Source: Promethearchaeota archaeon
Lineage (GTDB): Archaea > Asgardarchaeota > Hermodarchaeia > Hermodarchaeales > Hermodarchaeaceae
DNA length: 64,000 nucleotides
NCBI GenBank assembly: GCA_048939625.1
Contig: JBHLPH010000009.1
Location: 16,400 to 80,399 of the forward strand
Direction of reading: 5' to 3'
Shown here: positions 1 to 64,000 of the stretch, one piece after another
Numbering within the stretch: position 1 is the stretch's first letter
How the letters are laid out: each line of letters starts with the position of its first letter
The notes under the pieces: generated by a model
What the model saw: only the letters and a program-made list of their open reading frames with translations
Database searches by the model: none
Told to the model about the DNA's origin: nothing
Made by a program: the position numbers and the translations under genes

Positions 1-1
1 G

Positions 2-358
2 ATGCATGATCTTCGACGAAAACGTGACCTTCTGGTAACAGGAAAACCGAAAGCTACACATGAACGCAACCTCGAAGGACTAAAACAATTACTGAAATCC
101 GAAGGCTTCAAAATACGGGGAAATCGTATACTCATCCAGCGAGACGAGGCTGCATTCGAAGTAGACCTAAAGATGGGTCACGTTTATGCCTTGCTAGAAG
201 GCAAAGAACCCATTGTTCTGTGTGTAACTCTTGAATCAAAACCTTGGGCTAATACTGGCAACCTTTCAGATTTTGATCTCTTCCTACTCTCGATAATTTA
301 CTTACTGACCCGTGAACCTTTACCAAAAAGCATCACAGAACAACTCGATTTTAAATAA
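2..358 (+). CDS. Hypothetical protein, probably 5'-truncated by the window edge
   Basis: Open frame from window start to TAA at 358; no recognisable motif. Confidence 0.55.
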   Translation: MHDLRRKRDLLVTGKPKATHERNLEGLKQLLKSEGFKIRGNRILIQRDEAAFEVDLKMGHVYALLEGKEPIVLCVTLESKPWANTGNLSDFDLFLLSIIYLLTREPLPKSITEQLDFK

Positions 359-470
359 TAACCATGTACCTCGTACAATTGTAGTTTGATTTGTTTAAAC
401 GCCTTTAGAAGATGCGGAAACACTTATAGCCATAAGACATTGAATCGTCAACCCCGTGGAGGGATACTTT

Positions 471-1475
471 ATGGCTGTAAAAGTTGCCATTAACGGTCTT
501 GGTCGAATCGGTCGAAATTTTCTTCGTGGCATTATTGACAAAAAAGATGTCGAACTCGTTGCTGCAAACGATCTAGGTGGAACTGAAATCTTAGCCCATC
601 TCCTACGATACGACTCCATTTACGGACGTTATAAAGGAACCATTGAAGCTGCTAACGACGAGTTACATGTTGATAATCATACAATCAAACTATTCCAAGA
701 ACGAGATCCCGCGATGCTACCTTGGAAAAAACTTGAAGTTGATATTGCTATTGAAGCTACAGGTGTCTTTCGAGAACGAGATAAGGCGGCTCTGCACCTT
801 CAAGCAGGGGCAAGCAAAGTCATTATTTCCGCTCCTGGAAAGGGCGAGGACGCGATGTTTGTTTTAGGTGTCAATGATGACAGCTATGATCCTAATAATC
901 ATCATGTCATATCAAACGCTTCCTGCACAACCAATTGCTTTGCACCGGTAATCAAGATACTCCTTGAAAACTATGGAATAAAACATGGATTCATGTCAAC
1001 AATACATGGCTATACTTTAGGTCAAAATCTTCTAGATGCAATCCACAAAGATTATCGTCGGGCTCGCGCTGCCGCAGTTAACATTATACCAACAACTACC
1101 GGTGCCGCAAAAGCAATTATTCGTCTATTTCCACAACTGGAGGGTAAGATGGCGGCAATGGCTTATCGAGTACCTATTCCAGATGGATCCATTATCGATC
1201 TCAGTGTCGAATTGGAAAAGCCAACATCCAAAGATGAACTTAATGAAACTTTCCGAAAAGCTGCAAAAACTCACCTAAAGGGTATCCTCCAATACAATGA
1301 AGATCCCATCGTTTCAAACGATATCATCGGCAATTCCCACTCCTCGATTTTCGATAGTGAACTAACGGAGATTCTTGATGGAAATTTCGCGCATGTGGTC
1401 TCTTGGTATGATAACGAAGCAGGGTTTAGTACACGTTTAATTGAATTAACCCAAATGGTTGCTGCCAAATTATAA
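471..1475 (+). CDS. gap: Type I (bacterial/eukaryotic-type) glyceraldehyde-3-phosphate dehydrogenase
   Basis: INGLGRIGR Rossmann motif, catalytic SNASCTTNC, IIPTTTGAA, WYDNE; ATG 471. Confidence 0.97.
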   Translation: MAVKVAINGLGRIGRNFLRGIIDKKDVELVAANDLGGTEILAHLLRYDSIYGRYKGTIEAANDELHVDNHTIKLFQERDPAMLPWKKLEVDIAIEATGVFRERDKAALHLQAGASKVIISAPGKGEDAMFVLGVNDDSYDPNNHHVISNASCTTNCFAPVIKILLENYGIKHGFMSTIHGYTLGQNLLDAIHKDYRRARAAAVNIIPTTTGAAKAIIRLFPQLEGKMAAMAYRVPIPDGSIIDLSVELEKPTSKDELNETFRKAAKTHLKGILQYNEDPIVSNDIIGNSHSSIFDSELTEILDGNFAHVVSWYDNEAGFSTRLIELTQMVAAKL

Positions 1476-1531
1476 CAAAATAGGAAAAGTGAGGACCACT
1501 AATAGCAGCCCTCAATCCATACTATGGCCTC

Positions 1532-1918
1532 TTATTTCATGTCTAATTCAGAGAGAAGCTGCGTAAGAAGCCAACCACCATAAGAAAGACGTATTCTTGA
1601 TCCTTGATTATTAGACCTTCGAGTGTCTAACAGCCCAGCTCTTTTGAGGATATTCAAGTTGAATTTAGTTGTGCTTAAGGGGAGACCGAATTTTCGGGAT
1701 AAATAATCAGCTAGAGCTGTTGGCGATAGCTTTGGATGATACTGGAGTGCTCGTTGGGTCATCAATAATAAAAATCGCTGTTTCTTTGTTAGTCGTGTAT
1801 AAGCCAACTTAGCAAAAGTTGCCGCTAGTTGGAGAAATAAGCTCTCTAGTTGCAGTGGTGTACTCAAGTCATCAAAGAAGTTGTCTTTCCTGGAGGATTT
1901 CGCAGCCAACCCCATCAT
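1532..1918 (-). CDS. Winged-helix (ArsR/MarR-like) DNA-binding protein
   Basis: LSPTALADYLS..LPLSTTKFNLNILKRAGLL HTH followed by a wing ending IRLSYGG. Confidence 0.6.
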   Translation of the reverse strand: MMGLAAKSSRKDNFFDDLSTPLQLESLFLQLAATFAKLAYTRLTKKQRFLLLMTQRALQYHPKLSPTALADYLSRKFGLPLSTTKFNLNILKRAGLLDTRRSNNQGSRIRLSYGGWLLTQLLSELDMK

Positions 1919-2392
1919 GATTAGTTGTCATGCATAACACCTCCATTTTAATAGGAATTTGAGTAAAACAGAAAAAGATTCCACAGAGTATTAACGTTTT
2001 GGTCAAAAATAGTTGACCATTCTTAAACCTCATTTTCGCATCATTTAGACTATCTGGTAATCCTTTTATTCGAATTTTTTTAAAACTGAATAGGTGAATT
2101 CTATTTGAAGAACATCGAATTCGAATATATTTGCGTGCAGGTAAATCATCACAAACATATCGCGAAAACAATAGCTGAATACCAAAAAGAGGGTTGGCAG
2201 CTCCATACTTATCAAGCCACGGGAGATCCGAACTTGATTAATCATTACCTCCTCTTCCAACGAGAAATTACTTGGTAGATATTAAGGGGCTATTTGATTT
2301 TCCTACACTTCACTATCGGTATCGTCACAAAACGTTATTATAACGGATGTTGGAGTTAAGAAATTTGAAATCATCCTTGGAGACGACGTTCA

Positions 2393-3577
2393 ATGGTATA
2401 CCTTGTTGGTGAAGCACTCATTGGAAAAGGAAACGAAATCGCACATATCGATCTTATAATTGGGGAAAAGTCAGGTCCTGTTGGAACCGCATTTGCTCAG
2501 GGAATGACTAACGTATCTCATGGGCATTCCCCCTTGTTAGCGGTGATTCGACCGAACCTCCCTCCTAAACCTCATACGCTCATCATTCCCAAAGTAACTG
2601 TCAAAGACATGGGTGACGCAGAAAAAATATTTGGTCCAGCGCAAGCAGCTGTGGCTAAAGCCGTGGCCGATGCTTTAGAGGAGGGAATCATACCAAAAGC
2701 CAAAGCTGATGATTGGGTAATTCTATGCAGCGTATTCATTCATCCTGATGCAAAAGATTACCGACGAATTTACCATTACAATTATGCCGCAACAAAACTT
2801 TCAATTCAACGGGCTTTGTCCAACTATCCACCGGTGGACAAAATTATGTATGATAAGGATCGCGCAACTCATCCCATTATGGGCTTTCGGGTTCCCCGTC
2901 TATGGCGTCCACCATACCTACAGATTGCATTAGATATTCCTAGTCTTGATAAAACGAAGAAGATTATCGAGGCACTACCTCGAAGTGATAACCTAATCTT
3001 AGAGGCAGGTACACCTCTCATCAAACGTTATGGAACAGCGATTCTCAGTGATATTCGTGAAGTCGCTAAGGATAAGTTCCTGGTTGCTGATCTAAAGACC
3101 CTTGATGTGGGGAAGGTTGAAGTTGATTTAGCCTTCGACGAGTCAGCTGACGCAGTTGTGGTTTCTGGGTTAGCCTCAGTAGATACTGTTGATCAGTTCA
3201 TTTATGAAACCAACCGGCTGGGCATTTATTCTTTTGTAGATATGATGAACGTAGAGGATCCAGTAGCTAAGCTTCAAAGCCTGAAGATGCCACCAAATGT
3301 TGTCATCATGCATCGGGGCATTGACACCGAAGGTCGAGCCGATCACAAATGGGAAATCGTAAAAGCAGTAAAAACTGCATTCAAAGGAAAGCGTCTTCTT
3401 GTATCCGTAGCAGGTGGGATTCGGCCTGACAATATTGATGCGGCTCTTAAGGCAAAAGCTGACATCATAGTTGTTGGTCGGTATATCACTCAATCCCGAG
3501 ATGTTGAAAGATCTACTCGCGAATTCCTGACCCAGATGCAAGGCGATATTGATCTCTTCCGAGTACATACTGAATAA
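2393..3577 (+). CDS. fae-hps: Bifunctional formaldehyde-activating enzyme / 3-hexulose-6-phosphate synthase
   Basis: N-terminal GEAL..G..AHIDL..G and [12 protein letters not shown] (Fae); C-terminal [27 protein letters not shown] (HPS barrel). Confidence 0.95.
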
Positions 3578-3723
3578 GTAACATCTGGTCATTCTGTAGG
3601 CTTCTGAATCATTAGTATTTGATAGGTTCTTGTAGTTCGGTTCAATAGAAAAATTCAAGAACTTACACAAACCTTAGACATCTAAGCAATTACTTCAATA
3701 ATTGCTGGGAGTGTATTCCTAAG

Positions 3724-4023
3724 ATGCCTTCGGGTATCAAAAGACTCGTTCTTGACGTTCTAAAACCTCATGTCCCGAATCTTGTGGACATTGCTACATT
3801 GGTAGGTAAAATTGATGGCGTCGTTGGTGTCAACGTCGCTCTTGTCGAAGTCGACTCTCATACTGAGTCAATTAAGGTTACAGTTGAAGGTGATAATCTC
3901 GGCTTTGAGGAGGTAAAAGCCGCTCTCGAAGCCTGCGGTGCTTCCGTTCACTCAATTGATCAAGTAGTTGCTGGACGCACAGTTGTCGAAGAAGTAAAAA
4001 CCCACATGGAAAATGGCGGTTAA
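3724..4023 (+). CDS. DUF211 family protein
   Basis: IKRLVLDVLKPH.P and G.SVHSIDQV.AG signature. Confidence 0.85.
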   Translation: MPSGIKRLVLDVLKPHVPNLVDIATLVGKIDGVVGVNVALVEVDSHTESIKVTVEGDNLGFEEVKAALEACGASVHSIDQVVAGRTVVEEVKTHMENGG

Positions 4024-4685
4024 ATTCCCAAAGCCCACTTAGTATTTTCAATTAATGATTCTACGTGAGGTGCTAAATGTTCGTAAAGCGAGTTATAGAA
4101 CACAGTCGGAAGAATTCTAAGAACTTTGAAAATTCTATTTAGTAATGCACTCATCACTGGTTCGAGAAGTTCTGGGCGATTGTTAATTTGAGAGGTTAAT
4201 ACTGCATCAATTGCGGCTTCTTCAGCAAGGCCATCAATAAGCCTATAAATTGGTCCATTACATTCAAGAAAATAGGGGAGTCCTTGTTCATCATAGAGGA
4301 CAATGATACCCAATTTATCGACTATTAATTTTGTATACCAATCGATGCTCGAATCTTTAGCCGAGAAAGACTTTTGAAAAAGTGGTTCTGCGGGTTTACG
4401 TTTTGTGGTCTTCGAGGTTTGTGATGAGAAATAACTGCGTGGAACATTATTGGGGTATGTATTAGGGTGGCGGAAAGCAATGTAAGTAGCAGCTGCAAAA
4501 AGGGCTTCCGGTTCTCGACCAATAGCTTGATTTCCCAGGTGACTAGCAAGAATGCGGAGAGAGGGAAGAATCAGATCTTGACGGACTTGTTTAGCGGCAT
4601 ATAGACGATACGCTTGCTTGAGATGGACTGCAGGAGTCTTCAAGTCCGGTCGTACAGTTTCATCGGTTCTAGCCTTTGATGCCAA
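4020..4685 (-). CDS. Hypothetical protein with a TFIIB/cyclin-box-like segment
   Basis: GREPEALFAAATYIAFR resembles the cyclin-repeat motif [17 protein letters not shown] of this window's TFB. Confidence 0.6.
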   Translation of the reverse strand: MASKARTDETVRPDLKTPAVHLKQAYRLYAAKQVRQDLILPSLRILASHLGNQAIGREPEALFAAATYIAFRHPNTYPNNVPRSYFSSQTSKTTKRKPAEPLFQKSFSAKDSSIDWYTKLIVDKLGIIVLYDEQGLPYFLECNGPIYRLIDGLAEEAAIDAVLTSQINNRPELLEPVMSALLNRIFKVLRILPTVFYNSLYEHLAPHVESLIENTKWALGI

Positions 4686-4783
4686 GATGGTCGGTCTCCG
4701 CAGGAAACGTCTAACCCATGTATGCGATATAGTCCTAAATATACTTTAGGCGGGTCCTGTGTTATGATTTGTTTTTCGCTCTT

Positions 4784-5161
4784 TTATGTGATATGACCTG
4801 CTTCTTCAAGATACTGCATCTGTTCCACTGATAGTTGAGATTGAACGAAATTGATACCCTTTTCAGTCAGTGAAATCTGTGCTACTGATTCCGTCTTTGT
4901 AAAGACTGTAACGATTCCTCTTTTCTTTAGTCGCTGAAGGGCTGCAAAAATAATTTGGTTTAATTCTTTGTCGGTGACGTTGGGTTTACCATCGGGACGT
5001 TGAAATTCAGGAATATGTTTTAAAACATTTCTTAGAGAAGCCAGAGAGCGTCGGCGAGTTTCATGGGGGTTTGAATAAAGCCAGAGAACGAGAATGTAAT
5101 CTATCAGTTCACCTGGTTGCTGGCGATTCAGTTGACGGGCAAGATAATAAACTGCAGGCAA
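4784..5161 (-). CDS. Hypothetical winged-helix protein
   Basis: AALQRLKKRGIV...ISLTEKG wHTH-type C-terminus; TTG start. Confidence 0.6.
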   Translation of the reverse strand: MPAVYYLARQLNRQQPGELIDYILVLWLYSNPHETRRRSLASLRNVLKHIPEFQRPDGKPNVTDKELNQIIFAALQRLKKRGIVTVFTKTESVAQISLTEKGINFVQSQLSVEQMQYLEEAGHIT

Positions 5162-5219
5162 GATTCTCGTTTCCTGTAAGTAATATTGATTGTTTAAAAC
5201 TTATCAATCAGCGCTCAAA

Positions 5220-5957
5220 CTAGCTTTCAGTCCATCGAAAGGAACCTTCCGAAGTTTTGAGGATATACCCTTGAATTCGTAAACGATTCAACGCTTCATC
5301 AATCCCTGTACTGGCGATTCCTCTCTCTTCAAGTTGAGAAATAATCTCTTCCTGGCTAATGGCGGTTTTTACCTTACTTAAAATCTCACTTATCGTTCTT
5401 GCTAAATTAATCGTTGAGACAGGTTTTCCCGTGCTACCATTTGGTTGAAATTCATCAGTTACCAGTCGAACCTGCCAAGGTTTGGGAGATATGAGATGCC
5501 CCGTACGAATGAGGGTCTCTATCTGCTGTGCCGCCCAATCCCATGGAATGCCTGCATTTGCACATTCTTTTTCTAACATCTGTAAATCAAGAGCTTCCTT
5601 TCGCGCATTTTGATAGAGAATTCGTTCTAACTCTCGTCGTCTGGTAGAAATGGGTTGGGTTTTTTGTTTAGAGTCTTGAAGCTGCTCTAAATCCACATTC
5701 GCACTTGGGAGTAATGCCTCGATTTTCTCCCGAGATTTTTCAACAGCTTCCATGAATTCTTTATGGTGCTTTCCAGTTTGATAGAGTTTGACACGGACTT
5801 GGGCTGTCTGTGCATCATCAACAAAAACAGCATTTAGTGGATTGATTTTGAAAACTCTTTGACAATATACACATAATCGTGTCTTTTGAGTAGTTGGAGC
5901 ATATGTAAAACGCCCACACCTCGGACAGCGAATGATGTAAAATCCTTGCCGGGACAT
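5220..5957 (-). CDS. Zn-ribbon (DUF1922-like) protein with C-terminal winged-helix repeats
   Basis: IRCPRCGR..T..RLCVYCQR; IETLIRTGHL and LNRLRIQGYI wHTH-like ends; ATG 5957. Confidence 0.7.
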   Translation of the reverse strand: MSRQGFYIIRCPRCGRFTYAPTTQKTRLCVYCQRVFKINPLNAVFVDDAQTAQVRVKLYQTGKHHKEFMEAVEKSREKIEALLPSANVDLEQLQDSKQKTQPISTRRRELERILYQNARKEALDLQMLEKECANAGIPWDWAAQQIETLIRTGHLISPKPWQVRLVTDEFQPNGSTGKPVSTINLARTISEILSKVKTAISQEEIISQLEERGIASTGIDEALNRLRIQGYILKTSEGSFRWTES

Positions 5958-6023
5958 TAAGACCACCAACGCCACAAGCCTAATTAGCCTTTCGTGTTTA
6001 CATTCCACAATAGGGATAACCCG

Positions 6024-6335
6024 ATGAGCTTTGGTTTAGATCAGTATTTTAAGGAGAAAAAACCTGCTAAGAAAAAAGAGACTGAAACTAAAAAAGATGA
6101 CACCATTGAGGTTATGGAACAGGATCCATCTGGCGCTCGAAATTGGCCGGTTATCCTGGAAGAAACAGTGAAATCAATGGTACTTTATCCCCATCTTCTC
6201 GACTATACTCGAACCAGTATTCTCCCAAAACGTCCAACAATAACTGCTGAGGAGCTCTCTATCCAACTTAGAGTACCTTTAGGCGTAGCAATTGTGCTTC
6301 TTGATAAATTACGAAGCGAATCGAAGAAAACATAA
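6024..6335 (+). CDS. Hypothetical protein, Lys-rich N-terminus and C-terminal HTH
   Basis: ITAEELSIQLRVPLGVAIVLLDKL HTH-like; ATG 6024. Confidence 0.6.
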   Translation: MSFGLDQYFKEKKPAKKKETETKKDDTIEVMEQDPSGARNWPVILEETVKSMVLYPHLLDYTRTSILPKRPTITAEELSIQLRVPLGVAIVLLDKLRSESKKT

Positions 6336-6342
6336 TAAGATT

Positions 6343-7107
6343 TCAGGTTAGTGGTTCTGCAGATTGATATAGATAAAGAAAATAAATCTTAGCTAACTCA
6401 CCTAACTCGGTGTGGCTTGTCCAGATTGCTAATGATTCTGCTGGTTGAGTCGTTAGCATGATTATTGCCTGTTTTTCATCAATGATTGCCCCTCCACCAT
6501 AGATTTCTTTACGTTTCCGTCCTTCTCCAACAGCCGAAATAAGTCTCTGAACTTTGTCTGTAAGAGTCTGTTCGGATACAAGAATTTGAATCTTAACACC
6601 TCGATCACGGAGATGGAAGAGGGTAGGCGAAATAAACTCGATATCTTCTTCGCTAATTATCCCCCAAGAAAGTAGAAGGCTGCGTTCTGCTTGTCCTAGA
6701 GCCACATTCAGCTTTGCCCGGACATTATTTGATCCATGAAGGATGTGCACTTCAGGAGCTGAAATTTTTGTTTTTTCATCAAATAAGGGTTGGAGATTCT
6801 CGATTACTCTTTGTTCCCATTCTGCGAGTCGATCTTGTGCAGAAAGAACAGCAGCTTTAGCTGTTTCACGAGGGCTTTTCGGAATGTAACGCTTCGGACG
6901 ACCTTGCTCTATAGTTATCCATCCACCCTGTTCAAGTGCAGCCAACACATCATATACACGACTGAAGGGAATTCGTGACTGGGCACTGACCTCGCTGGCA
7001 GTTAGTGCTCCATTCTTAACTAATGAAACGTATACTCGCGCTTCGTAGCTACTCAATCCCAAACTTCGGAGTGCTCGTATCGTTCCTTCATCCAAGCGCT
7101 CACTCAT
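6343..7107 (-). CDS. TrmB-family transcriptional regulator
   Basis: LGLSSYEARVYVSL..SRIPFSRVYDVL..GRPKRY; C-terminal effector domain. Confidence 0.92.
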   Translation of the reverse strand: MSERLDEGTIRALRSLGLSSYEARVYVSLVKNGALTASEVSAQSRIPFSRVYDVLAALEQGGWITIEQGRPKRYIPKSPRETAKAAVLSAQDRLAEWEQRVIENLQPLFDEKTKISAPEVHILHGSNNVRAKLNVALGQAERSLLLSWGIISEEDIEFISPTLFHLRDRGVKIQILVSEQTLTDKVQRLISAVGEGRKRKEIYGGGAIIDEKQAIIMLTTQPAESLAIWTSHTELGELAKIYFLYLYQSAEPLT

Positions 7108-7185
7108 TTTAATCACACACCGACACCCTATACCTTTCGAAAAAACCTTTTTGGTAACCAAGAGAAATATTCTACAGGTGAAAAC

Positions 7186-8109
7186 ATGGGTCTAATACGG
7201 AAACCAGTGGCAATTGGGTACTATCCACCAGATAAAAAATCTCTTGAAGAATCAATTCGCGCTTCATTTTCTGATTCTCATGGCGCAGGTGAGATCCCTC
7301 TAGTTAGTTCCAAACGCAGTAAGAAAATCATCGCAGGAGTTGCTCCCCATGCAGGATTCATATATTCAGGGCCAATCGCTTCTCATCTCTACAGGGCTAT
7401 TGCCATAGACGGGTTTCCTGAGACGTTTATACTGATTGGTGTAAAGCATCGACCTTTACGATTTCCTGGAGCTGTCCTAATGGCTGAAGGAGTATGGGAG
7501 ACACCTCTAGGAAAAAGCCAAATCGATTCGGCTTTAGCAAAAAGAATCATAAAACAAAGTCAGGACTCAGGTACAAGTTGTATACTAGATAGTTCTGACG
7601 CCCACTTAGATGAGCATTCAATCGAAGTTCAATTACCATTTATACAATTTCTCGGGAAAAATCAAGATTTCGAAATTTTGCCGATTTTAATCTCTTCACC
7701 GAAATTTGCAATATGTGAAAAAGTTGGAAACACGATTGCTAGCGCTGTTCAGAAAGTGAAACGAGACGTATTCATTGTTGCTAGTACAGATTTCACCCAT
7801 TATGGTCGATTCTTCTATGGCTATGATCCTGTTGGCAGTGGACCAGTTGAAAAGATACTAGAATGGGTCTATGAGACTGATGGTGATTTAATTCATAAAA
7901 TTGAGCAACTAGATGGAAAAGCTCTCTTAGATACAGTTGTGAAGGAAGAGCGAACCATGTGTGGAGCTAGTGCAGTTGCCACAACAATCACTGCAGCAAA
8001 ACAACTGGGTGCCACAAGTGGATCCTGCTTGAAGTATGCAACAAGTTATGATATCCGAGGAAGTTCAGAGGCTATAGTTGGTTACGCATCAATTACTCTC
8101 AACCGCTAG
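7186..8109 (+). CDS. MEMO1-family protein (AmmeMemoRadiSam protein B)
   Basis: PHAGFIYSG, EHSIEVQLPF, ASTDFTHYG, MCG, VGYAS. Confidence 0.93.
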   Translation: MGLIRKPVAIGYYPPDKKSLEESIRASFSDSHGAGEIPLVSSKRSKKIIAGVAPHAGFIYSGPIASHLYRAIAIDGFPETFILIGVKHRPLRFPGAVLMAEGVWETPLGKSQIDSALAKRIIKQSQDSGTSCILDSSDAHLDEHSIEVQLPFIQFLGKNQDFEILPILISSPKFAICEKVGNTIASAVQKVKRDVFIVASTDFTHYGRFFYGYDPVGSGPVEKILEWVYETDGDLIHKIEQLDGKALLDTVVKEERTMCGASAVATTITAAKQLGATSGSCLKYATSYDIRGSSEAIVGYASITLNR

Positions 8110-8708
8110 AGCTGTATTGTTCTTTTTGATGCACCCTTGCCTTTCTTGAGAGCAGTGATGTTCATTTCATGATAACGACTCGGTAAAATATCTTCTATTG
8201 CTGAAATTATGCTCTCTTCCTTGATGGGAAGCAAATCTAACCCCACGACGGCACCAATAAGGACAGTATTCATCGTCAGAATCCCCCCTGATTCTTGAGC
8301 CAGCTTCGCAGCATCAAACGTAATCACCTTAGCAAATTTTGCCAAATCCTGCAGAATCGCTTCGTCGTCTGGATATTCTGCTCGACCCAGAAGAACTCCT
8401 GTTGGCGTTATTCGATACTCGCCAACAATAATAGTTCCTAAAGGCATTATTCGATCAACATTACGGAGAGCTTCAACGGGTTCAACACTTAGGAGTAAGT
8501 CTGCTTTTCCAGTTGGAATTATCGGACCATGAACGTTGTCTCCAATCCTGACAGTACAATTCACTGCACCGCCTCGTTGGGCCATACCATGAATTTCTCC
8601 CATTCGAACATTTTCGCCTTCACTGAGGGCTGCTGACGCTAAAATTCGGGCTGCGGTAAGAACGCCAGTTCCACCAACACCAGTAAACACAATATTGAAC
8701 TCATTCAT
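8106..8708 (-). CDS. iorB: Indolepyruvate:ferredoxin oxidoreductase beta subunit
   Basis: GVGGTGVL, EIHGMAQRGG, EPVEALR; overlaps the iorA stop. Confidence 0.93.
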   Translation of the reverse strand: MNEFNIVFTGVGGTGVLTAARILASAALSEGENVRMGEIHGMAQRGGAVNCTVRIGDNVHGPIIPTGKADLLLSVEPVEALRNVDRIMPLGTIIVGEYRITPTGVLLGRAEYPDDEAILQDLAKFAKVITFDAAKLAQESGGILTMNTVLIGAVVGLDLLPIKEESIISAIEDILPSRYHEMNITALKKGKGASKRTIQL

Positions 8709-10578
8709 TAACCTCTACCTCATGGATTGCCTTGTACGGACAGATTTGGGAACAGACACCACAACCTGAGCATAGATCAGCGTCAATGGCAGCGTGTTCA
8801 CCTGCCCAAATAGCGGCAGCACAACCTAGTTTGTCCGTGCAAACACGGCAGCCCTGGCAGATTTCAGGATCTACTTCATAAGGAATAATAGGTTCATCTG
8901 CACGGCGCTTCCTCGCTCCTTCGAGTAGAGCACAAGGACTTCGCGATATAATCACAGCGGGGCCATCATAAGCAACTGCTTCTCGGATTACACGAATGGA
9001 ATCTTTCACTTGAAGAGGATCAATAACCTTAACGTATTCGACTCCCACACCTTTTGCTACATCTTCGATGTTAATTTGAGTTACTGGAACGCCCATTCCA
9101 GTTATTCCAGTTCCTGGGTGTGGCTGATGCCCTGTCATTGCAGTGGTGTGGTTATCAACGACTATGATCTTAACCGGATGCTGGTTGTACACAGCATTTA
9201 CTAATCCAGGAATTCCCGAATGGAAAAAGGTTGAGTCTCCTATTGCTCCAACAATGGGTTTGTCTAAAACCGCTGTCAGTCCACACGAGGTTCCGATACT
9301 CGAACCCATGCATAGAAGTAAATCTGCCATCTCTAGAGGAGGTTGAATTACTAATGTATAGCATCCAATATCGGTTGGGTAGACGCCTTTACGTCCCGTA
9401 GCCACAGCCACTTCATAAAAGGTTGCGCGGTGAGGGCAACCTGCACATAGAATTGGTGGTCGTGGGGGCGCTTGTGCATTTGATTCAGATAGTTTATTAT
9501 CAACTTCTTCAAAGCCAGGCGGGATCTCCTTGTCCAAAGCTTTTGCAATACCTTCAATTACTGTCCTTGGAGAAAATTCGCCTATCTCAGAGAAGTATCC
9601 TTGACTTTTACCAATTATTGGCGTTGTTATCCCACTTTCTTGGGCAAAAGCACGTGCATGGTTCTCAAGGTATGGTTTCAATTCCTCGATTACGATGACC
9701 TTCTCTTTGGAAGCGATAAACTTCTGAATTTTTTTCTTTGGAAGAGGATAAGTCATTCCTAACTTGAAAACTGCTGCTTTCAGCTGTAGTGTTTCAAGTG
9801 CCTCCATAACATAGTTAAAACTAACACCTGATGTAAGGACTCCAAGTTTTCCTTCTCCGATAATACGGTTCCACTCACTTTTTTCTGAAATTGTAGTAGC
9901 CTGTTTTACCTTTTCAACTAGAATCGGATGACGTAATCTGGCAACCGTTGGTATAGTCACAAACCGAAAGGGGTTGCGTTCAAAGTTCGCCTTCTTTCGT
10001 GGTGGACGTATTTTTCCTAATTCAACACCTGACCGCGTATGACTTACACGAGTCGTTACTCGGAGTAACACCGGTTGTTCAAGCTTCTCTGATAAATCAA
10101 ACGCGGCGATGGTCATATCTTTTGCTTCTTGAGGGTCTGCGGGTTCAAGCATTGTTGTATCGCCTAGCATGGCATACAACCGATTATCCTGTTCATTTTG
10201 TGAGCTCCAACAGCCGGGATCATCTGCAGAGACAATAACGAGTCCTGCTCGAACGCCGATGTAATTTAAAGTCATGAAGGCGTCAGATGCGACATTGAGA
10301 CCAACATGTTTCATAATAACGAGTGCGCGTGCGTTGGCTACGGCTGCCGCTCCGGCTACTTCCATTGCAACTTTTTCGTTAGTGCAGTATTCAAAGAAAT
10401 AATTGCCTTTCTTAGCCGCATGAGAAAGACTATCACCGATTTCCGACGAAGGAGTACCAGGATAGGTTGCTGCAAGTTCCAATCCCGCTTCTATTGCTCC
10501 ACGCGCAATAGCTTCATTTCCTAATAGCAGATAATGTTTACCGGGACTACCCTTTGTTAGAATCTCAGACATGTCCAT
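8701..10578 (-). CDS. iorA: Indolepyruvate:ferredoxin oxidoreductase alpha subunit
   Basis: LLGNEAIARG, YPGTPSSE, KHVGLNVA, CAGCPHR, GDSTFFHSG, C-terminal 2x[4Fe-4S] motifs. Confidence 0.96.
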   Translation of the reverse strand: MDMSEILTKGSPGKHYLLLGNEAIARGAIEAGLELAATYPGTPSSEIGDSLSHAAKKGNYFFEYCTNEKVAMEVAGAAAVANARALVIMKHVGLNVASDAFMTLNYIGVRAGLVIVSADDPGCWSSQNEQDNRLYAMLGDTTMLEPADPQEAKDMTIAAFDLSEKLEQPVLLRVTTRVSHTRSGVELGKIRPPRKKANFERNPFRFVTIPTVARLRHPILVEKVKQATTISEKSEWNRIIGEGKLGVLTSGVSFNYVMEALETLQLKAAVFKLGMTYPLPKKKIQKFIASKEKVIVIEELKPYLENHARAFAQESGITTPIIGKSQGYFSEIGEFSPRTVIEGIAKALDKEIPPGFEEVDNKLSESNAQAPPRPPILCAGCPHRATFYEVAVATGRKGVYPTDIGCYTLVIQPPLEMADLLLCMGSSIGTSCGLTAVLDKPIVGAIGDSTFFHSGIPGLVNAVYNQHPVKIIVVDNHTTAMTGHQPHPGTGITGMGVPVTQINIEDVAKGVGVEYVKVIDPLQVKDSIRVIREAVAYDGPAVIISRSPCALLEGARKRRADEPIIPYEVDPEICQGCRVCTDKLGCAAAIWAGEHAAIDADLCSGCGVCSQICPYKAIHEVEVNE

Positions 10579-10636
10579 CGAAATCACCTGTTGGCAAACC
10601 GTTTAAACGGAGTTACAATACACTATTTTACAGTTT

Positions 10637-11059
10637 GTGATTTATGGTAAAAGCTGGTGGCATCTAGTGGACCAATGGCACATTATTCTCGAATCGAAAG
10701 AGTTGGCATTTAGTGATGTACTAGATAAAACTGGGGCACTAATGATTCGTCCAAGATACATCAATGAATTAAAGGCGATATCACAAAATCATAGGGTACC
10801 ATTTCAGGTAAAATCTCCTGAAGGCATTAACAAACTCCCTTCAAGTTATTTTGTTGTCGAGTTAATTAGCTCCGATAATCATGTTCATTCAGTAATGGGG
10901 CTTTTTGAGTATGCTTATGGGGCCATTAGACTGGTCGGTCTAAATAGCGAAGAACTCACGAATAAAAGTGGGGACGACATGGTTGCATTCTTTGAAGCTC
11001 CTCTTCAAAAGAAAACTAAACTGACTATTCGTGTTTTTGAAGCCAGAAGTGATTCCTAA
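10637..11059 (+). CDS. Hypothetical protein
   Basis: 140-aa ORF filling the gap between iorA and cca; no motif recognised. Confidence 0.55.
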   Translation: MIYGKSWWHLVDQWHIILESKELAFSDVLDKTGALMIRPRYINELKAISQNHRVPFQVKSPEGINKLPSSYFVVELISSDNHVHSVMGLFEYAYGAIRLVGLNSEELTNKSGDDMVAFFEAPLQKKTKLTIRVFEARSDS

Positions 11060-11076
11060 TTCGAAGGGATATTAAT

Positions 11077-12501
11077 TTATTCAAGTTTGGAAAATGGCTG
11101 TACTGCATGAATAAGGATCCATAGTGCCTGCTTTCCAATATCTAAGAATCCTGTCTTACTAATTCTAATAATCCGAAGTTTTGGGGAGATTTGGTTCTGA
11201 AATAGAAAATATCGGATTGCCTTCTCTACATCCGTAAACTCTCTTTTGATTGTGACATAATACTGTCCGTTTTTCAAAAATGCACGAGGATGTCTTTTTA
11301 GAAATTGTTTAGAACCTTCAATGTAATCCTGTTTGGGCCCTTCTCTTGTGTACGAACGGCTTATCTGATTTTTCTCAACATAGAGTGACACTGCAAAGAT
11401 ATTCTTCTGAAAAAGCTCTTCGAAAATCACTTTTCCAAATCGTGATTCCCCCGTTGGTTCTTGTTTAAGAAATTTTGAAAGTTTAGTAAAATACCTGTAA
11501 AGTTTATCCCGAGTTTTTGTGTAATGCCACCCTGTGGAATCTTCAAACTCTATAACAACATAATTTGGTTCTATCTGTTTCATTTCCGCAGATGATAAGA
11601 TCGGTACTGGTTTTCTTTCAAAGAACTTCAATGTGGGAGCGTTCAAGAACTCCTCTGCCTTGTATGTTGTGTACCGATAAGCACGTTTTGAAACACTAGC
11701 AACAACATTCCGGTTAGGATCTGTCGGATCTGATATGACAAAGAAGTCCTGTGGAAATTTCCGTTGGATTAATTCAGAGCTTCGATTGAAGTAATCAAGT
11801 GGTTGCGGGTTATGTTGCGTTAAGTATTTCAAAGCAGATTCAAGCGATTGCATATGGAAGATTAGCATTTCCGTGCTTAAACCCGTGAATCCGCTTCGTC
11901 CTACTGGGCTTGAATCTCCGTAAACAAATACTGATTGAAAGAAGGCTTTTAGAAGACGCACTTCATCGCGTTGATTTTTGGTCAGATGTTCGTCCACAAA
12001 TTTCGAGTGATGTGGTGTACGATCAACAGCGGTGATTGGACCATTGGTGAAGATATACTCTTGAGTTAAATCAAAACAAAATACGATATCGACCTTGTAA
12101 TCACCGATTTGCGCTATAAGATAAGGATGCTCTGCGTATGCCACATGTAACTCTGTTGGATTTAATCGTTTCATTGCTGGAAGCGCAATGGTCTTAACCA
12201 TTTTTTTCAAATATCGACGGATTACAGATTTCGAGTGACTATTTTTTTCTGTTAATTTCGATATATTCGAAACTGCTAATCCTACGAATATATCCAGTTC
12301 ATTCCAATCTCTAAGTTGAGTTTGTTTTCGTCCGGATGACCCTTCTAGTTCAATATATTCAGCATCAACTTTCTTTGTTTTAATTTCTTGACCTAGAGCT
12401 CTACGCACTCGATTAAAAACCTCGTATGTCTTTTTCACTTCAGGCTCAGTTGGTCGGATTTTACGTAGACTTTCAATGCGAATTTTATCAAGAATAGACA
12501 T
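11077..12501 (-). CDS. cca: Class I (archaeal) CCA-adding enzyme
   Basis: EGS..K.T.L...ELDIF, YAEHPY, VDIV, TAVDRTPHH, EVRLLKAF, GFTG, DPTDPNRNV. Confidence 0.93.
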   Translation of the reverse strand: MSILDKIRIESLRKIRPTEPEVKKTYEVFNRVRRALGQEIKTKKVDAEYIELEGSSGRKQTQLRDWNELDIFVGLAVSNISKLTEKNSHSKSVIRRYLKKMVKTIALPAMKRLNPTELHVAYAEHPYLIAQIGDYKVDIVFCFDLTQEYIFTNGPITAVDRTPHHSKFVDEHLTKNQRDEVRLLKAFFQSVFVYGDSSPVGRSGFTGLSTEMLIFHMQSLESALKYLTQHNPQPLDYFNRSSELIQRKFPQDFFVISDPTDPNRNVVASVSKRAYRYTTYKAEEFLNAPTLKFFERKPVPILSSAEMKQIEPNYVVIEFEDSTGWHYTKTRDKLYRYFTKLSKFLKQEPTGESRFGKVIFEELFQKNIFAVSLYVEKNQISRSYTREGPKQDYIEGSKQFLKRHPRAFLKNGQYYVTIKREFTDVEKAIRYFLFQNQISPKLRIIRISKTGFLDIGKQALWILIHAVQPFSKLE

Positions 12502-12571
12502 CTATTGGTTTGTTGGCGACTAGGCTTTTAAGTCATAAAGCCTAAGCCCTATTTCGAGGGAGCCCCTCCAT

Positions 12572-13027
12572 ATGTTAGACGAAGTGGATTTACAGATTCT
12601 CCAGGTTCTCCAATCTAACTCTCGAATATCATTTTCTGAGCTTGGTCGTAGTGTTAGCCTCAGTGCAACTGCAGCACGCAATCGAATTAACAGTCTTGTT
12701 TCCCGAGGAATCATCACAAAGCTTGGAGCTGAACTAGATTGGGTGAAAATCGGGTGGCCAATCCAATCTCTCCTACTTATTCGAACCGAACATGGGAGAG
12801 CTGAAGCCGTTACAAAACAACTTCAAAAAATTCCCCAAATCCTATCTATAACAAAAACAGCTGGTAATGTTGATTTGGTTGTACGTTTATTAGCAAGCGG
12901 AGTTTCTGACTTTACCAATCTCTTACATAAATCACTATCAAAAATCTCTGATATCACGAGTATTAACACTCTCATGATATTAGACGAAGTCAATAATACT
13001 CCACCACTATTATCAGAGTCCAAATAA
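12572..13027 (+). CDS. Lrp/AsnC-family regulator
   Basis: LDEVDLQILQVLQSNSRISFSELGR HTH plus RAM domain. Confidence 0.92.
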   Translation: MLDEVDLQILQVLQSNSRISFSELGRSVSLSATAARNRINSLVSRGIITKLGAELDWVKIGWPIQSLLLIRTEHGRAEAVTKQLQKIPQILSITKTAGNVDLVVRLLASGVSDFTNLLHKSLSKISDITSINTLMILDEVNNTPPLLSESK

Positions 13028-13028
13028 T

Positions 13029-13694
13029 CTAGAATTTTCGTTCTATGATTTCACCATTAGGTGCAGTTTCAGCAAAAATCTGTGCTTGAAACTTGAAAAT
13101 TTTAACATCTAAATCCAGAAAACAGGAAGATGGTAATCCTGCTTTCTGACAACAACCTTGTAAAAACTCTTCAGCATTCCAGTCTTGCTCAGGAGCTACT
13201 TGCGGAAGAAGAAGGCCTCGATGCCAACCTTTTCCATGAACGATTAGACCGTCCCTACCGATGATAACATGCTGTGAAAGTTTTGTTCTATCTTCAATTA
13301 CGATTTCTTCAGGTTGTGTTAGAACACTAATTTCAATCAAGATCGAGTTAAATTCATTCTCGTGAACAGGAGGAAACCGCGGGTCATCAAAGGCGGAGCT
13401 TAATGCTGCTCTCCGAGTAGCCTCGATCAGAGATAATGGCTGTTGGTGACTACTTGGGCTGGGTTGTAGGTGACCGATACATCCTCTTAGATCCCACTCG
13501 GTTCTTTTAATGGATCCACGTTTTTTCAAGGTAACAAAAACGCCACGAGGTTCAAGCAAAGTGTCTGGCAGCCTTTCGGGAAGGTCTTCTAGTTGCTTTC
13601 CACGGAAAGAGCTTTCAATCACCTTTCGTGCATATTGAATCAGGGTGGTTCCTTCATCCAAACTGAGTAGTCGTGACAATTCATGAGCCTCCAA
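13029..13694 (-). CDS. AMMECR1-family protein (AmmeMemoRadiSam protein A)
   Basis: RGVFVTL, LRGCIG, DPRFPP, GLLLPQV. Confidence 0.93.
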   Translation of the reverse strand: MEAHELSRLLSLDEGTTLIQYARKVIESSFRGKQLEDLPERLPDTLLEPRGVFVTLKKRGSIKRTEWDLRGCIGHLQPSPSSHQQPLSLIEATRRAALSSAFDDPRFPPVHENEFNSILIEISVLTQPEEIVIEDRTKLSQHVIIGRDGLIVHGKGWHRGLLLPQVAPEQDWNAEEFLQGCCQKAGLPSSCFLDLDVKIFKFQAQIFAETAPNGEIIERKF

Positions 13695-13699
13695 ATGGC

Positions 13700-14518
13700 T
13701 CAGGTTTTTTTCTGAGGTATAAATCGATTGGCCACCAATTGGACGAGATTACGTCTTATCAAAATATTCTCCATCATTCCCTTTTTCATCACGGGTAAAA
13801 GATGCTGATGCTCTTTAAGAAGTAGATTAGCTGCTTTACTGACTTTCATGTTAGGTTTAGTTGTCAGTTCAGTTCGAGTAAGTATGTTGGAAACAAGAAA
13901 ATCGCGCAATCTCGTACTTTGATATTTAGCGGGGGTTTCGCGCCGAAATGCCACGAAGCCCAAGGCTAAACGTTTCTTCGTAACCAATCCAACAACCTTT
14001 CCTTCGTCAAAAACAGGTAATCCTGGCAAATTCTCCGTTAATAATACTTGACGCGCGTGAACTACACGGTCAGTTAGAGCCACGCTAATTGGGTTTTCTA
14101 ATTGGAGGTCACCCACACTTATGTTATCAACATCCAGACATTGCCGCACAAAATGTGTATTTGTAATGATTCCTATGATCTCCTCATCTTTCACAACTGG
14201 CAAGGCGCGTTCCTTACGTTTATAGAGCCTTTCAGCGGCATGAAACATGTCTGTTGTTGGTTCAACGAATTCGGGGTTTAGCTCCATAACTGAACTGATG
14301 TGGATACTTGCGGGTGATAATTTTCCAGCTCGCGCGGATCCTAATCGGTCAACAATATCCATTTCTGTAATCAATCCGATCAGACGATTTTCTTCGGTTA
14401 CTGGAATCGCAGATATACCTAATTTTTCCATTACGTCCAATGCGACAGGTATTGTTTGATCCTTATCGATGGTCTTTACTGGGGCAGCCATAACTTTCTC
14501 TACTTGCACCAACCTCAC
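13700..14518 (-). CDS. Four-CBS-domain protein
   Basis: Repeated IPV..LIGLIT, LPV..IIGII, LPV..VVGLVT, LPV motifs. Confidence 0.88.
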   Translation of the reverse strand: MRLVQVEKVMAAPVKTIDKDQTIPVALDVMEKLGISAIPVTEENRLIGLITEMDIVDRLGSARAGKLSPASIHISSVMELNPEFVEPTTDMFHAAERLYKRKERALPVVKDEEIIGIITNTHFVRQCLDVDNISVGDLQLENPISVALTDRVVHARQVLLTENLPGLPVFDEGKVVGLVTKKRLALGFVAFRRETPAKYQSTRLRDFLVSNILTRTELTTKPNMKVSKAANLLLKEHQHLLPVMKKGMMENILIRRNLVQLVANRFIPQKKT

Positions 14519-14589
14519 CTTAGTATTTATTATAACTAATTCACTTCAAAATAGTTTGGCTCTTACATGGGATGAATAAAATCTGCTGT

Positions 14590-16599
14590 TTATTCGCTTA
14601 CAAAGGCTACAGGACCAGGAGGTAAGACTGCGATAATTTCATCAATACTCAAAGCTTGGATTTGCACTCTCATCGACTCGGGGAATTGATTTGCAAACTG
14701 CGAGCGTAAATGTTTTGCAGCATCCGAGACTTTCATTCTTCCAGGAATCAGATTCACCAACACTTCTGTTTGCCCTTGAATTGGTGGCTTCGGGCCTGCA
14801 ATAATAATCGGAAAACCTTCTTCAACAATAACTCCCACCGCAATTTCTACTGGTGCATTCCGCACATAGTTTCTCTCTCCACGCACCATAACTGAACCTT
14901 TTGGTAGAAACTCTCCAGATGGTGCACTTAAAGAAACTTGATCACTGTTAACCCAATAAGTATCAGCTGCACTCCATCCTGCTTTCCAAGCCCGAGAATA
15001 GCTGACTGCAAAGGTAGCAATCTCTTGCAACTCAGTCTCTGTAACCTTTTGTCCTTCAGTTTTTGCAATCACAACAGGAGCCCCAGCAAAATCTGCGTGA
15101 AAAAGCAAATCAGGCTCATCAAGATATTTGCGGATTAATTGCTGATTACTTCCAGCATCGCGTCCTCCAAGAACTAGTATACCTTTTGATGTTCTAAACC
15201 ATCGAAACTTCTCATACCAACGTTTTTTACGCCGAAGAACCGGTTTCTCTGTCACCACTTGTTCTAAATCTTCTTCGTGTTTCTCTCGAAGTTTGGTGAT
15301 TTTTGTTTCTGTGTCTTCAATGGCTATTGCTGCACCTTTGACTTTCTTCTCTAGTTGCTTGCTGCGTTGAAATAATTGGTTAGCGTTATCAGTAGCAGAT
15401 AATCGAATATCTAATGTTATTGATTGCTCTCTGAACTGAATATGAACTCGTCCTGCATGCTGCTCGATTTTTCGAAAAATCATCGCTGCGGGGATTTCTT
15501 TGCGCTTTCCCTCTTCAAGTCGTTTAGAGATTTCATTCCATGAGAGATTCTGTTGACGTGCTTCTTGAATTGTGGATAGAAGTTCTTCTACAATTGGGAG
15601 GTTTTGGTAGATGGTATTAGCTGATTCGCGGCTTTGGACAGCCCGGGATTGCATAGTATTCAGGTGTTCTTGTTGCTGATTTCGTAACCGTTGAAGTTTT
15701 ACCAGCTCCTGTTGATATTTTTGCTCTACGTGATCTACGGCAATGTCCTCAGTATGTGATGAATAGAACTCATCCAGGGCCTCATTGAAGTTGGCAAAAT
15801 TCTTCCTCTTAGCTTTTGGATGCAAAGCACTTGTCAGAGGAACAACCCGAACCGGTTCCTCCTCCTCATTGAAAATAATTTGTGGACTTAAAGCTTCTTC
15901 AGCCAGCGTCTGGAAATATCTCTTCAATTCGGTATGGAGGGTTTTCCTTTTTTTCGCATCTAGACTAGACGCTATTGCTGTTGGTTCTAGTTTAGCAGTT
16001 GCCAGGATCTCCTCAACAGTTGTTCCACTCATATTCAAGTTCCGTGCTAATGTGCGAATTAGCTCATGATCAGATTGGTCCAGTATCTCATTCAAGTTTT
16101 TTAGTGAAATCTTTCGTGGGTCCATGGCTCTGAGTGGAGGAAACTGAAATGGGGCTCCACGTACTATATCCCGGTCTCTCATACGCCGAAAGGTCATCGC
16201 TGAAATAATTCGGTTCTGGGGATCGAGTAAAATGGCATTTCCACCACCAAAGAGCTCAATGACTAAAGTAAAACGTTTTTCTGGGGGTCCAGCTCGAAGA
16301 TATACTACCCTATCAAAATCGTGTTGCTCGATTTCTGAAATTTTATGATCACGTAGTTGCTTTCGGAGTGCTTTGCAAAACGCGCGAAGTTTCGCCTCCC
16401 TCTCATAGGTTAAAGCTGTAAGGTGCATGCGCTTGCCAGGTTCAATTAATAACCAAATTTTATTAGGTGAATCAGAACTGAGCTTAAAAAGCAGCGTACC
16501 GTTAAGTTGATAAATATTCAGAATCCATCTCCCGACTACTATATCCTTGATTTCGCGCAACATGACGAAAACATCGGAAGCAGACATACTTGAATTCAC
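14590..16599 (-). CDS. rqcH: Ribosome quality-control NFACT protein (RqcH/Rqc2/NEMF family)
   Basis: IEQHDFDRVV, ELFGGGNAIL, WYEKFRWF..GGRDA.SN, PSGEFLPKGS. Confidence 0.93.
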   Translation of the reverse strand: MNSSMSASDVFVMLREIKDIVVGRWILNIYQLNGTLLFKLSSDSPNKIWLLIEPGKRMHLTALTYEREAKLRAFCKALRKQLRDHKISEIEQHDFDRVVYLRAGPPEKRFTLVIELFGGGNAILLDPQNRIISAMTFRRMRDRDIVRGAPFQFPPLRAMDPRKISLKNLNEILDQSDHELIRTLARNLNMSGTTVEEILATAKLEPTAIASSLDAKKRKTLHTELKRYFQTLAEEALSPQIIFNEEEEPVRVVPLTSALHPKAKRKNFANFNEALDEFYSSHTEDIAVDHVEQKYQQELVKLQRLRNQQQEHLNTMQSRAVQSRESANTIYQNLPIVEELLSTIQEARQQNLSWNEISKRLEEGKRKEIPAAMIFRKIEQHAGRVHIQFREQSITLDIRLSATDNANQLFQRSKQLEKKVKGAAIAIEDTETKITKLREKHEEDLEQVVTEKPVLRRKKRWYEKFRWFRTSKGILVLGGRDAGSNQQLIRKYLDEPDLLFHADFAGAPVVIAKTEGQKVTETELQEIATFAVSYSRAWKAGWSAADTYWVNSDQVSLSAPSGEFLPKGSVMVRGERNYVRNAPVEIAVGVIVEEGFPIIIAGPKPPIQGQTEVLVNLIPGRMKVSDAAKHLRSQFANQFPESMRVQIQALSIDEIIAVLPPGPVAFVSE

Positions 16600-16611
16600 G
16601 GAGGCTCACCA

Positions 16612-16968
16612 TTGTCTAAAAAATATCTTCCCGACGAACCCTTACCTTGGAACCAATTTTGGCGTAATCGCATTACTCCTGAAGATTTGATTTATTATAC
16701 CAGGCTAATTTTTGGTCTTATTGGAGCAGCAATTGCATCAGCCTTTAACTTTTCGGGTCTCTTAGGGCTGGTAGGCTTCTTTGTAGGTATCATCTTGGTT
16801 GTTGTATCATATTTAATTCCAATCTACATTCTAGGCGTGGATCCCCAAGAAATCGGTGGGCACGGAAAGGGACTCATGAAAGGTCTGGGAACAGGAGCAT
16901 TGATTTTCCTCGTAGTTTGGTTCTTAGTATTTAATTTCATTTATTATTATTCAGCAATAACTCCTTGA
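16612..16968 (+). CDS. EMC6/Rab5IF-like three-TM membrane protein
   Basis: YYTR..GL..A..S..F.F.G..G..GF TM hairpin, G..G.L.KGL loop, FLVVWFLVFN terminal helix: pattern of the EMC6/Rab5ip family. Confidence 0.65.
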   Translation: MSKKYLPDEPLPWNQFWRNRITPEDLIYYTRLIFGLIGAAIASAFNFSGLLGLVGFFVGIILVVVSYLIPIYILGVDPQEIGGHGKGLMKGLGTGALIFLVVWFLVFNFIYYYSAITP

Positions 16969-17072
16969 ACTTCATTAAGGATTTCGTCTAAAAAACTGGG
17001 GTCTTTTGAGGAAACCTTAATAGGTTACCTTTCCTAGTGGCGTTTTATACATTATATCCTTGAGGGAATTAA

Positions 17073-17600
17073 GTGAAACTGGATGACAAGGATTTACACA
17101 TTCTCTCTCTACTCCAAAAAGATGGTCGTGCAAAGTACACGCAAATCGCTAGAACCTTATCCAAAGCGATGAATCAAAACATTCCAGATACTACCATTTT
17201 ATTTCGTATTCGAAAACTCCAACAGGCTGGAGTGATAAAACGGTTTACTGTTAGCATAGACCCAGAGATGCTAGACTATACTGTCTCGGGTGTGATGTTC
17301 ATTGAAATTGGTGGACATATTCTCCGAGATATTACAATAGAGCACACACAGAAAATTAAAGCTGAACTTGAAAGCCGATCAAATGTGATATTTCTTGCTC
17401 TCAATGAAACAGAAACCGGACTTTTTGCGATTATTCTCGGAAAACAGACAACGGATCTTGAAGAAATTTTTGATAAATTGAAAGACAACCCTGATGTTGT
17501 TGATGCAAAACTATGGTTCTTAAAACAACCAACAAAAGGTGACAGCCTAATTGGCACAGGCTTACCTATAATTGAATCGGAGGAAATAGATGATGTCTGA
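17073..17600 (+). CDS. Lrp/AsnC-family regulator
   Basis: LDDKDLHILSLLQKDGR..RIRKLQQAGVIKRF. Confidence 0.88.
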   Translation: MKLDDKDLHILSLLQKDGRAKYTQIARTLSKAMNQNIPDTTILFRIRKLQQAGVIKRFTVSIDPEMLDYTVSGVMFIEIGGHILRDITIEHTQKIKAELESRSNVIFLALNETETGLFAIILGKQTTDLEEIFDKLKDNPDVVDAKLWFLKQPTKGDSLIGTGLPIIESEEIDDV

Positions 17601-18330
17601 GACATCAGAAAGGGTGAAGACAGGAATTCCTGGGTTAGACGGAATCCTACATGGAGGGTTCATTCCTGGAAGTAACGTGCTTGTCTCTGGAGGGGCCGGC
17701 ACTGGAAAGACGATCTTCTGTATGCAGTTTCTGTATTCGGGAGCGATGAAATATGGTGACAACGGTGTGTTTGTCACCTTAGAAGAGCGACCAAAAGAGT
17801 TGCGCCATGAAGCAACGCGTTTTGGATGGAACTTTGAGAAATTGCAGGAAGAGGAAAAACTCATCATCGTGGATGCGGCTTCAAGCAAAGCGGGACTACC
17901 AACCACAGAACCACACGCAATTCGAACGGGACTTGACATCAATGCGCTTGCACAAGAAATCTATCGAGTAACAAAGCGAATCAATGCACGACGTATCGTC
18001 ATCGATTCAGTGTCTGGTCTTGGTATCCGCTTTGAAGGAATAGCCGCGGTACGAAATGCGATTTTCAAGTTATCTAGTTTGTTACGAGAGCTTGGAGCAA
18101 CATCAATCATGACTTCTGAGGTTGCAGAAGGCTCAACTGGATTTAGCAGGTATGGCGTTGAAGAATTCATTGCCCAAGGCCTTATCATTCTCTCACTTAC
18201 AGAGCAAGATAGGGAATTACGTCGCAGTCTTGTTGTTCGAAAAATGCGACAAACTGGACATAGCCTTAAGCGGTTTCCTTTCGAAATTAGTAGTTCTGGG
18301 CTTGTCGTAATGCCCGGTGGCGAATTATAA
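17590..18330 (+). CDS. KaiC/RAD55-like single-domain RecA-fold ATPase
   Basis: TGIPGLD, GGAGTGKT, LEE, RIVIDS, RKMR. Confidence 0.92.
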   Translation: MMSETSERVKTGIPGLDGILHGGFIPGSNVLVSGGAGTGKTIFCMQFLYSGAMKYGDNGVFVTLEERPKELRHEATRFGWNFEKLQEEEKLIIVDAASSKAGLPTTEPHAIRTGLDINALAQEIYRVTKRINARRIVIDSVSGLGIRFEGIAAVRNAIFKLSSLLRELGATSIMTSEVAEGSTGFSRYGVEEFIAQGLIILSLTEQDRELRRSLVVRKMRQTGHSLKRFPFEISSSGLVVMPGGEL

Positions 18331-18345
18331 ACCCTAGAAGGCCTC

Positions 18346-18924
18346 TCACAATAAAGTAGTCAGAATCAGCAAAGTAGTGAATACTATGCAAAAATAGACT
18401 ATCAACGGAACTTCAACCACTTGCCATTGTTCGTTTTGTGAATGCGCTTTAGAAAGGGATCGTGTCAGCCAATATGTTTTCTTTTTTGGTTTGTGGACGA
18501 TGTCTATAGTCTTCGATAACTGGTTCCATTTCACTATGTTTCGAATTAAAAGCCATAGGCTATGAGCTCCAAGTAAAATGTATCCTCCGATTAGAATGCT
18601 GAAAGGCGCTACTATGATCCAAAAGGAGTCAAGAATTATCCATGGGTATAGTACTGAAACTATCAGTATTACTTTCCCATCTGCGCCTCCTAGTAATCCA
18701 ACTTGGAAAGCAACTATTACTATTATGAATACAACCAAAATCTGAATTAAATACACAAACCATAATCCGGTGAATGATATACGAATAATCGTGATTGGTG
18801 AAGCTAAAAGTCCTACGAGCCACACCCAATTGGAAACTTCTTTTGTTTGATAGTCCTGAATTGATGCAATCACTAGAAGAAGAAAGACGAAAGTAGCTGT
18901 AGCGATTCCGAGGTAAAGGTCCAA
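18346..18924 (-). CDS. A24-family prepilin/prearchaellin peptidase
   Basis: ASIQD...EVSN.VW and GGAD aspartyl motifs in a multi-TM protein. Confidence 0.8.
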   Translation of the reverse strand: MDLYLGIATATFVFLLLVIASIQDYQTKEVSNWVWLVGLLASPITIIRISFTGLWFVYLIQILVVFIIVIVAFQVGLLGGADGKVILIVSVLYPWIILDSFWIIVAPFSILIGGYILLGAHSLWLLIRNIVKWNQLSKTIDIVHKPKKKTYWLTRSLSKAHSQNEQWQVVEVPLIVYFCIVFTTLLILTTLL

Positions 18925-18982
18925 TGACTACCCTCAAGCATATTGTGTACTCGATACTTAAAGCACTAACAAATATTGAAAA

Positions 18983-19228
18983 CTATTCTGCTATGATTCC
19001 ACTTCGTAAAAATCGTATATAGATGTATATTCCAAGAATTATGAAGGCAATTATTTGGACTGCAAGCCCAACGGAGAGAAGGGCTATTCCAGCTTCAAGA
19101 AAACCCGTGATTTTTCCAATAAAGATAACGCTAATACCACTAAGTAACAAGATGAAGATAAAGATCGATTCTAACAACGTTCCAAACCGACTAAGTAAGG
19201 TTCGAAAACGAGAGTTAACAGTTGACAC
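18983..19228 (-). CDS. Small two-TM membrane protein
   Basis: Two hydrophobic stretches; co-oriented with neighbours. Confidence 0.55.
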   Translation of the reverse strand: MSTVNSRFRTLLSRFGTLLESIFIFILLLSGISVIFIGKITGFLEAGIALLSVGLAVQIIAFIILGIYIYIRFLRSGIIAE

Positions 19229-19358
19229 GCTTCTATCACCAGCTATTAGGTTACCAAATTATTCACGGGGAGGATTTGAGCAGTATTCAGATTAGAATAT
19301 AAATGTACGCCCAGCGGCTAGAAAATTAATGGTTTAAAATTGATGTGAGGTAGTAACT

Positions 19359-19637
19359 CTAGATTGCGTTAATAATGACCTGCTTAACAGCAGGTTCGCA
19401 AACCTTCCGGACTCCGTGTTCGCCTGGTTCATAGTGGCTCTTAATCAGTCCTGCTTGTTCAAGAATTTTAACCTGAGCTGAAATATTCGCCTCAGTTTGT
19501 TTTAGTGCCTTTGCGATACGACTTACATCCATACTCTTTTCACGAAGAAGAGAAATGATGTCCCACCTTGTTTTACTGGAAAGCGCCTTAGCCACACGTG
19601 GCACCTCTTCATCAGGTACTTCGAATCGTTCATTCAA
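19359..19637 (-). CDS. ArsR-family HTH regulator
   Basis: KALSSKTRWDII..EANISAQVKILEQAGLI..GEHGVRKVC; likely TTG start at 19637 after GGGAG (ORF track opens at 19661). Confidence 0.85.
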   Translation of the reverse strand: MNERFEVPDEEVPRVAKALSSKTRWDIISLLREKSMDVSRIAKALKQTEANISAQVKILEQAGLIKSHYEPGEHGVRKVCEPAVKQVIINAI

Positions 19638-19876
19638 TTTATTGGGCTCCCACCGCAGCAATATGATGAAACAGTAGGCAATTCATAGGCTCTCCCTAAT
19701 ATACGTTTCCCAATTTAATTAAGCGGAGAGTTATCTAAACATTTAATCACCTTAACGAAGATTTCTCCCTTAGATTCGGATGCGAATTATCAGGACTCGT
19801 TAAAGTCGCTTGAAAATAAACGCCAGCCACATCAGAATGTGCCAATAGTTTTTTTCGTGGTGGTAAAGAACTTCAT

Positions 19877-20785
19877 GTGATTAATGTGCATCGTCTAGCT
19901 AAGATTCTCCCCAAGATTCAATTGGATGAAATTCAGGTTCTTCAAACACTTGAAGAAATAACTCACCGTTTTGAATATGTTCCACCCGAGGAGATTCAGA
20001 AACGAATAGCAATTGATGCTGAAGAAGTTCTGTTCATTCTTAGCAAACTGAATAAACGAGGTTTGATTCAAAGAACAAAGAAACGGTATCTTGGTTATCG
20101 ACTCTCTCAAATGGGATTCGACGCTCTAGCGCTTTATGAATTGGCCCAAAAAGATGTCATCCTCTCTATAGGACAACCTTATGGAGAAGGCAAAGAGGCA
20201 ACGGTCTATCGCGCACTTGATGCAATGGAAAAGGAAGTCGCTGTGAAGTTTCTCCGATGGGGTCGATCAAGCTTTCGAAGTGTTCGTCGATTAAGAACCC
20301 TAAAAGACGAGGGAACCTTTTCATGGATGGATTTGAGTAAACGAGCCGCAAACCGAGAATTTCGCGCTCTTAGGAAACTTCAGAAGGTAGGAGCACAGGT
20401 TCCCCACCCTATCGCGGTTAACCGCCATGTAATTGTGATGTCAAAAATATCAGGTCAACTTCTTCTAGATATTATGGATTTTAAAAAACCACAAAATGTC
20501 TTCGAAAGAATAATCCAACAAGTAAAACTTGCATATGAAAAAGCTGAAATCGTTCATGGCGATTTAAGCGAGTATAATATCTTTGTAGATGAAGAAGACC
20601 AAATAATTCTCTTTGATTGGCCACAATGGCAGCCTTTAACACATCCCAATGCTTTATGGTTGCTCAAGCGAGACATCACAAATGTAGCTACCTTCTTCAG
20701 ACGCAGATTTCGTCTTCAATATGACGTTAATGAAATTCTTGAGACAATAATTGCTAGTTCCGAAAGGAAGAGAAAGAATGACTAA
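19877..20785 (+). CDS. rio2: RIO2 atypical kinase
   Basis: N-terminal wHTH (GYRL...G.DALAL), GEGKEA.VY, HGDLSEYNI, FDWPQ. Confidence 0.93.
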   Translation: MINVHRLAKILPKIQLDEIQVLQTLEEITHRFEYVPPEEIQKRIAIDAEEVLFILSKLNKRGLIQRTKKRYLGYRLSQMGFDALALYELAQKDVILSIGQPYGEGKEATVYRALDAMEKEVAVKFLRWGRSSFRSVRRLRTLKDEGTFSWMDLSKRAANREFRALRKLQKVGAQVPHPIAVNRHVIVMSKISGQLLLDIMDFKKPQNVFERIIQQVKLAYEKAEIVHGDLSEYNIFVDEEDQIILFDWPQWQPLTHPNALWLLKRDITNVATFFRRRFRLQYDVNEILETIIASSERKRKND

Positions 20786-22853
20786 AACAAATCAGCCAGT
20801 AATAATAGGATTCGACATTCTTCCAAAAAGCTCCCCTTCCGCACGAAGATCACCTCGCTATGCTTTGGCTACAATAAATGAGGAGGGGCAATTAGTGGTT
20901 AACAGCCCAATAACACGCACAGAAATGCTAAAGCAAATTCGTCGAACCAAACCGGAAATACTTGCTACTGATAATCTCTTTGAGCTAGCTTCCACTGAGA
21001 AAGAGGTTATCGATTTTCTCTCGAAAATTCCTTCAAAAACCCGAATTATGCAGGTAACAGGATCCCCGATACATGGCCTGACATCACTAACAAAGCTAGC
21101 AAAAAGACAGGGACTCAAAGTACACAGTCACCCAGAACCCGTAGAATCTGCAAAACTAATTGTACAACTTGCTGCATTAGGGATTGGAACCGAAGTTTCA
21201 GTCTTAGCACGAGAAACTCGTGTTATTGTTTCACGAGCTCGTAATATTGGTCCTGGTGGTTTTTCTCAGGCGCGTTTTCAAAGACGAATGCATGGAGCAA
21301 TTCAACAAGTTTCACGAAGTATAATTGAAAAAATCGGGAAAGCCCAGATCGATTATGATCAATTCGAGACACGAACAACCCATGGGCTATCTCGTTGTTT
21401 AATTCATGTTTATGAGTCCTATGACAATGTGAGTAAAATTATTCAATCGGAAATTAATCGAATTGCAGGTGTTGCCGTTCGAATTTCTCCCGTTAAACAT
21501 CGTACAATTTTGTATCAACAAAAGAAAGATATCAATGGCCATTATGATGCTCGTCGTTTACTTGTAATCGGTGTGGATGCTGGAACCACAGTTGGAATTG
21601 CGATTGCTGATATTAATGGGCGATTACTAGCACTCAATAGTGGTCGCGGGTTATCTCGGGGAGATGTTATTCGATATCTGGTCGAGTATGGAAAGCCAGT
21701 ACTAATAGCTGCTGATGTGTCTCCCGCACCCAGCTTTGTTGAGAAACTTACTACAACTCTGCAAACTCATCTGTTTGTTCCCGAACGACTATTATCAGTG
21801 GCAGAAAAACGAAAGCTCGCAAAATCCTTTGGTAAAGACTCGGATATTCAACCACGTAACGCTCATCAGCGTGATGCTTTAGCAGCTATAGCTAGTGCTT
21901 TCCAAGTTTATGGGCAAAGAATTGACTTGTTAAAAGCTAGAATTGCTAGCCTAGAACAAAAACACGATTTAACAGAAGCGGTGAAGATAGTGATACAGAA
22001 CGGGTCAATTCAGGAGGCCCTAGAAAAATCAGTTATTTCAGAAAAAGAAACAGTAACTGAAAAGGCAACAATACCACCTCCTTCAGACAGAATTACAGAA
22101 CCAACACTAGAACGTCTTCAGACCACAATTTCTCAATTACGCCGCCAAATCGAATCTCTTCAGCGTCAGCTCGGGTTTGAAAAATCAAAGTTTCTTCAAT
22201 CTCAAGAAGCATTAGAAGAGCTTAAGAAAGAATACCAACAAGCCAAACGCCAGTTGAATCGAATACTCACCGTTGAAAGACGAGAACAACGACGAGACGA
22301 ATTGATTCAAAGAAGAAATGCAGAGATCACACGATTACAGACATCAATGCAGAAAACAAATGCAAGATTACAAGTTGCAGAACAAATAATCTCAAACCTG
22401 AAACTAATGCGACAGCTTGAAAATCGGGGAGAAGTTCAACCACTCCTAGTTCTACAACATTTCTCTCAAGTAGAGATTAGACAATTAAAGACCCGGTATA
22501 CAAGAAAGAGAAGAAAACTTGTCTTAATACATGATCCAAGTGGAGGTGGGAGCTCAACAGCTGATCAATTAATCCAGTTCGGTGTTCAAGTTATCATCTC
22601 AAAAGGCATCATGTCGCATCTAGCCCTCGAGAAATTTACATCTGCTCAAATTCCGGTTCTTGATGCATCAAAACTTCGAATCACGATGGTAGATGAGTTT
22701 GCAGTAGTAAATATTGAGGAATTGGAAAAGGAAATTAGTCGTTGGCAAAAACTTCACAAGATTTCAGAACACGAAGAAGCTGCAGACTCTTTAGAACGTC
22801 TTATTGACGAATACCGAGAAGAAAGACGGAATCAGGAATCTAAAAGAAAATAG
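20778..22853 (+). CDS. DUF460-domain protein (RNase H-like fold plus coiled coil)
   Basis: GPGGFSQARFQR, IGVDAGTTVGIA, HQRDALAA, long coiled coil. Confidence 0.88.
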   Translation: MTKTNQPVIIGFDILPKSSPSARRSPRYALATINEEGQLVVNSPITRTEMLKQIRRTKPEILATDNLFELASTEKEVIDFLSKIPSKTRIMQVTGSPIHGLTSLTKLAKRQGLKVHSHPEPVESAKLIVQLAALGIGTEVSVLARETRVIVSRARNIGPGGFSQARFQRRMHGAIQQVSRSIIEKIGKAQIDYDQFETRTTHGLSRCLIHVYESYDNVSKIIQSEINRIAGVAVRISPVKHRTILYQQKKDINGHYDARRLLVIGVDAGTTVGIAIADINGRLLALNSGRGLSRGDVIRYLVEYGKPVLIAADVSPAPSFVEKLTTTLQTHLFVPERLLSVAEKRKLAKSFGKDSDIQPRNAHQRDALAAIASAFQVYGQRIDLLKARIASLEQKHDLTEAVKIVIQNGSIQEALEKSVISEKETVTEKATIPPPSDRITEPTLERLQTTISQLRRQIESLQRQLGFEKSKFLQSQEALEELKKEYQQAKRQLNRILTVERREQRRDELIQRRNAEITRLQTSMQKTNARLQVAEQIISNLKLMRQLENRGEVQPLLVLQHFSQVEIRQLKTRYTRKRRKLVLIHDPSGGGSSTADQLIQFGVQVIISKGIMSHLALEKFTSAQIPVLDASKLRITMVDEFAVVNIEELEKEISRWQKLHKISEHEEAADSLERLIDEYREERRNQESKRK

Positions 22854-22858
22854 AAGTT

Positions 22859-23119
22859 CTATTCTTTGTTTTCCCAGATGATTTGTGTGAGATCTGGTTT
22901 TATGTATAGGATGTTATTCCCTCGGATTAAAACCTCACCAAATTTAGCAGTTGGATTGCCATCCATTAGTTCCTCAGCCCCTTCCAATACGAGATTCATG
23001 TACATGTCAATTTCTTTAAGGCGTCCTCGGTATTCTTTCCCGTCTTTAAGTTTGATTAGAACTAGGTTACTAGCTGCTTTTTGTAAAATCTTGATGGGCT
23101 GGTTCTCCACGGTTTTCAA
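22859..23119 (-). CDS. Sm-like (LSm/SmAP) protein
   Basis: KLKDGKEYRGRL..IDMYMNLVL (Sm1) and VLIRGNNILYI (Sm2). Confidence 0.95.
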   Translation of the reverse strand: MKTVENQPIKILQKAASNLVLIKLKDGKEYRGRLKEIDMYMNLVLEGAEELMDGNPTAKFGEVLIRGNNILYIKPDLTQIIWENKE

Positions 23120-23204
23120 CCTCGAGAGTAGTTCTGCTAATTGTTGAATGCCACTTAAAGCTAACGGTCGAATAGACAGTTACATAGAGCTGAATAGATT
23201 TAAC

Positions 23205-23738
23205 TCACGAGAGCTGTACAAGCACCCCATCATCTTCCTCGGCGAGGCCTTCAAACCTTCTAATTATGGTATAATTCATCTTAAGAAGGGCTTCAATTTC
23301 TTGGACAGGAAGAATTCTCGATAGGCTGGTCACTGCAAGCGTTCCGTCTTTTTGGAGGACTCGGGTGAGTTCTTCAATGCCCAAACGCACATCTAGTAGG
23401 TTTTGAAGCATTGTTATACTAATCACAGTAGGCATACAATGTGCCCTAAAAGGTAAAGCTTCGGCAACAGCACACACAAAACATACCAAAGACGAACGAT
23501 GTTTCCACTCCTCGTTTCGTCTCATGGCTTCTCCAAGCATTTCAATCGATCCATCGACACCTACAACAGGAGAAAGTCCTATCAATGAGGGCAATCCGAT
23601 TCCGGTTCCCACACCAACATCAAGAATGGGTCCTTGTTGTAGAAATGGCATAATTGCTTGATATTTTTGCTTTTGAATCTTCAGATACCGCTTATGGTAT
23701 GTAAGCGCCGATTCGTTATACAATCGAACTTTTCGCAC
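23205..23738 (-). CDS. Class I SAM-dependent methyltransferase
   Basis: ILDVGVGTG, VGVD.S.EML, AEALPF. Confidence 0.85.
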   Translation of the reverse strand: MRKVRLYNESALTYHKRYLKIQKQKYQAIMPFLQQGPILDVGVGTGIGLPSLIGLSPVVGVDGSIEMLGEAMRRNEEWKHRSSLVCFVCAVAEALPFRAHCMPTVISITMLQNLLDVRLGIEELTRVLQKDGTLAVTSLSRILPVQEIEALLKMNYTIIRRFEGLAEEDDGVLVQLS

Positions 23739-23778
23739 AATCTCTATCTTCGAGTGAATACTTATTTAGAATTATGGA

Positions 23779-24615
23779 ATGACTTCGACGGGAAAGACTT
23801 TGTCAAAACCACGATTCTCTATTGATGATAAGATATGGCTCCGCCAATCCCCTTCTCTCGAAGAGGCCAGTGTATTAATTCAAAATGCAATTTCACAAAA
23901 ACGTTTCATCCTAATTATTGGAGTTTGTTTTGTTGAGTACCAGGGGCGAGCCCGTTCAATTCTAACTGAAGGGGAACGCCTTGTTCTCATAAAACGGGAT
24001 GGCACGATACTTGTGCATAAGGAAAGTGGGGTTGAACCATTAAATTGGCAACCGCCTGGTGCAACAATGAAAGTCACATACGAGGAGGATACTCTCATTC
24101 TTTATGCTAATCGTGCTAAACCCCGTGAAACTGTTCGTATTGAATTTTCCTCCCTCACAATGCTAAGTGCTAGCCTGTTAGATGATCCAGGTGAATTCAG
24201 TATGTATCTAACTGAAGATGAAATGCAACAGGTTCTTAGCACCCACCCCGAACTTATTGAGCCTGGTCTCCGGACCATTGGTCGAGAGCGTCAAGTCGCT
24301 CCCGGGTTCATTGATATATTTGCTCGCGATAGTGACGGACGTTTAGTGATTATTGAGGTGAAGCGCCGTCGAGCTGACAGCGAAGCAGTGCACCAACTTC
24401 ATGGCTATCTCAAAAGCTTTCAGAGTGAAGAGGGTACAGATATCCGAGGAATACTTGTTGCTCCAAGTCTTACTAAAGGTACTTTCACACTCTTAGAACA
24501 ACTTGGTTTGGAATATCGCAAAATTGAACCACAACAATGTGCAGCATATCTGCTTCAGAATAGTTCACATAAACTAACCGATTTCATTGCAAATTCGGAA
24601 CCAGACGAAGGCTAG
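23779..24615 (+). CDS. nucS: Endonuclease NucS/EndoMS
   Basis: YQGRARS, KRDGTILVH, P.NWQPPG, IDI..D..IIEVKR, QL..Y. Confidence 0.95.
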   Translation: MTSTGKTLSKPRFSIDDKIWLRQSPSLEEASVLIQNAISQKRFILIIGVCFVEYQGRARSILTEGERLVLIKRDGTILVHKESGVEPLNWQPPGATMKVTYEEDTLILYANRAKPRETVRIEFSSLTMLSASLLDDPGEFSMYLTEDEMQQVLSTHPELIEPGLRTIGRERQVAPGFIDIFARDSDGRLVIIEVKRRRADSEAVHQLHGYLKSFQSEEGTDIRGILVAPSLTKGTFTLLEQLGLEYRKIEPQQCAAYLLQNSSHKLTDFIANSEPDEG

Positions 24616-25157
24616 CTAATACATGACCAGGCGATTTGTCTAAAGGCATCAGTAACACCCTGCCCTTCCTTCGCACTAGTCTCAAAATATCCCCAACCAA
24701 GCTGTTGTGCGTACGCCATTCCTTCATCAGTTGTAATCTGGCGTTCAACAGTTAAATCCACTTTGTTAGCCAACAACACAGTTGGTACAGCACCGGTAAC
24801 CTGAGACACTTCGGTATACCACGCGGGGAGAGCATCAAATGTCTGACGGCGAGTCACATCATATACTAAAATCACACCTGCTGCTCCCCGATAAAATACC
24901 GGACGAACCGAACTAAAATGTGGTTGTCCAGCAAGATCCCATAACTGTAATCTGACTAGCGTATCTCCAAAATCGAGTTCTTTGACCGCGAAACTCGTAC
25001 CAACTTTCATGTCCCATCTGAATTACAGATGGAATGTCATGATGTACGATTCGCGGAAATGTCCTTCAGTGTAACGGATGATAAGGCTGGTTTTTCCAAC
25101 AGCCCCATCACCGACAACACAGACTTTGAGAACATACTGGCGTTGTTGTACACTCAT
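24612..25157 (-). CDS. Rab-like small GTPase, intron-containing: exon 1 25157-25036, exon 2 25005-24612; predicted spliced product 171 aa
   Basis: ATG 25157 after AGGAG; KVCVVGDGAVGKTS (G1), YIMT|VGTSF (G2/RabF1 after removing 30 nt), RLQLWDLAGQ (G3), FYRGA, LVYDV, NKVD, ETSAK. The ORF track shows only the 3' part because of an in-frame TAA inside the insert. Confidence 0.9.
25006..25035 (-). other. Putative 30-nt bulge-helix-bulge (BHB) mRNA intron
   Basis: Minus strand CGTACAT CATG AC^A TTCCATCTG TAATT CAGATGGGA CATG AA^A GTTGGTACG: 4-bp CATG/CATG central helix, two 3-nt bulges, 9-bp intron stem; canonical cleavage restores ATG ACA GTT GGT. Confidence 0.85.
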
Positions 25158-25327
25158 GTAGCCTTGCTCCTAGCGAGGGCTCAGTTTGTTTGACTTTCGT
25201 TTGTAAGCATATATTGGTTTCGTTCATCATGGGCATTTAGGGGTAGGTAATTAATTTCGCCCAATGATTTTTATGCTGTTGAAGATTCGTAGCCTTACGA
25301 TAGGAATTTATGGAGTAGCGTTTTACA

Positions 25328-28300
25328 ATGCCGGTTTCAGAGCTCCCAAAGAAATTCGATATTCCTTCCTTAGAACAGGAGATACTGCAGTTCTGGAAGA
25401 AACACCAAGTGTATGAAAAAGTCACTGAACTACTTCGTGATCGTCCTATCTTCCAATTCCTGGATGGTCCACCCTATACAACTGGTGCCATTCACCTTGG
25501 AACAGCTTGGAACAAGATCATGAAAGATTTAATTCTAAGGTATCACCGAATGCGAGGTTTTCGAGTTATCGATACACCGGGATATGACATGCATGGATTA
25601 CCCATAGAGGTTCATGTTGAGAAAGAGCTGGGAGTTAAATCGAAACTTGATATTGAAAAGACAATTGGAGTTGACAAATTCATCCAAAGGTGTCAAGAAT
25701 TTGCGCTCTCAAATTTAGATACTATGACGAAGCAATTTCAGCGATTAGGAGTTTGGATGGATTGGAATCGTCCTTACCGAACAATAGATAATCCCTACAT
25801 TGAAGGAACTTGGTACTTGATGAAAAAGGCCCATGAACGCGGTTTCCTGTACCGGGGGTTGCGTTCTATTGATTGTTGTGTTCGGTGTGAAACAGCCATT
25901 GCGAAACGAGAACATGAGTATCATACCATTGAAGATTATTCAATTTGGGTTAAGTTCCCGATTGTTGATCGACCAAACGAATTCATAGTCATTTGGACCA
26001 CAACGCCTTGGACGTTACCGGCTAATATGGGCGTAATGGTCAATCCCGACTTCGAATATGTCAGAATTCGTGTGGATGATGAAGTATGGATTCTCGCAAA
26101 AGGACTTGCAAATGTTATTCTCCAAGCACTCTTAGACAAATCTTACGAAGTTCTTGAAGTAGTAAAAGGCTCAGATCTTCTCGGTCTCCGCTATAAACAT
26201 CCCTTGACAGAGGAAGTTCCTCGTCAAGCAGAATTCCATCAAGAATATACTAAAGTGCATTCTATTGTTCTAAGCGATGAATATGTTACTCTAGAACAAG
26301 GAACAGGTCTAGTTCACATGGCGCCTGGACATGGTCCCCAAGACTTTGAAGTGGGTGAACGGGAAGAAATTCCTATTTTCTGTCCAGTTACGCTTTCTGG
26401 TGTTTTTTCAAAGGATGGTGGAAAATACGCAGGGATGAAGGTTCAAGAAGCCAATGAAGTAATTCTTACTGATCTACGAAAGAAAGGCCTGCTAGTTCAC
26501 CAAGATACCATTGAGCACGAATACGCTCACTGCTGGCGATGTGGTAGCCCATTAGTCTATCTCGCTACAGATCAATGGTTCTTACGGGTGAGCGACCTTC
26601 GTAACGAGATAATCAAAAAGAATGAGGGTGTCCGATGGATACCTGATTGGGCAGGGCATACATGGTTTCGAAACTGGGTGCAAAATCTTCGGGATTGGTG
26701 TATATCACGACAACGTTATTGGGGCTCACCTCTACCCATTTGGACCTGCGATAAATGCGATCATATCGAAGTTATCGGTAGTGCAGACGAATTAGCTGAA
26801 AAAAGTGGAAAGGTTGTTGAAAACCTTCATAAACCCTGGATTGATGAACCAACCTGGGGCTGTCCAAAATGTAAGGGTACAATGTCCCGGGTTCGCGATG
26901 TTTTAGATGTGTGGTTAGAAAGTGGATCTGCACCTTGGGCCACACGGTGGGCAACATATGGCACGAAAGATTTTGACAATTGGGAAACAGCGGAATTTAT
27001 CATTGAAGGCAAGGATCAAGTTAGCAGTTGGTTCAACACGCTCTTCAACTCAACTATGCTAGTTTCAGATCGAGAACCTTACAGAAACGTGTATATGCAT
27101 GGATTCACCACCGATGAACATGGGCGACCGATGTCAAAATCAAAGGGTGTTGGAGTATTACCCGATGAAATAGTAGAGAAAGTAGGCGCAGAGACTCTCC
27201 GAATCTACAGCATCAAAAGTACCAGTCCCGGTGAAGACATGCATTTTCTATGGAAAGATGTTGAGGATACACGACGAAGCCTATCGATTTTATGGAACGT
27301 CTACGTTTTTGCTACTACTTTCATGAAAGCTGCGAACTACGATCCCAAGAAGCACAAATTTGAACCTAATAAGTTCCAGGATGAGGATCGTTGGATTCTT
27401 TCTCAGCTAAATCACCTCATCGAACAAGTAAGTGAGCGATTGGATAATTACGAATTACCATATGTCCCTCGGTTGATGGAAGACTTCATAGTCCGTGATC
27501 TTAGTCGATGGTATATCAAACTCATTCGTCCGAGAACTTGGATAAGCTCTAAAGATGAAACCAAAACTGCTGCATTCACAACGTTATACCATGTATTACG
27601 TACGCTTCTGAGAGTTCTTGCTCCAGTTTTACCGTTTTTAACAGAGAAGATGTATCAGACACTTGTTCGTTCTGTCGAACCTGATGCACCAATTAGTGTT
27701 CATATGCTCTCTTGGCCGTCTTCGGATTCGAAATTAATTGATCCCGAATTAAGCCAAGAAATGGAGTGGGTATCTGAAATCGTTGAAACCACACAGTATA
27801 TTCGCCAAGAAGAAGGGATAAAACTGCGGTGGCCTTGTCAACGCCTAATAATAGTACCATCAAAGAAGGAATTTCAATTAGACCACTTTAGCGAAGTTGT
27901 CGCCAATCAAACTAATGTTAAAACCGTAGATATTCAGAAAAGCGCAAAGGGGAAATCATTGAAAGAGAAGGAACTTTCCTTTGCTACATTATATCTTGAT
28001 ATATCAGAATCTCCTGAACTCCGCGCCGAACGCCTTTCCCGAGATTTAATCCGTCAAATCCAAGCCACTAGAAAAAGGGAAGGTCTTCACGTGACACAAA
28101 ACATCGAGCTCTATGTAGCATCTCCTTCAGAGGATATTAGACAGGCGATAAAGGATATGAGTGAAGCCATCTCAACGAAAGTAGGAGCAATTAAGTTGAG
28201 TATTAATGAAAGTATACCTGAGATAGCAAAAGCTGCTAAAGGAAAACTAACATTCAATGACCTTGAAATTAGCTTCACCTTTATCGTACAAAAGGAATAG
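25328..28300 (+). CDS. ileS: Isoleucyl-tRNA synthetase
   Basis: DGPPY, HLGT (HIGH-like), WTTTPWTLPAN, GTGLVHMAPGHG, WCISRQRYWG, PMSKS. Confidence 0.97.
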   Translation: MPVSELPKKFDIPSLEQEILQFWKKHQVYEKVTELLRDRPIFQFLDGPPYTTGAIHLGTAWNKIMKDLILRYHRMRGFRVIDTPGYDMHGLPIEVHVEKELGVKSKLDIEKTIGVDKFIQRCQEFALSNLDTMTKQFQRLGVWMDWNRPYRTIDNPYIEGTWYLMKKAHERGFLYRGLRSIDCCVRCETAIAKREHEYHTIEDYSIWVKFPIVDRPNEFIVIWTTTPWTLPANMGVMVNPDFEYVRIRVDDEVWILAKGLANVILQALLDKSYEVLEVVKGSDLLGLRYKHPLTEEVPRQAEFHQEYTKVHSIVLSDEYVTLEQGTGLVHMAPGHGPQDFEVGEREEIPIFCPVTLSGVFSKDGGKYAGMKVQEANEVILTDLRKKGLLVHQDTIEHEYAHCWRCGSPLVYLATDQWFLRVSDLRNEIIKKNEGVRWIPDWAGHTWFRNWVQNLRDWCISRQRYWGSPLPIWTCDKCDHIEVIGSADELAEKSGKVVENLHKPWIDEPTWGCPKCKGTMSRVRDVLDVWLESGSAPWATRWATYGTKDFDNWETAEFIIEGKDQVSSWFNTLFNSTMLVSDREPYRNVYMHGFTTDEHGRPMSKSKGVGVLPDEIVEKVGAETLRIYSIKSTSPGEDMHFLWKDVEDTRRSLSILWNVYVFATTFMKAANYDPKKHKFEPNKFQDEDRWILSQLNHLIEQVSERLDNYELPYVPRLMEDFIVRDLSRWYIKLIRPRTWISSKDETKTAAFTTLYHVLRTLLRVLAPVLPFLTEKMYQTLVRSVEPDAPISVHMLSWPSSDSKLIDPELSQEMEWVSEIVETTQYIRQEEGIKLRWPCQRLIIVPSKKEFQLDHFSEVVANQTNVKTVDIQKSAKGKSLKEKELSFATLYLDISESPELRAERLSRDLIRQIQATRKREGLHVTQNIELYVASPSEDIRQAIKDMSEAISTKVGAIKLSINESIPEIAKAAKGKLTFNDLEISFTFIVQKE

Positions 28301-28310
28301 GTGTGCCAAT

Positions 28311-28320
28311 ACATTTAAGC
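28311..28320 (+). promoter_or_regulatory. Putative TATA box of the tRNA gene
   Basis: ACATTTAAGC about 30 nt upstream of the tRNA 5' end. Confidence 0.45.
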
Positions 28321-28377
28321 TAAGGGAAATTATCTCAACTTCCATAAGGGCACGTGGCTTAGCCTGATGGAGCGCCG

Positions 28378-28408
28378 AACTACCGCGCTTAACGCGTGGA
28401 GTGTGTAT
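28378..28408 (+). other. tRNA intron 1 (non-canonical position 29/30, 31 nt, relaxed BHB)
   Basis: Central helix GCGC/GTGT, bulges CG^A and AT^G, intron stem ACT..CGCG-CTTAA-CGCG..AGT. Confidence 0.75.
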
Positions 28409-28416
28409 GCCTTATA

Positions 28417-28454
28417 TGGAGTCGCTCCGAACATTCGTTTGCGAAACCTAGGTA
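28417..28454 (+). other. tRNA intron 2 (canonical position 37/38, 38 nt, BHB)
   Basis: Central helix CTTA/TAGG, bulges TA^T and TA^A, intron stem GG..CGC/GCG..CC, exon helix CCGGC/GCCGG once intron 1 is removed. Confidence 0.8.
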
Positions 28455-28496
28455 AGCCGGAGGTCGCGGGTTTGAATCCCGCCGTGCCCACCACTC

Positions 28497-30029
28497 TTAT
28501 TTGGATTTTCCTTTTCTTCTCTGTTCAAATTTCTTAGCCACTGTTTCGAAGTCTTCACCGAAAGCAGTTTCTTTGGTTTTCCGTTCACGCACTTGAATAA
28601 AGACAGGGTATCGCGTAGCTTGCCCTACTACTAATGCTTCTCCTACACTGAGGCTTGAAATCGATGTTAAGGTTGCTTTAGTGATTTTTTCAGAAGTAGC
28701 TCTTATGTGATCTAAGTCATATGGATTAGTAATTCGAAGAAAAATATTCGAACCACATTGTGAAAGAACCGTTGTTGAGAGTCGAACAGGTCGTTGGGAA
28801 ATTACACACAAGGAGAGGCTGTATTTTCGACCCTCCCGAGCAATGGTTTCAAGAATACCCTTTGAAAAAGCAAGAGCCCGTCGAGCCTCTGGGCAGAATT
28901 GATGGCTTTCTTCAAGAAATACAATTGTAGGGGGAATTTCTTCATCTCGTCGTAAGTCAAAAAGATGACGAAGAATAGCATCCACGATAATCTGCTTCTT
29001 TTGCAAACTCACTGTCTCGCTCATATCGAGAATCACCCCATGACCAGGCTTCATGAGCTTCTTCCATTCCGGGGTTGAAGTCTTTCCGAATAGATTGAGA
29101 CTTTGCAGATTGTCTAACCATCCAAGAAGCGCTTCCCTTGTACGGGTATTAATTGAAGGATCTTTTTCTAAGGCTGATATCAAATCGCTTAAATCATAAG
29201 GTTGTCCTTTTCGGACAGACCGTAGAGTTCTAATTACTCTAGTTAACTCACGAACTTGGATAGTACCCATTTCAGGTGAATAGGTAGCAAAGGCTTTTGC
29301 GTTCATCGCTGGTGTGGCAAGTTCAATTAATGGACTCCGAATTACTACTAACCGTTCCTCAGCATCTTTTCCCCTTATCTCTTGAGATTCTGTTAAACCG
29401 GTATATTCACCATGAACATCAATTACTAAAACTGCTGGACGTCCTTGGCTGGCTTTCCTGGAAAAGAGCTCTTCTAGCATAACAGCAGCAGCATAACTTT
29501 TACCTGCTCCACTCATGGCTAAGAGGGCAACGTGTTTCTGATATAACTTAGTTAAATTGAACAAAGCGGGAACATTATGAAAAAGTAACTGACCAAGATG
29601 AAGGCCATCCTTTTCAAATCCCAGGAAATCAGATAGCAGTTTTGAGTCTGGTGTAGAAACAACTGCACCGGGTGAGGGTGGGTAAGTAATACGTTGAATA
29701 CGCCCTTTCTCAAAAATCCCCAACGGTTTAGCTTGTGCTAAGACATATTCCCACCGATCGATAGGAAAAATTGCTCCAAAGGGTTTTCCTTGGCGCGTAA
29801 ACTCGTGCACGGCATCAACTTGCGAGAAATAACGATTTGTCTTGAAAACCTGTTCGACATGGGCAATTACCACTCCCTCTTCAGTTTCAACTGAAACGTA
29901 CTGTCCAACATGAACGGGTATCTTTCTATCATTATTTAGTTCATCACGTTTTCCGATGACAAAGGATATCTTCTCTGTCGACGGGCCATCTTCTGTGCAT
30001 ACAACAGTTCCAAGTGTTTCCTGGGTCAT
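28497..30029 (-). CDS. herA: HerA bipolar helicase/translocase
   Basis: N-terminal HAS barrel, HVALLAMSGAGKS, DVHGEY, EESHQF, IAREGRKY, SQRP. Confidence 0.93.
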   Translation of the reverse strand: MTQETLGTVVCTEDGPSTEKISFVIGKRDELNNDRKIPVHVGQYVSVETEEGVVIAHVEQVFKTNRYFSQVDAVHEFTRQGKPFGAIFPIDRWEYVLAQAKPLGIFEKGRIQRITYPPSPGAVVSTPDSKLLSDFLGFEKDGLHLGQLLFHNVPALFNLTKLYQKHVALLAMSGAGKSYAAAVMLEELFSRKASQGRPAVLVIDVHGEYTGLTESQEIRGKDAEERLVVIRSPLIELATPAMNAKAFATYSPEMGTIQVRELTRVIRTLRSVRKGQPYDLSDLISALEKDPSINTRTREALLGWLDNLQSLNLFGKTSTPEWKKLMKPGHGVILDMSETVSLQKKQIIVDAILRHLFDLRRDEEIPPTIVFLEESHQFCPEARRALAFSKGILETIAREGRKYSLSLCVISQRPVRLSTTVLSQCGSNIFLRITNPYDLDHIRATSEKITKATLTSISSLSVGEALVVGQATRYPVFIQVRERKTKETAFGEDFETVAKKFEQRRKGKSK

Positions 30030-30046
30030 TTGATGTTCACCTTCTC

Positions 30047-31219
30047 TTAATGAAACGGCATTCTTTCCCGACGGAGTTTCAACAGACTCTGAGGATAACC
30101 TATTCGATTTGCTAATTGCGTAAATAGAAAGTCAAGATCACGTTCAATTAACCGCGCCTGAGAATCTGCGTCAATGAGCACAGTGGGAAGAGCAAATCCT
30201 TCATTCTCAGAGGACATTGGAAGTAGTATCGAACTTACTTTTTCTACAATCCGCGCTGGATCAAAGGAACCTGTAAAAATCTCAATTCTTAGAGGATAAT
30301 CAAATTGCGCGGTTCGCAGATAAATACAGACAAGATTTCTATTGTTTAAGACATCCTCAGCATCCACCTCAAGTGAGTCATCGAATTTTTCTCCATTTAA
30401 TCGCATTATTGGTGATCGTTCACCAACATCAAGTGTTCTGAAAAAGAAATCAGTATCGTAACTGGTTCGTAATATTGTTCGATAATCCATCTGTAACAAG
30501 GATTTCAAACCTGCATGTTGTTTTATCAGATGTGGTAGAATCTCGCCAAATATCTTAATGAATAGTTGGCTTCGACTATCTTTCACAACTCCAGCTAGCA
30601 ACGTTCCTGTTTCACGAGTTTTTTCATAAAGTTCATCAAAGAGTGCTGTAATCCGTTCATATTTTGCCGAGAATACTGATTGATTGGAAGGCCGATCACT
30701 GATATGTGGCCTTAGTGACCCATCTAGTAAAAGCAGTTCTACAGGATGATGATCTTGAACGCGGATTGCCAATTCAAGTTCAGCCCTGAGTCTTTCGAGA
30801 GAAGCACTCACCTCTGCTTCACGCCAAGATATGGGATTTAATTCTGCTTTCACCGTCGGGGGCGTCGATTTTTCAGGAAAATAGATTGCTGATACCCGAT
30901 TTGATGGTGTAAACTCAAAAATTGTAGCACAAGCACGGGTAATTACAAGTTCGATACCTCGCAGGGTCTTCTTAAGGAGTCCTCCATCAACACCACCCAC
31001 GCGCAGTCCAGTAAGATCAATTGGTTTCACGGTTTGTGCAAGTTGAGCATCACATAGATACTGTTGGGCTAACGGAATGTTTTCATGTAAATTCAGCCTT
31101 TGACGTTCACCTCGAATTATCGATGCAAACGAATTTCTTTTTTCTTCAATGACCTGAATTTTATCTGCAATCTTCTGTATCGTCTCATCGAGCGCCCAAA
31201 GCTCCCTAATTGTTTTCAT
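30047..31219 (-). CDS. nurA: NurA nuclease
   Basis: GVDGG, LLLLDGSL, GVVKDS, P.VLIDAD..AR; adjacent to herA. Confidence 0.92.
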   Translation of the reverse strand: MKTIRELWALDETIQKIADKIQVIEEKRNSFASIIRGERQRLNLHENIPLAQQYLCDAQLAQTVKPIDLTGLRVGGVDGGLLKKTLRGIELVITRACATIFEFTPSNRVSAIYFPEKSTPPTVKAELNPISWREAEVSASLERLRAELELAIRVQDHHPVELLLLDGSLRPHISDRPSNQSVFSAKYERITALFDELYEKTRETGTLLAGVVKDSRSQLFIKIFGEILPHLIKQHAGLKSLLQMDYRTILRTSYDTDFFFRTLDVGERSPIMRLNGEKFDDSLEVDAEDVLNNRNLVCIYLRTAQFDYPLRIEIFTGSFDPARIVEKVSSILLPMSSENEGFALPTVLIDADSQARLIERDLDFLFTQLANRIGYPQSLLKLRRERMPFH

Positions 31220-31303
31220 TTAGGCTAGCCCCTTCTACATTTTCACAGTTTAACTAGTCAATGTCTAAAATTAAATCGTGGTAACACTCTATAAACGCAA
31301 CCA

Positions 31304-31891
31304 ATGTCATCCCTTATCCCCCCTCTAGAAGATGCCCGGAAGCTGCTTTATGAAATCATTTCCGATCCTCAGATACGACGGCATTGTGAAGCAACTCGGA
31401 TTAAGGCAGTACAAATTGCAAATATGATAGCAACAAAGGTCCAATGTGATATAGATTTAGTAGAAATTGGTGGGCTGCTGCATGATATCGGTCGAGCTAA
31501 GAAACATGATGTGACACACGGGTATGTTGGGGGACAGTTATTACTCAAACATCAATATCCCAAAGGCATTAGAAAGATAGTTGAAAAACACGTTTTGGGC
31601 GGATTTACAAAATTTGAAGCAGAAACCTTGGGATTGCCAAACCGGGACTTTATTCCCGAAACCTGGGAAGAAAAAATTGTATGTGTTGCTGATAAACTAA
31701 GAATATATGAGTGGGATGGAATATCTCAACCCCAAGATTGGCTAACTGAGGTCAATAAACGTTTTTCAAAACTAACTCAACATTTTGGCTCAGGAGAACC
31801 TTATCATTCATCGATGGAACGGGCTAGGCAGTTCACACAGGAATTGGCAGTTCAAGCTGGGTCTAGCTTAAACATTAAGGAACCAAAATAA
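31304..31891 (+). CDS. HD-domain phosphohydrolase (HDIG type)
   Basis: RHC, LLHDIGR, H...HG, PETWEEKIVCVADK. Confidence 0.88.
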   Translation: MSSLIPPLEDARKLLYEIISDPQIRRHCEATRIKAVQIANMIATKVQCDIDLVEIGGLLHDIGRAKKHDVTHGYVGGQLLLKHQYPKGIRKIVEKHVLGGFTKFEAETLGLPNRDFIPETWEEKIVCVADKLRIYEWDGISQPQDWLTEVNKRFSKLTQHFGSGEPYHSSMERARQFTQELAVQAGSSLNIKEPK

Positions 31892-32666
31892 TGGAAAAAA
31901 GTGGTGGATAAATCACCAATGCCAAAACAAAGACGATTACTGTGGTCAGAAGTGGAACCGTAAGATTATCAGCACCAGCGGGGCTAAAAGCTTCGATTAT
32001 AGTTGCAGACAAAGCACAGATGAAGCTGAGAATGAGTATTTGTAATATATTGAAAATTGGGAAACCACCTGTGGCAAAATAATCCAGAAACAACCAACAA
32101 ATCCAGCTGCCAAAGAAGGATCCGAAAAATACAGCTATGGATCCCTCAACACTTCGAGTTGCTTTCCAGATTGTATACTTATGTTTGCCGAACTTCATTC
32201 CCACTATGGGGGCGATTCCGTCTCCAAGATACATGGCCGTTAGAGCCATTGCCGCAAGCACATAAACGGGAGTCAATGGGGGAATAAGTGTGAAAATTGA
32301 TACTAGAATCGTTATTGAAATTGCATATAGAAAAGGTCCCCAAATATGTCCTGAGAGATAATCTTCTTCGCGCGCCATTACCTCGAACATGGTTTTGAGA
32401 CTCTTAATAGGGCTTTTGGGGGATGCAAGGAAAATCAGAATGACAAAAGAAACGGCCACGATAATTGCTGCCCAAGCATGTGTGTAAAATGGGATTGTGA
32501 AAACAGAGAACCCAGCAAATAGGTGAATAAATTTTCGAGTCATTGCAGGAGGGTAATTACGCCATCTTCGCAAGCCTTCCCCGATAACCAGAACACCAAT
32601 AACCCAAATGAATGCAATAGCCAGAACGATTAAATCAGTTGAAGTGGGGAACGCTGGTTGCATCAT
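31875..32666 (-). CDS. Phytol/dolichol kinase-like membrane protein (CTP-dependent polyprenol kinase family)
   Basis: TRKFIH, GDGIAPIVG..FG, RSVEGS, ADNLTVP. Confidence 0.85.
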   Translation of the reverse strand: MMQPAFPTSTDLIVLAIAFIWVIGVLVIGEGLRRWRNYPPAMTRKFIHLFAGFSVFTIPFYTHAWAAIIVAVSFVILIFLASPKSPIKSLKTMFEVMAREEDYLSGHIWGPFLYAISITILVSIFTLIPPLTPVYVLAAMALTAMYLGDGIAPIVGMKFGKHKYTIWKATRSVEGSIAVFFGSFFGSWICWLFLDYFATGGFPIFNILQILILSFICALSATIIEAFSPAGADNLTVPLLTTVIVFVLALVIYPPLFSIILVP

Positions 32667-32760
32667 ACACCACCTACTTCATTCGTTTCGCGTCTTATAC
32701 TTTCAACTATTTATACTGGGTGGGAGCCATCAAAGATTCTTTAAGGTGAGAAGTATTTCT

Positions 32761-33507
32761 ATGGATAGAATGGACCAAGGTGCACGCGACAATCTACTCC
32801 GCAGTATAGCTGGTGAAATTACTTTAGCTGAGAATCCTGGGCGAATCATGCGCAAATGGCGGGAACAATTTGGCGTCGCCCAGCATGAATTAGCCGATCA
32901 CCTTGGGATTTCTCCTTCAGTGATAAGTGATTATGAAAGTGGTCGGAGAAAATCACCACGAGTTGAAACAATTCGAAAATTTGCTGAAAGTCTTATATCA
33001 ATTGATGAAAGCCGGGGAAGCCAAATTGTAAAGGCTTTCATCCGGCTACTTGGCCAGGAGATTCCTTCGGATATTTTATTAGACATACGAGAGTTTCCTG
33101 CTGCAATTCCTGTAAAACTGCTTACCGATCACTTAGAGTGCAAAACGGTTGTTGAAGATATTATTCAAGATCGTGAAATTTTTGGTTACACGACTATTGA
33201 TAGTCTCCGAGCCATTCTCCAACTCTCTCCTGAGCAAATGTTGAAACTATATGGAGCGACTCCACACCGTGCCGCAATCTTTACTCGCGTTAGTACAGGT
33301 CGGTCGCCAATGGTTGCTATTCGAACATCACAAATGGGATTGGGACCTGCAGTACGCCCCTCAGTTGTCATTCTTCATGGACCTAAAAAAGTAGATTCTG
33401 TTGCCTGTAAAATTGCGGAAGTTGAAAAGATTCCTCTATACCTTTCTTCTATCAAAGAAACCGAAGACCTAGTAAAAAGGCTGCGAAACTTTAAGCCCGG
33501 GGTGTAA
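32761..33507 (+). CDS. Archaeal XRE-type HTH regulator (COG1709-like)
   Basis: IAGEITL, MRKWRE.F, SPSVISDYESGRRKSP, GYT.IDS, FTRVSTGRSPMVAIR. Confidence 0.88.
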   Translation: MDRMDQGARDNLLRSIAGEITLAENPGRIMRKWREQFGVAQHELADHLGISPSVISDYESGRRKSPRVETIRKFAESLISIDESRGSQIVKAFIRLLGQEIPSDILLDIREFPAAIPVKLLTDHLECKTVVEDIIQDREIFGYTTIDSLRAILQLSPEQMLKLYGATPHRAAIFTRVSTGRSPMVAIRTSQMGLGPAVRPSVVILHGPKKVDSVACKIAEVEKIPLYLSSIKETEDLVKRLRNFKPGV

Positions 33508-33515
33508 ACCAAGAA

Positions 33516-34283
33516 GTGCATGCCATTTATTTTGTTGGTACAGCAGGATCAGGAAAATCAACTCTAACGGATCAGTTCGCTCGTTGGTTACGGGATTCTA
33601 AAATCAGTGTAGGTACCGTAAATCTAGACCCGGGTGTCTTACAACTTCCTTATGGGCCGGATATCGACGTTAGAGATTTTGTCTCACTTCAAGGAACTAT
33701 GGAAAAATACAACTTGGGTCCTAATGGTGGGCTAATCGCTTCTATCGATTTAATAAGCTCCCACTTAGAAACTCTTCAAGATGAAATCAAAGACCTTGGC
33801 GTCGATTTCTTATTATTTGATACTCCAGGGCAAATTGAATTGTTTGCATTTCGAGAGACCGGACCAATTATTGTATCGAGTCTTGGTGAAAAAAGCAAAA
33901 TGCTCATTTATCTAGTCGATGCCGCATTAGGGAAAACCCCTGCCGGAATGATTTCATCGCTTTTGCTTTCCGCTTCTGTACTAGTTCGTTTTAATTTACC
34001 TCAACTGAATGTATTATCTAGAGCTGACCTTCTTAGTGAGGAGCAATTAGAGCAATTAACAAGCTGGCTTGATGATAGTGCTCAGCTAATTTTCGCGCTT
34101 CAGGAAACAAGAAACGAATTACAAATTGAGCTTTCGAGCGACCTAGTCAATGCCATTCAGCGTATCTTTTCTGGGTTAGATGTAGTCCCTGTGTCTGCCT
34201 TGAATCTGGAAAATTTAGATCTTCTATTTTCTCACGTCTCGAATGTCTTAACTGGCGGAGAAGGATTTGAAGTCTTTAGATAA
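33516..34283 (+). CDS. GPN-loop GTPase
   Basis: GTAGSGKS, NLDPG, LGPNGG, DTPGQIELF. Confidence 0.94.
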   Translation: MHAIYFVGTAGSGKSTLTDQFARWLRDSKISVGTVNLDPGVLQLPYGPDIDVRDFVSLQGTMEKYNLGPNGGLIASIDLISSHLETLQDEIKDLGVDFLLFDTPGQIELFAFRETGPIIVSSLGEKSKMLIYLVDAALGKTPAGMISSLLLSASVLVRFNLPQLNVLSRADLLSEEQLEQLTSWLDDSAQLIFALQETRNELQIELSSDLVNAIQRIFSGLDVVPVSALNLENLDLLFSHVSNVLTGGEGFEVFR

Positions 34284-34346
34284 TGTTATTCGACTAAAAG
34301 GTTTTAATTTGGCATCGCTTGATGTATGAGCTACCCGGTGAAGTGT

Positions 34347-35060
34347 ATGTCGAAAGTCGATGATATCATCTCAACTGCTCGTTCAGAAAATCGTACTTAT
34401 CTCCTCGAACATGAATCAAAGAAAATATTGCAAATCTACAAATTACCTGTAACTACCTTTCAAATCGCCGAAACTCAGGAGGCTGCGGTCAAAGCCGCGG
34501 ACACAATTGGTTATCCTGTGGTTCTTAAAATTCTAAGCCCAGATGTCATTCACAAAAGTGACGTTGGCGGAGTTCTAATTAATCTTAAAGATGCCGATGC
34601 AGTCCGCGACGGTTATCAGAAGATAATCTCTAGTGTTAAGAAGCACAAAAAAGATGCAAGAATCCGGGGCATATTTGTTGAAGAATTTGCAGCCAAGGGC
34701 GTTGAAGTTATTATAGGCGCAATAAAAGATCCCCAATTTGGACCTGCTCTTATGTTTGGTTTAGGGGGAATTTTTGTCGAGGTTCTTAAGGATGTAAGCT
34801 TTCGAGTTGCACCAATCACCAAGTATGATGCTCAAGAAATGATCCAAGACATCAAGGGCTATCCTATACTTACTGGTATTCGTGGACAGGAACCTCGTGA
34901 CATTAACGCTTTGATGAATATCTTGTTACAGGTCTCAAAATTAGTCATAGACTACCCAGTTATCAATCAGCTTGATCTAAATCCCGTCTTTTCATATGCT
35001 AAAGGCGCGAAGTGTGTGGATGCACGGATAATCTTAGAAGACCTCGACCAATCTCAATAG
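34347..35060 (+). CDS. ADP-forming acyl-CoA synthetase beta subunit (ATP-grasp)
   Basis: GYPVVLKI.SP...HKSDVGGV, DPQFGP..MFGLGGIFVE, LDLNP, VDARI. Confidence 0.92.
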   Translation: MSKVDDIISTARSENRTYLLEHESKKILQIYKLPVTTFQIAETQEAAVKAADTIGYPVVLKILSPDVIHKSDVGGVLINLKDADAVRDGYQKIISSVKKHKKDARIRGIFVEEFAAKGVEVIIGAIKDPQFGPALMFGLGGIFVEVLKDVSFRVAPITKYDAQEMIQDIKGYPILTGIRGQEPRDINALMNILLQVSKLVIDYPVINQLDLNPVFSYAKGAKCVDARIILEDLDQSQ

Positions 35061-35114
35061 ATTCTTTCCTTTTTGTTGACGTATTACCAATCTTGGTGTA
35101 AAGCTCCGTTAGTT

Positions 35115-35573
35115 GTGAACTGCCCCTACATCACTGTAGAGGCTTCCATCGAGTCCACTCCCAAGTGTAAGCGTGGGAAAGCTGTGTGTCGATGCAAACC
35201 ACGCAAGAATGCTTGTAATGGCTCCCCGTTCACAGGGGGTTGCTGCAATAGGAACCGCACCATGATATTAACTGCCGCGTTCTGGTCTCGGTCTAGGACG
35301 GTTCCACAATTGCATTGAATGGTGCGCTCCGATAGTCGCCGCGGTCGTACCTTGCCACAAACACAACATTTCTGAGTAGTTCCGGCTTCGTCAATTCTTA
35401 TTAGACTTTTCCCTACTTTCTTGGTTTTGTAGGTTAGTTTTCCAATGGTATAGTCTTTCAGCAAGGGCAAAGTTGTAGAGAAGACGACATTTTTCAGAGA
35501 GAGCCCATAAGATGCGGGCTTGAGCTTTCGTGGGTTTGATGGGGATTTTGTAAGTAAGCAACATCGAAGGCAT
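35115..35573 (-). mobile_element. tnpB: IS200/IS605-family tnpB remnant (internal deletion and frameshift) with intact right end
   Basis: N-terminal TYKIPIKPT..Q...CRLLYNFAL joined out of frame to C-terminal KLTYK..TTQKCCVCG..CNCG..DRDQNAAVNI; subterminal hairpin GCCTCTACA-GTGA-TGTAGGGGC followed by AGTTCAC end; left end not located. Confidence 0.88.
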
Positions 35574-35759
35574 ATTAAGGAAATATGGGTTTACGGTGAA
35601 TTTTCAGTCTCTAGGGGAGAGGGGTGCGGATAGCTATTCAGATAATTACTCCCCACGTTGAAAAAAGGGAAAAGTTTAACAAAAAGATTAAAAATCCCTT
35701 TTCTATACACCCTCCCCCTCCAAAATCCCATGATATGTTTTCTTAAATAAGGTGGTCTA

Positions 35760-36629
35760 GTGTCGGAGGACGCTGTTCTTCAGCTAGCCGAAATAAATCG
35801 GCTTGCAGCAACATTGCGAGAGAAACGAGATGAGCTGAATAACGAAGCTCAAAAACTAGTTAAAGAAAGGGATAAGCTCAATGCCCAAGTTGCAGAGTGG
35901 CTATCTAAGGCTCGCGACCACCGCGAAAAGCGTGATGAGTATAACCAAAAGGTAGCTGAGTTCAAAGTCAAACGGGATGAAATCTATACGAAACTCAAAG
36001 AAAAGGTTGATGAGAGACAAGGAAATGAAGATGACGCTGAAGAAATTCAGAAAAAAACTTCTGCTCCTTCTCATGTTATCCGGCGAAAAATCCGTGAACT
36101 AGATTGGTCCTTACAGACACAGGTTTTAGACTTGAAAAGAGAACGCGAAATCATCGAACAAATTGCTGAGCTCGAAGCTGAGTTGAAAGTCGCTGAAGAC
36201 GCAGCAGCAAAACGCAAAGAAAGTGCAAAGGCTCGAACAGAAATTGAGGATTTAAGACTACTAATGAATGCTCATCATAATTCAGTTCTCGAATTTGCAC
36301 GCCTTTCGCAAGAAGAAAATCAACTTATGATAGAAGCTTATGCAGAAGTAGATGCTCTTAGAAAGAGAGCTGACGAATCCCATCGTCGGTATTTAGAGAC
36401 TCGCCGTGAGGCGGATGAGACGCATCGACGCTATATTGAAGCCAGACAGGAGAATAGTCGACTCAGAAAGGAATTGGGTGAGTTTCGCGTCCGACAACGT
36501 GTAGAGAAGATTCAAGCCATGGAAGAGCGCCTCGAGGAGAAAACTACGGTTGCTCTTGAAAAACATAAGCGTGGAGAACGGCTTACCATGGAAGAATTTT
36601 CTTTGCTTATGAAACGTGGGCTTTTATAG
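35760..36629 (+). CDS. Archaeal coiled-coil protein (COG1340-like)
   Basis: Repeated KRDELN/ERDKLN/KRDEYN heptads, LQT..L...E..I, GERLTMEE. Confidence 0.85.
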   Translation: MSEDAVLQLAEINRLAATLREKRDELNNEAQKLVKERDKLNAQVAEWLSKARDHREKRDEYNQKVAEFKVKRDEIYTKLKEKVDERQGNEDDAEEIQKKTSAPSHVIRRKIRELDWSLQTQVLDLKREREIIEQIAELEAELKVAEDAAAKRKESAKARTEIEDLRLLMNAHHNSVLEFARLSQEENQLMIEAYAEVDALRKRADESHRRYLETRREADETHRRYIEARQENSRLRKELGEFRVRQRVEKIQAMEERLEEKTTVALEKHKRGERLTMEEFSLLMKRGLL

Positions 36630-36634
36630 GAACT

Positions 36635-37054
36635 TCAATTGGCGATTGGAAGCACGACATCTGCAGCATTCTGTAATCCTGTGTTTAGCTTTTCTGCGGT
36701 ATAGAGTAGAATCACTTCTTTACCGAGTTCTCGGGCACGGCTAAATAGGGGTAGAAGTTTTTCATTTTCCGTTGCAAAAGCGATGGTTTGAATTTTTTCG
36801 TTATAAATAAACTCCATCGCTTCTAAGGCAAAATGAATATCGAGATCATCATGAACTATAACAGGGATGAAGCCTTCCTGTGAAATAAGCTTAGAATATT
36901 CAGTAGCTTGTTTTTGAAGAATAACAACTTTGCCTACTTTTATGTCGCCAAGTTCGTCTAATAATGGTCGAAGCTTAAGTAATATCTCTGAAAGGTCTGA
37001 TGAAAAACTGCTATCGACTAACAAAGCTACTGCATTTTTCTTTTTTCGTCTCAT
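36635..37054 (-). CDS. Degenerate NYN/LabA-domain protein (TIGR00288-like)
   Basis: ALLVD, GDIKVGKV, DLDI..ALEAME.IYN..I, ARELGKEVI, LQNAAD. Confidence 0.7.
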   Translation of the reverse strand: MRRKKKNAVALLVDSSFSSDLSEILLKLRPLLDELGDIKVGKVVILQKQATEYSKLISQEGFIPVIVHDDLDIHFALEAMEFIYNEKIQTIAFATENEKLLPLFSRARELGKEVILLYTAEKLNTGLQNAADVVLPIAN

Positions 37055-37065
37055 TTGGCTCTCTC

Positions 37066-37857
37066 CTAGTTACCGAACCTTCGATCTCTTCGTTGGTAAG
37101 TACGTAAGGCACGCCAAAAATCGATTTTCCTTATATCTGGCCAATACACATCTGCAAAATAGAGTTCAGAATATGCTGACTGCCATAATAAGAACCCTGA
37201 CAGTCTCTCCTCTCCAGAGGTCCGAATGATTAACTCTGGATCAGCAATTCCTGCCGTGTAGAGGTGTTTTTCTATAGTGGAATCTGAAATTTCTGAGGGA
37301 TCCAAAGTTCCATTTTGAACCTTTTTTGCTATACTTTTTACTGCATCAACAATCTCCATTCGTCCGCCATACCCTATTGCCACATTCAACTGAAATTTAT
37401 CATAGTTAGTAGTCACTGATTCTGCTTCTTGAATGGCATCAAGTACAGAAGGAGGAAGAAGCGCTAATTGACCTATTGCACGAACTCGAACCTTGTGACG
37501 ATGGACAACCTCTGAGCGCGCAACAGTCTCGAATCTTTGTTGGGCTAAATCCATAATATGTTGAACTTCTTCTTCCTTTCGTGAAAAATTCTCAGTTGAA
37601 AACACATAAATGGTTACGACTTTGACCCCAGCTTCAAAACACCAGTCAAGGACCTCATCAATTCGTTGAGCTCCTATGGTGTGCCCAAAGCTGCTATCCT
37701 GATTTTGCTGTTTTGCAAATCGCCTATTCCCATCTAATATTATCCCGACATGGGTTGGCATCGGATTATCTTTGATTTGGCGCCAAAGATACCATGAATA
37801 AAGGTGATAGATAGGTCCAATAAGATTTGTCAAAGTCAGTTCTCCGGTTAAAGGCAA
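37066..37857 (-). CDS. uppS: cis-prenyltransferase (polyprenyl diphosphate synthase)
   Basis: HVGIILDGNRR, FSTENF.R, YGGR.EI, IRTSGEERLSGFLLWQSAYSE. Confidence 0.96.
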   Translation of the reverse strand: MPLTGELTLTNLIGPIYHLYSWYLWRQIKDNPMPTHVGIILDGNRRFAKQQNQDSSFGHTIGAQRIDEVLDWCFEAGVKVVTIYVFSTENFSRKEEEVQHIMDLAQQRFETVARSEVVHRHKVRVRAIGQLALLPPSVLDAIQEAESVTTNYDKFQLNVAIGYGGRMEIVDAVKSIAKKVQNGTLDPSEISDSTIEKHLYTAGIADPELIIRTSGEERLSGFLLWQSAYSELYFADVYWPDIRKIDFWRALRTYQRRDRRFGN

Positions 37858-37902
37858 AAGCCCAGGATATTTAATCTTTCTTTTTAGAAACTATCTAAGC
37901 AA

Positions 37903-38286
37903 TTATCGGTCTAATTTCTTTGCAATTTTCTTAGCAGCTCGTTCCATATTGATAAAAACCAAGCCAAGACCCGCAAGAGATTCGGTTTTTGTACTAACCA
38001 TTAGAACCGAATCAGATCCCGCGGCAACCATGATCACTGCTCCTGTTCCCCCTTGCGCAAATACCTGATGTAATGCTCCTTTCCCCAAATCGGAGGCTGC
38101 CCTTTCGCCAACCGTCAGTAAAGCCGCGCTCATTGCAGCTAATAACGTTTCGTCGTATCCTTCTGGCAGTTTCGCCGCAATTGGTAAACCATCAACACCT
38201 ACAACTACCGCTGCTTCAATTTCCTCAACCGTATCAGTTAGACTCTCTAAAATTTTCTCAATTTCGGGTGAACTCGGAATCATCAA
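37903..38286 (-). CDS. Roadblock/LC7 (MglB-like) protein
   Basis: AAVVVGVDGLPIA, LAAMSAALL..GE, LGLVFINM. Confidence 0.9.
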   Translation of the reverse strand: MMIPSSPEIEKILESLTDTVEEIEAAVVVGVDGLPIAAKLPEGYDETLLAAMSAALLTVGERAASDLGKGALHQVFAQGGTGAVIMVAAGSDSVLMVSTKTESLAGLGLVFINMERAAKKIAKKLDR

Positions 38287-38293
38287 CGTTCTT

Positions 38294-38881
38294 CTAACTC
38301 GCGGATGCTTTTGCAGACGTCTTAGGGTACAAATGGTACATCAAGATATCGCGAGTTACTTGGCGAAACGCGCGTTTAACATTTTCACCTGTTAAGGCGC
38401 AAGTGGTAAAGTTTGGCGCGTTTCCCAATCCCAGCTTCGCAAGCATGACATTCTTTTTCATTGCACTGGGTAAATCCTGCTTATTCAACATAACTACAAG
38501 ACTTATGGAGTGCCCAAGATCTTCACTAACGAAGGAACGCAACTCTGCCATACTTTCGATGTTTGCTTCCATCTGATCCGGAGATGAATCTGCAACAAAA
38601 ATAATGCCATCAACACCGCTTAAGATGACCTTTCGCTGTCCCCGATGACGTCGCTGTCCAGCAACTGTGTAAACATCAAAAACTACCTGCGCTGTTGCCT
38701 GCATTGGTGTATAATCAAAAAAGAGAGTTCTTCCTGTATGATCTGCAACCGACGTGAAGCCACCTTTATTTAACCCTTCAATGTTATCATATATCCATCG
38801 AAGCGCTGTTGTCTTGCCCGATAACGAGGGTCCCCAGAAGACGATTTTAAAATGTATTCTTCCCTGTGTGTCTTTCTTCAA
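38294..38881 (-). CDS. MglA-like small GTPase
   Basis: KIVFWGPSLSGKTT, RTLFFD, YTVAGQ, GVDGIIFVADS, NKQD, CA..G. Confidence 0.9.
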   Translation of the reverse strand: MKKDTQGRIHFKIVFWGPSLSGKTTALRWIYDNIEGLNKGGFTSVADHTGRTLFFDYTPMQATAQVVFDVYTVAGQRRHRGQRKVILSGVDGIIFVADSSPDQMEANIESMAELRSFVSEDLGHSISLVVMLNKQDLPSAMKKNVMLAKLGLGNAPNFTTCALTGENVKRAFRQVTRDILMYHLYPKTSAKASAS

Positions 38882-38928
38882 AGTAGGACGGCTCCTTCTA
38901 TGTTCGCGTTGCTCTTATCCCGTCCCCA

Positions 38929-39399
38929 CTAACCCTTCTCGAGTTCTCCTAAGGCGGCTTTAAGCTCTTCCCGCTCGGCGTCTGTCTTTCCAGCTGCCAC
39001 TGCGGGTTTTTCGGCCATAAACTCGTCAAGTACCTTTGCAAGTTCAGCTGCTGCTTTCATCATTGTTAGGCGTATCATACCGATATTAACTTCCTTATCG
39101 GTAATCACACACAAAACACCTTTTCCTGCACCAGCTGCAAAGATCTTACCATCACCAAACTCCGATGTCACGATTGTCAAATCACCTACATCCAAGCTCT
39201 TTCCCTGTTCTTCACTTGCACAAAAAACAGCACTAGCAATTGCACCAATGCCGTCCACGTCAACAGGGTAGTATGAGAATTTGGAAACGTGGGCTATAGT
39301 TAATCCTGTTCGGTCGACCAGAATTGTTTTTTTGATTCCTGGTTCAGATTTGATGACATCAGAGAGGATTTCATCAAATTGTCGTACGGTTATGGACAC
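38929..39399 (-). CDS. Roadblock/LC7 protein with C-terminal helical extension
   Basis: ILVDRTGLTIA, IGAIASAVF, VNIGMIRL. Confidence 0.88.
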   Translation of the reverse strand: MSITVRQFDEILSDVIKSEPGIKKTILVDRTGLTIAHVSKFSYYPVDVDGIGAIASAVFCASEEQGKSLDVGDLTIVTSEFGDGKIFAAGAGKGVLCVITDKEVNIGMIRLTMMKAAAELAKVLDEFMAEKPAVAAGKTDAEREELKAALGELEKG

Positions 39400-39479
39400 G
39401 GTTCATCCCTTTCCATGGGGCTAGCCGAGCTTATCTTAGGGAGATGACTTTTAATTCTTGTGTGGAGAACGTGGGGTCC

Positions 39480-39767
39480 TCATCCTCGCATGACGATGAG
39501 AATGTAGTCTTCTTCGGGGGCGACCATGACTTCTCCTCGAGGTGTTGAGATGGTGAGAAAATTCATACCGCCCTCTCCTAGTTCATCTACAACACGTTTG
39601 GCTTTGCCTACAAGTGAAGTAACCAGTGCTGCGATGACTTCAGTTTTTTCTGCGTTCAAATTGGAGCTGATTGGTAGACCTTCCATATTTGTGATGATCA
39701 CACCCCGAACACCTTCATGAGCGCCGAGGCGTTTGAGTGAGTCTTTTAGTGCTTTTCCGCCAATCAT
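39480..39767 (-). CDS. Roadblock/LC7 (dynein light chain-like) protein
   Basis: [36 protein letters not shown]; ATG 39767 after GGAG. Confidence 0.9.
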
Positions 39768-39967
39768 TGTACTCCACACTCTCTAGCCACTGACTAGTGG
39801 TCTCTTATTGAAGTTATAAAAGTTCCCTCTTGTTCGGAGATAATGGCGAAGTTTTGAAAAAATCTACTCTTTCTGTCTTTCTGACGGACAGTTTTTAAAC
39901 CAAGGAAACCCAATTCTTTTTATCGCAACCATATTGCCAAGATTCTCTGGCGATGGGTGTGGCTTTC

Positions 39968-40333
39968 ATGCTCGGAAAGAAAGAAGTTGAACAGATTCTT
40001 GCAGAAATAATGGACACTATACCCGAACTTGAAGGGCTTATTGCAGCCTCTCAAACAGGTAAGGTAATTGCTGGACAAACTCTGCGAGATATGGACCATA
40101 GTGCAATTACTTCAAGCGTCACTACTCTCTTGAAGGAAACAAAAACTGTAAGCAAAGCTGTCGATCAAGGTCCAGTACAATCGATGTATCTGGAAACAGA
40201 CAAAGGTTATACCGTGGCCGTCACCGCTTCGAAAACTCTTGTCATCGCCATCGCCGGAAAAGATGCAGCTCCTAGCCTAGGTCTAATTATTCGAAGCCTT
40301 CGTTCTGCTGTTGAAAAGATTGGCACTAGCTAA
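39968..40333 (+). CDS. Roadblock/LC7-like protein (divergently transcribed)
   Basis: IPELEGLIAAS.TG.VIAG, LETDKG, SLGLII. Confidence 0.8.
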   Translation: MLGKKEVEQILAEIMDTIPELEGLIAASQTGKVIAGQTLRDMDHSAITSSVTTLLKETKTVSKAVDQGPVQSMYLETDKGYTVAVTASKTLVIAIAGKDAAPSLGLIIRSLRSAVEKIGTS

Positions 40334-40471
40334 CCTGTTTCCAATGAAATCCAAGCCAATCTTTTACTCCTTTCTAATTCAGGAGTAGATTCGAGACCTT
40401 TTTGTATGAGAAATGTCTCTCTCAGGGGCGTTTGACCAAACTATAAAAGTAAGAGTGTAGGCGTTTTTCAC

Positions 40472-43400
40472 GTGGCTTACTTACAACAAATCGTAATTCA
40501 AGGGTTCAAGAGTTTCAGTTCAAGAAAAATCGCAATTGATCTCAGTAGGGGATTTACCGCAATTGTTGGTGAAAATGGTTGTGGCAAAAGCAATATCTTG
40601 GATGCAGTCTGTTTCGTACTTGGACGTCTAAGTAGTAAATCTTTACGTGCAGAAAATTTTGCTTCTTTACTTTTCAATGGTGGAGCAAATAATTCCCCTG
40701 CCAAATTAACTCGAGTCAGTTTGGTTTTCAATAATGTTGATAGACATTTTCCTATTGATTCTGATGAAATAACCATTAGCCGAGAGGTAGATGAAACGGG
40801 AATCAGTGCCTACCGAATCGGAGGTAAACGGGTTACACGAACTGAAATGATTGATACAATTGCCGTTGCTGGACTACACCCAGAAGGTCACAACATAGTA
40901 ATGCAAAACGAGTTGGCCAACGTCATCACAATGACCCCAACTGAAATCCGTCAAATAGTTGAAGGAGTGGCAGGAATTTCAGTTTTTGATGAAAAGAAGC
41001 AACAAATTGAAAGCGAATTGGTGAAGGTTGATCAAAATCTGCACATGGTACAACTCCGTACTGAAGAAATCCGCTTGGAATATTCTCGATTAGAAAGAGA
41101 TCGAAAGGATGCGCTCCGATGGCGAGAAATCACAGACAAGCTAACCAAACTCGAAAGAGATTTGGTTTTTGCCGAATTAGCCCGGATTGAAGAACGCTTG
41201 AATGCTATGAAAGAAGAATTTGAAACATATTCCTCAAATATCAAGGAACTAGAAAAGCGACGTAAAGAAGCAAAAGATCGGAAACTTGAATTAGAACAAA
41301 ATGTGCTCGCTGATGAAAAGCACATCAAGGACTTGGATCAAAAGCAACGAAAAAATGAGCTTGAAGAAATACGTGCACGTGAAATTCTAAATAATCTCCA
41401 GCATACCTCTGACAAACTCACTCAAGAAAATGCACTCCTCTCAGCAAGCGTCAACCATCTTTCCTCTAAGGAATTAGAAGAACAGACTCGTTACTCAGAA
41501 TTGAATGAAGAAATTAAGACACTTAAAGCAGACGAAGATGCGTTGAAAGCTCAAATTGTGCCTATTCGTACCCGCCTCTCAGAGCTCTCGAAAGACACTG
41601 TTTCTCCAGACGCGGAGTATCTCTCACTGAGAGAAAAGATACTTGAACTAACTCAAGTCATCGAAACTAAAAAAAGTCAACTTGGAGAAACATCTGCTCT
41701 GATTCAAGTTACCGAAAAGAGTGTCTCGGATCTGAAAACACAAATTGAAAAAAGTTATGCACTTCTTCCTGAGCAAGAATACGCAAGGGATGAAGCACAA
41801 ACTGAATGCCAAAATCTCGAAACCCAGCTTAAGAATCAAGAATCAGAAGTAGCAGAGTTATTTGATCAGAAAGCTGCTTTCCAAAAATCGATGCAAGAAA
41901 AATTGGACAAACAGGAAGAACTCAATAATCTAATTCAAAACTCAAAAGAGGAACTCCTTGAAGTACAAACACGGTTGAAAACAATTCGTGAATTCAAGAA
42001 GTATGGATTAACAAGGAAAGCAGCAACTGAAGCGACGTTGAAATTTGCAAAGGAGAACAAAATCCCTGGTATATATGGGACACTTGGCAGCCTAGGAAAG
42101 ACTTCGACAAAACATGCCACTGCACTTGAGGTCGCAGGTGGTGGTCGACTTGATTTTATCGTTGTAGATACTGAAGAAACGGCAACAAAATGCATTGAAC
42201 ACCTGAAAAAGAGTCGAATAGGACGTGCGACCTTCATTCCGCTTGATACAATTAAAACAAATCCATATTCATACAAAGGTGATCAGAAAGGAGTTGTCGG
42301 AAATGCGATTGATTTACTGACCTTTGATGAGAAATATCGTCCTGCATTTGACTATGTTTTTGGTCGCACACTCATTGTCAAGGATTTGAAAGTTGCACGA
42401 AATATCAAAGCTTCAGGTGTCCGAAAAATCACTATTGATGGAGATGTTGTCGAACCTAATCGGACTCTAACAGGCGGATTCTATAAAGGGCTCTCGTCTT
42501 TGTCTCTCGAAGAAGAGACACGTATCCCGGAATTACAGAAAAAGCTCAAAGAATTACGTGCACTTCAAACCAAAGCCGCTGCTGAATACAAGGAATGGGT
42601 TGACAAAAATAACGAATTAGATGGTCAGGTTAGCCAGAAACAACAACAGCTTGAAGAATTGAAAAGTAAAGTTACCAAAGCAAATGAACTTGCAACCGTT
42701 CAAGAAGAAGCACTTATTGATTTTAAAGAAAGCATTTCAAAAATACGTGAATCATTAAAAGACAAACAAGAAACTCAACAAACATTAATCAATAAATTCC
42801 AAAAAGAAGAAGTCGTAATTGATGAGCTCATTAACAATCGAAAAGAACTACAAGATCACTTATCGTTACTAGAAAGAAGCAGTTTAGATCCGAATCTCAC
42901 TGGGCTCCGCAAACAGCTAGACGACTATGAATCGCAACTTCAGCAAACACAACTCAGCTTAACCGAAAAAAATAGCGAGGCTCGCTTCTCACAAAGTGAA
43001 ATTAAAAGATTATCTACTGAATCATCTAATGCGAAAGCGGAATTGAAACAGAAAGAAAAAGAATTAGCGACTACCACTGAACAAATCCAGCAACACCAGA
43101 GCAAAATAGATGCCCTTGAAGCTGAAATAAATAAGCTGAACGAGCAAATTAGCACAATAGAAGAAAGAATTCTAGAAAGCGGAAAAGAATCGCGGCAATT
43201 AGAAACAACAATTGACGAAGTTTTTGATAAAATCAATGAAGTACAATTGAACCAATCAAAAATCGAAGGACGAATAGAACACTGGCAAGAACGCTATGAT
43301 GCCCAAATGGAAAAAACCCAGGGCTTAGAACCTCCATTGCTTCCGCTAGAACCCAGTCAGGTACATAGCTTCCGCCGACAAATTTCAGAACTCCAACAGG

Positions 43401-44035
43401 AGAGAGATCAGTTAGGTCTTATTAATCAAAAAGCCGTTGAACGCTTTGAAGAAATCCGCCATGCCTATGATGAGATATTAGAAAAAGAAACCCGAATACG
43501 TGATGAACGTGAAGCAATTCTGGATGCAATGCGGAAGGCAGAAGAAGAGAAGTTTCGCGTGTTTATGGCGGCGTTTAATAGTATTTCACAGAATTTTACT
43601 GACGTTTATCAACAACTCACTCAGGGAGAGGGACAGCTCGAATTAGAGAATCCTGAGAATCCGTTCTTAGGTGGAATACGAATGAAGATCCGTCCTGCAG
43701 GTAAACGTGTTCAATACCTCGACGCCCTTTCCGGAGGAGAAAAGGCACTTACAGCATTAACCTTTATGTTCGCTCTGCAACTCCACCAGCCGGCTCCTTT
43801 CTACTTCCTTGATGAGATCGACGAAGCATTAGACCCAAATAATACCGATCGAGTTGCTCGACTAATCGCTAGTCTTTCAGAAAATTCACAATTTTTCATC
43901 ATTTCACACAATGAGATTACCATCCGATTGGCTAATACAATACTCGGTGTTGCACTAGTTGATGGCGTATCCCAGGTATTTTCGGTTCAATTCGAAGAAG
44001 GCCTTCTTATGATTGAAGGAACAAGTAAAACCTAG
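40472..44035 (+). CDS. smc: Chromosome segregation protein SMC
   Basis: GFKSF, GENGCGKSN, hinge GIYG..GRATFIPL..GG, LSGGEK, FLDEID. Confidence 0.97.
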   Translation: MAYLQQIVIQGFKSFSSRKIAIDLSRGFTAIVGENGCGKSNILDAVCFVLGRLSSKSLRAENFASLLFNGGANNSPAKLTRVSLVFNNVDRHFPIDSDEITISREVDETGISAYRIGGKRVTRTEMIDTIAVAGLHPEGHNIVMQNELANVITMTPTEIRQIVEGVAGISVFDEKKQQIESELVKVDQNLHMVQLRTEEIRLEYSRLERDRKDALRWREITDKLTKLERDLVFAELARIEERLNAMKEEFETYSSNIKELEKRRKEAKDRKLELEQNVLADEKHIKDLDQKQRKNELEEIRAREILNNLQHTSDKLTQENALLSASVNHLSSKELEEQTRYSELNEEIKTLKADEDALKAQIVPIRTRLSELSKDTVSPDAEYLSLREKILELTQVIETKKSQLGETSALIQVTEKSVSDLKTQIEKSYALLPEQEYARDEAQTECQNLETQLKNQESEVAELFDQKAAFQKSMQEKLDKQEELNNLIQNSKEELLEVQTRLKTIREFKKYGLTRKAATEATLKFAKENKIPGIYGTLGSLGKTSTKHATALEVAGGGRLDFIVVDTEETATKCIEHLKKSRIGRATFIPLDTIKTNPYSYKGDQKGVVGNAIDLLTFDEKYRPAFDYVFGRTLIVKDLKVARNIKASGVRKITIDGDVVEPNRTLTGGFYKGLSSLSLEEETRIPELQKKLKELRALQTKAAAEYKEWVDKNNELDGQVSQKQQQLEELKSKVTKANELATVQEEALIDFKESISKIRESLKDKQETQQTLINKFQKEEVVIDELINNRKELQDHLSLLERSSLDPNLTGLRKQLDDYESQLQQTQLSLTEKNSEARFSQSEIKRLSTESSNAKAELKQKEKELATTTEQIQQHQSKIDALEAEINKLNEQISTIEERILESGKESRQLETTIDEVFDKINEVQLNQSKIEGRIEHWQERYDAQMEKTQGLEPPLLPLEPSQVHSFRRQISELQQERDQLGLINQKAVERFEEIRHAYDEILEKETRIRDEREAILDAMRKAEEEKFRVFMAAFNSISQNFTDVYQQLTQGEGQLELENPENPFLGGIRMKIRPAGKRVQYLDALSGGEKALTALTFMFALQLHQPAPFYFLDEIDEALDPNNTDRVARLIASLSENSQFFIISHNEITIRLANTILGVALVDGVSQVFSVQFEEGLLMIEGTSKT

Positions 44036-44102
44036 TGAAAAGCTGATAATACATCAGGTTATATAGGATGCATTTATCAAGTACTACAAAATTGCAAAGA
44101 AA

Positions 44103-44810
44103 TTGGAGAACGATAAACCATTGACAGAAAGTAGCCCTGAACCATTCTGGTTTCATCAACCATGGCGAGTTTTAACTGATATCTTAGAACTCCAAAGGAT
44201 CAGTCCATGGGAACTCGACTTGGCTGAGCTAGTCAATGGTTTTATTGGTCGGTTACTAACAGCTGAATATATTGACTTTCGTATTTGTGGCCGTGCACTT
44301 CTTTCTGCAGCAATCCTTCTCCGATTAAAGACAGAATATCTACTTGAGTTTGGTCGCGAAGAAGAAGAAATCATCAAGGTTATCGAAGATGATATTTTTC
44401 TACCTCCGATTCGTCCACCTTTTCGACAAAATATTCGTCCCACATCATCAGCAGAATTCATCGAGGCATTACGTGAACTTGTCTTTCCACCTAAGACGCG
44501 GCTCCGAAAACAGACAAAGATTCTTGATTCTTCACCCACGATTCCCCAATTTGATGGATCTCAAGTTGAACTGGCCAAATCCTTGAAACGATTATATACC
44601 AAGCTGCTTGAAACAAGCCTTGAAAGTAACCCAATCTCTTTTGTTGACTTTGTTCACGGAATGTCACATATTGATATTATTCGTGTTTTTCTTACTCTCC
44701 TCTACTTATTAGGCGAAGGCAAAATTCACATTTCGCAGAATCTCCAATATGGAGACATCATGATTTCAGTGCAAGAGCCAAGCGGTGAGGAGGGAATTAA
44801 TAGTGGATGA
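44103..44810 (+). CDS. scpA: Kleisin ScpA
   Basis: ISPWELDL, ALLSAAILLRLK, FLTLLYL..Q...YGDI. Confidence 0.88.
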   Translation: MENDKPLTESSPEPFWFHQPWRVLTDILELQRISPWELDLAELVNGFIGRLLTAEYIDFRICGRALLSAAILLRLKTEYLLEFGREEEEIIKVIEDDIFLPPIRPPFRQNIRPTSSAEFIEALRELVFPPKTRLRKQTKILDSSPTIPQFDGSQVELAKSLKRLYTKLLETSLESNPISFVDFVHGMSHIDIIRVFLTLLYLLGEGKIHISQNLQYGDIMISVQEPSGEEGINSG

Positions 44811-45351
44811 GGCAACTCGATTAGTTGAAGCAGCCCTCTACATCTCTGGACGTCCTCTCACCATCCATGAAATCCAACAAGTGACACAAATACCTACTTT
44901 GAAGCAAGTCCGAGAGTGTGTCCAAGAGCTAATAGATGAATATGATAATCGATCAGGGGCTTTAGAGATTGTTAGGCTTCCTCGTCAACGTTTTGTTCTC
45001 CAATTAGACCCTGAACTCAGTGAACATGTAGGTGAATTAGCTCCCCAAGGATTACTCTCCCTGGGTGAACTGAAAACTCTGATTTATATCGCACTCTCCC
45101 AACCCATACTTCAATCAGATGTTGTAGTATATCGTGGTTCTCATTGTTATAAACACATCAAAGCGCTCGAATCACATGGTTTCATCGAATCTAAACCAGC
45201 TGGACGAACAAAAGAACTCACAACCACTGAAATGTTTGCAGATTATTTCGGTTTTGATTACGATACTGACAAACTCAAAGGTCAACTACGAAGAATGATT
45301 AAACAAATCCGAATAGAACAATCGGAGCTAGCGTCAGCAGCAGAACAATAG
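44803..45351 (+). CDS. scpB: ScpB (kite) subunit
   Basis: VEAALYISGRPL, LKTL.YIA..QPI, RG, TT..FADYFG; GTG after GAGGAGG. Confidence 0.92.
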   Translation: MDEATRLVEAALYISGRPLTIHEIQQVTQIPTLKQVRECVQELIDEYDNRSGALEIVRLPRQRFVLQLDPELSEHVGELAPQGLLSLGELKTLIYIALSQPILQSDVVVYRGSHCYKHIKALESHGFIESKPAGRTKELTTTEMFADYFGFDYDTDKLKGQLRRMIKQIRIEQSELASAAEQ

Positions 45352-45451
45352 CAAACTCTACTTATTCAGATGCGAAGCATAGCCCTAACTTTGTTAGTTT
45401 ATATCTACTTCTACATACTCAAGGAAAGCTAATTATCTCGAGGCTCCAAGT

Positions 45452-45937
45452 GTGGCAAGAATCCCTCAAGAATCTGTAACTTCTCAGTCATATAATAAGA
45501 CTTCACGCATCAAACCTCCTGAAGGACTCTATTCCCTATTTATTCTGAAAGAATCGGGGTGTCCATTTTATTATCAGATTTTTACTTCAGACGAAAATCA
45601 TCCTGATCCAGCAATTCTTGGAGGCTTTTTCATTGCCTTATCTCTATTTGCGAAAGAGGTTACATCTGGTCACATTGAGACGGTGACAACTGAACCTTGT
45701 AGGTATACCTTTCATCCACTGCAAAATGGACTCTTAGTCATCAGTAGTTCAAAAACATCTAATCCCATTATTATCGAAACAATCGCAAAACGAATTGTGA
45801 AATTATTTCTCACAAAATATCGTGATCGACTTATCACGCCTCAATCTGCAGCCGTCTGCGCACCTGAGCTAAACGAACAAATTGCTCAGATACTTGATGA
45901 AACCAATCTCAGAATAACACAGGAGTCTGCAATATAA
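45452..45937 (+). CDS. Longin-like domain protein
   Basis: LFILKESG.P.Y, DP.ILGGFF.AL..FAKEV, then beta strands and a C-terminal helix: longin topology. Confidence 0.6.
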   Translation: MARIPQESVTSQSYNKTSRIKPPEGLYSLFILKESGCPFYYQIFTSDENHPDPAILGGFFIALSLFAKEVTSGHIETVTTEPCRYTFHPLQNGLLVISSSKTSNPIIIETIAKRIVKLFLTKYRDRLITPQSAAVCAPELNEQIAQILDETNLRITQESAI

Positions 45938-45944
45938 AACTAAA

Positions 45945-46976
45945 CTAGCACACACGTGGAATAGCCTCTGCCCAGGGATGTTGGATTACCCGAGAACCAC
46001 CAACCTCTGTTTTCATGACAACTAAACCCGTGCGCTCATTCGTAGCCTCTCCAATAATTTGAGCCTGCCTTCCATATTTTGTGCTACGAATTGCCTGTAG
46101 AACTGCTTCTGCTTTACTAGCTTCTACAGAAATCAGGGCCTTTCCTTCACATGTTACTTGAAGCGGATCAAGTCCAAGCATCTGGCTGGCAGCAAGCACT
46201 TCACGCTGGAATGGAAGATCGGACTCATTGATTACCAAGCTAACACTTGCCTTCTTAGCAAACTCATTCAATGTGGCTGAAAGTCCCCCGCGTGTAGGGT
46301 CTTTCATTGCGTGAATTCCGCCAACCTGCAAAGCCTCTTGAATTAAGGACCATAAAGGAGCCACATCAGATACTAAATCGGTTTCAAAAGTAAGCCCTTC
46401 ACGACTAGCTAACAAAGCGATACCATGATCACCAATTGTACCGGTAATTATTAGCTTATCACCTGCTTTTACCCCATCATCTGTAATTGCCTGTCCCTTT
46501 TCAACAATACCAAATCCAGTTGTGCAGATAATCATCTGATCAACTCCTCCTCTTGGCATAACTTTGGTGTCCCCTGCAATAATTGCCACTTGATCTTCTG
46601 CGGCTGTCGTTGCCATCGACTCTAAAATCGTATCAAGGGATTCAATTGCAAAGCCTTCTTCAATCACAAGTGCACTGGTGAGTGCTAATGGTTGTGCTCC
46701 CATCATCGCTACATCATTTATTGTTCCTGCTACCGCAAGTCTTCCAATGTCACCTCCAGGGAAAAACAACGGGGATACCGTATGACTATCGGTTGAAACC
46801 ACTACCTCACGTTTTCCAATCGGAATCGTTGCTCCGTCGTCTGCTTCAGGTAATCCGATTCCCGTTTTATATCGATTAAGCTTAAAATGAGGAAAAACCA
46901 CCTCAGACAGAAATTGAGTCATAGCCTGTCCACCTGCACCATGAGCCAGCTCGACAAATGATTTGTCTTCAACCAT
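45945..46976 (-). CDS. hypE: Hydrogenase maturation protein HypE
   Basis: LAHGAGG, DSHTV.PLFFPGGDIG, GDTKV, KDPTRGGL, C-terminal PRVC. Confidence 0.96.
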   Translation of the reverse strand: MVEDKSFVELAHGAGGQAMTQFLSEVVFPHFKLNRYKTGIGLPEADDGATIPIGKREVVVSTDSHTVSPLFFPGGDIGRLAVAGTINDVAMMGAQPLALTSALVIEEGFAIESLDTILESMATTAAEDQVAIIAGDTKVMPRGGVDQMIICTTGFGIVEKGQAITDDGVKAGDKLIITGTIGDHGIALLASREGLTFETDLVSDVAPLWSLIQEALQVGGIHAMKDPTRGGLSATLNEFAKKASVSLVINESDLPFQREVLAASQMLGLDPLQVTCEGKALISVEASKAEAVLQAIRSTKYGRQAQIIGEATNERTGLVVMKTEVGGSRVIQHPWAEAIPRVC

Positions 46977-47103
46977 AAAAATCACAACCGACTTGACCTA
47001 TGAAGCTCAAAGCCCACGAACCTAAAGTTCTTTGCCATTATCGGGTTGGCGAAATGTTTATAGCTCTTTGTCTGTGTCTCGTGTCAAATCCGAGGTTACT
47101 GAA

Positions 47104-47484
47104 ATGCCCCTATGGCAAGGAAAATCAAAACGCTATCATAGTGGTGCCAGACGTCACTCCTCTCGTAAGCATCGGAAATTCGAACGAGGGAGCCAAGCAA
47201 CAGAAACAATCATGGGTGAGAAGAAGCTACGCATAAAACGAGTCCTCGGTGGAAATATTAAGCATCGTTTACTTGCAGTTTCTTACGCCAATGTAACTGA
47301 TAAAGCCGCAGGGACATCCGAGAAAGCCAAGATAATCCAAGTCCTTCAGAATCCTGCGAATGTTGATTTTGATCGACGGGGAATTATAACCAAAGGCAGC
47401 ATAATTGAAACAGAGAAAGGCAAGGCTGTCGTAACAAGTCGTCCTGGCCAAACAGGCGTTGTTAACGCGATAAAAATTGAATAA
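47104..47484 (+). CDS. rps8e: Ribosomal protein eS8
   Basis: WQGKSKR..SG, RKFERG, RVLGGN.K, IITKGSII, VTSRPGQ.GVVNA. Confidence 0.95.
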   Translation: MPLWQGKSKRYHSGARRHSSRKHRKFERGSQATETIMGEKKLRIKRVLGGNIKHRLLAVSYANVTDKAAGTSEKAKIIQVLQNPANVDFDRRGIITKGSIIETEKGKAVVTSRPGQTGVVNAIKIE

Positions 47485-47493
47485 TGCTTTTCG

Positions 47494-47871
47494 CTATTCT
47501 TGTTCTACCTCTGCTTGAATATCCTTAATGATGCATTCTCTTCCCTGGATTACTTCAACATCTTTCGTATTACAATTAGAACACGCTAGAGAAGATAGAA
47601 TCTCATATAATGGCCCCTCTCGAGTAACATCAGATTCGGTGCTACATTGTCTACAACGAATACGAGTGGTAAGTGGCTCAATAGTAATCTCTGCCCCTTC
47701 TACTATTGTATCCTTGGAAGCCATCTCAATACCAAAAACAAGCTGATCATGATTGAGCATCGACAACTGACCTATCTGAAGAGTGATTTTCACTACTTTC
47801 GTTGCACCATAACTTTTCGCAGCTCGTTTTACTGCTTCTACGATACTGACAGCGGTCGAAAACTCGTGCAT
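47494..47871 (-). CDS. hypA: Hydrogenase nickel metallochaperone HypA
   Basis: MHE, CRQC, CSNC, GRE. Confidence 0.95.
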   Translation of the reverse strand: MHEFSTAVSIVEAVKRAAKSYGATKVVKITLQIGQLSMLNHDQLVFGIEMASKDTIVEGAEITIEPLTTRIRCRQCSTESDVTREGPLYEILSSLACSNCNTKDVEVIQGRECIIKDIQAEVEQE

Positions 47872-47970
47872 AGCATTTCACTCCCATTACTCAAAACTTT
47901 TCAACCTTGCTCCCTTACAAGAAAAGCAAAGCTTTTGTGCTCTGAATGGGGGCTATGAAGGCGGTCTAGA

Positions 47971-48273
47971 ATGCGAAAATCAGGAAACTACTATATTTAC
48001 CCAGCTTATTTCGAAGCCAATCGCAGTCGCCATTCAGGGCGCCGAATCCCCAAAAAACTCGCCTTGACGGTAGTAACAACCTCAATGATTGCGGCTGCAG
48101 CCCAAAGGCTGGGACTTCAATATACTGTCGAATCAAAAGCCCGATACCCTTCCAGTTGGTGGGCAACATCAGGTGTAGTGTTGATAAAGAAACCCGAAAA
48201 ACAAAACAAAACCCAACTCCTAAAGGAACTTGCCAAGATAATGAAAACCTTGAAAGAAGTTGGTAAAAAATAA
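47971..48273 (+). CDS. srp19: Signal recognition particle protein SRP19
   Basis: IYPAYF...SR..GRRIPK.LA, RYP..W...G.V, K..LLK.LA. Confidence 0.92.
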   Translation: MRKSGNYYIYPAYFEANRSRHSGRRIPKKLALTVVTTSMIAAAAQRLGLQYTVESKARYPSSWWATSGVVLIKKPEKQNKTQLLKELAKIMKTLKEVGKK

Positions 48274-48465
48274 AATGTAACACCCAAATCTGGGAAAACC
48301 GATAAAAACCTTCAGCTAAAATTCCATTTTTCGAATTTTTTTACAGGCATTACAAACGTCAACTTTTTTACACAGAAAAGCAGGCAAACGTTTTTAAGTG
48401 ACGGTCTGTTTCTCACCTTCTATTCCCCCCACGACGCAATTCTGGCCTTCCCAGGAGTCGATCTG

Positions 48466-48732
48466 CTGCAAGGAATTGGTCACGTTCTACACATTTCCGC
48501 GCAAGGAAATGTCATTGCGCGTCTAAATCATGCTATACGACTAGGGACACGCGTTTTTTCAACCCACTCTCAACCAATTGGAAGAGTGATTGATATCTTT
48601 GGACCAACTATTCAACCGTTTGCTGCATTAAAACCTGAAGCGAGGATTACAGACGCCATGGTGCCTCCTGGGACAACTCTCTATCTGAAGAAGGCTCCAA
48701 AAGGAGGCGTAGCGAAACGACGAAAGAAGTAA
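48466..48732 (+). CDS. gar1: H/ACA RNP subunit Gar1/Naf1 (absent from ORF track; apparent CTG start)
   Basis: Frame reads [11 protein letters not shown]..G.VI..G.RVF...[19 protein letters not shown]; GGAG at 48454 precedes CTG codons at 48463/48466; upstream of tfb. Confidence 0.85.
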
Positions 48733-49646
48733 GTGCATCTGCACTCGCTCATTGTCCTGATTGTGGAACTACCCGGTTAGTGAAGGACTATTCAAGAGCA
48801 GAAATTATTTGCATGAACTGCGGACTCGTACTCACAGATCGAATTATCGATGAAGGCCCCGAATGGAGGGCTTTTGATCAAGAACAACGTGATAAACGTG
48901 CACGTGTTGGAGCGCCTCTCACATTCACTATTCACGATAAAGGGCTTTCAACAATGATTGATTGGCGAAATCGTGATAGTTATGGAAAAGACTTAGCTCC
49001 AAAACGTAGGGCGCAAATCTATCGACTACGGAAATGGCAACGAAGAATTCGTGTGTCCGATGCCACAGAACGCAATCTCGCTTATGCTCTTTCTGAACTG
49101 GATCGAATGGCATCGAGTCTAGGTCTTCCACGCAATGTTCGTGAAATCGCTGCAATGCTTTATCGCAGGGCTGTCGAACAACGCTTGATTCGAGGTCGGT
49201 CAATCGAAGGAGTTGCCGCAGCAGCCCTTTACGCGGCCTGTCGACAATCGCGTATTCCTAGAACGCTCGATGAAGTTGCTGAGGTTTCAAGAGTTGGCAA
49301 GAAGGAAATCGGACGGAGCTATCGGTTTATAGCACGTGAACTTCGTCTGTCCATCCCCCCAACCTCTCCCATAGACTATGTTCCTCGATTTATCAGTGAA
49401 CTGAAATTACTTGGTGAAGTTCAAGCGCAAGCGATTCAGATTCTGAAAATGGCTGCTAACAAAGGGCTAACCAGTGGTCGAGGACCAACTGGGGTAGCCG
49501 CTGCAGCCATCTATGTTGCTAGCGTTCTTGCAAATTCAAGACGTACCCAACGCGAAGTTGCTGCCGTTGCCCGGGTAACAGAAGTAACAGTGCGCAACCG
49601 TTACAAAGAGCTTGTTGAAAAACTGGATCTCGAAGTTCCCCTCTAA
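48717..49646 (+). CDS. tfb: Transcription initiation factor IIB (TFB); true start lies upstream of the ORF-track GTG at 48780, position uncertain
   Basis: Zn ribbon CPDCG..CMNCG, GPEWRAF, HDKGLST, two cyclin repeats, [12 protein letters not shown]. Confidence 0.93.
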
Positions 49647-49744
49647 CGGGTATTCATAGGGCGAAAATCTTCGCCCTTCTTCCTTTCTTTTCATTGGCGT
49701 TTGAAAGGTTTTTTATCCATCGAACCAGTTTCCTAGATGATGTC

Positions 49745-50080
49745 ATGGAATCTGGTACCATTGAGGTCCTTAAGGACGCAGGAAAGCAGGGCATTCTTCT
49801 TGCAGAGCTAGTTAAAAAAACAGAACAATCTGAATCAAAGATCCTCCAAATCATTGATTCATTGACAGAAAATGGACAAGTCAAAAAAGTTGAAGAAAGC
49901 CATGATGGAAAAGCCACCCTCCGAATTTTCTGGCAGGGTGAAGAAGAATCAGAATGGGATACACTAGAAGGATGTCCATGCTTTATATGCCCAGATATTG
50001 ATCAATGTGGTGCTGGTCAACCGACAAGTCCCTGGGTCTGTGATAAACTGAACAACTGGATTAAAGAACGTCTTGACTAG
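49745..50080 (+). CDS. RPC34/TFE-beta-like protein (wHTH plus Cys-rich Fe-S motif)
   Basis: N-terminal wHTH; CPCFICPDIDQC....SP..C..L..W. Confidence 0.75.
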   Translation: MESGTIEVLKDAGKQGILLAELVKKTEQSESKILQIIDSLTENGQVKKVEESHDGKATLRIFWQGEEESEWDTLEGCPCFICPDIDQCGAGQPTSPWVCDKLNNWIKERLD

Positions 50081-50684
50081 GAGGCTTTTCGCAACCACGA
50101 TATCCCTTTGCAATTAAGTACATCTCGGGACTTCGTTTAAACGATGATTGTGGCTTGTAAGTTTTCACCAAATTAAAGCACTCTTTGACTTGCTTGGTGA
50201 AATCGCGAAATGCCTCAGATTGAAAGACTTTAGTTACAAAGCTTCCCTTTCTCTCTAGCAACTCTGTGGCAAGTTGAAAACTAAGCTTTGCTAGCCATAC
50301 TTGGCGCTCTCGATCCAGAGATTTATTTCCTGTGAGTCTAGGTGCACAGTCACTGAGGACAGCATCAGCTGGTTTCTGTAAAATATCACGTAGCTGTTGA
50401 ATTAGGTCTGGTGATTCAATAGACTCCTGAATAATATATACACCCTGAATCGGCTGCACATACGTTTGGTCTACACCAACGATGATTGATTCAGGAGCAA
50501 CACACCGCTCACGGATCACCTGTAACCAAGACCCAGGGGCGCAACATAAATCAACGACTCGATGGGCGTCTTTTAAAATCTCAAACCGCTTATCGATTTC
50601 AAGAATTTTAAATCCAGCACGAGAACGATAACCTACTTCTTTGGCTCGTTTCCGGTAAGTTTCATCCCTTTTCCATCGGCTCAT
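50061..50684 (-). CDS. rlmE: 23S rRNA 2'-O-methyltransferase RlmE/FtsJ
   Basis: YRSRAGFK, DLCCAPGSWLQ, LSD.AP, KVF, S.EMY. Confidence 0.94.
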   Translation of the reverse strand: MSRWKRDETYRKRAKEVGYRSRAGFKILEIDKRFEILKDAHRVVDLCCAPGSWLQVIRERCVAPESIIVGVDQTYVQPIQGVYIIQESIESPDLIQQLRDILQKPADAVLSDCAPRLTGNKSLDRERQVWLAKLSFQLATELLERKGSFVTKVFQSEAFRDFTKQVKECFNLVKTYKPQSSFKRSPEMYLIAKGYRGCEKPPSQDVL

Positions 50685-50688
50685 ATCG

Positions 50689-51861
50689 TTATTTCTCCCC
50701 GGTTAATGATACAAGTAACTCACTCAAGAGTTCCTCACTTGCTGAAGTTCGAATTGCATGTGGGGAAAAATGTGTACGAACACAAAATAGTCCTTTTTTC
50801 TGTAATCTATTAATCACTTCGCGAAAGGGTGGAATAGGAACATTCAATTTATCAGCTAGACGATGTAGGTCATAATAAGTGGGAGGACCTCTCAGCTCTT
50901 CTCTGATTTTTGTCAACATTGTCAAAGCTCTTTGTTTTTGCCCCAATTGAAAGCTATCAAGCTCCTGCAGCATTCTTTTAACAAATGCTTCTTCTCCCAT
51001 TTTTCCAATCCAAAGGGGCCCTGCCTGCTCAACCTTTTCAGAACCACATTGAACACAAGTTATCGACTTCGGAACTAGTCCCTTCGAAGCAGATCGATAC
51101 CCACACTGACTGCAATGAAGGATGAACCCAAGCTGCGAAATTGCCTTCCACGTTTTAGCATCCCCCTCATTTGCCAAACAATAAACCCGAATATAATGAT
51201 CAACCGAAAAAGAAAGCAATGGATTTAATCCTATATTCAATGCAGCTGCCTCTCGAACGATTGATCCGATCAGAATTCGAACTGCCAATTCGTGAGCATA
51301 TTCGACTTTCAAAGGGACTGCTGCATACCGTTTGATACACGTCCGTCGACGAATGCCTACTAATACTGGCATATCAGTTGCTGTAAGACAAAGGAGGGCA
51401 GGAGGCTTTAGGGCTCTAATTGCGGAGGTGAAAAATTCACGGGGAGACCCAAAAGGATCAATGTCAATAATATCGAATTTATTCTCAAATGCCACAAACT
51501 CGGTTAAAAGGCGATTTGCTTCTTTATGGTAAACCTCAAGGATGTCTTCAACACCATTCATTTTACAGTTTTTTTGAATGAGCTCGATTGCCTGAGGATT
51601 TGCATCCCCAACAATCACTTTCCCGATTCCGTTCAACTCCTTTGCTATTCTGATAGGACGAACTCCGGTTCCTGCTAATGGTGTGCAAATCCGAGTTTTC
51701 GTTTTCTTTTGTTCAGAAATGAAGACTTGTAAAGCTACTATTGTGATATCACGATTAAGTTCAGACTTTGGATTGTAAAACACAGTCATACTAGTTGTCG
51801 GAATTTTTTGCAGAGGTGGCCGTAGAAAGGTTATCGCGCCTTCCTTGTGTTCCTCGTACAA
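50689..51861 (-). CDS. trm1: tRNA m2,2G26 dimethyltransferase
   Basis: VFYNP...NRD, GTGVR, IDIDPFGSP, TATD, CxxC/CxxC, GPLW.G, RTHF. Confidence 0.94.
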   Translation of the reverse strand: MYEEHKEGAITFLRPPLQKIPTTSMTVFYNPKSELNRDITIVALQVFISEQKKTKTRICTPLAGTGVRPIRIAKELNGIGKVIVGDANPQAIELIQKNCKMNGVEDILEVYHKEANRLLTEFVAFENKFDIIDIDPFGSPREFFTSAIRALKPPALLCLTATDMPVLVGIRRRTCIKRYAAVPLKVEYAHELAVRILIGSIVREAAALNIGLNPLLSFSVDHYIRVYCLANEGDAKTWKAISQLGFILHCSQCGYRSASKGLVPKSITCVQCGSEKVEQAGPLWIGKMGEEAFVKRMLQELDSFQLGQKQRALTMLTKIREELRGPPTYYDLHRLADKLNVPIPPFREVINRLQKKGLFCVRTHFSPHAIRTSASEELLSELLVSLTGEK

Positions 51862-51862
51862 G

Positions 51863-52834
51863 TTAAGCTCCCCGACGGCTGTGAATTAACATGATAAAAT
51901 CACTGGGATTCTCAAGTGAAATGAGTTCTTTAAGATAAATCACTGGAATTCCACTAATTGCTTCCACAGTGGGAGAATCAGAGGCGATTATTGCTGGCTC
52001 CTCCTTGAGTACCTGTGCCAGTTCAGCTAAAAATTCAAGTCGATCTTCATCAAGTCGCTCAAGGCGCTGTTCTAAATAGCTGAGTACAACATGCTGGCGA
52101 AGGGAGGTCAATAGATCAAATGGAGCATCATGTGCAATGGTCGAATTGAAGCCCAAACGGGACAAAATTTCTAATGTTTGTTTCGTAAGGCGTGTTTGTT
52201 TAGCAAAGAGCTCTTCACCTTGTTGAGAACTGCTTGAGGATGATATGGTTCCAAAGAGGTTCATAGGTTCAATGAGTGAAGTATTAAGGAGTTCCTCTAA
52301 TCGAAGAGCAATATCAACTTTGGGACTAATTGACCCCCTCTCGTACTCATATATTGCACGTCGGGAAAGTCCCATTTCATCGGCAATATCTCCCCGAGAA
52401 AGGTTCAACGCCTCACGTGCTATCTTTAGTTTTTCGCCATCCATAATGACGTAAATTCCACCCTTTTTAGCCAGAAGGAATGGGTATACCTTCTCTTCCA
52501 GCATACGGCGAAATGTTTCAAGGCTAATTGCTGGAATCGAACCACGCAAGTGCACTACACCATCCTGCAAGGGGCGTTTCCTAGTTCGTTCTCCAACGAT
52601 TAATGGAGTGCAACGAAGAATTGAACAGATTTTCATTAATTCTTCTCTAATATGAGACTCAACATTGTCAATAGTAATACTTGCCTTGACCGCAATCCGT
52701 ACATCTCCTTCATCGATAATACTATCAAAACAGTATTCCGGATTAAAGGTAGTAGCATGGACTCGAGCCGATGTATCTAGGACCTCACGAACATCATCTA
52801 GATACTTTTGTTTTGCTTGCATGTTATTTGCCAA
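51863..52834 (-). CDS. Archaeal Cro/C1-HTH regulator (COG1395-like)
   Basis: PLIVGE, L.DGVV..R..IP, GGIYV..DG, SRRAIYEYERG, APFD. Confidence 0.85.
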   Translation of the reverse strand: MANNMQAKQKYLDDVREVLDTSARVHATTFNPEYCFDSIIDEGDVRIAVKASITIDNVESHIREELMKICSILRCTPLIVGERTRKRPLQDGVVHLRGSIPAISLETFRRMLEEKVYPFLLAKKGGIYVIMDGEKLKIAREALNLSRGDIADEMGLSRRAIYEYERGSISPKVDIALRLEELLNTSLIEPMNLFGTISSSSSSQQGEELFAKQTRLTKQTLEILSRLGFNSTIAHDAPFDLLTSLRQHVVLSYLEQRLERLDEDRLEFLAELAQVLKEEPAIIASDSPTVEAISGIPVIYLKELISLENPSDFIMLIHSRRGA

Positions 52835-53258
52835 ATCCTATTGTCAAAGTAGTCGGCAATTTCTGTCTTAAGAGACCCACTTCTGGCGAATAAATAATTC
52901 GGGGAAGTTCGACCAAACGCCAAGCTTCGAAGGGGCTGTTAATTTTTCCGAGAATGCGTAAGATCGTAAACTGCTCAAGCTTGGATCCCCCGATAGTGTG
53001 AGCTCCTGCACCCAAGGAGGTTCTTCTCAAGAGGATGAAGGGAAGCATAATTTGACTATGAAATTCGGGGGGAATAATCTCCGCTAATTTCTTTAATTCC
53101 TCTAAGCGAACAGCACTCCTTTGCCCGTCACGAGTAGTGAAACTTGGAGAACTTTCTTTTAGTAATTCAGAAAGGGCTTTCTTAGTTTTAGGCATATGGT
53201 CATTTAACTGGGCAATTTCGCGTTCAAGACCAGAGAGAAATCCCGAATACTTCTTCAT
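52824..53258 (-). CDS. DUF61-family protein
   Basis: LNDHMP..KK.LSELL, TRDG, LP.IL, LR..LPT. Confidence 0.75.
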   Translation of the reverse strand: MKKYSGFLSGLEREIAQLNDHMPKTKKALSELLKESSPSFTTRDGQRSAVRLEELKKLAEIIPPEFHSQIMLPFILLRRTSLGAGAHTIGGSKLEQFTILRILGKINSPFEAWRLVELPRIIYSPEVGLLRQKLPTTLTIGFGK

Positions 53259-53260
53259 CC

Positions 53261-53956
53261 CTAAAGTTCACCATAAACCGCACTTAGAAATATATGGTCG
53301 GCAGAAAAGGGATCTAACGATACGCGATCAACTATAGTAAACCCAGATTGGGATAATATCTTTTCCTCGCGTTCAAATACTCGTGATGGCTTAGCGGCAA
53401 CATCAATACTACGAGCCTTGATAGCAACATAAGCAGTACCACCCGCTCGAAGAAATCGTTTAGCATTTTGAACAAGGATTTTCGCTTGATGCGGTTGCGC
53501 AACATCTTGGTATATCACATCTACCAACTCTGGGATTTGCACATATGATTCAGGATGTCTTGCATCTGCCATTATCGGTATCATGTTCTTTCGTGTGGCA
53601 CTAATTTGAACGAGATCACGCATGACACGAGGTGCGAATTCAACGCAATAAACACGACCATCAGCGCCAATGAGATCCGAAACATGGCTAGCAGTTGTTC
53701 CTGAGGATGCACCGAGATATAGGACAGAGAGCTTGGGTGAAAAAGCGTAAGCCTCCAACCCTCGAAGAATCGCAGCAGATAGTTTACTCCGATAAGGGTC
53801 CCAAATACGGTATTCAGTTGATTTTACTGAAACCTTCTGTTCATTATACACTGTGGTTCCTGGAGCCAAATTCTTTGTAGCAGGGCGCCTTGTTCCTGAT
53901 TCTAGCAATGCCCAGAATAGACCAGGTCGCTTTTCATCTTCATTGATAGTTGTCAT
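53261..53956 (-). CDS. flpA: Fibrillarin-like 2'-O-methyltransferase
   Basis: YRIWDPYRSKL, VLYLGASSGTTASHVSD, DVAQP, IKARSID. Confidence 0.96.
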   Translation of the reverse strand: MTTINEDEKRPGLFWALLESGTRRPATKNLAPGTTVYNEQKVSVKSTEYRIWDPYRSKLSAAILRGLEAYAFSPKLSVLYLGASSGTTASHVSDLIGADGRVYCVEFAPRVMRDLVQISATRKNMIPIMADARHPESYVQIPELVDVIYQDVAQPHQAKILVQNAKRFLRAGGTAYVAIKARSIDVAAKPSRVFEREEKILSQSGFTIVDRVSLDPFSADHIFLSAVYGEL

Positions 53957-53958
53957 AT

Positions 53959-55191
53959 TTATTTCCTCTTTGTTTTACTGCTCCGTTTTTTCGGGGCGTG
54001 TGGTTTTGGTCGTTTTCTATACCGCTTCGGGCTGTGTCTCTGCGGTTTTGAAGGAGGTGTTTTCGGTGCGTTAGGATATTTTCGCTTCACTTCTGCAACT
54101 CGTGAAAGAACATTTTGTTTTAATTCGTCTGCTACATACTGGCCAGAATACAAATCTATTCGAGCCGCAATAGCGATTTTGCCAGCAAGAATGCGTGCGA
54201 TTTTTCCTCGCTGCCACCAAGGTGCTGAGTGGACTAGAGTGTGCTGGAAAATCACTCCATGTTTTGGAGGCTTTGCTCCTGTCTTCAAAGCTCGGAAAAG
54301 TGCTTGTTCAGCGCCAAGTACTTGGACGGTGCTTGCTGGAAAACGGGCCAGCCTTTCAATTCCTCCTGCCAATCCAATTAACCTGGCACCGATTACAGGA
54401 CCTATTAATCCACGTAGGTTCGGAGCGACGGTTAGCATCGAGTCATCAAGGTACTTCTCTAGTTGTTCTCTGAAATCATATAACCCAAGAATCTGTTTCC
54501 CTAAACCCTGGATCATCACCATATCCTGCTCAGAAATTTCCGCTCCCATCGACTGCTCTAGTAATTCCGACTTAATTTTTGATTCTGAAATAAGTTGGAT
54601 TAATTCAGGATTGCTGCTTATCTGATCCCTTGTACCACCTTCAGCTACAATACGAGCTAGGGATTGACCGTTTTCAATCGAATGAGCTGCTTCAGGAAAG
54701 TGTAAACCAAACCATTCACGAAGTCGGGAAACCATCAAGTTTTGTGCCTTTTCGATATCATCTAAGGAATTCATTGCCTGGATAATTAATTGGTCACTTT
54801 GTTCAGAAGCAGTACGGATTGCTAGACGTGAAATCCCAACGGAAATCTCATGTAGCATTTCCCCATTCCCAGAAGTCACTTTCTTGCCAAGAAAATCCAA
54901 ACGAACTCGGCGCCAAAACCGTACGTCCTCATACAGCTGCCCTCTAACTTCATATAATCTTGAAATGTCTTCAGCAAATCCTTGCGATTCAACAAAGATG
55001 CGCTCAACTTTCTTTGACTGTAAGGTATTGAAAAACTCTCTTAGCTTAGGCTCATTTGTACCTTGGCGAATTTGAGTGTATACCTTGCTGATTTCTTCTG
55101 GGGTCTGACCTAAACTCAGTTCTGAAACAACCGACAGCTGATCGTTAATACAATAGAGCTTACTGACGCCAAAGACAAGATATCCATCCAC
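53959..55191 (-). CDS. nop5: C/D box RNP protein Nop5 (Nop56/58)
   Basis: LREWFGLHFPE, APNL, PASTVQVLGAE.ALF, PPKHGVIF, RGKIAR. Confidence 0.95.
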   Translation of the reverse strand: MDGYLVFGVSKLYCINDQLSVVSELSLGQTPEEISKVYTQIRQGTNEPKLREFFNTLQSKKVERIFVESQGFAEDISRLYEVRGQLYEDVRFWRRVRLDFLGKKVTSGNGEMLHEISVGISRLAIRTASEQSDQLIIQAMNSLDDIEKAQNLMVSRLREWFGLHFPEAAHSIENGQSLARIVAEGGTRDQISSNPELIQLISESKIKSELLEQSMGAEISEQDMVMIQGLGKQILGLYDFREQLEKYLDDSMLTVAPNLRGLIGPVIGARLIGLAGGIERLARFPASTVQVLGAEQALFRALKTGAKPPKHGVIFQHTLVHSAPWWQRGKIARILAGKIAIAARIDLYSGQYVADELKQNVLSRVAEVKRKYPNAPKTPPSKPQRHSPKRYRKRPKPHAPKKRSSKTKRK

Positions 55192-55341
55192 GTTCTTTCA
55201 CCTATTTGCGTTTAGCCTACCAGTTCAAGCGCCTGTAAAAAGATTCCTGATACCAAATCGCTTTCAAAATCTCTAATTATACACACGGCAAACGGAAATC
55301 CTTAAAGCCTAAGATGCAAACACCGAGTCAGTGATAGAAAA

Positions 55342-55515
55342 ATGCCCGGTTCACACGGAAGCCTAACAAAAGCTGGTAAAGTTCGGAGCCAAACACCAAA
55401 AATTGAGGGCAAAGTACGGGTTACTCCAATTCCTCGTCTGCGCAATCGTAGAATCTATACAAAACGCATCCTGAATCAAACCCCAGCTGGACAGCCAAAG
55501 GCCGCACGGCGCTAA
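55342..55515 (+). CDS. rps30e: Ribosomal protein eS30 (57 aa, below ORF-track cutoff)
   Basis: MPGSHGSLTKAGKVRSQTPKI..PRLRNRRIY. Confidence 0.95.
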   Translation: MPGSHGSLTKAGKVRSQTPKIEGKVRVTPIPRLRNRRIYTKRILNQTPAGQPKAARR

Positions 55516-55583
55516 GACTAGATTTTTTACCTAATCTAGCTCTTCTTCATACGCTTTTCGTTTCACATAAAGATAATACTCAG

Positions 55584-57179
55584 GTGGAAATTAGGTTGGA
55601 GCGCGTTGCTCACGAAATTCTTCAAGCCGCCTTAGCTGGTAAAGTCAATAGCAAGAATGACTTACAGAAGCTGAAACGAAAACTAAGTAAAAAACATAAC
55701 CTTTCACGATTTCCTTCTGATGTCGAAATTCTCAGTTTTGCCACAGAGGAAGAAAAGGAAAAAGTTAGCCACATCCTTCGAAAGAAACCAACACGGACTC
55801 TGTCAGGCATTGTCGTCATTGCGGTAATGACTGAACCAATGGAGTGTCCAGGAAAGTGTATTTACTGCCCCACTAATATCCCAACCGCTCCTAAAGCCTA
55901 CGTAGGCGATGAACCTGCCACATTAAGAGCAAGACAAAGTCAATATGATCCATATCTCCAAGTAACGAGTCGATTAGAGCAACTACAAGCGATGGGTCAC
56001 AGCACAGACAAGATTGAGTTAATTGTGATGGGCGGAACCTTTCTTTCTGCTTCAGATAGTTATCAACAGGAATTTATGAAACGCTGTTTCGATGCAATGA
56101 ACGGATATGAAGCAAAAAATATTGATGAAGCACTGCACCTAGCAGAAAAGGCACCCATCCGTCCTGTTGGAATAACAATCGAAACTCGTCCAGACTACTG
56201 CAAGCAAATTCATGTCGATAAGATGCTCAACTTAGGAACAACCAGAGTTGAATTGGGTGTACAAACAATTTATGATGACATCTATCAAACGGTGTGCCGC
56301 GGTCACACAGTTAAAGATGTCATCAACGCAACCCAACTCGCTAAAGATGCTGGACTGAAAGTATGTTATCATATCATGCCGGGATTACCAGGGTCCTCTA
56401 AGCAACGAGATCAACAAGTCTTCAAAGACATCTTTTCAAGAGAAGAGTTTCAACCTGATTTACTCAAAATATATCCCTGCCTTGTTTTACGGGGTAGTGA
56501 TTTATTCGAAATCTGGCGTAAAGGTGAATACTCGCCTTATTCGACTGAAGAGATTATTGATCTCATTGCGGAAGTCATGCCATTGATTCCTCATTGGGTT
56601 CGAATTCAACGGATGCAGCGAGACATTCCCAAAAAGCTAATCGTAGATGGACCCAATGCTGGAAACCTCACTCAACTTGTTTTTCAGAGAGCAGAAGAGA
56701 GGGGCTACAAAATCCAGACTATCAGATATCGTGAAGTTGGGTACAAACAACGTTCTCAAATCCTGAGGAAACAAGACAGAATCGATATTAAAGCCTTGAA
56801 ACTTCGAGTTGATGAATATTCTGCTTCAAAAGGAACCGAACTTTTTCTCGCTTATGAAAATTCTCAGCAGGACACATTAGTTGGATACTTGCGCCTTCGC
56901 CTTCCTAGTCAGATGGCGCATCGTCCTGAAATAAGATTACAAGACGCAGCCCTTTTAAGGGAATTACATGTCTACGGACAATCTGTTAACCTCGGAAAAA
57001 CCCAAGAAGATGCATGGCAACACCGTGGGGTTGGTGCTCAACTTCTCGCTGCTGCAGAAGAACTAACGCAAGAACATGGTCGCAAACGAATCGTATGTAC
57101 CAGTGGTGTTGGAGCACGAGAATACTATCTTCGACACGGCTATCGCCATGACGGTCCATATATGACCAAAATCCTGTAA
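55584..57179 (+). CDS. elp3: Elp3 tRNA U34 carboxymethyltransferase (radical SAM plus KAT)
   Basis: KPTRTLSG, CPGKCIYCP, MGGTF, ETRPD, RELHVYG, QHRGVG, SGVGAREYY. Confidence 0.95.
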   Translation: MEIRLERVAHEILQAALAGKVNSKNDLQKLKRKLSKKHNLSRFPSDVEILSFATEEEKEKVSHILRKKPTRTLSGIVVIAVMTEPMECPGKCIYCPTNIPTAPKAYVGDEPATLRARQSQYDPYLQVTSRLEQLQAMGHSTDKIELIVMGGTFLSASDSYQQEFMKRCFDAMNGYEAKNIDEALHLAEKAPIRPVGITIETRPDYCKQIHVDKMLNLGTTRVELGVQTIYDDIYQTVCRGHTVKDVINATQLAKDAGLKVCYHIMPGLPGSSKQRDQQVFKDIFSREEFQPDLLKIYPCLVLRGSDLFEIWRKGEYSPYSTEEIIDLIAEVMPLIPHWVRIQRMQRDIPKKLIVDGPNAGNLTQLVFQRAEERGYKIQTIRYREVGYKQRSQILRKQDRIDIKALKLRVDEYSASKGTELFLAYENSQQDTLVGYLRLRLPSQMAHRPEIRLQDAALLRELHVYGQSVNLGKTQEDAWQHRGVGAQLLAAAEELTQEHGRKRIVCTSGVGAREYYLRHGYRHDGPYMTKIL

Positions 57180-57239
57180 TATACCCAAACGGGAAAATTT
57201 ATGCTAACGGTAAGGAGTGTCTCATAGGGGCAATTCAAC

Positions 57240-59072
57240 ATGTGCGGAATTATTGGCGCAATTCACTTAACAGGAAGCGTTTCCTCCATTTTGCGTCAAT
57301 CATTGAAACGGCTAGAATATCGCGGATATGATTCCAGTGGAATTGCCACCGCTTCTAAAGGCACCTTATTCATTAAGAAAGATAAAGGAAAAATCGATGA
57401 TATCCACCGCCGCTTGAATTTTGATAATTTGCCCGGGAGTATTGGAATCGGTCACACAAGGTGGGCGACTCATGGTCCTCCTTCAAAAGTCAATGCACAC
57501 CCGCACGTAGATTGTAATAATCAGATTGCCGTAGTTCATAATGGGATCATTGATAACTATCAAGAATTACGAGAAGGTCTAATATCCAACGGACACCATT
57601 TTCGCTCCCAGACGGATACTGAAGTTATTCCACATCTGATTGAAGACGCTTTATCTGAAACAAAGAATCTTGGTAAAGCTGTTGCACAAATAATTCCTAA
57701 ATTAGAAGGAAGTTATGCAATCGTCGTATTAACCTCAAATGGTAAGGAACTGATTTGTGGAAGAAATGAAAGTCCACTGGTTGTCGGGCTTGGTTCTCAA
57801 GGAGTCTATTGTGCATCAGACGTTCCTGCGTTCCTACCTATGACTCAAAAAACCATTGTCCTCGAAGAAAATGAATTCGCTCATCTAACCTCAAAAGGTG
57901 TAATGGTTAGTCGATTAGATGAATCCGGGGCCCTCGCACAACTTCCTCTTCGTCAACCAATAATTGTTGACTGGACAATTGATATGGCCCAAAAAGGCGG
58001 TTACCCCCATTTTATGCTAAAAGAAATTCACGAGCAACCACGAGCACTAAGTGATACTCTTCGGATTAGACAGGTTGACCTTGAAGCATTCGCTGAAATC
58101 CTAAATAATCACAGGAACATCATTACACTCGCCGCAGGAACATCATTTCATGCAACGCTTGCTGCAAAATATATGTTCTCACAGATTGCAAATCGACTTG
58201 TGCATGGTATTATCGCTTCTGAAGGATCAGACACGGTAGCAAACAGCTTAGGTGATGAGACCGCTGTATTAGCAGTCACGCAATCAGGCGAAACGATTGA
58301 CACAATTCATGCTGTCAAACACCTAAAGAAACACGGAGCGAAAATTCTAGCTATCACAAATACTGTTGGAAGCTCCATTACTCGACTTTCTGATTCAGTT
58401 CTCTATACCCAAGCAGGTCCTGAAATCGGAGTCGCAGCAACCAAGACATTTGCGACTCAACTAGCAACTCTCGCACTTCTGTCAACATCTCTAGGCGTCA
58501 TGACTGGTGCCCAAACAAAAAAGGAGAGCAAGGAATTACAGGGGGCACTCAATCAATTTCCCAATCTCATACAATCTGTTATTCGCAACCAAGAAAGTAT
58601 GATTAAGGAAACTGCCCAAGAGTACATCACAAAATCAAATTTTTTCTTTCTTGGACGAGGTATCAACACACCCACCGCCATGGAAGGAGCACTCAAAATT
58701 AAAGAAATAGCCTATGTTCATGCAGAAGGATATCCAGCAGGCGAATCCAAACACGGACCCATTGCACTTGTAGAATCCGGTTTTCCTGTAGTATTCGTCG
58801 CCCCTAATGATACTACCCGGCGCCACTTAGAAGGGAACATCATGGAAATGAAAGCCAGAGGAGCACAGATCATAACCCTGTGCTCAGAAGATGATCAGGA
58901 ACTCATCACTCTTAGCGACCATGCCATAACGCTACCTATGCTTCCTTCCTTCTTCTTCTCACCAATCAGTTATGTTGTTCCACTCCAACTACTAGCCTAT
59001 TATGCAGCAATCTTGCGTGGACATAACCCTGACCAACCGCGGAATCTTGCTAAGGCTGTTACTGTCCTTTGA
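57240..59072 (+). CDS. glmS: Glutamine-fructose-6-phosphate transaminase
   Basis: MCGIIG, LEYRGYDS, GHTRWATHG, QSGET, KHGPIAL, PRNLAKAVTV. Confidence 0.97.
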   Translation: MCGIIGAIHLTGSVSSILRQSLKRLEYRGYDSSGIATASKGTLFIKKDKGKIDDIHRRLNFDNLPGSIGIGHTRWATHGPPSKVNAHPHVDCNNQIAVVHNGIIDNYQELREGLISNGHHFRSQTDTEVIPHLIEDALSETKNLGKAVAQIIPKLEGSYAIVVLTSNGKELICGRNESPLVVGLGSQGVYCASDVPAFLPMTQKTIVLEENEFAHLTSKGVMVSRLDESGALAQLPLRQPIIVDWTIDMAQKGGYPHFMLKEIHEQPRALSDTLRIRQVDLEAFAEILNNHRNIITLAAGTSFHATLAAKYMFSQIANRLVHGIIASEGSDTVANSLGDETAVLAVTQSGETIDTIHAVKHLKKHGAKILAITNTVGSSITRLSDSVLYTQAGPEIGVAATKTFATQLATLALLSTSLGVMTGAQTKKESKELQGALNQFPNLIQSVIRNQESMIKETAQEYITKSNFFFLGRGINTPTAMEGALKIKEIAYVHAEGYPAGESKHGPIALVESGFPVVFVAPNDTTRRHLEGNIMEMKARGAQIITLCSEDDQELITLSDHAITLPMLPSFFFSPISYVVPLQLLAYYAAILRGHNPDQPRNLAKAVTVL

Positions 59073-59133
59073 CACAAAGAGTTAAAACACCACATTGGCT
59101 AGTTCACAATACCACTAAACTAGGTGCAAAGAT

Positions 59134-59364
59134 TTGGCCCGCTGCCCCGAATGTGCAGGAACGATGAAATTCGATCCCAAGAGCAGCCGTCAAGTATGTC
59201 AACGATGTGGACTTGCTGTATCCCGTGCAGAACTCGACCGACTCTGGGATGAACAGCGCTCCTCTTTTCGCGAAGATGATGCAGAAAGAGAAAAGTCTCA
59301 ACGACGTCGCGACTATCTTGAGTGGTGGCTCGGAAAGAAAGGCAAAGAAAAACGAAAGAAGTAA
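59134..59364 (+). CDS. Small Zn-ribbon protein
   Basis: CPECAG..CQRCGL; basic tail with DYLEWWL. Confidence 0.7.
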   Translation: MARCPECAGTMKFDPKSSRQVCQRCGLAVSRAELDRLWDEQRSSFREDDAEREKSQRRRDYLEWWLGKKGKEKRKK

Positions 59365-59466
59365 TTCTACTTCCGCGTGCTACACGCTGAGTCAGTTTTA
59401 CGTAAGTGTGGAAAATCCTTTTATGGACGGCAACTTCAGTTCGTGCAGTGAAGCGGCTAGTCTTCC

Positions 59467-60699
59467 ATGATTGACTGTTTCGAGGGTGCGCATGTGGGCG
59501 AGAATATCATCGAAAAGGCATTATTAGGTGCCTCAGTTTTCAAGAATGAGGAGACTCTTCACCCAGCATTTGTACCTCCTGAATTACCAAATCGTGAAAA
59601 TCAGATAGTCCGGTTGAGTCATACATTCAAGCCCCTACTCAACAAAGATGGCGCTTATGCAGTAAACGTTGCTGTTGTTGGTAAACCAGGAACTGGAAAA
59701 ACTGTCTCCATTCGCTATTTCGGAAGGGGACTCGAAAAGGCTGCTGCAAAACGCGGTATCAAAGTTAGGTTCGAATACTATGACTGCTTTATGTTTAGAA
59801 CAAAAAGTGCCATCCTACGAGACCTACTCACAGAACGGTTCAAAGTAACAAGCCGTGGATTTTCTGATGAAGAAATCACGACAATGATTAATCGACGGCT
59901 TTCTCGTGAAAACATAAGATTAGTCTTATGTCTCGATGAAGCCTATCTCCTCGGGCAAGACTTACTCAGTATTATTCACGCGAGTGAAGTTGCTAAACAT
60001 GGCGAAGCATTCATCTCTACTCTAATAGCCTGTCGTATAGTCGATTGGCAAAACACTCTAAGTTTTCCCCTTTCAGGTCGGCTTCATGATCGTATAGATA
60101 TGCCTGCTTATGACCAAGACGAACTCTATAAGATATTCAAATATCGAACAGAACTAGCTTTCCACAAAAACGTAGTCCCGGATGAGATCGTTCGTATGGT
60201 TGCTAACATCGCCGCATCAACACAGAATGCTCGACATGGTATTGAAATGATGTATTTGGCTGGAAAGGCAGCGGACCGATATAACGTTCGTCCGATTACA
60301 CCAGACCTGATTCGTAGAGCAAAACAAGAGGTCTACTCGGAATTACGATCTGATGTACTCTATGGTCTCCGTGACCAAGAAATACTCGTTCTAGCAGCAC
60401 TCACACGTGAATTAAAAGCTAACAGATCTAGTTCAACAACAATCGTGAAGGTTTATGAGCGGTATCAACTCATTTGTGAAGAATTCGCGGTAAAAAAACA
60501 AGCCCTTCCCACTTTTCGAAAAACCATCGATGCACTCGTAACTTTAGGCATTATTGGAAAGGTAGTAGAAGGAATAGGGACTGGAAAACGAGGACGCCGT
60601 GCACGATTAACCCTAATGGATATCCCTGTCGAAGTATTCGACGAACGTGTTGGTGAAATCCTACAACGCCGTCAATCACAAGAAAGCAACTTTGACTAA
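59467..60699 (+). CDS. cdc6: Orc1/Cdc6 replication initiator
   Basis: L.P.FVP.ELP.RE, GKPGTGKT, LCLDE, NAR sensor-2, C-terminal wHTH with G.RGR. Confidence 0.92.
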   Translation: MIDCFEGAHVGENIIEKALLGASVFKNEETLHPAFVPPELPNRENQIVRLSHTFKPLLNKDGAYAVNVAVVGKPGTGKTVSIRYFGRGLEKAAAKRGIKVRFEYYDCFMFRTKSAILRDLLTERFKVTSRGFSDEEITTMINRRLSRENIRLVLCLDEAYLLGQDLLSIIHASEVAKHGEAFISTLIACRIVDWQNTLSFPLSGRLHDRIDMPAYDQDELYKIFKYRTELAFHKNVVPDEIVRMVANIAASTQNARHGIEMMYLAGKAADRYNVRPITPDLIRRAKQEVYSELRSDVLYGLRDQEILVLAALTRELKANRSSSTTIVKVYERYQLICEEFAVKKQALPTFRKTIDALVTLGIIGKVVEGIGTGKRGRRARLTLMDIPVEVFDERVGEILQRRQSQESNFD

Positions 60700-60724
60700 T
60701 TAAATATAAAATGCGGGAAGCTTC

Positions 60725-61282
60725 ATGACGACACAAACCATGAAAAAGGCGCTCTGGTTCCAATATGAAAACGCCACAGTAACAGTTATTGCTACAAAGA
60801 CTCTTGACGAGTTTACAATCAATGATACCACCTTCAGACCAGTGGAAAAAGGTCGGGAATTTGATGTTCCGCGCTGGGTCGCCGCGGTTCTAACCTCAAC
60901 TAATATGGCACAAATGAAGGCTCCAGATTTAGGCGTCCCTGATTTACAAAAAGCCCTTTGGCGAGAAACAGGAGAGCCGGTACTCCAAACATTGACCCCA
61001 AACTACTATTTTCAAGTTCGATCCGCAATTGAACACCTTTCACAACAAAACAAAAAGTCCCCGAACGATGTACGGGTTGCTGCCCAATCTAAAATGGAAA
61101 CACTACTTCGCGACCTTATTGACAACCGACTTCTCAAGATAATGAAATTATCCTTACGCGAAGAAAGACTCCGAGAAACGAAAAAGAAAATGACCGAAGA
61201 AGAACAATGGCTCTTTGATAGACTCGTTATTCTTTTACGCAATTGGCAAAAGGATGTAATGGAGATCGAGACTCGTGACTGA
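60725..61282 (+). CDS. GINS subunit (Gins23 type, B-domain first)
   Basis: DVPRWVA..L, L..L..NYY, RLLKI, MTEEE; directly upstream of mcm. Confidence 0.85.
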   Translation: MTTQTMKKALWFQYENATVTVIATKTLDEFTINDTTFRPVEKGREFDVPRWVAAVLTSTNMAQMKAPDLGVPDLQKALWRETGEPVLQTLTPNYYFQVRSAIEHLSQQNKKSPNDVRVAAQSKMETLLRDLIDNRLLKIMKLSLREERLRETKKKMTEEEQWLFDRLVILLRNWQKDVMEIETRD

Positions 61283-64000
61283 AGAGATTGATTACATTAC
61301 TCGGTATGAGGAATTTCTAAAATCGTACAAAACCGAAGATGGTGAAACTCCGTATAACGACGCTATCGCCCGCCTCAGCTTGGAGAAGGATATTTCGATT
61401 TCGATAGACTTCAATCACCTTCTTATGTTCGATCCAGAACTTGCTACAGCGACGAAAGAAAATCCTCAACGCGCAATCGATGCTGCATCGGCTGCAATTC
61501 GGCGCATTCTACGTGTTGTTGATTCCGATTATTCTGAAACTATTGAGAACCTTCATGCACGGTTTAAAGAAGTTCCCGATCGGGTTTCTGTTCGTTTCAT
61601 TCGTGCAGAGCATATTGGGCAACTTATCATGGTTGATGCCCTAGTTACGCGCGTCAGCGATGTGAAGCCGCTTCTTGTATTGGGTTTATTTCAATGTCGC
61701 CAATGCCAAGAAGTCATTGAAGTCCAACAAGGCAATCAATTCATTGCTCCTTCTCTCTGTACGAATGATGCCTGTCGTAGTAAAGGCCCGTTTGATCTTA
61801 TCCCTGAACGTTCCAAATTTGTTGACTGGCAAAAAATTCGACTACAAGAAAAACCTGAGGAATTGCCACCTGGTGCTTTACCCCGAGCCCTTGATTGCAT
61901 ACTTCAAGATGACCTAGTTGATATCGCCCGCCCTGGGGACCCATGTCGCGTAGTCGGAATCTTGCGCTCAACCCAAGACACGACAGCTCGGACAAGACGA
62001 AAAGCACCCACCTTTAGTGTATTTCTCGCCACCAACTACGTCGCAGTCTCCGAAAGAGAAGCCGACCGCGTCGAAATCGAACCTAAAGAAGAAGAAAAAA
62101 TCCGAGAACTTGCTCAGGATCCACTGGTTCATCGAAAAATCGTCAACTCCATCGCCCCCTCCATCTACGGCCTCACCGACATCAAAGAAGCCGTATGCCT
62201 CCTCCTCTTCGGAGGCGTAAGCAAAGTCCTAGCCGACGGCGTCAAAATCCGAGGCGACTCCAACATCCTCCTCGTCGGGGACCCAGGAACTGCAAAGAGC
62301 GTACATGGATCAGAACGGATCTACGTGGGGATTCAAGAAAATGATGGCATTCAATGGGCAACTGAATCGATTGGTTCTTTTGTCGATAAACTAATGAAAG
62401 ACCTTCCAGATGAAATCATTGAAAATAACAATACAGACGTTCTACCACTACCTGATTCAAAATCCATTTTTACACAGGCAATGGATCCATGCTCCTTGAA
62501 AATTCAGAAATCAAGAATTTATGAAGTTAGTCGGCACCCAACATCTAAACTCGTCAAGATAAGCACAAGATCAGGAAGAACAGTATTAGCCACTCCCGAC
62601 CACTCATTTACTACGATTTCAGGTGGTCAATTAAAAGTCCTTGAAGCAAATAATCTTCAGATAGGCGTTTACTTACCAGTCGCTAGAAAAACAAGGATAG
62701 AAAGTGCAACAAATGTCATCGATTTAGCTTCAGCATTTCCTGAGGATGAGTTAGTCAGTACTAATTTACTTAGCAGCCAAATAGAACAGATAAAACTAGG
62801 GGAAATAAGTGCTAGACAAGCTGCAACCATATCAAAAATAACTCCAAACACAATGGGTTCCATAATTCATGGAACAATATCATTACCTGAAGGGTCATGG
62901 CTAAGAGGGAAATATGACACGAGTTGGTTTCCTGAAGCAATCAAGCTAGATAACTCCACAGGACGGGTTATTGGATTTTATCTGGCTGAAGGCAATGTCG
63001 AAGGGACATCAATCCGGTTTTCGAATCTAGACAAATTAATCATCAATTCAATTGCACAAGATCTGAAATCTACCTTTGGAAAAGCATCCATTTTCAATCA
63101 AGGTGTTTTGCTTTGTCAATCAAGTTTAGCTAAGTGGTTTAAAGAAAAATTTGGTTCTGGAGCGGAAGAAAAGGAAATTCCAAACCAACTCCTTAGCACT
63201 CCTTATACATTCAGATGTGCATTATTGTCAGGGTATTTTTCTGGCGATGGAACAATTGATTCGAATGGGACTGCAATTTCTGCTACTACAGTCAGCAAGA
63301 ACCTAGCCTATCAGGTTAGCGACCTCTTGGCAACACTTGACATTTTTACTACAATTAAAGAACGAATGGTCACCAAAGGACCCTACAAGGGTAGAATTTA
63401 CTATCAGATTCGAATTCAATCTGAAGATATAATCCAATTTAGCAAACACGTTAAACTTGTTTCAGAATCCAAACAAAGAGCACTTGAAGATTTGGTAGAT
63501 GTACTTCAGATGCGAAGTAGATATCAGAGTAGAGATATCATACCGAACTTTGGGCAGCTTCTCAATGATGCTTACAAAGAGCTTGGAATTCGAAGTCAAA
63601 GAGGAACATGGGCTCGTGCATTCCTTGCTGAATTGAGAGGAAAAACCCAACGACAACGTGTTGGACGAAAATATCTCCAAAAGCTTATCACACAACTTTC
63701 ATCATTCAAATCATCTCAAACACACTCACCCACGCTTTCTTGGTTACACACCTTAGCCCATTCCGAAATATTCTGGGATCCAATCACACACATCGAAGAA
63801 ATCAACCAACCAACAACCGTCTACGATATTGCAACAACAGATGGTCATTTCGTTTTAGCCCACGGTAATCTTATCGTTCACAACAGCCAACTTCTCAAAT
63901 ACGTAGCCCAACTCGCTCCACGTGGACTGTACACCTCAGGAAAAGGATCAACCGCCGCTGGACTCACCGCCGCAGTACTCCGTGACCCCGATACCGAAGG
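61275..64000 (+). CDS. mcm: MCM replicative helicase with intein; runs off the window end
   Basis: GTG 61275 MTEEIDY; CRQC..C...C Zn finger, QEKPEELPPG.LPR, SIAPSIYG, ILLVGDPGTAK|intein|SQLL, YTSGKGSTAAGLTAAV. Confidence 0.95.
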   Translation, partial: MTEEIDYITRYEEFLKSYKTEDGETPYNDAIARLSLEKDISISIDFNHLLMFDPELATATKENPQRAIDAASAAIRRILRVVDSDYSETIENLHARFKEVPDRVSVRFIRAEHIGQLIMVDALVTRVSDVKPLLVLGLFQCRQCQEVIEVQQGNQFIAPSLCTNDACRSKGPFDLIPERSKFVDWQKIRLQEKPEELPPGALPRALDCILQDDLVDIARPGDPCRVVGILRSTQDTTARTRRKAPTFSVFLATNYVAVSEREADRVEIEPKEEEKIRELAQDPLVHRKIVNSIAPSIYGLTDIKEAVCLLLFGGVSKVLADGVKIRGDSNILLVGDPGTAKSVHGSERIYVGIQENDGIQWATESIGSFVDKLMKDLPDEIIENNNTDVLPLPDSKSIFTQAMDPCSLKIQKSRIYEVSRHPTSKLVKISTRSGRTVLATPDHSFTTISGGQLKVLEANNLQIGVYLPVARKTRIESATNVIDLASAFPEDELVSTNLLSSQIEQIKLGEISARQAATISKITPNTMGSIIHGTISLPEGSWLRGKYDTSWFPEAIKLDNSTGRVIGFYLAEGNVEGTSIRFSNLDKLIINSIAQDLKSTFGKASIFNQGVLLCQSSLAKWFKEKFGSGAEEKEIPNQLLSTPYTFRCALLSGYFSGDGTIDSNGTAISATTVSKNLAYQVSDLLATLDIFTTIKERMVTKGPYKGRIYYQIRIQSEDIIQFSKHVKLVSESKQRALEDLVDVLQMRSRYQSRDIIPNFGQLLNDAYKELGIRSQRGTWARAFLAELRGKTQRQRVGRKYLQKLITQLSSFKSSQTHSPTLSWLHTLAHSEIFWDPITHIEEINQPTTVYDIATTDGHFVLAHGNLIVHNSQLLKYVAQLAPRGLYTSGKGSTAAGLTAAVLRDPDTE
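62298..63884 (+). mobile_element. Intein (529 aa) with LAGLIDADG homing endonuclease, in the MCM Walker A site
   Basis: Begins SVHG after GDPGTAK; block B ATPDHSF; IGFYLAEG and LSGYFSGDG motifs; ends VYDI..HFVL..LIVHN|S. Confidence 0.93.

What the first reader, a model, noticed from the sequence alone, without database searches (positions are those of the whole stretch)
25006..25035. Bulge-helix-bulge mRNA intron interrupting a Rab-like GTPase gene
Seen: the minus-strand frame from ATG 25157 reads MSVQQRQYVLKVCVVGDGAVGKTSLIIRYTEGHFRESYIMT-FHL*FRWDMK-VGTSFAVK. The 30-nt insert folds as exon helix (CGTACAT/GTTGGTACG), central 4-bp helix CATG/CATG, 3-nt bulges ACA and AAA on opposite strands, and a 9-bp stem TTCCATCTG/CAGATGGGA closing a TAATT loop. 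Established: this is the substrate geometry of the archaeal tRNA-splicing endonuclease EndA, which cuts after the second nucleotide of each bulge, with ligation by RtcB. Cutting there joins AC+A to rebuild the G2 Thr codon and gives an intact 171-aa GTPase with G1-G5 and RabF-like motifs. BHB introns in archaeal mRNA are best known from crenarchaeal cbf5. Inference: protein-catalysed mRNA splicing of a eukaryotic-signature gene in a probable Asgard archaeon. Standard annotation would miss it and call a truncated ORF or pseudogene.
Basis: partly seen in the sequence, partly recalled or inferred. Interest (0 to 1): 0.96.

Follow-up and report, generated by a model that had tools for sequence, protein, structure and literature searches.

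The report
tRNA-type mini-intron in Asgard GTPase
A Rab-like GTPase gene of an uncultured Asgard (Hermodarchaeia-type) archaeon is interrupted by a 30-base hairpin shaped like a tRNA intron. Comparison with relatives shows it almost certainly has to be cut out of the messenger RNA by the tRNA-splicing enzymes, a kind of splicing published inside an archaeal coding sequence only for cbf5.

Summary
The minus-strand Ras/Rab-family gene (24612-25157) carries an in-frame 30-nt insert (25006-25035) with a TAA stop. The insert has a 9-bp hairpin, a 4-bp CAUG/CAUG helix, ACA and AAA bulges, and an exon-exon outer helix.

- **Orthologues:** the class has 19 GTDB species, 17 with an orthologue. Fourteen lack the insert and read ...ESYIMT|VGTSFAVK, exactly the product of cutting after base 2 of each bulge. 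Three (this genome included) carry it at the same site, and metagenome contigs add five further variants.
- **Structure:** the insert is always 30 nt. Three stem pairs show compensatory changes, and the central helix never varies.
- **Selection:** insert-bearing copies differ at 62-73% of synonymous sites, yet dN/dS is 0.02-0.06 in both exons. The gene is alive.
- **Machinery:** the genome encodes an alpha/beta EndA with the broad-specificity loop, plus RtcB.
- **Same genome:** cbf5, dnaG and an EF-2 paralogue carry inserts of the same architecture.

No RNA data could be obtained, so splicing itself is inferred. The insert is scattered among insert-free sister species, which implies repeated loss or gain.

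This scan has already flagged similar introns in at least 31 other Asgard genomes. I found no paper reporting them. I class it as a new member of a known kind.

The parts
25036..25157 (-). Exon 1 of the Rab-like GTPase (ATG 25157; codons 1-40 plus AC of Thr41; holds the P-loop G1). An SD-like GGAG lies at 25170-25167.
   Evidence: Between insert-bearing species pN is 0-0.016 against pS 0.47-0.62.
25006..25035 (-). 30-nt intron (phase 2, inside the switch-I/G2 Thr codon). It contains an in-frame TAA in the hairpin loop. Because the third base of both bulges is A, 25005-25034 would give the same mRNA.
   Evidence: Absent at exactly this place in the insert-free orthologues. Always 30 nt in 8 variants.
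24612..25005 (-). Exon 2 (A of Thr41, then VGTSFAVK... through G3-G5, stop TAG 24614-24612).
   Evidence: Best solved relative is Thorarchaeota Rab 7EZB, followed by eukaryotic Rabs.
25012..25034 (-). Intron hairpin h': 9-bp stem (25034-25026 with 25020-25012) and the 5-nt loop TAATT.
   Evidence: Folds. Three pairs show compensatory C-G/U-A changes across 8 sequences; 92% of cells are paired.
25038..25041 (-). Central helix H, 5' strand CAUG (in exon 1). It pairs with 25008-25011.
   Evidence: Invariant in all 8 variants.
25008..25011 (-). Central helix H, 3' strand CAUG (last bases of the intron). Its AUG is what gene callers take as the start of a truncated 132-aa ORF.
25035..25037 (-). 5' bulge ACA. 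The predicted cut lies between 25036 and 25035.
   Evidence: Invariant. A clean 3-nt bulge in every minimum-energy fold. The cut rule comes from PMC2738675.
25005..25007 (-). 3' bulge AAA (AGA in one variant). The predicted cut lies between 25006 and 25005. In the minimum-energy fold it is part of a larger internal loop (relaxed motif).
25044..25049 (-). Outer exon-exon helix h, 5' strand UCGUAC (Ser-Tyr codons). It pairs with 24995-25000.
   Evidence: 5-6 of 6 pairs in the seven insert-bearing loci tallied (five distinct variants), against 2-4 of 6 in the 9 insert-free orthologues.
24995..25000 (-). Outer exon-exon helix h, 3' strand GUACGA (Gly-Thr-Ser codons).

Best explanation
The 30 nt at 25006-25035 are a tRNA-type bulge-helix-bulge (BHB) intron in the pre-mRNA of a Rab-like small GTPase.

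Proposed mechanism:
1. The transcript folds so that exon-1 CAUG pairs with the CAUG at the 3' end of the intron.
2. This helix is flanked by an ACA bulge and an AAA bulge, an intron hairpin, and an exon-exon outer helix.
3. The heterotetramer-type (alpha-beta) splicing endonuclease EndA cuts after the second base of each bulge.
4. RtcB joins AC to A. This rebuilds the switch-I threonine codon and gives a 171-aa GTPase. The intron is probably released as a 30-nt circle.

Shown here: the structure, its conservation and covariation, the exact match of the predicted junction to insert-free orthologues, purifying selection on both exons, and the presence of the enzymes.

Inferred: that EndA and RtcB actually do the cutting and joining.
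For: 1. Junction. The insert-free orthologues of the same class (14 species genomes, of which I read nine through the junction) read ...IMT|VGTSF. That is exactly the product of cutting after base 2 of each bulge. The cut rule is documented for the cbf5 intron (PMC2738675).

2. Independent occurrences. The insert is present at the same site and always 30 nt long in 8 distinct sequences: three species genomes, G000 (this genome), G007 and G012, plus JGI, ENA and Logan contigs.

3. Structure conservation. 95% of cells are paired, against 23-43% when the 3' partner is slid. Three stem pairs carry compensatory changes. Helix H and the ACA bulge are invariant.

4. Selection on the protein. dN/dS is 0.02-0.06 between insert-bearing copies, with pS of 0.62-0.73, and it holds in both exons. 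Some variants have 2-3 in-frame stops in the insert, so read-through is impossible.

5. Selection on the exon RNA. The outer exon helix forms 5-6 of 6 pairs only in insert-bearing copies, despite near-saturated synonymous divergence.

6. Machinery.
- EndA alpha has E = 5e-47 to the Aeropyrum pernix catalytic subunit 3P1Z_B, and the alignment runs through the crenarchaeal loop region.
- A second, divergent subunit appears to lack the catalytic His.
- RtcB is present.
- Asgard EndAs are reported as (alpha-beta)2 with the L1 loop, which allows relaxed motifs (PMC5829648).

7. Same genome. cbf5 (40 nt), dnaG (28 nt) and an EF-2 paralogue (31 nt) carry inserts with the same layout. The same cut rule restores NLDKPPGPTSH, GQTEGLLGEDL and RGITIKS respectively.

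8. tRNA introns. Canonical tRNA introns of this genome use the same layout.
Against: The 3' site is not a clean 3-nt bulge in the minimum-energy fold. The strict BHB form costs about 4 kcal/mol more, and one stem pair is mismatched in three variants.

The covariation rests on only 8 related sequences.

The AUG in the 3' strand of the central helix is invariant. That could also serve as a start codon for a separate exon-2 product.
Confidence: 0.85

Rival explanations
1. Split gene without splicing. The two ORFs (a 44-aa P-loop piece ending ...IMTFHL*, and a 132-aa piece starting at the AUG of CAUGAAA) are translated separately and either work together or only the larger piece is used.
For: The AUG at 25010-25008 is invariant in all 8 variants. 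Gene callers annotate the 132-aa and 44-aa ORFs separately.
Against: - The exon-1 tail varies as protein (FHL, SYL, SHL) while the bases covary as a stem.
- No conserved Shine-Dalgarno sequence precedes the AUG (GGGAC in some variants, UAAGAC in others).
- This reading does not explain the fixed 30-nt length, the invariant helix and bulge, or the exon synonymous-site constraint.
- It would replace the invariant G2 Thr context with MK.
- Three other genes of the genome have frame-shifting inserts of the same shape, which cannot be read this way.
Confidence: 0.06
2. Inactivating insertion. The gene is a recently broken pseudogene, or the insert is an assembly artefact.
For: There is an in-frame stop. 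Most congeners lack the insert.
Against: - Eight independent assemblies carry the insert.
- Insert-bearing copies have diverged at 62-73% of synonymous sites yet keep both exons intact, with dN/dS of 0.02-0.06.
- A distant lineage (72-73% protein identity to the window's genus) keeps the same insert.
Confidence: 0.02
3. Recoding at the ribosome: translational bypass (hopping, as in T4 gene 60) or stop-codon read-through across the hairpin.
For: A stable hairpin with a stop codon in a coding sequence resembles known bypass elements. CAUGA is repeated at both ends of the insert.
Against: - Hopping from AUG to AUG would give ...IM-KVG and lose the G2 Thr.
- Hopping from ACA to the only downstream ACA lands in front of UGA.
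- Read-through would add 10 residues inside switch I and would have to pass up to three stops.
Confidence: 0.02
4. The insert is removed from the RNA, but by a mechanism other than EndA and RtcB (another nuclease and ligase, or self-cleavage).
For: The 3' site is relaxed, and no enzyme assay exists.
Against: - The geometry and cut positions are exactly those of EndA substrates.
- 30 nt is too small for group I or group II ribozymes.
- There is no Rfam match.
- EndA with the broad-specificity loop and RtcB are both present.
Confidence: 0.05

Closest known systems
BHB-type intron of the cbf5 pre-mRNA in Crenarchaeota (Watanabe 2002; Yoshinari 2006; Yokobori 2009, PMC2738675)
   Same: - A short insert inside a coding sequence with a relaxed bulge-helix-bulge motif.
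- Cut between bases 2 and 3 of each bulge.
- Interrupts the codon of a functionally critical residue.
- The host has a hetero-oligomeric EndA.
- Patchy distribution, interpreted as gain followed by secondary loss.
   Different: - A different host gene (a Rab-like small GTPase, a eukaryotic signature protein).
- A different lineage (Asgard class Hermodarchaeia).
- The insert is in frame with a stop rather than frame-shifting.
- Turnover is much finer grained, with sister species differing.
- Splicing is not yet shown experimentally here, whereas cbf5 splicing was shown by cDNA and in vitro cleavage.
Archaeal tRNA introns at BHB motifs, which are very abundant in some Asgard classes (PMC11291895; bioRxiv 10.64898/2026.10.13.758758)
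   Same: Same motif layout, similar size range (tens of nt), same predicted enzymes, and repeated gain and loss within a class.
   Different: The host RNA is an mRNA. The outer helix is built from coding sequence, and it constrains synonymous sites.
BHB intron in the 5' UTR of Haloferax volcanii HVO_1309 mRNA (PMC7714728)
   Same: An mRNA substrate of the archaeal splicing endonuclease.
   Different: That intron lies in the untranslated leader, so removing it does not restore a reading frame.
Unconventional HAC1/XBP1 mRNA splicing in eukaryotes (Ire1 cleavage; RtcB ligation in metazoa). This comparison rests on my own knowledge.
   Same: Protein-only, spliceosome-independent removal of a short mRNA segment at stem-loop sites, with RtcB-type ligation.
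   Different: The nuclease is Ire1, the recognition motif differs, and the splicing is a regulated stress response. There is no evidence of regulation here.

Membership tests
Archaeal BHB intron (EndA/RtcB substrate) | Two 3-nt bulges on opposite strands, separated by a 4-bp helix | tested here: met
   CAUG/CAUG helix with ACA and AAA bulges. The helix is invariant in 8 variants. The 5' bulge is exact in all minimum-energy folds. The 3' bulge is exact only in the constrained fold.
Archaeal BHB intron (EndA/RtcB substrate) | Flanking helices h (outer) and h' (inner) closing both bulges (strict hBHBh') | tested here: inconclusive
   h' is a 9-bp stem with compensatory changes. h consists of 2 weak pairs, then a 2-nt bulge, then 6 bp. 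The minimum-energy fold turns the 3' site into a 1x6 loop. This is a relaxed motif, of the kind (alpha-beta)2 enzymes are reported to accept (PMC5829648).
Archaeal BHB intron (EndA/RtcB substrate) | Cutting between bases 2 and 3 of each bulge yields the functional RNA | tested here: met
   The predicted junction AC|A-GUU equals the sequence of the insert-free orthologues that I read through the junction. The rule is from PMC2738675.
Archaeal BHB intron (EndA/RtcB substrate) | The host genome encodes a splicing endonuclease able to take relaxed motifs, and an RtcB ligase | tested here: met
   Two tRNA_int_endo genes. One is the alpha subunit, E = 5e-47 to 3P1Z_B with the alignment running through the loop region. 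The other is beta-like. RtcB scores 570 bits.
Archaeal BHB intron (EndA/RtcB substrate) | Spliced RNA and excised (circular) intron observed; cleavage by EndA in vitro | not testable with these tools
No protein identical to a spliced product of an insert-bearing gene was among the proteins fetched from the collection.
Archaeal BHB intron (EndA/RtcB substrate) | The host gene stays under selection (it is not a pseudogene) | tested here: met
   dN/dS is 0.02-0.06 between insert-bearing copies, in both exons.
Rab-like small GTPase (Ras superfamily) | G1-G5 motifs and Ras-family profile match | tested here: met
   Pfam Ras E = 1.4e-46. The motifs can be read directly. The best solved relatives are Thorarchaeota Rab 7EZB, then Rab14, Rab4 and Rab2.
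Rab-like small GTPase (Ras superfamily) | C-terminal prenylation cysteines, as in eukaryotic Rabs | not tested
   The C-terminus reads ...AWSCIS, with a single Cys at position -3. There is no CC or CXC motif. I did not analyse this further.
Group I/II intron, intein or MITE | Ribozyme core, in-frame protein-splicing domain, or multi-copy element with terminal repeats | tested here: not met
   The insert is only 30 nt and has in-frame stops. There is no Rfam hit and no second copy in the genome.

The most novel reading that the evidence does not exclude
The intron is one of a population of EndA-dependent mini-introns that turn over rapidly in Asgard protein-coding genes. Here sister species differ, and four genes are affected in one genome. 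Its removal would act as a post-transcriptional gate on how much active GTPase is made. That would be a prokaryotic counterpart of regulated, spliceosome-independent mRNA splicing such as HAC1/XBP1.
Probability: 0.2. Interest if true: 0.85.

Novelty: new member of a known kind. Interest (0 to 1): 0.72.

Why it matters
In the papers I could search, protein-catalysed (EndA/RtcB) splicing inside an archaeal coding sequence is documented only for crenarchaeal cbf5. PMC7714728 states this explicitly.

Here the same mechanism is strongly indicated for a eukaryotic-signature Rab-like GTPase in an Asgard archaeon. I verified three further genes of the same genome (cbf5, dnaG, an EF-2 paralogue) with inserts of the same architecture.

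This matters for three reasons:
- **Annotation.** Standard annotation of Asgard genomes mis-calls such genes as truncated or broken. The databases hold separate 44-aa and 132-aa 'proteins' for this gene.
- **Essential functions.** Essential and signature functions in these organisms depend on the tRNA-splicing machinery.
- **Intron turnover.** Gain and loss of introns in protein-coding genes can be studied in the closest prokaryotic relatives of eukaryotes. Sister species here differ only by this 30-nt element.

It does not bear directly on spliceosomal intron origin.

Tried and rejected
- **Spliced cDNA in the protein collection.** I looked for a spliced-transcript footprint in the 15-billion-protein collection. 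No 171-aa protein fetched was identical to a spliced product of an insert-bearing gene.
- **First genome-wide scan.** A generic BHB plus ORF-restoration scan gave 780 candidates and was too unspecific to census mRNA introns. After stricter filters this locus ranked first of 53, and the rest looked like noise or adjacent genes.
- **Second genome-wide scan.** A scan tuned to A-rich bulges recovered the four verified genes among 107 candidates. It is biased by construction and is not a census.
- **Pattern scan of species genomes.** This returned eight hits in two deltaproteobacterial MAGs. They are an unrelated palindromic repeat, not homologues.
- **Further copies.** No other copy of the intron exists in the genome.
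- **Rfam.** No family matched.
- **Reverse transcriptase.** No RT gene was found in this 88%-complete genome. The cDNA route of intron loss proposed for cbf5 therefore gets no support here.
- **tRNA comparison.** ARAGORN's intron calls for this genome's tRNAs were too unreliable for a systematic comparison. Only a few canonical cases were usable.
- **Bypass and read-through.** Considered and rejected on codon logic (see rivals).

Full report
**1. The observation**

On the minus strand a gene starts at ATG 25157, preceded by GGAG nine bases upstream. It reads through the P-loop to ...FRESYIMT, continues FHL, stops at TAA, and resumes in the same frame with FRWDMK-VGTSFAVK... to a TAG at 24612. 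Read through, the product matches Pfam Ras at E = 1.4e-46. Exon 2 alone is closest to the solved 'Thorarchaeota Rab' 7EZB and then to eukaryotic Rabs.

The extra 30 nt are 25006-25035. RNAfold of 63 nt around them gives -20.8 kcal/mol (z = -3.4). The predicted features are:
- a 9-bp hairpin with a 5-nt loop;
- a 3-nt ACA bulge;
- the CAUG/CAUG helix;
- a 6-bp helix between exon codons Ser-Tyr (UCGUAC) and Gly-Thr-Ser (GUACGA).

In the minimum-energy fold it is a 1x6 internal loop, and the strict 3-4-3 bulge-helix-bulge (BHB) form is about 4 kcal/mol less stable. The motif is therefore relaxed, not canonical.

**2. Comparative test**

The window lies in a 2.3-Mb, 83-contig genome, called G000 below (G plus a number denotes a GTDB species genome). 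Its class holds 19 species in GTDB: one family and two genera. Record titles and protein names place it in Promethearchaeota (Asgard), class Hermodarchaeia.

Seventeen of the 19 genomes have the orthologue. It lies in conserved synteny between the IleRS and NucS genes.
- Fourteen have an uninterrupted reading frame. The nine that I extracted and translated read ...ESYIMTVGTSFAVK...
- G000, G007 and G012 have the 30-nt insert at the identical position.

The insert-free sequence is exactly what results from cutting after the second base of each bulge (AC|A ... AA|A). That cut rule is documented for the cbf5 intron (PMC2738675).

Gene callers take the AUG of the intron's CAUGAAA as a start codon. 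Truncated 132-aa 'proteins' beginning MKVGTSF (or MRVGTSF) therefore mark further insert-bearing genes in metagenomes. Fetching their contigs gave five more variants, one from a lineage only 72-73% identical in protein to the window's genus.

**3. Structure conservation**

In the 8 distinct sequences the insert is always 30 nt.
- The central helix, the ACA bulge and the outer-helix core never vary.
- The 3' bulge is AAA, or once AGA.
- The hairpin shows three pairs with compensatory C-G/U-A changes.
- 95% of cells are paired, against 23-43% when the 3' partners are slid by 1-3 columns.
- One stem pair is mismatched in three variants.

The outer helix forms 5-6 of 6 pairs in every insert-bearing copy tallied, but only 2-4 of 6 in the nine insert-free orthologues examined. 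Synonymous sites are otherwise close to saturation. The RNA structure therefore constrains codon choice only where the insert is present.

**4. The gene is alive**

Between insert-bearing copies pS is 0.62-0.73 and pN is 0.05-0.08, giving dN/dS of 0.02-0.06. Exon 1 alone has pN of 0-0.016 against pS of 0.47-0.62. Some variants have two or three in-frame stops in the insert, so read-through cannot rescue the protein.

A pseudogene and an assembly artefact are both excluded. Eight independent assemblies carry the insert.

**5. Machinery and context**

The genome encodes:
- a 186-aa EndA subunit matching the Aeropyrum pernix catalytic subunit (3P1Z_B) at E = 5e-47, with the alignment running through the region of the crenarchaeal specific loop;
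- a second, divergent 198-aa subunit that appears to lack the catalytic His, so it is beta-like;
- RtcB.

PMC5829648 reports that Asgard archaea have (alpha-beta)2 EndA with the L1 loop, the type that accepts relaxed motifs.

Following leads from earlier notes of this scan, I checked three other genes of the same genome myself.
- **cbf5:** a 40-nt insert with helix CUGG/CCAG and bulges AUA and AAA. The same cut rule restores ...NLD|KPPGPTSH.
- **EF-2 paralogue:** a 31-nt insert with helix GAGG/CCUC and bulges AAA and AAU. It restores ...RRG|ITIKS.
- **dnaG:** a 28-nt insert with helix GCCU/GGGC and bulges ACA and AAU. It restores GQTEGL|LGEDLDL.

All three shift the frame and cannot be explained without RNA-level removal. 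A few canonical tRNA introns of the genome use the same layout. The intron has no other copy in the genome and no Rfam match.

**6. Evolutionary pattern**

On the GTPase tree the insert-bearing genes are interleaved with insert-free ones. Well-supported branches force at least 4 changes. G007 (with the insert) is sister to G001 (without) at 100/98 support. The distant insert-bearing contig is sister to an insert-free protein at 100/96.

Trees of the flanking NucS and IleRS genes agree that G007 and G001 are sisters. They also place G000 next to insert-free species.

The intron sequences are clearly homologous. Either the intron is old and has been lost precisely several times, as proposed for cbf5, or it has spread between lineages by recombination. 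I cannot decide between these. No reverse transcriptase was found in this 88%-complete genome.

**7. Mechanism and rivals**

The best explanation is EndA cleavage at the two bulges followed by RtcB ligation (confidence 0.85). The structure, junction, selection and enzymes are shown here. The catalysis is inferred.

The rivals are:
- separate translation of two pieces (0.06);
- removal by another activity (0.05);
- ribosomal bypass or read-through (0.02);
- pseudogene or artefact (0.02).

The evidence for and against each is in the Rival explanations section.

**8. Known or new**

In the library I could search, PMC7714728 (2020) states that cbf5 is the only BHB intron reported in an archaeal mRNA, apart from the HVO_1309 5'-UTR intron it describes. 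Papers on Asgard introns treat tRNA genes only (PMC11291895; bioRxiv 10.64898/2026.10.13.758758). I found no paper reporting such introns in Asgard protein-coding genes.

This scan itself has already flagged similar cases in at least 31 other Asgard genomes, including 30-nt inserts in Rab-like GTPases. Those are unchecked notes, and none had RNA data.

I class the finding as a new member of a known kind.

Noticed in passing
G000 contig C19, locus L031:1421-1460 (+): cbf5 is interrupted by a 40-nt frame-shifting insert with helix CUGG/CCAG and bulges AUA and AAA. Cutting after base 2 of each bulge restores ...IINLD|KPPGPTSHEV (motif I).
   Followed up: partly
G000 contig C63, locus L039:1070-1097 (+): dnaG is interrupted by a 28-nt insert: helix GCCU/GGGC, bulges ACA and AAU, and an 8-bp hairpin. 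Removal restores GQTEGL|LGEDLDLREL.
   Followed up: partly
G000 contig C28, minus strand, between the codons for EEQRRG and ITIKSAN: An EF-2 paralogue carries a 31-nt insert (helix GAGG/CCUC, bulges AAA and AAU). It sits in the switch-I RGITI motif, the same functional element as in the Rab-like gene.
   Followed up: partly
window 28348-28493 (+) = G000 C12:44747-44892: ARAGORN with intron search calls a tRNA-Gly with a 51-nt intron just downstream of the IleRS gene. The default tRNA tool finds nothing in the whole window. tRNA genes here are probably multiply interrupted and under-called.
   Followed up: no
window 23779-24615 (+) and 25328-28300 (+): The NucS/EndoMS endonuclease gene converges on the GTPase gene, and the IleRS gene diverges from it. 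This three-gene order is kept in all relatives examined, including the distant insert-bearing contig L016.
   Followed up: partly
L022, L023 and L025-L030 (two deltaproteobacterial MAGs, S144_17 and M17_metabat1_scaf2bin.112): A multi-copy palindromic element of about 40 nt (AACTTTCATGACATGGGG...CCCC.TGACATGAAAGTTGG) is followed by a conserved CTCAAAG...GCTGAAAGCAAACATGAC tail. It matched my intron pattern by chance and is an unrelated repeat family of unknown nature.
   Followed up: no
L001 versus L004 in the NucS and IleRS trees: G000 is sister to G003 for NucS (100/100) but groups with G007 and G001 for IleRS (96/95). This hints at recombination within this 4-kb neighbourhood, which may bear on how the intron is lost or spread.
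   Followed up: no
window 22859-23119 (-): An Sm/LSm-domain protein gene (Pfam LSM, E = 3e-22) lies about 1.5 kb from the GTPase gene. Nothing links it to the intron.
   Followed up: no

What the first reader, a model, noticed from the sequence alone, without database searches (positions are those of the whole stretch)
28348..28493. Eukaryote-like tRNA-Ile(UAU) hidden by two introns, directly behind ileS
Seen: removing both introns gives a 77-nt cloverleaf with anticodon loop CU-UAU-AA, a GGGC acceptor start and A73. It starts 47 nt after the ileS stop. Established: most archaea read AUA with tRNA-Ile(CAU) modified to agmatidine by TiaS; UAU anticodons are rare in archaea, whereas eukaryotes use an intron-containing tRNA-Ile(UAU) with intron-dependent pseudouridylation. 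Inference: this lineage may decode AUA the eukaryotic way.
Basis: partly seen in the sequence, partly recalled or inferred. Interest (0 to 1): 0.72.

Follow-up and report, generated by a model that had tools for sequence, protein, structure and literature searches.

The report
Two-intron Asgard tRNA-Ile(UAU), no TiaS
This is a real isoleucine tRNA gene, hidden from standard finders by two introns, that reads the AUA codon with a UAU anticodon in a Hermodarchaeia (Asgard) archaeon whose whole family lacks the usual archaeal enzyme TiaS; a few other archaea are already known to do this, but its anticodon intron carries conserved features that hint at intron-dependent modification.

Summary
Observation confirmed exactly. 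Window 28348-28493 (+) is a tRNA gene (Rfam RF00005, 39.6 bits) 47 nt after ileS. Removing introns 28378-28408 (position 29/30) and 28417-28454 (37/38) gives a 77-nt cloverleaf with loop CUUAUAA, A73 and encoded CCA. Both introns sit in exact bulge-helix-bulge register. Sixteen distinct homologs keep the exons invariant while intron 1 covaries, and one relative lacks intron 1 precisely at the predicted junction.

The genome is an Asgard MAG (Hermodarchaeia). TiaS was not found in any of 19 family genomes, although it is present in 184 of 400 Asgard genomes and in all four archaeal controls. AUA makes up 14.5% of Ile codons.

Homologous ileS-linked UAU genes occur in TiaS-less Odin, Atabey, Borr and LC30 lineages, always with the 37/38 intron.

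AUA is very probably read by UAU, but this strategy is already published for Korarchaeum, Nanoarchaeum and ARMAN. The introns are archaeal in type and the partner tRNA is GAU, not AAU. This scan has also noted the same thing on other Asgard DNA (76 notes).

New here: the 37/38 intron pairs with the D-arm 3' strand through compensatory changes and carries ACA at intron positions 15-17 in five Asgard lineages. That suggests a Cbf5-type pseudouridylation signal, which is untested.

The parts
25328..28300 (+). ileS, isoleucine-tRNA ligase (990 aa)
   Evidence: TIGR00392 912 bits against a cut-off of 621. The ORF is listed. The same gene lies upstream of the UAU tRNA in every Hermodarchaeial homolog and in LC30, Atabey, Odin, Borr and Undinarchaeota loci.
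28312..28319 (+). TATA-box-like element CATTTAAG, about 30 nt upstream of the tRNA 5' end (inferred archaeal promoter)
   Evidence: Sequence. A matching CA..TTTAA(G/A) element sits at the same distance in homologs of both genera. Its role as a promoter is an inference.
28348..28377 (+). Exon 1: acceptor 5' strand, D-arm, and anticodon-stem nucleotides 27-29
   Evidence: Rfam alignment. Invariant in the genus.
28369..28374 (+). D-arm 3' strand plus nucleotide 26 (GGAGCG), complementary to intron-2 positions i7-i12
   Evidence: This helix is part of the minimum-free-energy fold of the precursor. Compensatory changes occur across five Asgard lineages and Undinarchaeota.
28378..28408 (+). Intron 1 (31 nt) at position 29/30, a relaxed BHB intron
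   Evidence: H helix GCGC/GUGU, bulges CG|A and AU|G, a 3-bp inner helix and no outer helix. Eight of the nine inner-helix pairs show double compensatory changes. The intron is absent from L017/L032, which read GCGCCG|GCC.
28409..28416 (+). Exon 2 (GCCUUAUA): anticodon-stem nucleotides 30-31 and loop 32-37; the anticodon UAU is 28413-28415
   Evidence: Invariant in all homologs.
28417..28454 (+). Intron 2 (38 nt) at the canonical position 37/38, a BHB intron
   Evidence: H helix CUUA/UAGG, bulges UA|U and UA|A, inner helix GG/CC, and the anticodon stem as outer helix. Present in every copy of the gene in every lineage examined.
28423..28428 (+). Intron-2 segment CGCUCC (i7-i12) that pairs with the D-arm 3' strand
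28431..28433 (+). ACA at intron-2 positions 15-17
   Evidence: At the same intron position in Hermod (both genera), LC30, Atabey, Odin (3 copies) and Borr. Not present in Undinarchaeota. Random pattern hits show no such regularity.
28455..28493 (+). Exon 3: A38, anticodon-stem 3' strand, variable loop AGGUC, T-arm (loop UUUGAAU), acceptor 3' strand, A73 and encoded CCA (28491-28493)
   Evidence: Acceptor pair 5:68 switches A-U to C-G between the two genera.

Best explanation
The locus is a functional, independently transcribed gene for tRNA-Ile(UAU).

Proposed pathway:
1. The 146-nt primary sequence carries two archaeal bulge-helix-bulge introns. They are removed by the genome's two-gene (probably alpha-beta type) splicing endonuclease, and the exons are then ligated.
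2. The result is a 77-nt tRNA with anticodon UAU.
3. The tRNA is charged by the IleRS encoded immediately upstream.
4. It serves as the dedicated reader of AUA in a lineage that has no TiaS, and so cannot make agmatidine on a CAU tRNA.
5. tRNA-Ile(GAU) reads AUU and AUC.

Shown here: the gene structure, splice junctions, conservation, covariation, the lack of any TiaS match, AUA usage, and the presence of EndA genes.

Inferred: expression, splicing in vivo, charging with isoleucine, that this is the only AUA reader, and whatever modification of U34 prevents AUG misreading.
For: - Rfam tRNA match above the gathering score.
- Cloverleaf after splicing.
- Exact BHB register for both introns.
- Exons are invariant while intron 1 varies with compensatory changes. 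97.9% of cells pair, against 31-47% for slid controls, and 9 pairs show double changes, which 0 of 500 shuffles reached.
- Intron presence/absence polymorphisms at four positions all give the same mature tRNA.
- TiaS not found: 0 of 19 family genomes with PF08489 and no hit with a full-length TiaS in this genome plus 12 congeners. Controls were 4 of 4 positive, and 184 of 400 Asgard genomes are positive.
- AUA is 14.5% of Ile codons, with 17 AUA codons in ileS itself.
- Only one UAU candidate was found in the genome. tRNA-Ile(GAU), the initiator tRNA and one further CAU gene that looks Met-like were also found.
- Two EndA-family genes are present.
- Homologous ileS-linked UAU genes occur only in TiaS-less genomes.
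- A TiaS-less f9 genome also has a UAU gene.
- Published precedent in other archaea (PMC6000648, PMC3239211).
Against: - There are no expression, splicing, charging or modification data.
- The genome is an 87.6% complete MAG, and my tRNA inventory (about 34 genes) is incomplete. A hidden tRNA-Ile(CAU) cannot be excluded.
- The second CAU gene (C46:4125-4308) could not be parsed cleanly by the strict BHB rule.
- Intron 1 has no outer helix, so it needs a broad-specificity endonuclease. The endonuclease type is inferred from gene count only.
- Absence of TiaS means no match to the domain model and to one full-length query in incomplete genomes.
- An unmodified U34 would be expected to misread AUG, so an unknown safeguard has to be assumed.
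Confidence: 0.85

Rival explanations
1. The conserved 37/38 intron is more than a spliceable insert. Before splicing it refolds the precursor into a roughly 12-level hairpin, formed by the D-arm 3' strand plus the anticodon-stem 5' strand pairing with intron positions i2-i12. The hairpin is capped by the hexaloop UUAUAY and followed by ACA. This mimics the acceptor/T minihelix plus CCA, or an H/ACA P1 helix plus ACA box. It would recruit Cbf5(-Nop10-Gar1) to convert U34 (or U36) to pseudouridine, an archaeal counterpart of the intron-dependent pseudouridylation of eukaryotic tRNA-Ile(UAU). This extends the main explanation rather than replacing it.
For: - The exon-intron helix covaries across lineages: GGAGCG/CGCUCC, GGAGCG/CGCUUC, CAAAGCG/CGCUUUG, AAGAGCG/CGCUCUU, GGGGCG/CGUCCC.
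- ACA sits at exactly intron positions 15-17 in five Asgard lineages.
- The hairpin is the predicted minimum-free-energy fold in six lineages, with z from -1.7 to -4.8, and it is part of the fold of the whole precursor.
- Intron 2 is far more conserved than intron 1.
- Cbf5 is encoded in the genome.
- aCBF5 binds through its PUA domain to CCA, and binds better to ACA (PMC2018633).
- An H/ACA RNP makes pseudouridine 35 in an intron-containing pre-tRNA-Tyr in Sulfolobus (PMC11077068).
- An earlier scan note proposed a hairpin-plus-ACA signal on other DNA.
Against: - The evidence is sequence-based only.
- The hairpin excludes the D-stem and crosses the BHB fold, so two conformers must alternate.
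- There is no K-turn and no pseudouridylation pocket.
- The loop has 6 nt rather than the 7 of a T-loop, and it lacks C56.
- Undinarchaeota has the helix but no ACA, and the f9 intron shows neither feature clearly.
- In Atabey and Odin the same intron segment can also pair within the intron.
- The helix could instead serve folding, splicing order or quality control.
Confidence: 0.2
2. The UAU route in this lineage is homologous by descent with the eukaryotic one. In other words, the archaeal ancestor of eukaryotes already read AUA with an intron-bearing tRNA-Ile(UAU), and eukaryotes inherited it.
For: - The organism is an Asgard archaeon.
- The 37/38 intron is universal in the Asgard UAU genes seen.
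- TiaS is missing from many whole Asgard families.
Against: - 184 of 400 Asgard genomes, including whole families at 22/22, 12/12, 6/6 and 27/31, keep TiaS.
- The same solution arose or persists in Korarchaeum, Nanoarchaeum, ARMAN and a DPANN Undinarchaeota MAG (PMC6000648, PMC3239211), so convergence is easy.
- The partner isoacceptor is GAU, not AAU.
- No phylogeny linking these genes to eukaryotic tRNA-Ile(UAU) was made or is feasible at 77 nt.
Confidence: 0.1
3. The locus is a decaying tRNA pseudogene or a misparsed tRNA of another identity, for example ARAGORN's Gly(ACC) with one 51-nt intron.
For: - ARAGORN with introns allowed gives Gly(ACC).
- Many alternative 1- or 2-intron parses are combinatorially possible.
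- T-loop position 56 is U rather than the near-universal C.
Against: - Exons are invariant across 16 distinct sequences while the introns drift.
- Compensatory changes occur in the acceptor stem and in the intron helix.
- Intron-less and extra-intron variants all restore the same UAU tRNA.
- U56 is matched by A19, so the tertiary Watson-Crick pair is kept.
Confidence: 0.02

Closest known systems
tRNA-Ile(UAU) of TiaS-less archaea: Ca. Korarchaeum cryptofilum, Nanoarchaeum equitans (PMC6000648) and ARMAN-2/-4/-5 (PMC3239211)
   Same: An archaeal tRNA with a UAU anticodon in genomes without TiaS. It carries a canonical 37/38 BHB intron (reported for Korarchaeum and ARMAN). In ARMAN it was proposed to replace the agmatidine route, and the pre-tRNA was cleaved in vitro by the cognate endonuclease.
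   Different: Here the host is an Asgard (Hermodarchaeia) lineage, for which I found no report: 'Asgard' with 'TiaS' returns 0 papers. There is a second intron at 29/30, and relatives have further introns in the D-loop and at 59/60. The gene is linked to ileS. The 37/38 intron carries a conserved D-arm-complementary segment and a fixed ACA. The Korarchaeum gene resembles its own tRNA-Ile(GAU) (PMC6000648), whereas this one does not resemble the GAU gene of its genome.
Eukaryotic nuclear tRNA-Ile(UAU) with obligatory 37/38 intron and intron-dependent pseudouridines 34 and 36 (my own knowledge; mentioned in PMC6000648)
   Same: A UAU anticodon for AUA, an intron immediately 3' of position 37 in all copies, no cytidine-conjugating enzyme, and a precursor in which the anticodon region pairs with the intron.
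   Different: The introns are archaeal BHB introns cut by an archaeal EndA, and extra introns sit at non-canonical positions. The partner isoacceptor is GAU rather than AAU/IAU. The modifying enzyme and the modification are unknown. The sequence hints here point to a Cbf5-type enzyme rather than a Pus1-type enzyme.
Mycoplasma mobile tRNA-Ile(UAU) (PMC3575796)
   Same: A prokaryote lacking the cytidine-modifying enzyme (TilS there) that reads AUA with a UAU tRNA.
   Different: That system is bacterial and has no intron. Any adaptations of IleRS or the ribosome were not examined here.
Heavily interrupted Asgard tRNA genes (PMC11291895; bioRxiv 10.64898/2026.10.13.758758)
   Same: Multiple BHB introns per gene at non-canonical positions, missed by standard annotators, with gains and losses between close relatives.
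   Different: Those studies concern Atabey, Freyr and Jord lineages and intron burden. A term search found no mention of Ile, UAU, AUA or Hermodarchaeia in the preprint.

Membership tests
tRNA (Rfam RF00005) | Cloverleaf sequence and structure scoring above the curated gathering score | tested here: met
   39.6 bits against 29, model positions 1-71 of 71. The spliced sequence accepts the cloverleaf.
Archaeal BHB (bulge-helix-bulge) tRNA intron | A 4-bp central helix flanked by two 3-nt bulges on opposite strands, with splice sites after the second bulge nucleotide | tested here: met
   Intron 2: CUUA/UAGG with bulges UA|U and UA|A. Intron 1: GCGC/GUGU with bulges CG|A and AU|G. The helices are conserved.
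Archaeal BHB (bulge-helix-bulge) tRNA intron | Strict hBHBh' form, with flanking outer and inner helices of at least 2 bp | tested here: inconclusive
   Intron 2 is met: inner helix GG/CC, and the anticodon stem as outer helix. Intron 1 has a covarying inner helix but no outer helix in register, so it is a relaxed form.
Archaeal BHB (bulge-helix-bulge) tRNA intron | A splicing endonuclease able to cut relaxed or non-canonical sites is encoded | tested here: inconclusive
   Two PF01974 genes, in open frames of 188 and 202 aa, are present. This is compatible with an alpha-beta heterotetramer, but subunit type and activity were not tested.
TiaS-independent AUA decoding by tRNA-Ile(UAU), as in Korarchaeum, Nanoarchaeum and ARMAN | Mature anticodon UAU | tested here: met
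   Loop CUUAUAA after removal of both introns. An independent junction comes from an intron-1-less relative.
TiaS-independent AUA decoding by tRNA-Ile(UAU), as in Korarchaeum, Nanoarchaeum and ARMAN | No TiaS in the genome | tested here: met
   No match in 19 of 19 family genomes with PF08489 and none with a full-length TiaS in 13 of them. Positive controls were 4 of 4. The genomes are 72-91% complete, so this means 'not found'.
TiaS-independent AUA decoding by tRNA-Ile(UAU), as in Korarchaeum, Nanoarchaeum and ARMAN | No tRNA-Ile2(CAU) | tested here: inconclusive
   Only the initiator tRNA and one Met-like CAU gene were found among about 34 tRNA genes. The inventory and the MAG are incomplete.
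TiaS-independent AUA decoding by tRNA-Ile(UAU), as in Korarchaeum, Nanoarchaeum and ARMAN | AUA codons are used as sense codons | tested here: met
   11.1 per 1000 codons, 14.5% of Ile codons, in 927 long ORFs.
TiaS-independent AUA decoding by tRNA-Ile(UAU), as in Korarchaeum, Nanoarchaeum and ARMAN | Charged with isoleucine by IleRS | not testable with these tools
   Only indirect evidence: A73, and conserved linkage to ileS in six lineages.
Eukaryotic-type AUA decoding | Intron at 37/38 in tRNA-Ile(UAU) | tested here: met
   Present in all copies.
Eukaryotic-type AUA decoding | Partner tRNA-Ile(AAU) read as IAU | tested here: not met
   The other Ile tRNA found is GAU (C36:45954-46058). No AAU gene was seen.
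Eukaryotic-type AUA decoding | Intron-dependent pseudouridines at positions 34 and 36 | not testable with these tools
   Only sequence hints: the exon-intron helix and the ACA.
Box H/ACA RNA or Cbf5 substrate | A basal helix followed by ACA, with the target uridine at a fixed distance | tested here: inconclusive
   A 6-8-bp basal helix, then 2 nt, then ACA. U34 lies 18 nt upstream of the ACA and is the second loop nucleotide.
Box H/ACA RNA or Cbf5 substrate | Pseudouridylation pocket and a K-turn or K-loop in an upper stem | tested here: not met
   The 36-nt hairpin has only a small internal loop and a hexaloop, with no K-turn motif. It is therefore not an H/ACA guide. At most it mimics a stand-alone Cbf5 substrate.

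The most novel reading that the evidence does not exclude
The universally retained 37/38 intron of Asgard tRNA-Ile(UAU) is a built-in modification signal. By pairing with the D-arm 3' strand it forms a minihelix with a fixed ACA tail that presents U34 in a hexaloop to Cbf5. The wobble uridine is then pseudouridylated only in the precursor, which keeps the tRNA from reading AUG. This would be an archaeal, Cbf5-based counterpart, and possibly a forerunner, of the intron-dependent pseudouridylation of eukaryotic tRNA-Ile(UAU). It would explain why this intron is never lost.
Probability: 0.2. Interest if true: 0.85.

Novelty: new member of a known kind. Interest (0 to 1): 0.55.

Why it matters
AUA is the one sense codon that needs a special trick in every domain of life. 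Finding that whole Asgard families, roughly half of the 400 genomes searched, lack TiaS extends a strategy known from a handful of small-genome archaea to the closest archaeal relatives of eukaryotes. At least Hermod, Odin, Atabey, Borr, LC30 and one f9 genome instead carry an intron-bearing tRNA-Ile(UAU).

It also has practical weight. Standard finders miss or misname this gene, so annotations of these genomes will appear to lack any AUA reader.

If the conserved helix and ACA in the intron prove to be a modification signal, the old question of why tRNA-Ile(UAU) always keeps its intron becomes testable in an archaeal system.

Tried and rejected
1. ARAGORN default found nothing. With introns allowed it gave Gly(ACC) with one 51-nt intron. 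I rejected that call because it conflicts with the exon/intron conservation and with the intron-less junction.
2. I enumerated all 1- and 2-intron parses. Dozens give a 5-bp stem, so the parse cannot rest on the stem alone.
3. A hairpin inside intron 2 (gene positions 71-74 with 78-81) is rejected. Position 73 changes A to U without compensation.
4. I tested the idea that the UAU gene is a C34-to-U derivative of an Asgard tRNA-Ile2(CAU) with the identical anticodon arm. The pattern CCGGCCTCATA..AGCCGG hit only 2 of 400 genomes, so the idea is not supported.
5. A single ileS-tRNA cassette moving as a unit is not supported. The IleRS tree needs at least 3 changes of the linkage label. Odin, Borr and Undinarchaeota fall outside the Hermod+LC30+Atabey group, and long branches make placement unsure.
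6. A generic probe for a UAU loop followed by a T-arm, run in five f9 genomes, gave only AT-rich noise. The f9 gene was found instead through Rfam loci.
7. A pattern hit in the TiaS-positive genome G028, and scattered hits in f9, f16, f19, f20 and f27, are ordinary coding sequence rather than tRNA.
8. A strict BHB combination search on the second CAU gene (C46:4125-4308) found no clean three-intron parse. Its Met-like arm is read by eye only.
9. The genome search with RF00005 on the window's own genome listed 18 tRNAs and missed this one, so it cannot serve as an inventory.

Full report
**The observation**

Rfam's tRNA model matches 28348-28490 on the + strand over all 71 model positions (39.6 bits, gathering score 29), with an 80-nt jump inside the anticodon arm. 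The upstream ORF 25328-28300 is ileS (TIGR00392, 912 bits against a cut-off of 621), so the tRNA starts 47 nt after its stop codon. Removing 28378-28408 (31 nt) and 28417-28454 (38 nt) leaves 77 nt: GGGC at the 5' end, anticodon arm CCGGC-CUUAUAA-GCCGG, A73 and an encoded CCA. Default ARAGORN misses the gene. With introns allowed it forces one 51-nt intron and calls it Gly(ACC).

**Are the splice sites real?**

Many 1- or 2-intron parses give a 5-bp stem, so I applied the geometry of the archaeal splicing endonuclease: a 4-bp helix, two 3-nt bulges, and a cut after the second bulge nucleotide.
- Intron 2 sits at the canonical 37/38 position. Its helix is CUUA/UAGG, its bulges are UA|U and UA|A, its inner helix is GG/CC, and the anticodon stem is the outer helix.
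- Intron 1 sits at 29/30. Its helix is GCGC/GUGU, its bulges are CG|A and AU|G, and it has an inner helix but no outer helix, so it is a relaxed form.

Four-base-pair matches are common by chance, so the decisive evidence is comparative. The 146-nt locus is found in 14 of 14 genomes of the genus and in the sister genus. Across 16 distinct sequences:
- the exons are invariant within the genus;
- intron 1 drifts, with double compensatory changes in 8 of its 9 inner-helix pairs;
- acceptor pair 5:68 switches A-U to C-G between the genera;
- 97.9% of structure cells pair, against 31-47% when partners are slid by 1-3 columns.

Independently of any motif, relatives differ in which introns they carry. 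One sister-genus copy (L017/L032) has no 29/30 intron and reads GCGCCG|GCCTTATA, has a D-loop intron instead, and also has a T-loop intron at 59/60. L013, L015 and L016 add the 59/60 intron to the two seen here. All versions splice to the same UAU tRNA, and only the 37/38 intron is present in every copy.

**The organism and the AUA problem**

The closest IleRS proteins (68-87% identical) come from Candidatus Hermodarchaeota MAGs, so this is an Asgard archaeon. The genome is a 2.31-Mb MAG, 87.6% complete.

AUA is a working codon: 11.1 per 1000 codons, 14.5% of Ile codons, and 17 in ileS itself.

TiaS was not found:
- The TiaS_FLD domain gives no match in 19 of 19 genomes of the family. It is found in all four archaeal control genomes.
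- A full-length four-domain Asgard TiaS finds nothing in this genome or in 12 congeners. It scores E = 1e-116 to 1e-158 in other Asgard families.

My own tRNA scans, anchored on the acceptor stem, T-arm, D-arm and encoded CCA, recover about 34 genes. They include:
- tRNA-Ile(GAU) with a D-loop intron (C36:45954-46058);
- the initiator tRNA (C36:50592-50669);
- one further CAU gene whose arm looks like an elongator Met (C46:4125-4308), which I could not parse cleanly by the strict rule;
- this single UAU gene.

A hidden tRNA-Ile(CAU) cannot be excluded in an incomplete MAG, but without TiaS it could not read AUA in the known way. Two EndA-family genes are present, as expected where relaxed and non-canonical introns must be cut.

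**Wider distribution**

In a 400-genome panel of the phylum, TiaS is present in 184. It is missing from whole families (f1 0/18, f9 0/135, f27 0/14, f15 0/5, f2 0/4, f12 0/3 and others) and near-universal in others (22/22, 12/12, 6/6, 27/31).

A signature of exon 2, the intron start and exon 3 finds genuine homologs only in TiaS-less families: f1 16/18, f2 4/4, f12 2/3 and f15 2/5. The scattered hits elsewhere are coding sequence.

Named genomes with a UAU gene right after ileS are an LC30 isolate, Ca. Atabeyarchaeum deiterrae, an Odinarchaeota MAG, Ca. Borrarchaeum weybense and a DPANN Undinarchaeota MAG. All five lack TiaS_FLD. A 99%-complete f9 genome also has a tRNA-Ile(UAU), with a longer 37/38 intron. 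Ca. Baldrarchaeum yapensis has TiaS. A Sifarchaeum MAG, a Thor-labelled MAG, Ca. Harpocratesius repetitus and a Hod-labelled MAG gave no match. Some NCBI labels are unreliable, because MAGs labelled Odin and Thor fall inside Hermodarchaeia.

On an IleRS tree, the Hermod, LC30 and Atabey proteins that are linked to a UAU gene form one group. Odin, Borr and Undinarchaeota fall elsewhere, so the linkage needs at least three changes and is not one simple mobile cassette.

**What is known already**

tRNA-Ile(UAU) is reported in Ca. Korarchaeum cryptofilum (with one intron) and in Nanoarchaeum equitans, the only two of 167 archaeal genomes in that survey (PMC6000648). The ARMAN archaea have an intron-bearing tRNA-Ile(UAU), lack TiaS and tRNA-Ile(CAU), were explicitly compared to eukaryotes, and their precursor was cut in vitro (PMC3239211).

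Heavy interruption of Asgard tRNA genes is documented (PMC11291895; bioRxiv 10.64898/2026.10.13.758758), but I found no mention of Ile, UAU or Hermodarchaeia in the preprint. No paper in the library pairs 'Asgard' with 'TiaS'.

This scan's own notes list 76 earlier findings of Asgard tRNA-Ile(UAU) genes without TiaS in at least 60 other genomes. These are AI notes, and I treated them as leads only.

The finding is therefore a new member of a known kind. The eukaryote-like reading is only partly right: the 37/38 intron and the UAU anticodon match, but the introns are archaeal, one is at 29/30, the partner isoacceptor is GAU rather than AAU, and half of the phylum keeps TiaS.

**The unexpected part**

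Intron 2 is much better conserved than intron 1, even between Asgard lineages whose IleRS proteins are only about 50% identical.

First, intron positions i7-i12/13 are complementary to the D-arm 3' strand plus nucleotide 26, and the two sides change together:

| Lineage | D-arm 3' strand | Intron segment |
|---|---|---|
| Hermod | GGAGCG | CGCUCC |
| LC30 | GGAGCG | CGCUUC |
| Atabey | CAAAGCG | CGCUUUG |
| Odin | AAGAGCG | CGCUCUU |
| Borr | GGGGCG | CGUCCC |
| Undinarchaeota | GGAGCGCA | UGCGUUCC |

Second, an ACA sits at exactly intron positions 15-17 in every Asgard copy with this intron type, whereas random pattern hits show no regularity.

The resulting hairpin is the predicted fold in six lineages (z from -1.7 to -4.8) and is part of the minimum-free-energy fold of the whole precursor. 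It has a basal helix, a small internal loop, closing pairs including C32 with intron G2, and a UUAUAY hexaloop that places U34 as the second loop nucleotide. It excludes the D-stem and crosses the splicing fold, so it would have to be an alternative conformer.

About 12 stacked levels followed by a short spacer and ACA resemble the acceptor/T minihelix plus CCA that archaeal Cbf5 modifies without a guide. Supporting points:
- The Cbf5 PUA domain binds ACA better than CCA (PMC2018633).
- An H/ACA RNP is known to make pseudouridine 35 in an intron-containing pre-tRNA-Tyr (PMC11077068).
- Cbf5 is encoded in this genome.

An earlier scan note had proposed a hairpin-plus-ACA signal on other DNA. 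I tested its two components here and added the exon-intron covariation. This remains a hypothesis at about 20%. There is no K-turn or pocket, the loop is not a T-loop, Undinarchaeota lacks the ACA, and the f9 intron differs.

**Verdict**

The best explanation, at about 85%, is that this is the functional AUA-reading tRNA of a TiaS-less Asgard family. Novelty: a new member of a known kind, with a possibly new intron-borne signal that deserves a bench test.

Noticed in passing
window 28367 and 28473: The D-loop reads AGCCUGAUG and the T-loop reads UUUGAAU. The near-universal tertiary pair G19:C56 is therefore replaced by A19:U56. Both columns are invariant in all Hermodarchaeial copies, whereas the LC30 copy keeps G19:C56.
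   Followed up: partly
window 28356-28408: A second, strong BHB-like arrangement (helix GCAC/GUGU, 4-bp inner helix, 6-bp outer helix formed with the 5' leader) shares the 3' splice site of intron 1. It would delete the D-arm. It may be chance or a leader-exon pairing in the precursor.
   Followed up: no
G000, about 30 tRNA genes (e.g. C9:114634-114710, C36:45804-45878): Every genuine tRNA gene found in this genome encodes its 3' CCA. That served as a useful discriminator for finding hidden tRNA genes.
   Followed up: partly
G000:C46:133-4308 and G000:C19:22797-23813: One EndA-family gene (C46:2767-3027) lies inside a cluster of intron-rich tRNA genes (Asp, Tyr, Thr and the three-intron CAU gene). 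Cbf5 (C19:22797-23648) lies right next to tRNA-Ser(GGA).
   Followed up: no
L093 (Candidatus Undinarchaeota MAG, CAZMMZ010000002.1), about 4438-4551: A DPANN archaeon also has a tRNA-Ile(UAU) with a single 37/38 intron directly after ileS and no TiaS_FLD match. Its intron pairs with the D-arm 3' strand over 8 bp but has no ACA at positions 15-17.
   Followed up: partly
L164 (G026:C86, minus strand, about 57016-57171): The largest TiaS-less Asgard family (f9, 0/135) has a tRNA-Ile(UAU) with arm CAGGU-CUUAUAA-GCCUG, a 37/38 intron of about 50 nt and a second insert before the T-arm. Its intron does not show the D-arm complement clearly.
   Followed up: partly
L027, L031, L064, L048 (records JBHLQC010000042.1, JBHLSA010000005.1, JBHLLI010000030.1, JBHLKA010000114.1): Several MAG records carry phylum labels that disagree with their IleRS and tRNA. 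An 'Odinarchaeota' and a 'Thorarchaeota' record sit inside Hermodarchaeia. A 'Hermodarchaeota' and a 'Hodarchaeota' record sit in one tight clade with a Thor-labelled MAG.
   Followed up: partly
window 23779-24615 and 28497-30029: The neighbours are an endonuclease NucS gene (NF003270, 275 bits) two genes upstream and a convergent HerA/FtsK-like ATPase (weak HerA model matches, far below cut-off) that ends 3 nt after the tRNA's CCA.
   Followed up: no
G000:C46:4125-4308 (minus strand): A 184-nt tRNA gene has inserts in the anticodon loop and the T-loop. By eye, its arm would splice to CCAGA-CUCAUAA-UCUGG. The strict BHB rule finds no clean combination, so at least one of its introns is relaxed or my parse is wrong.
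   Followed up: partly
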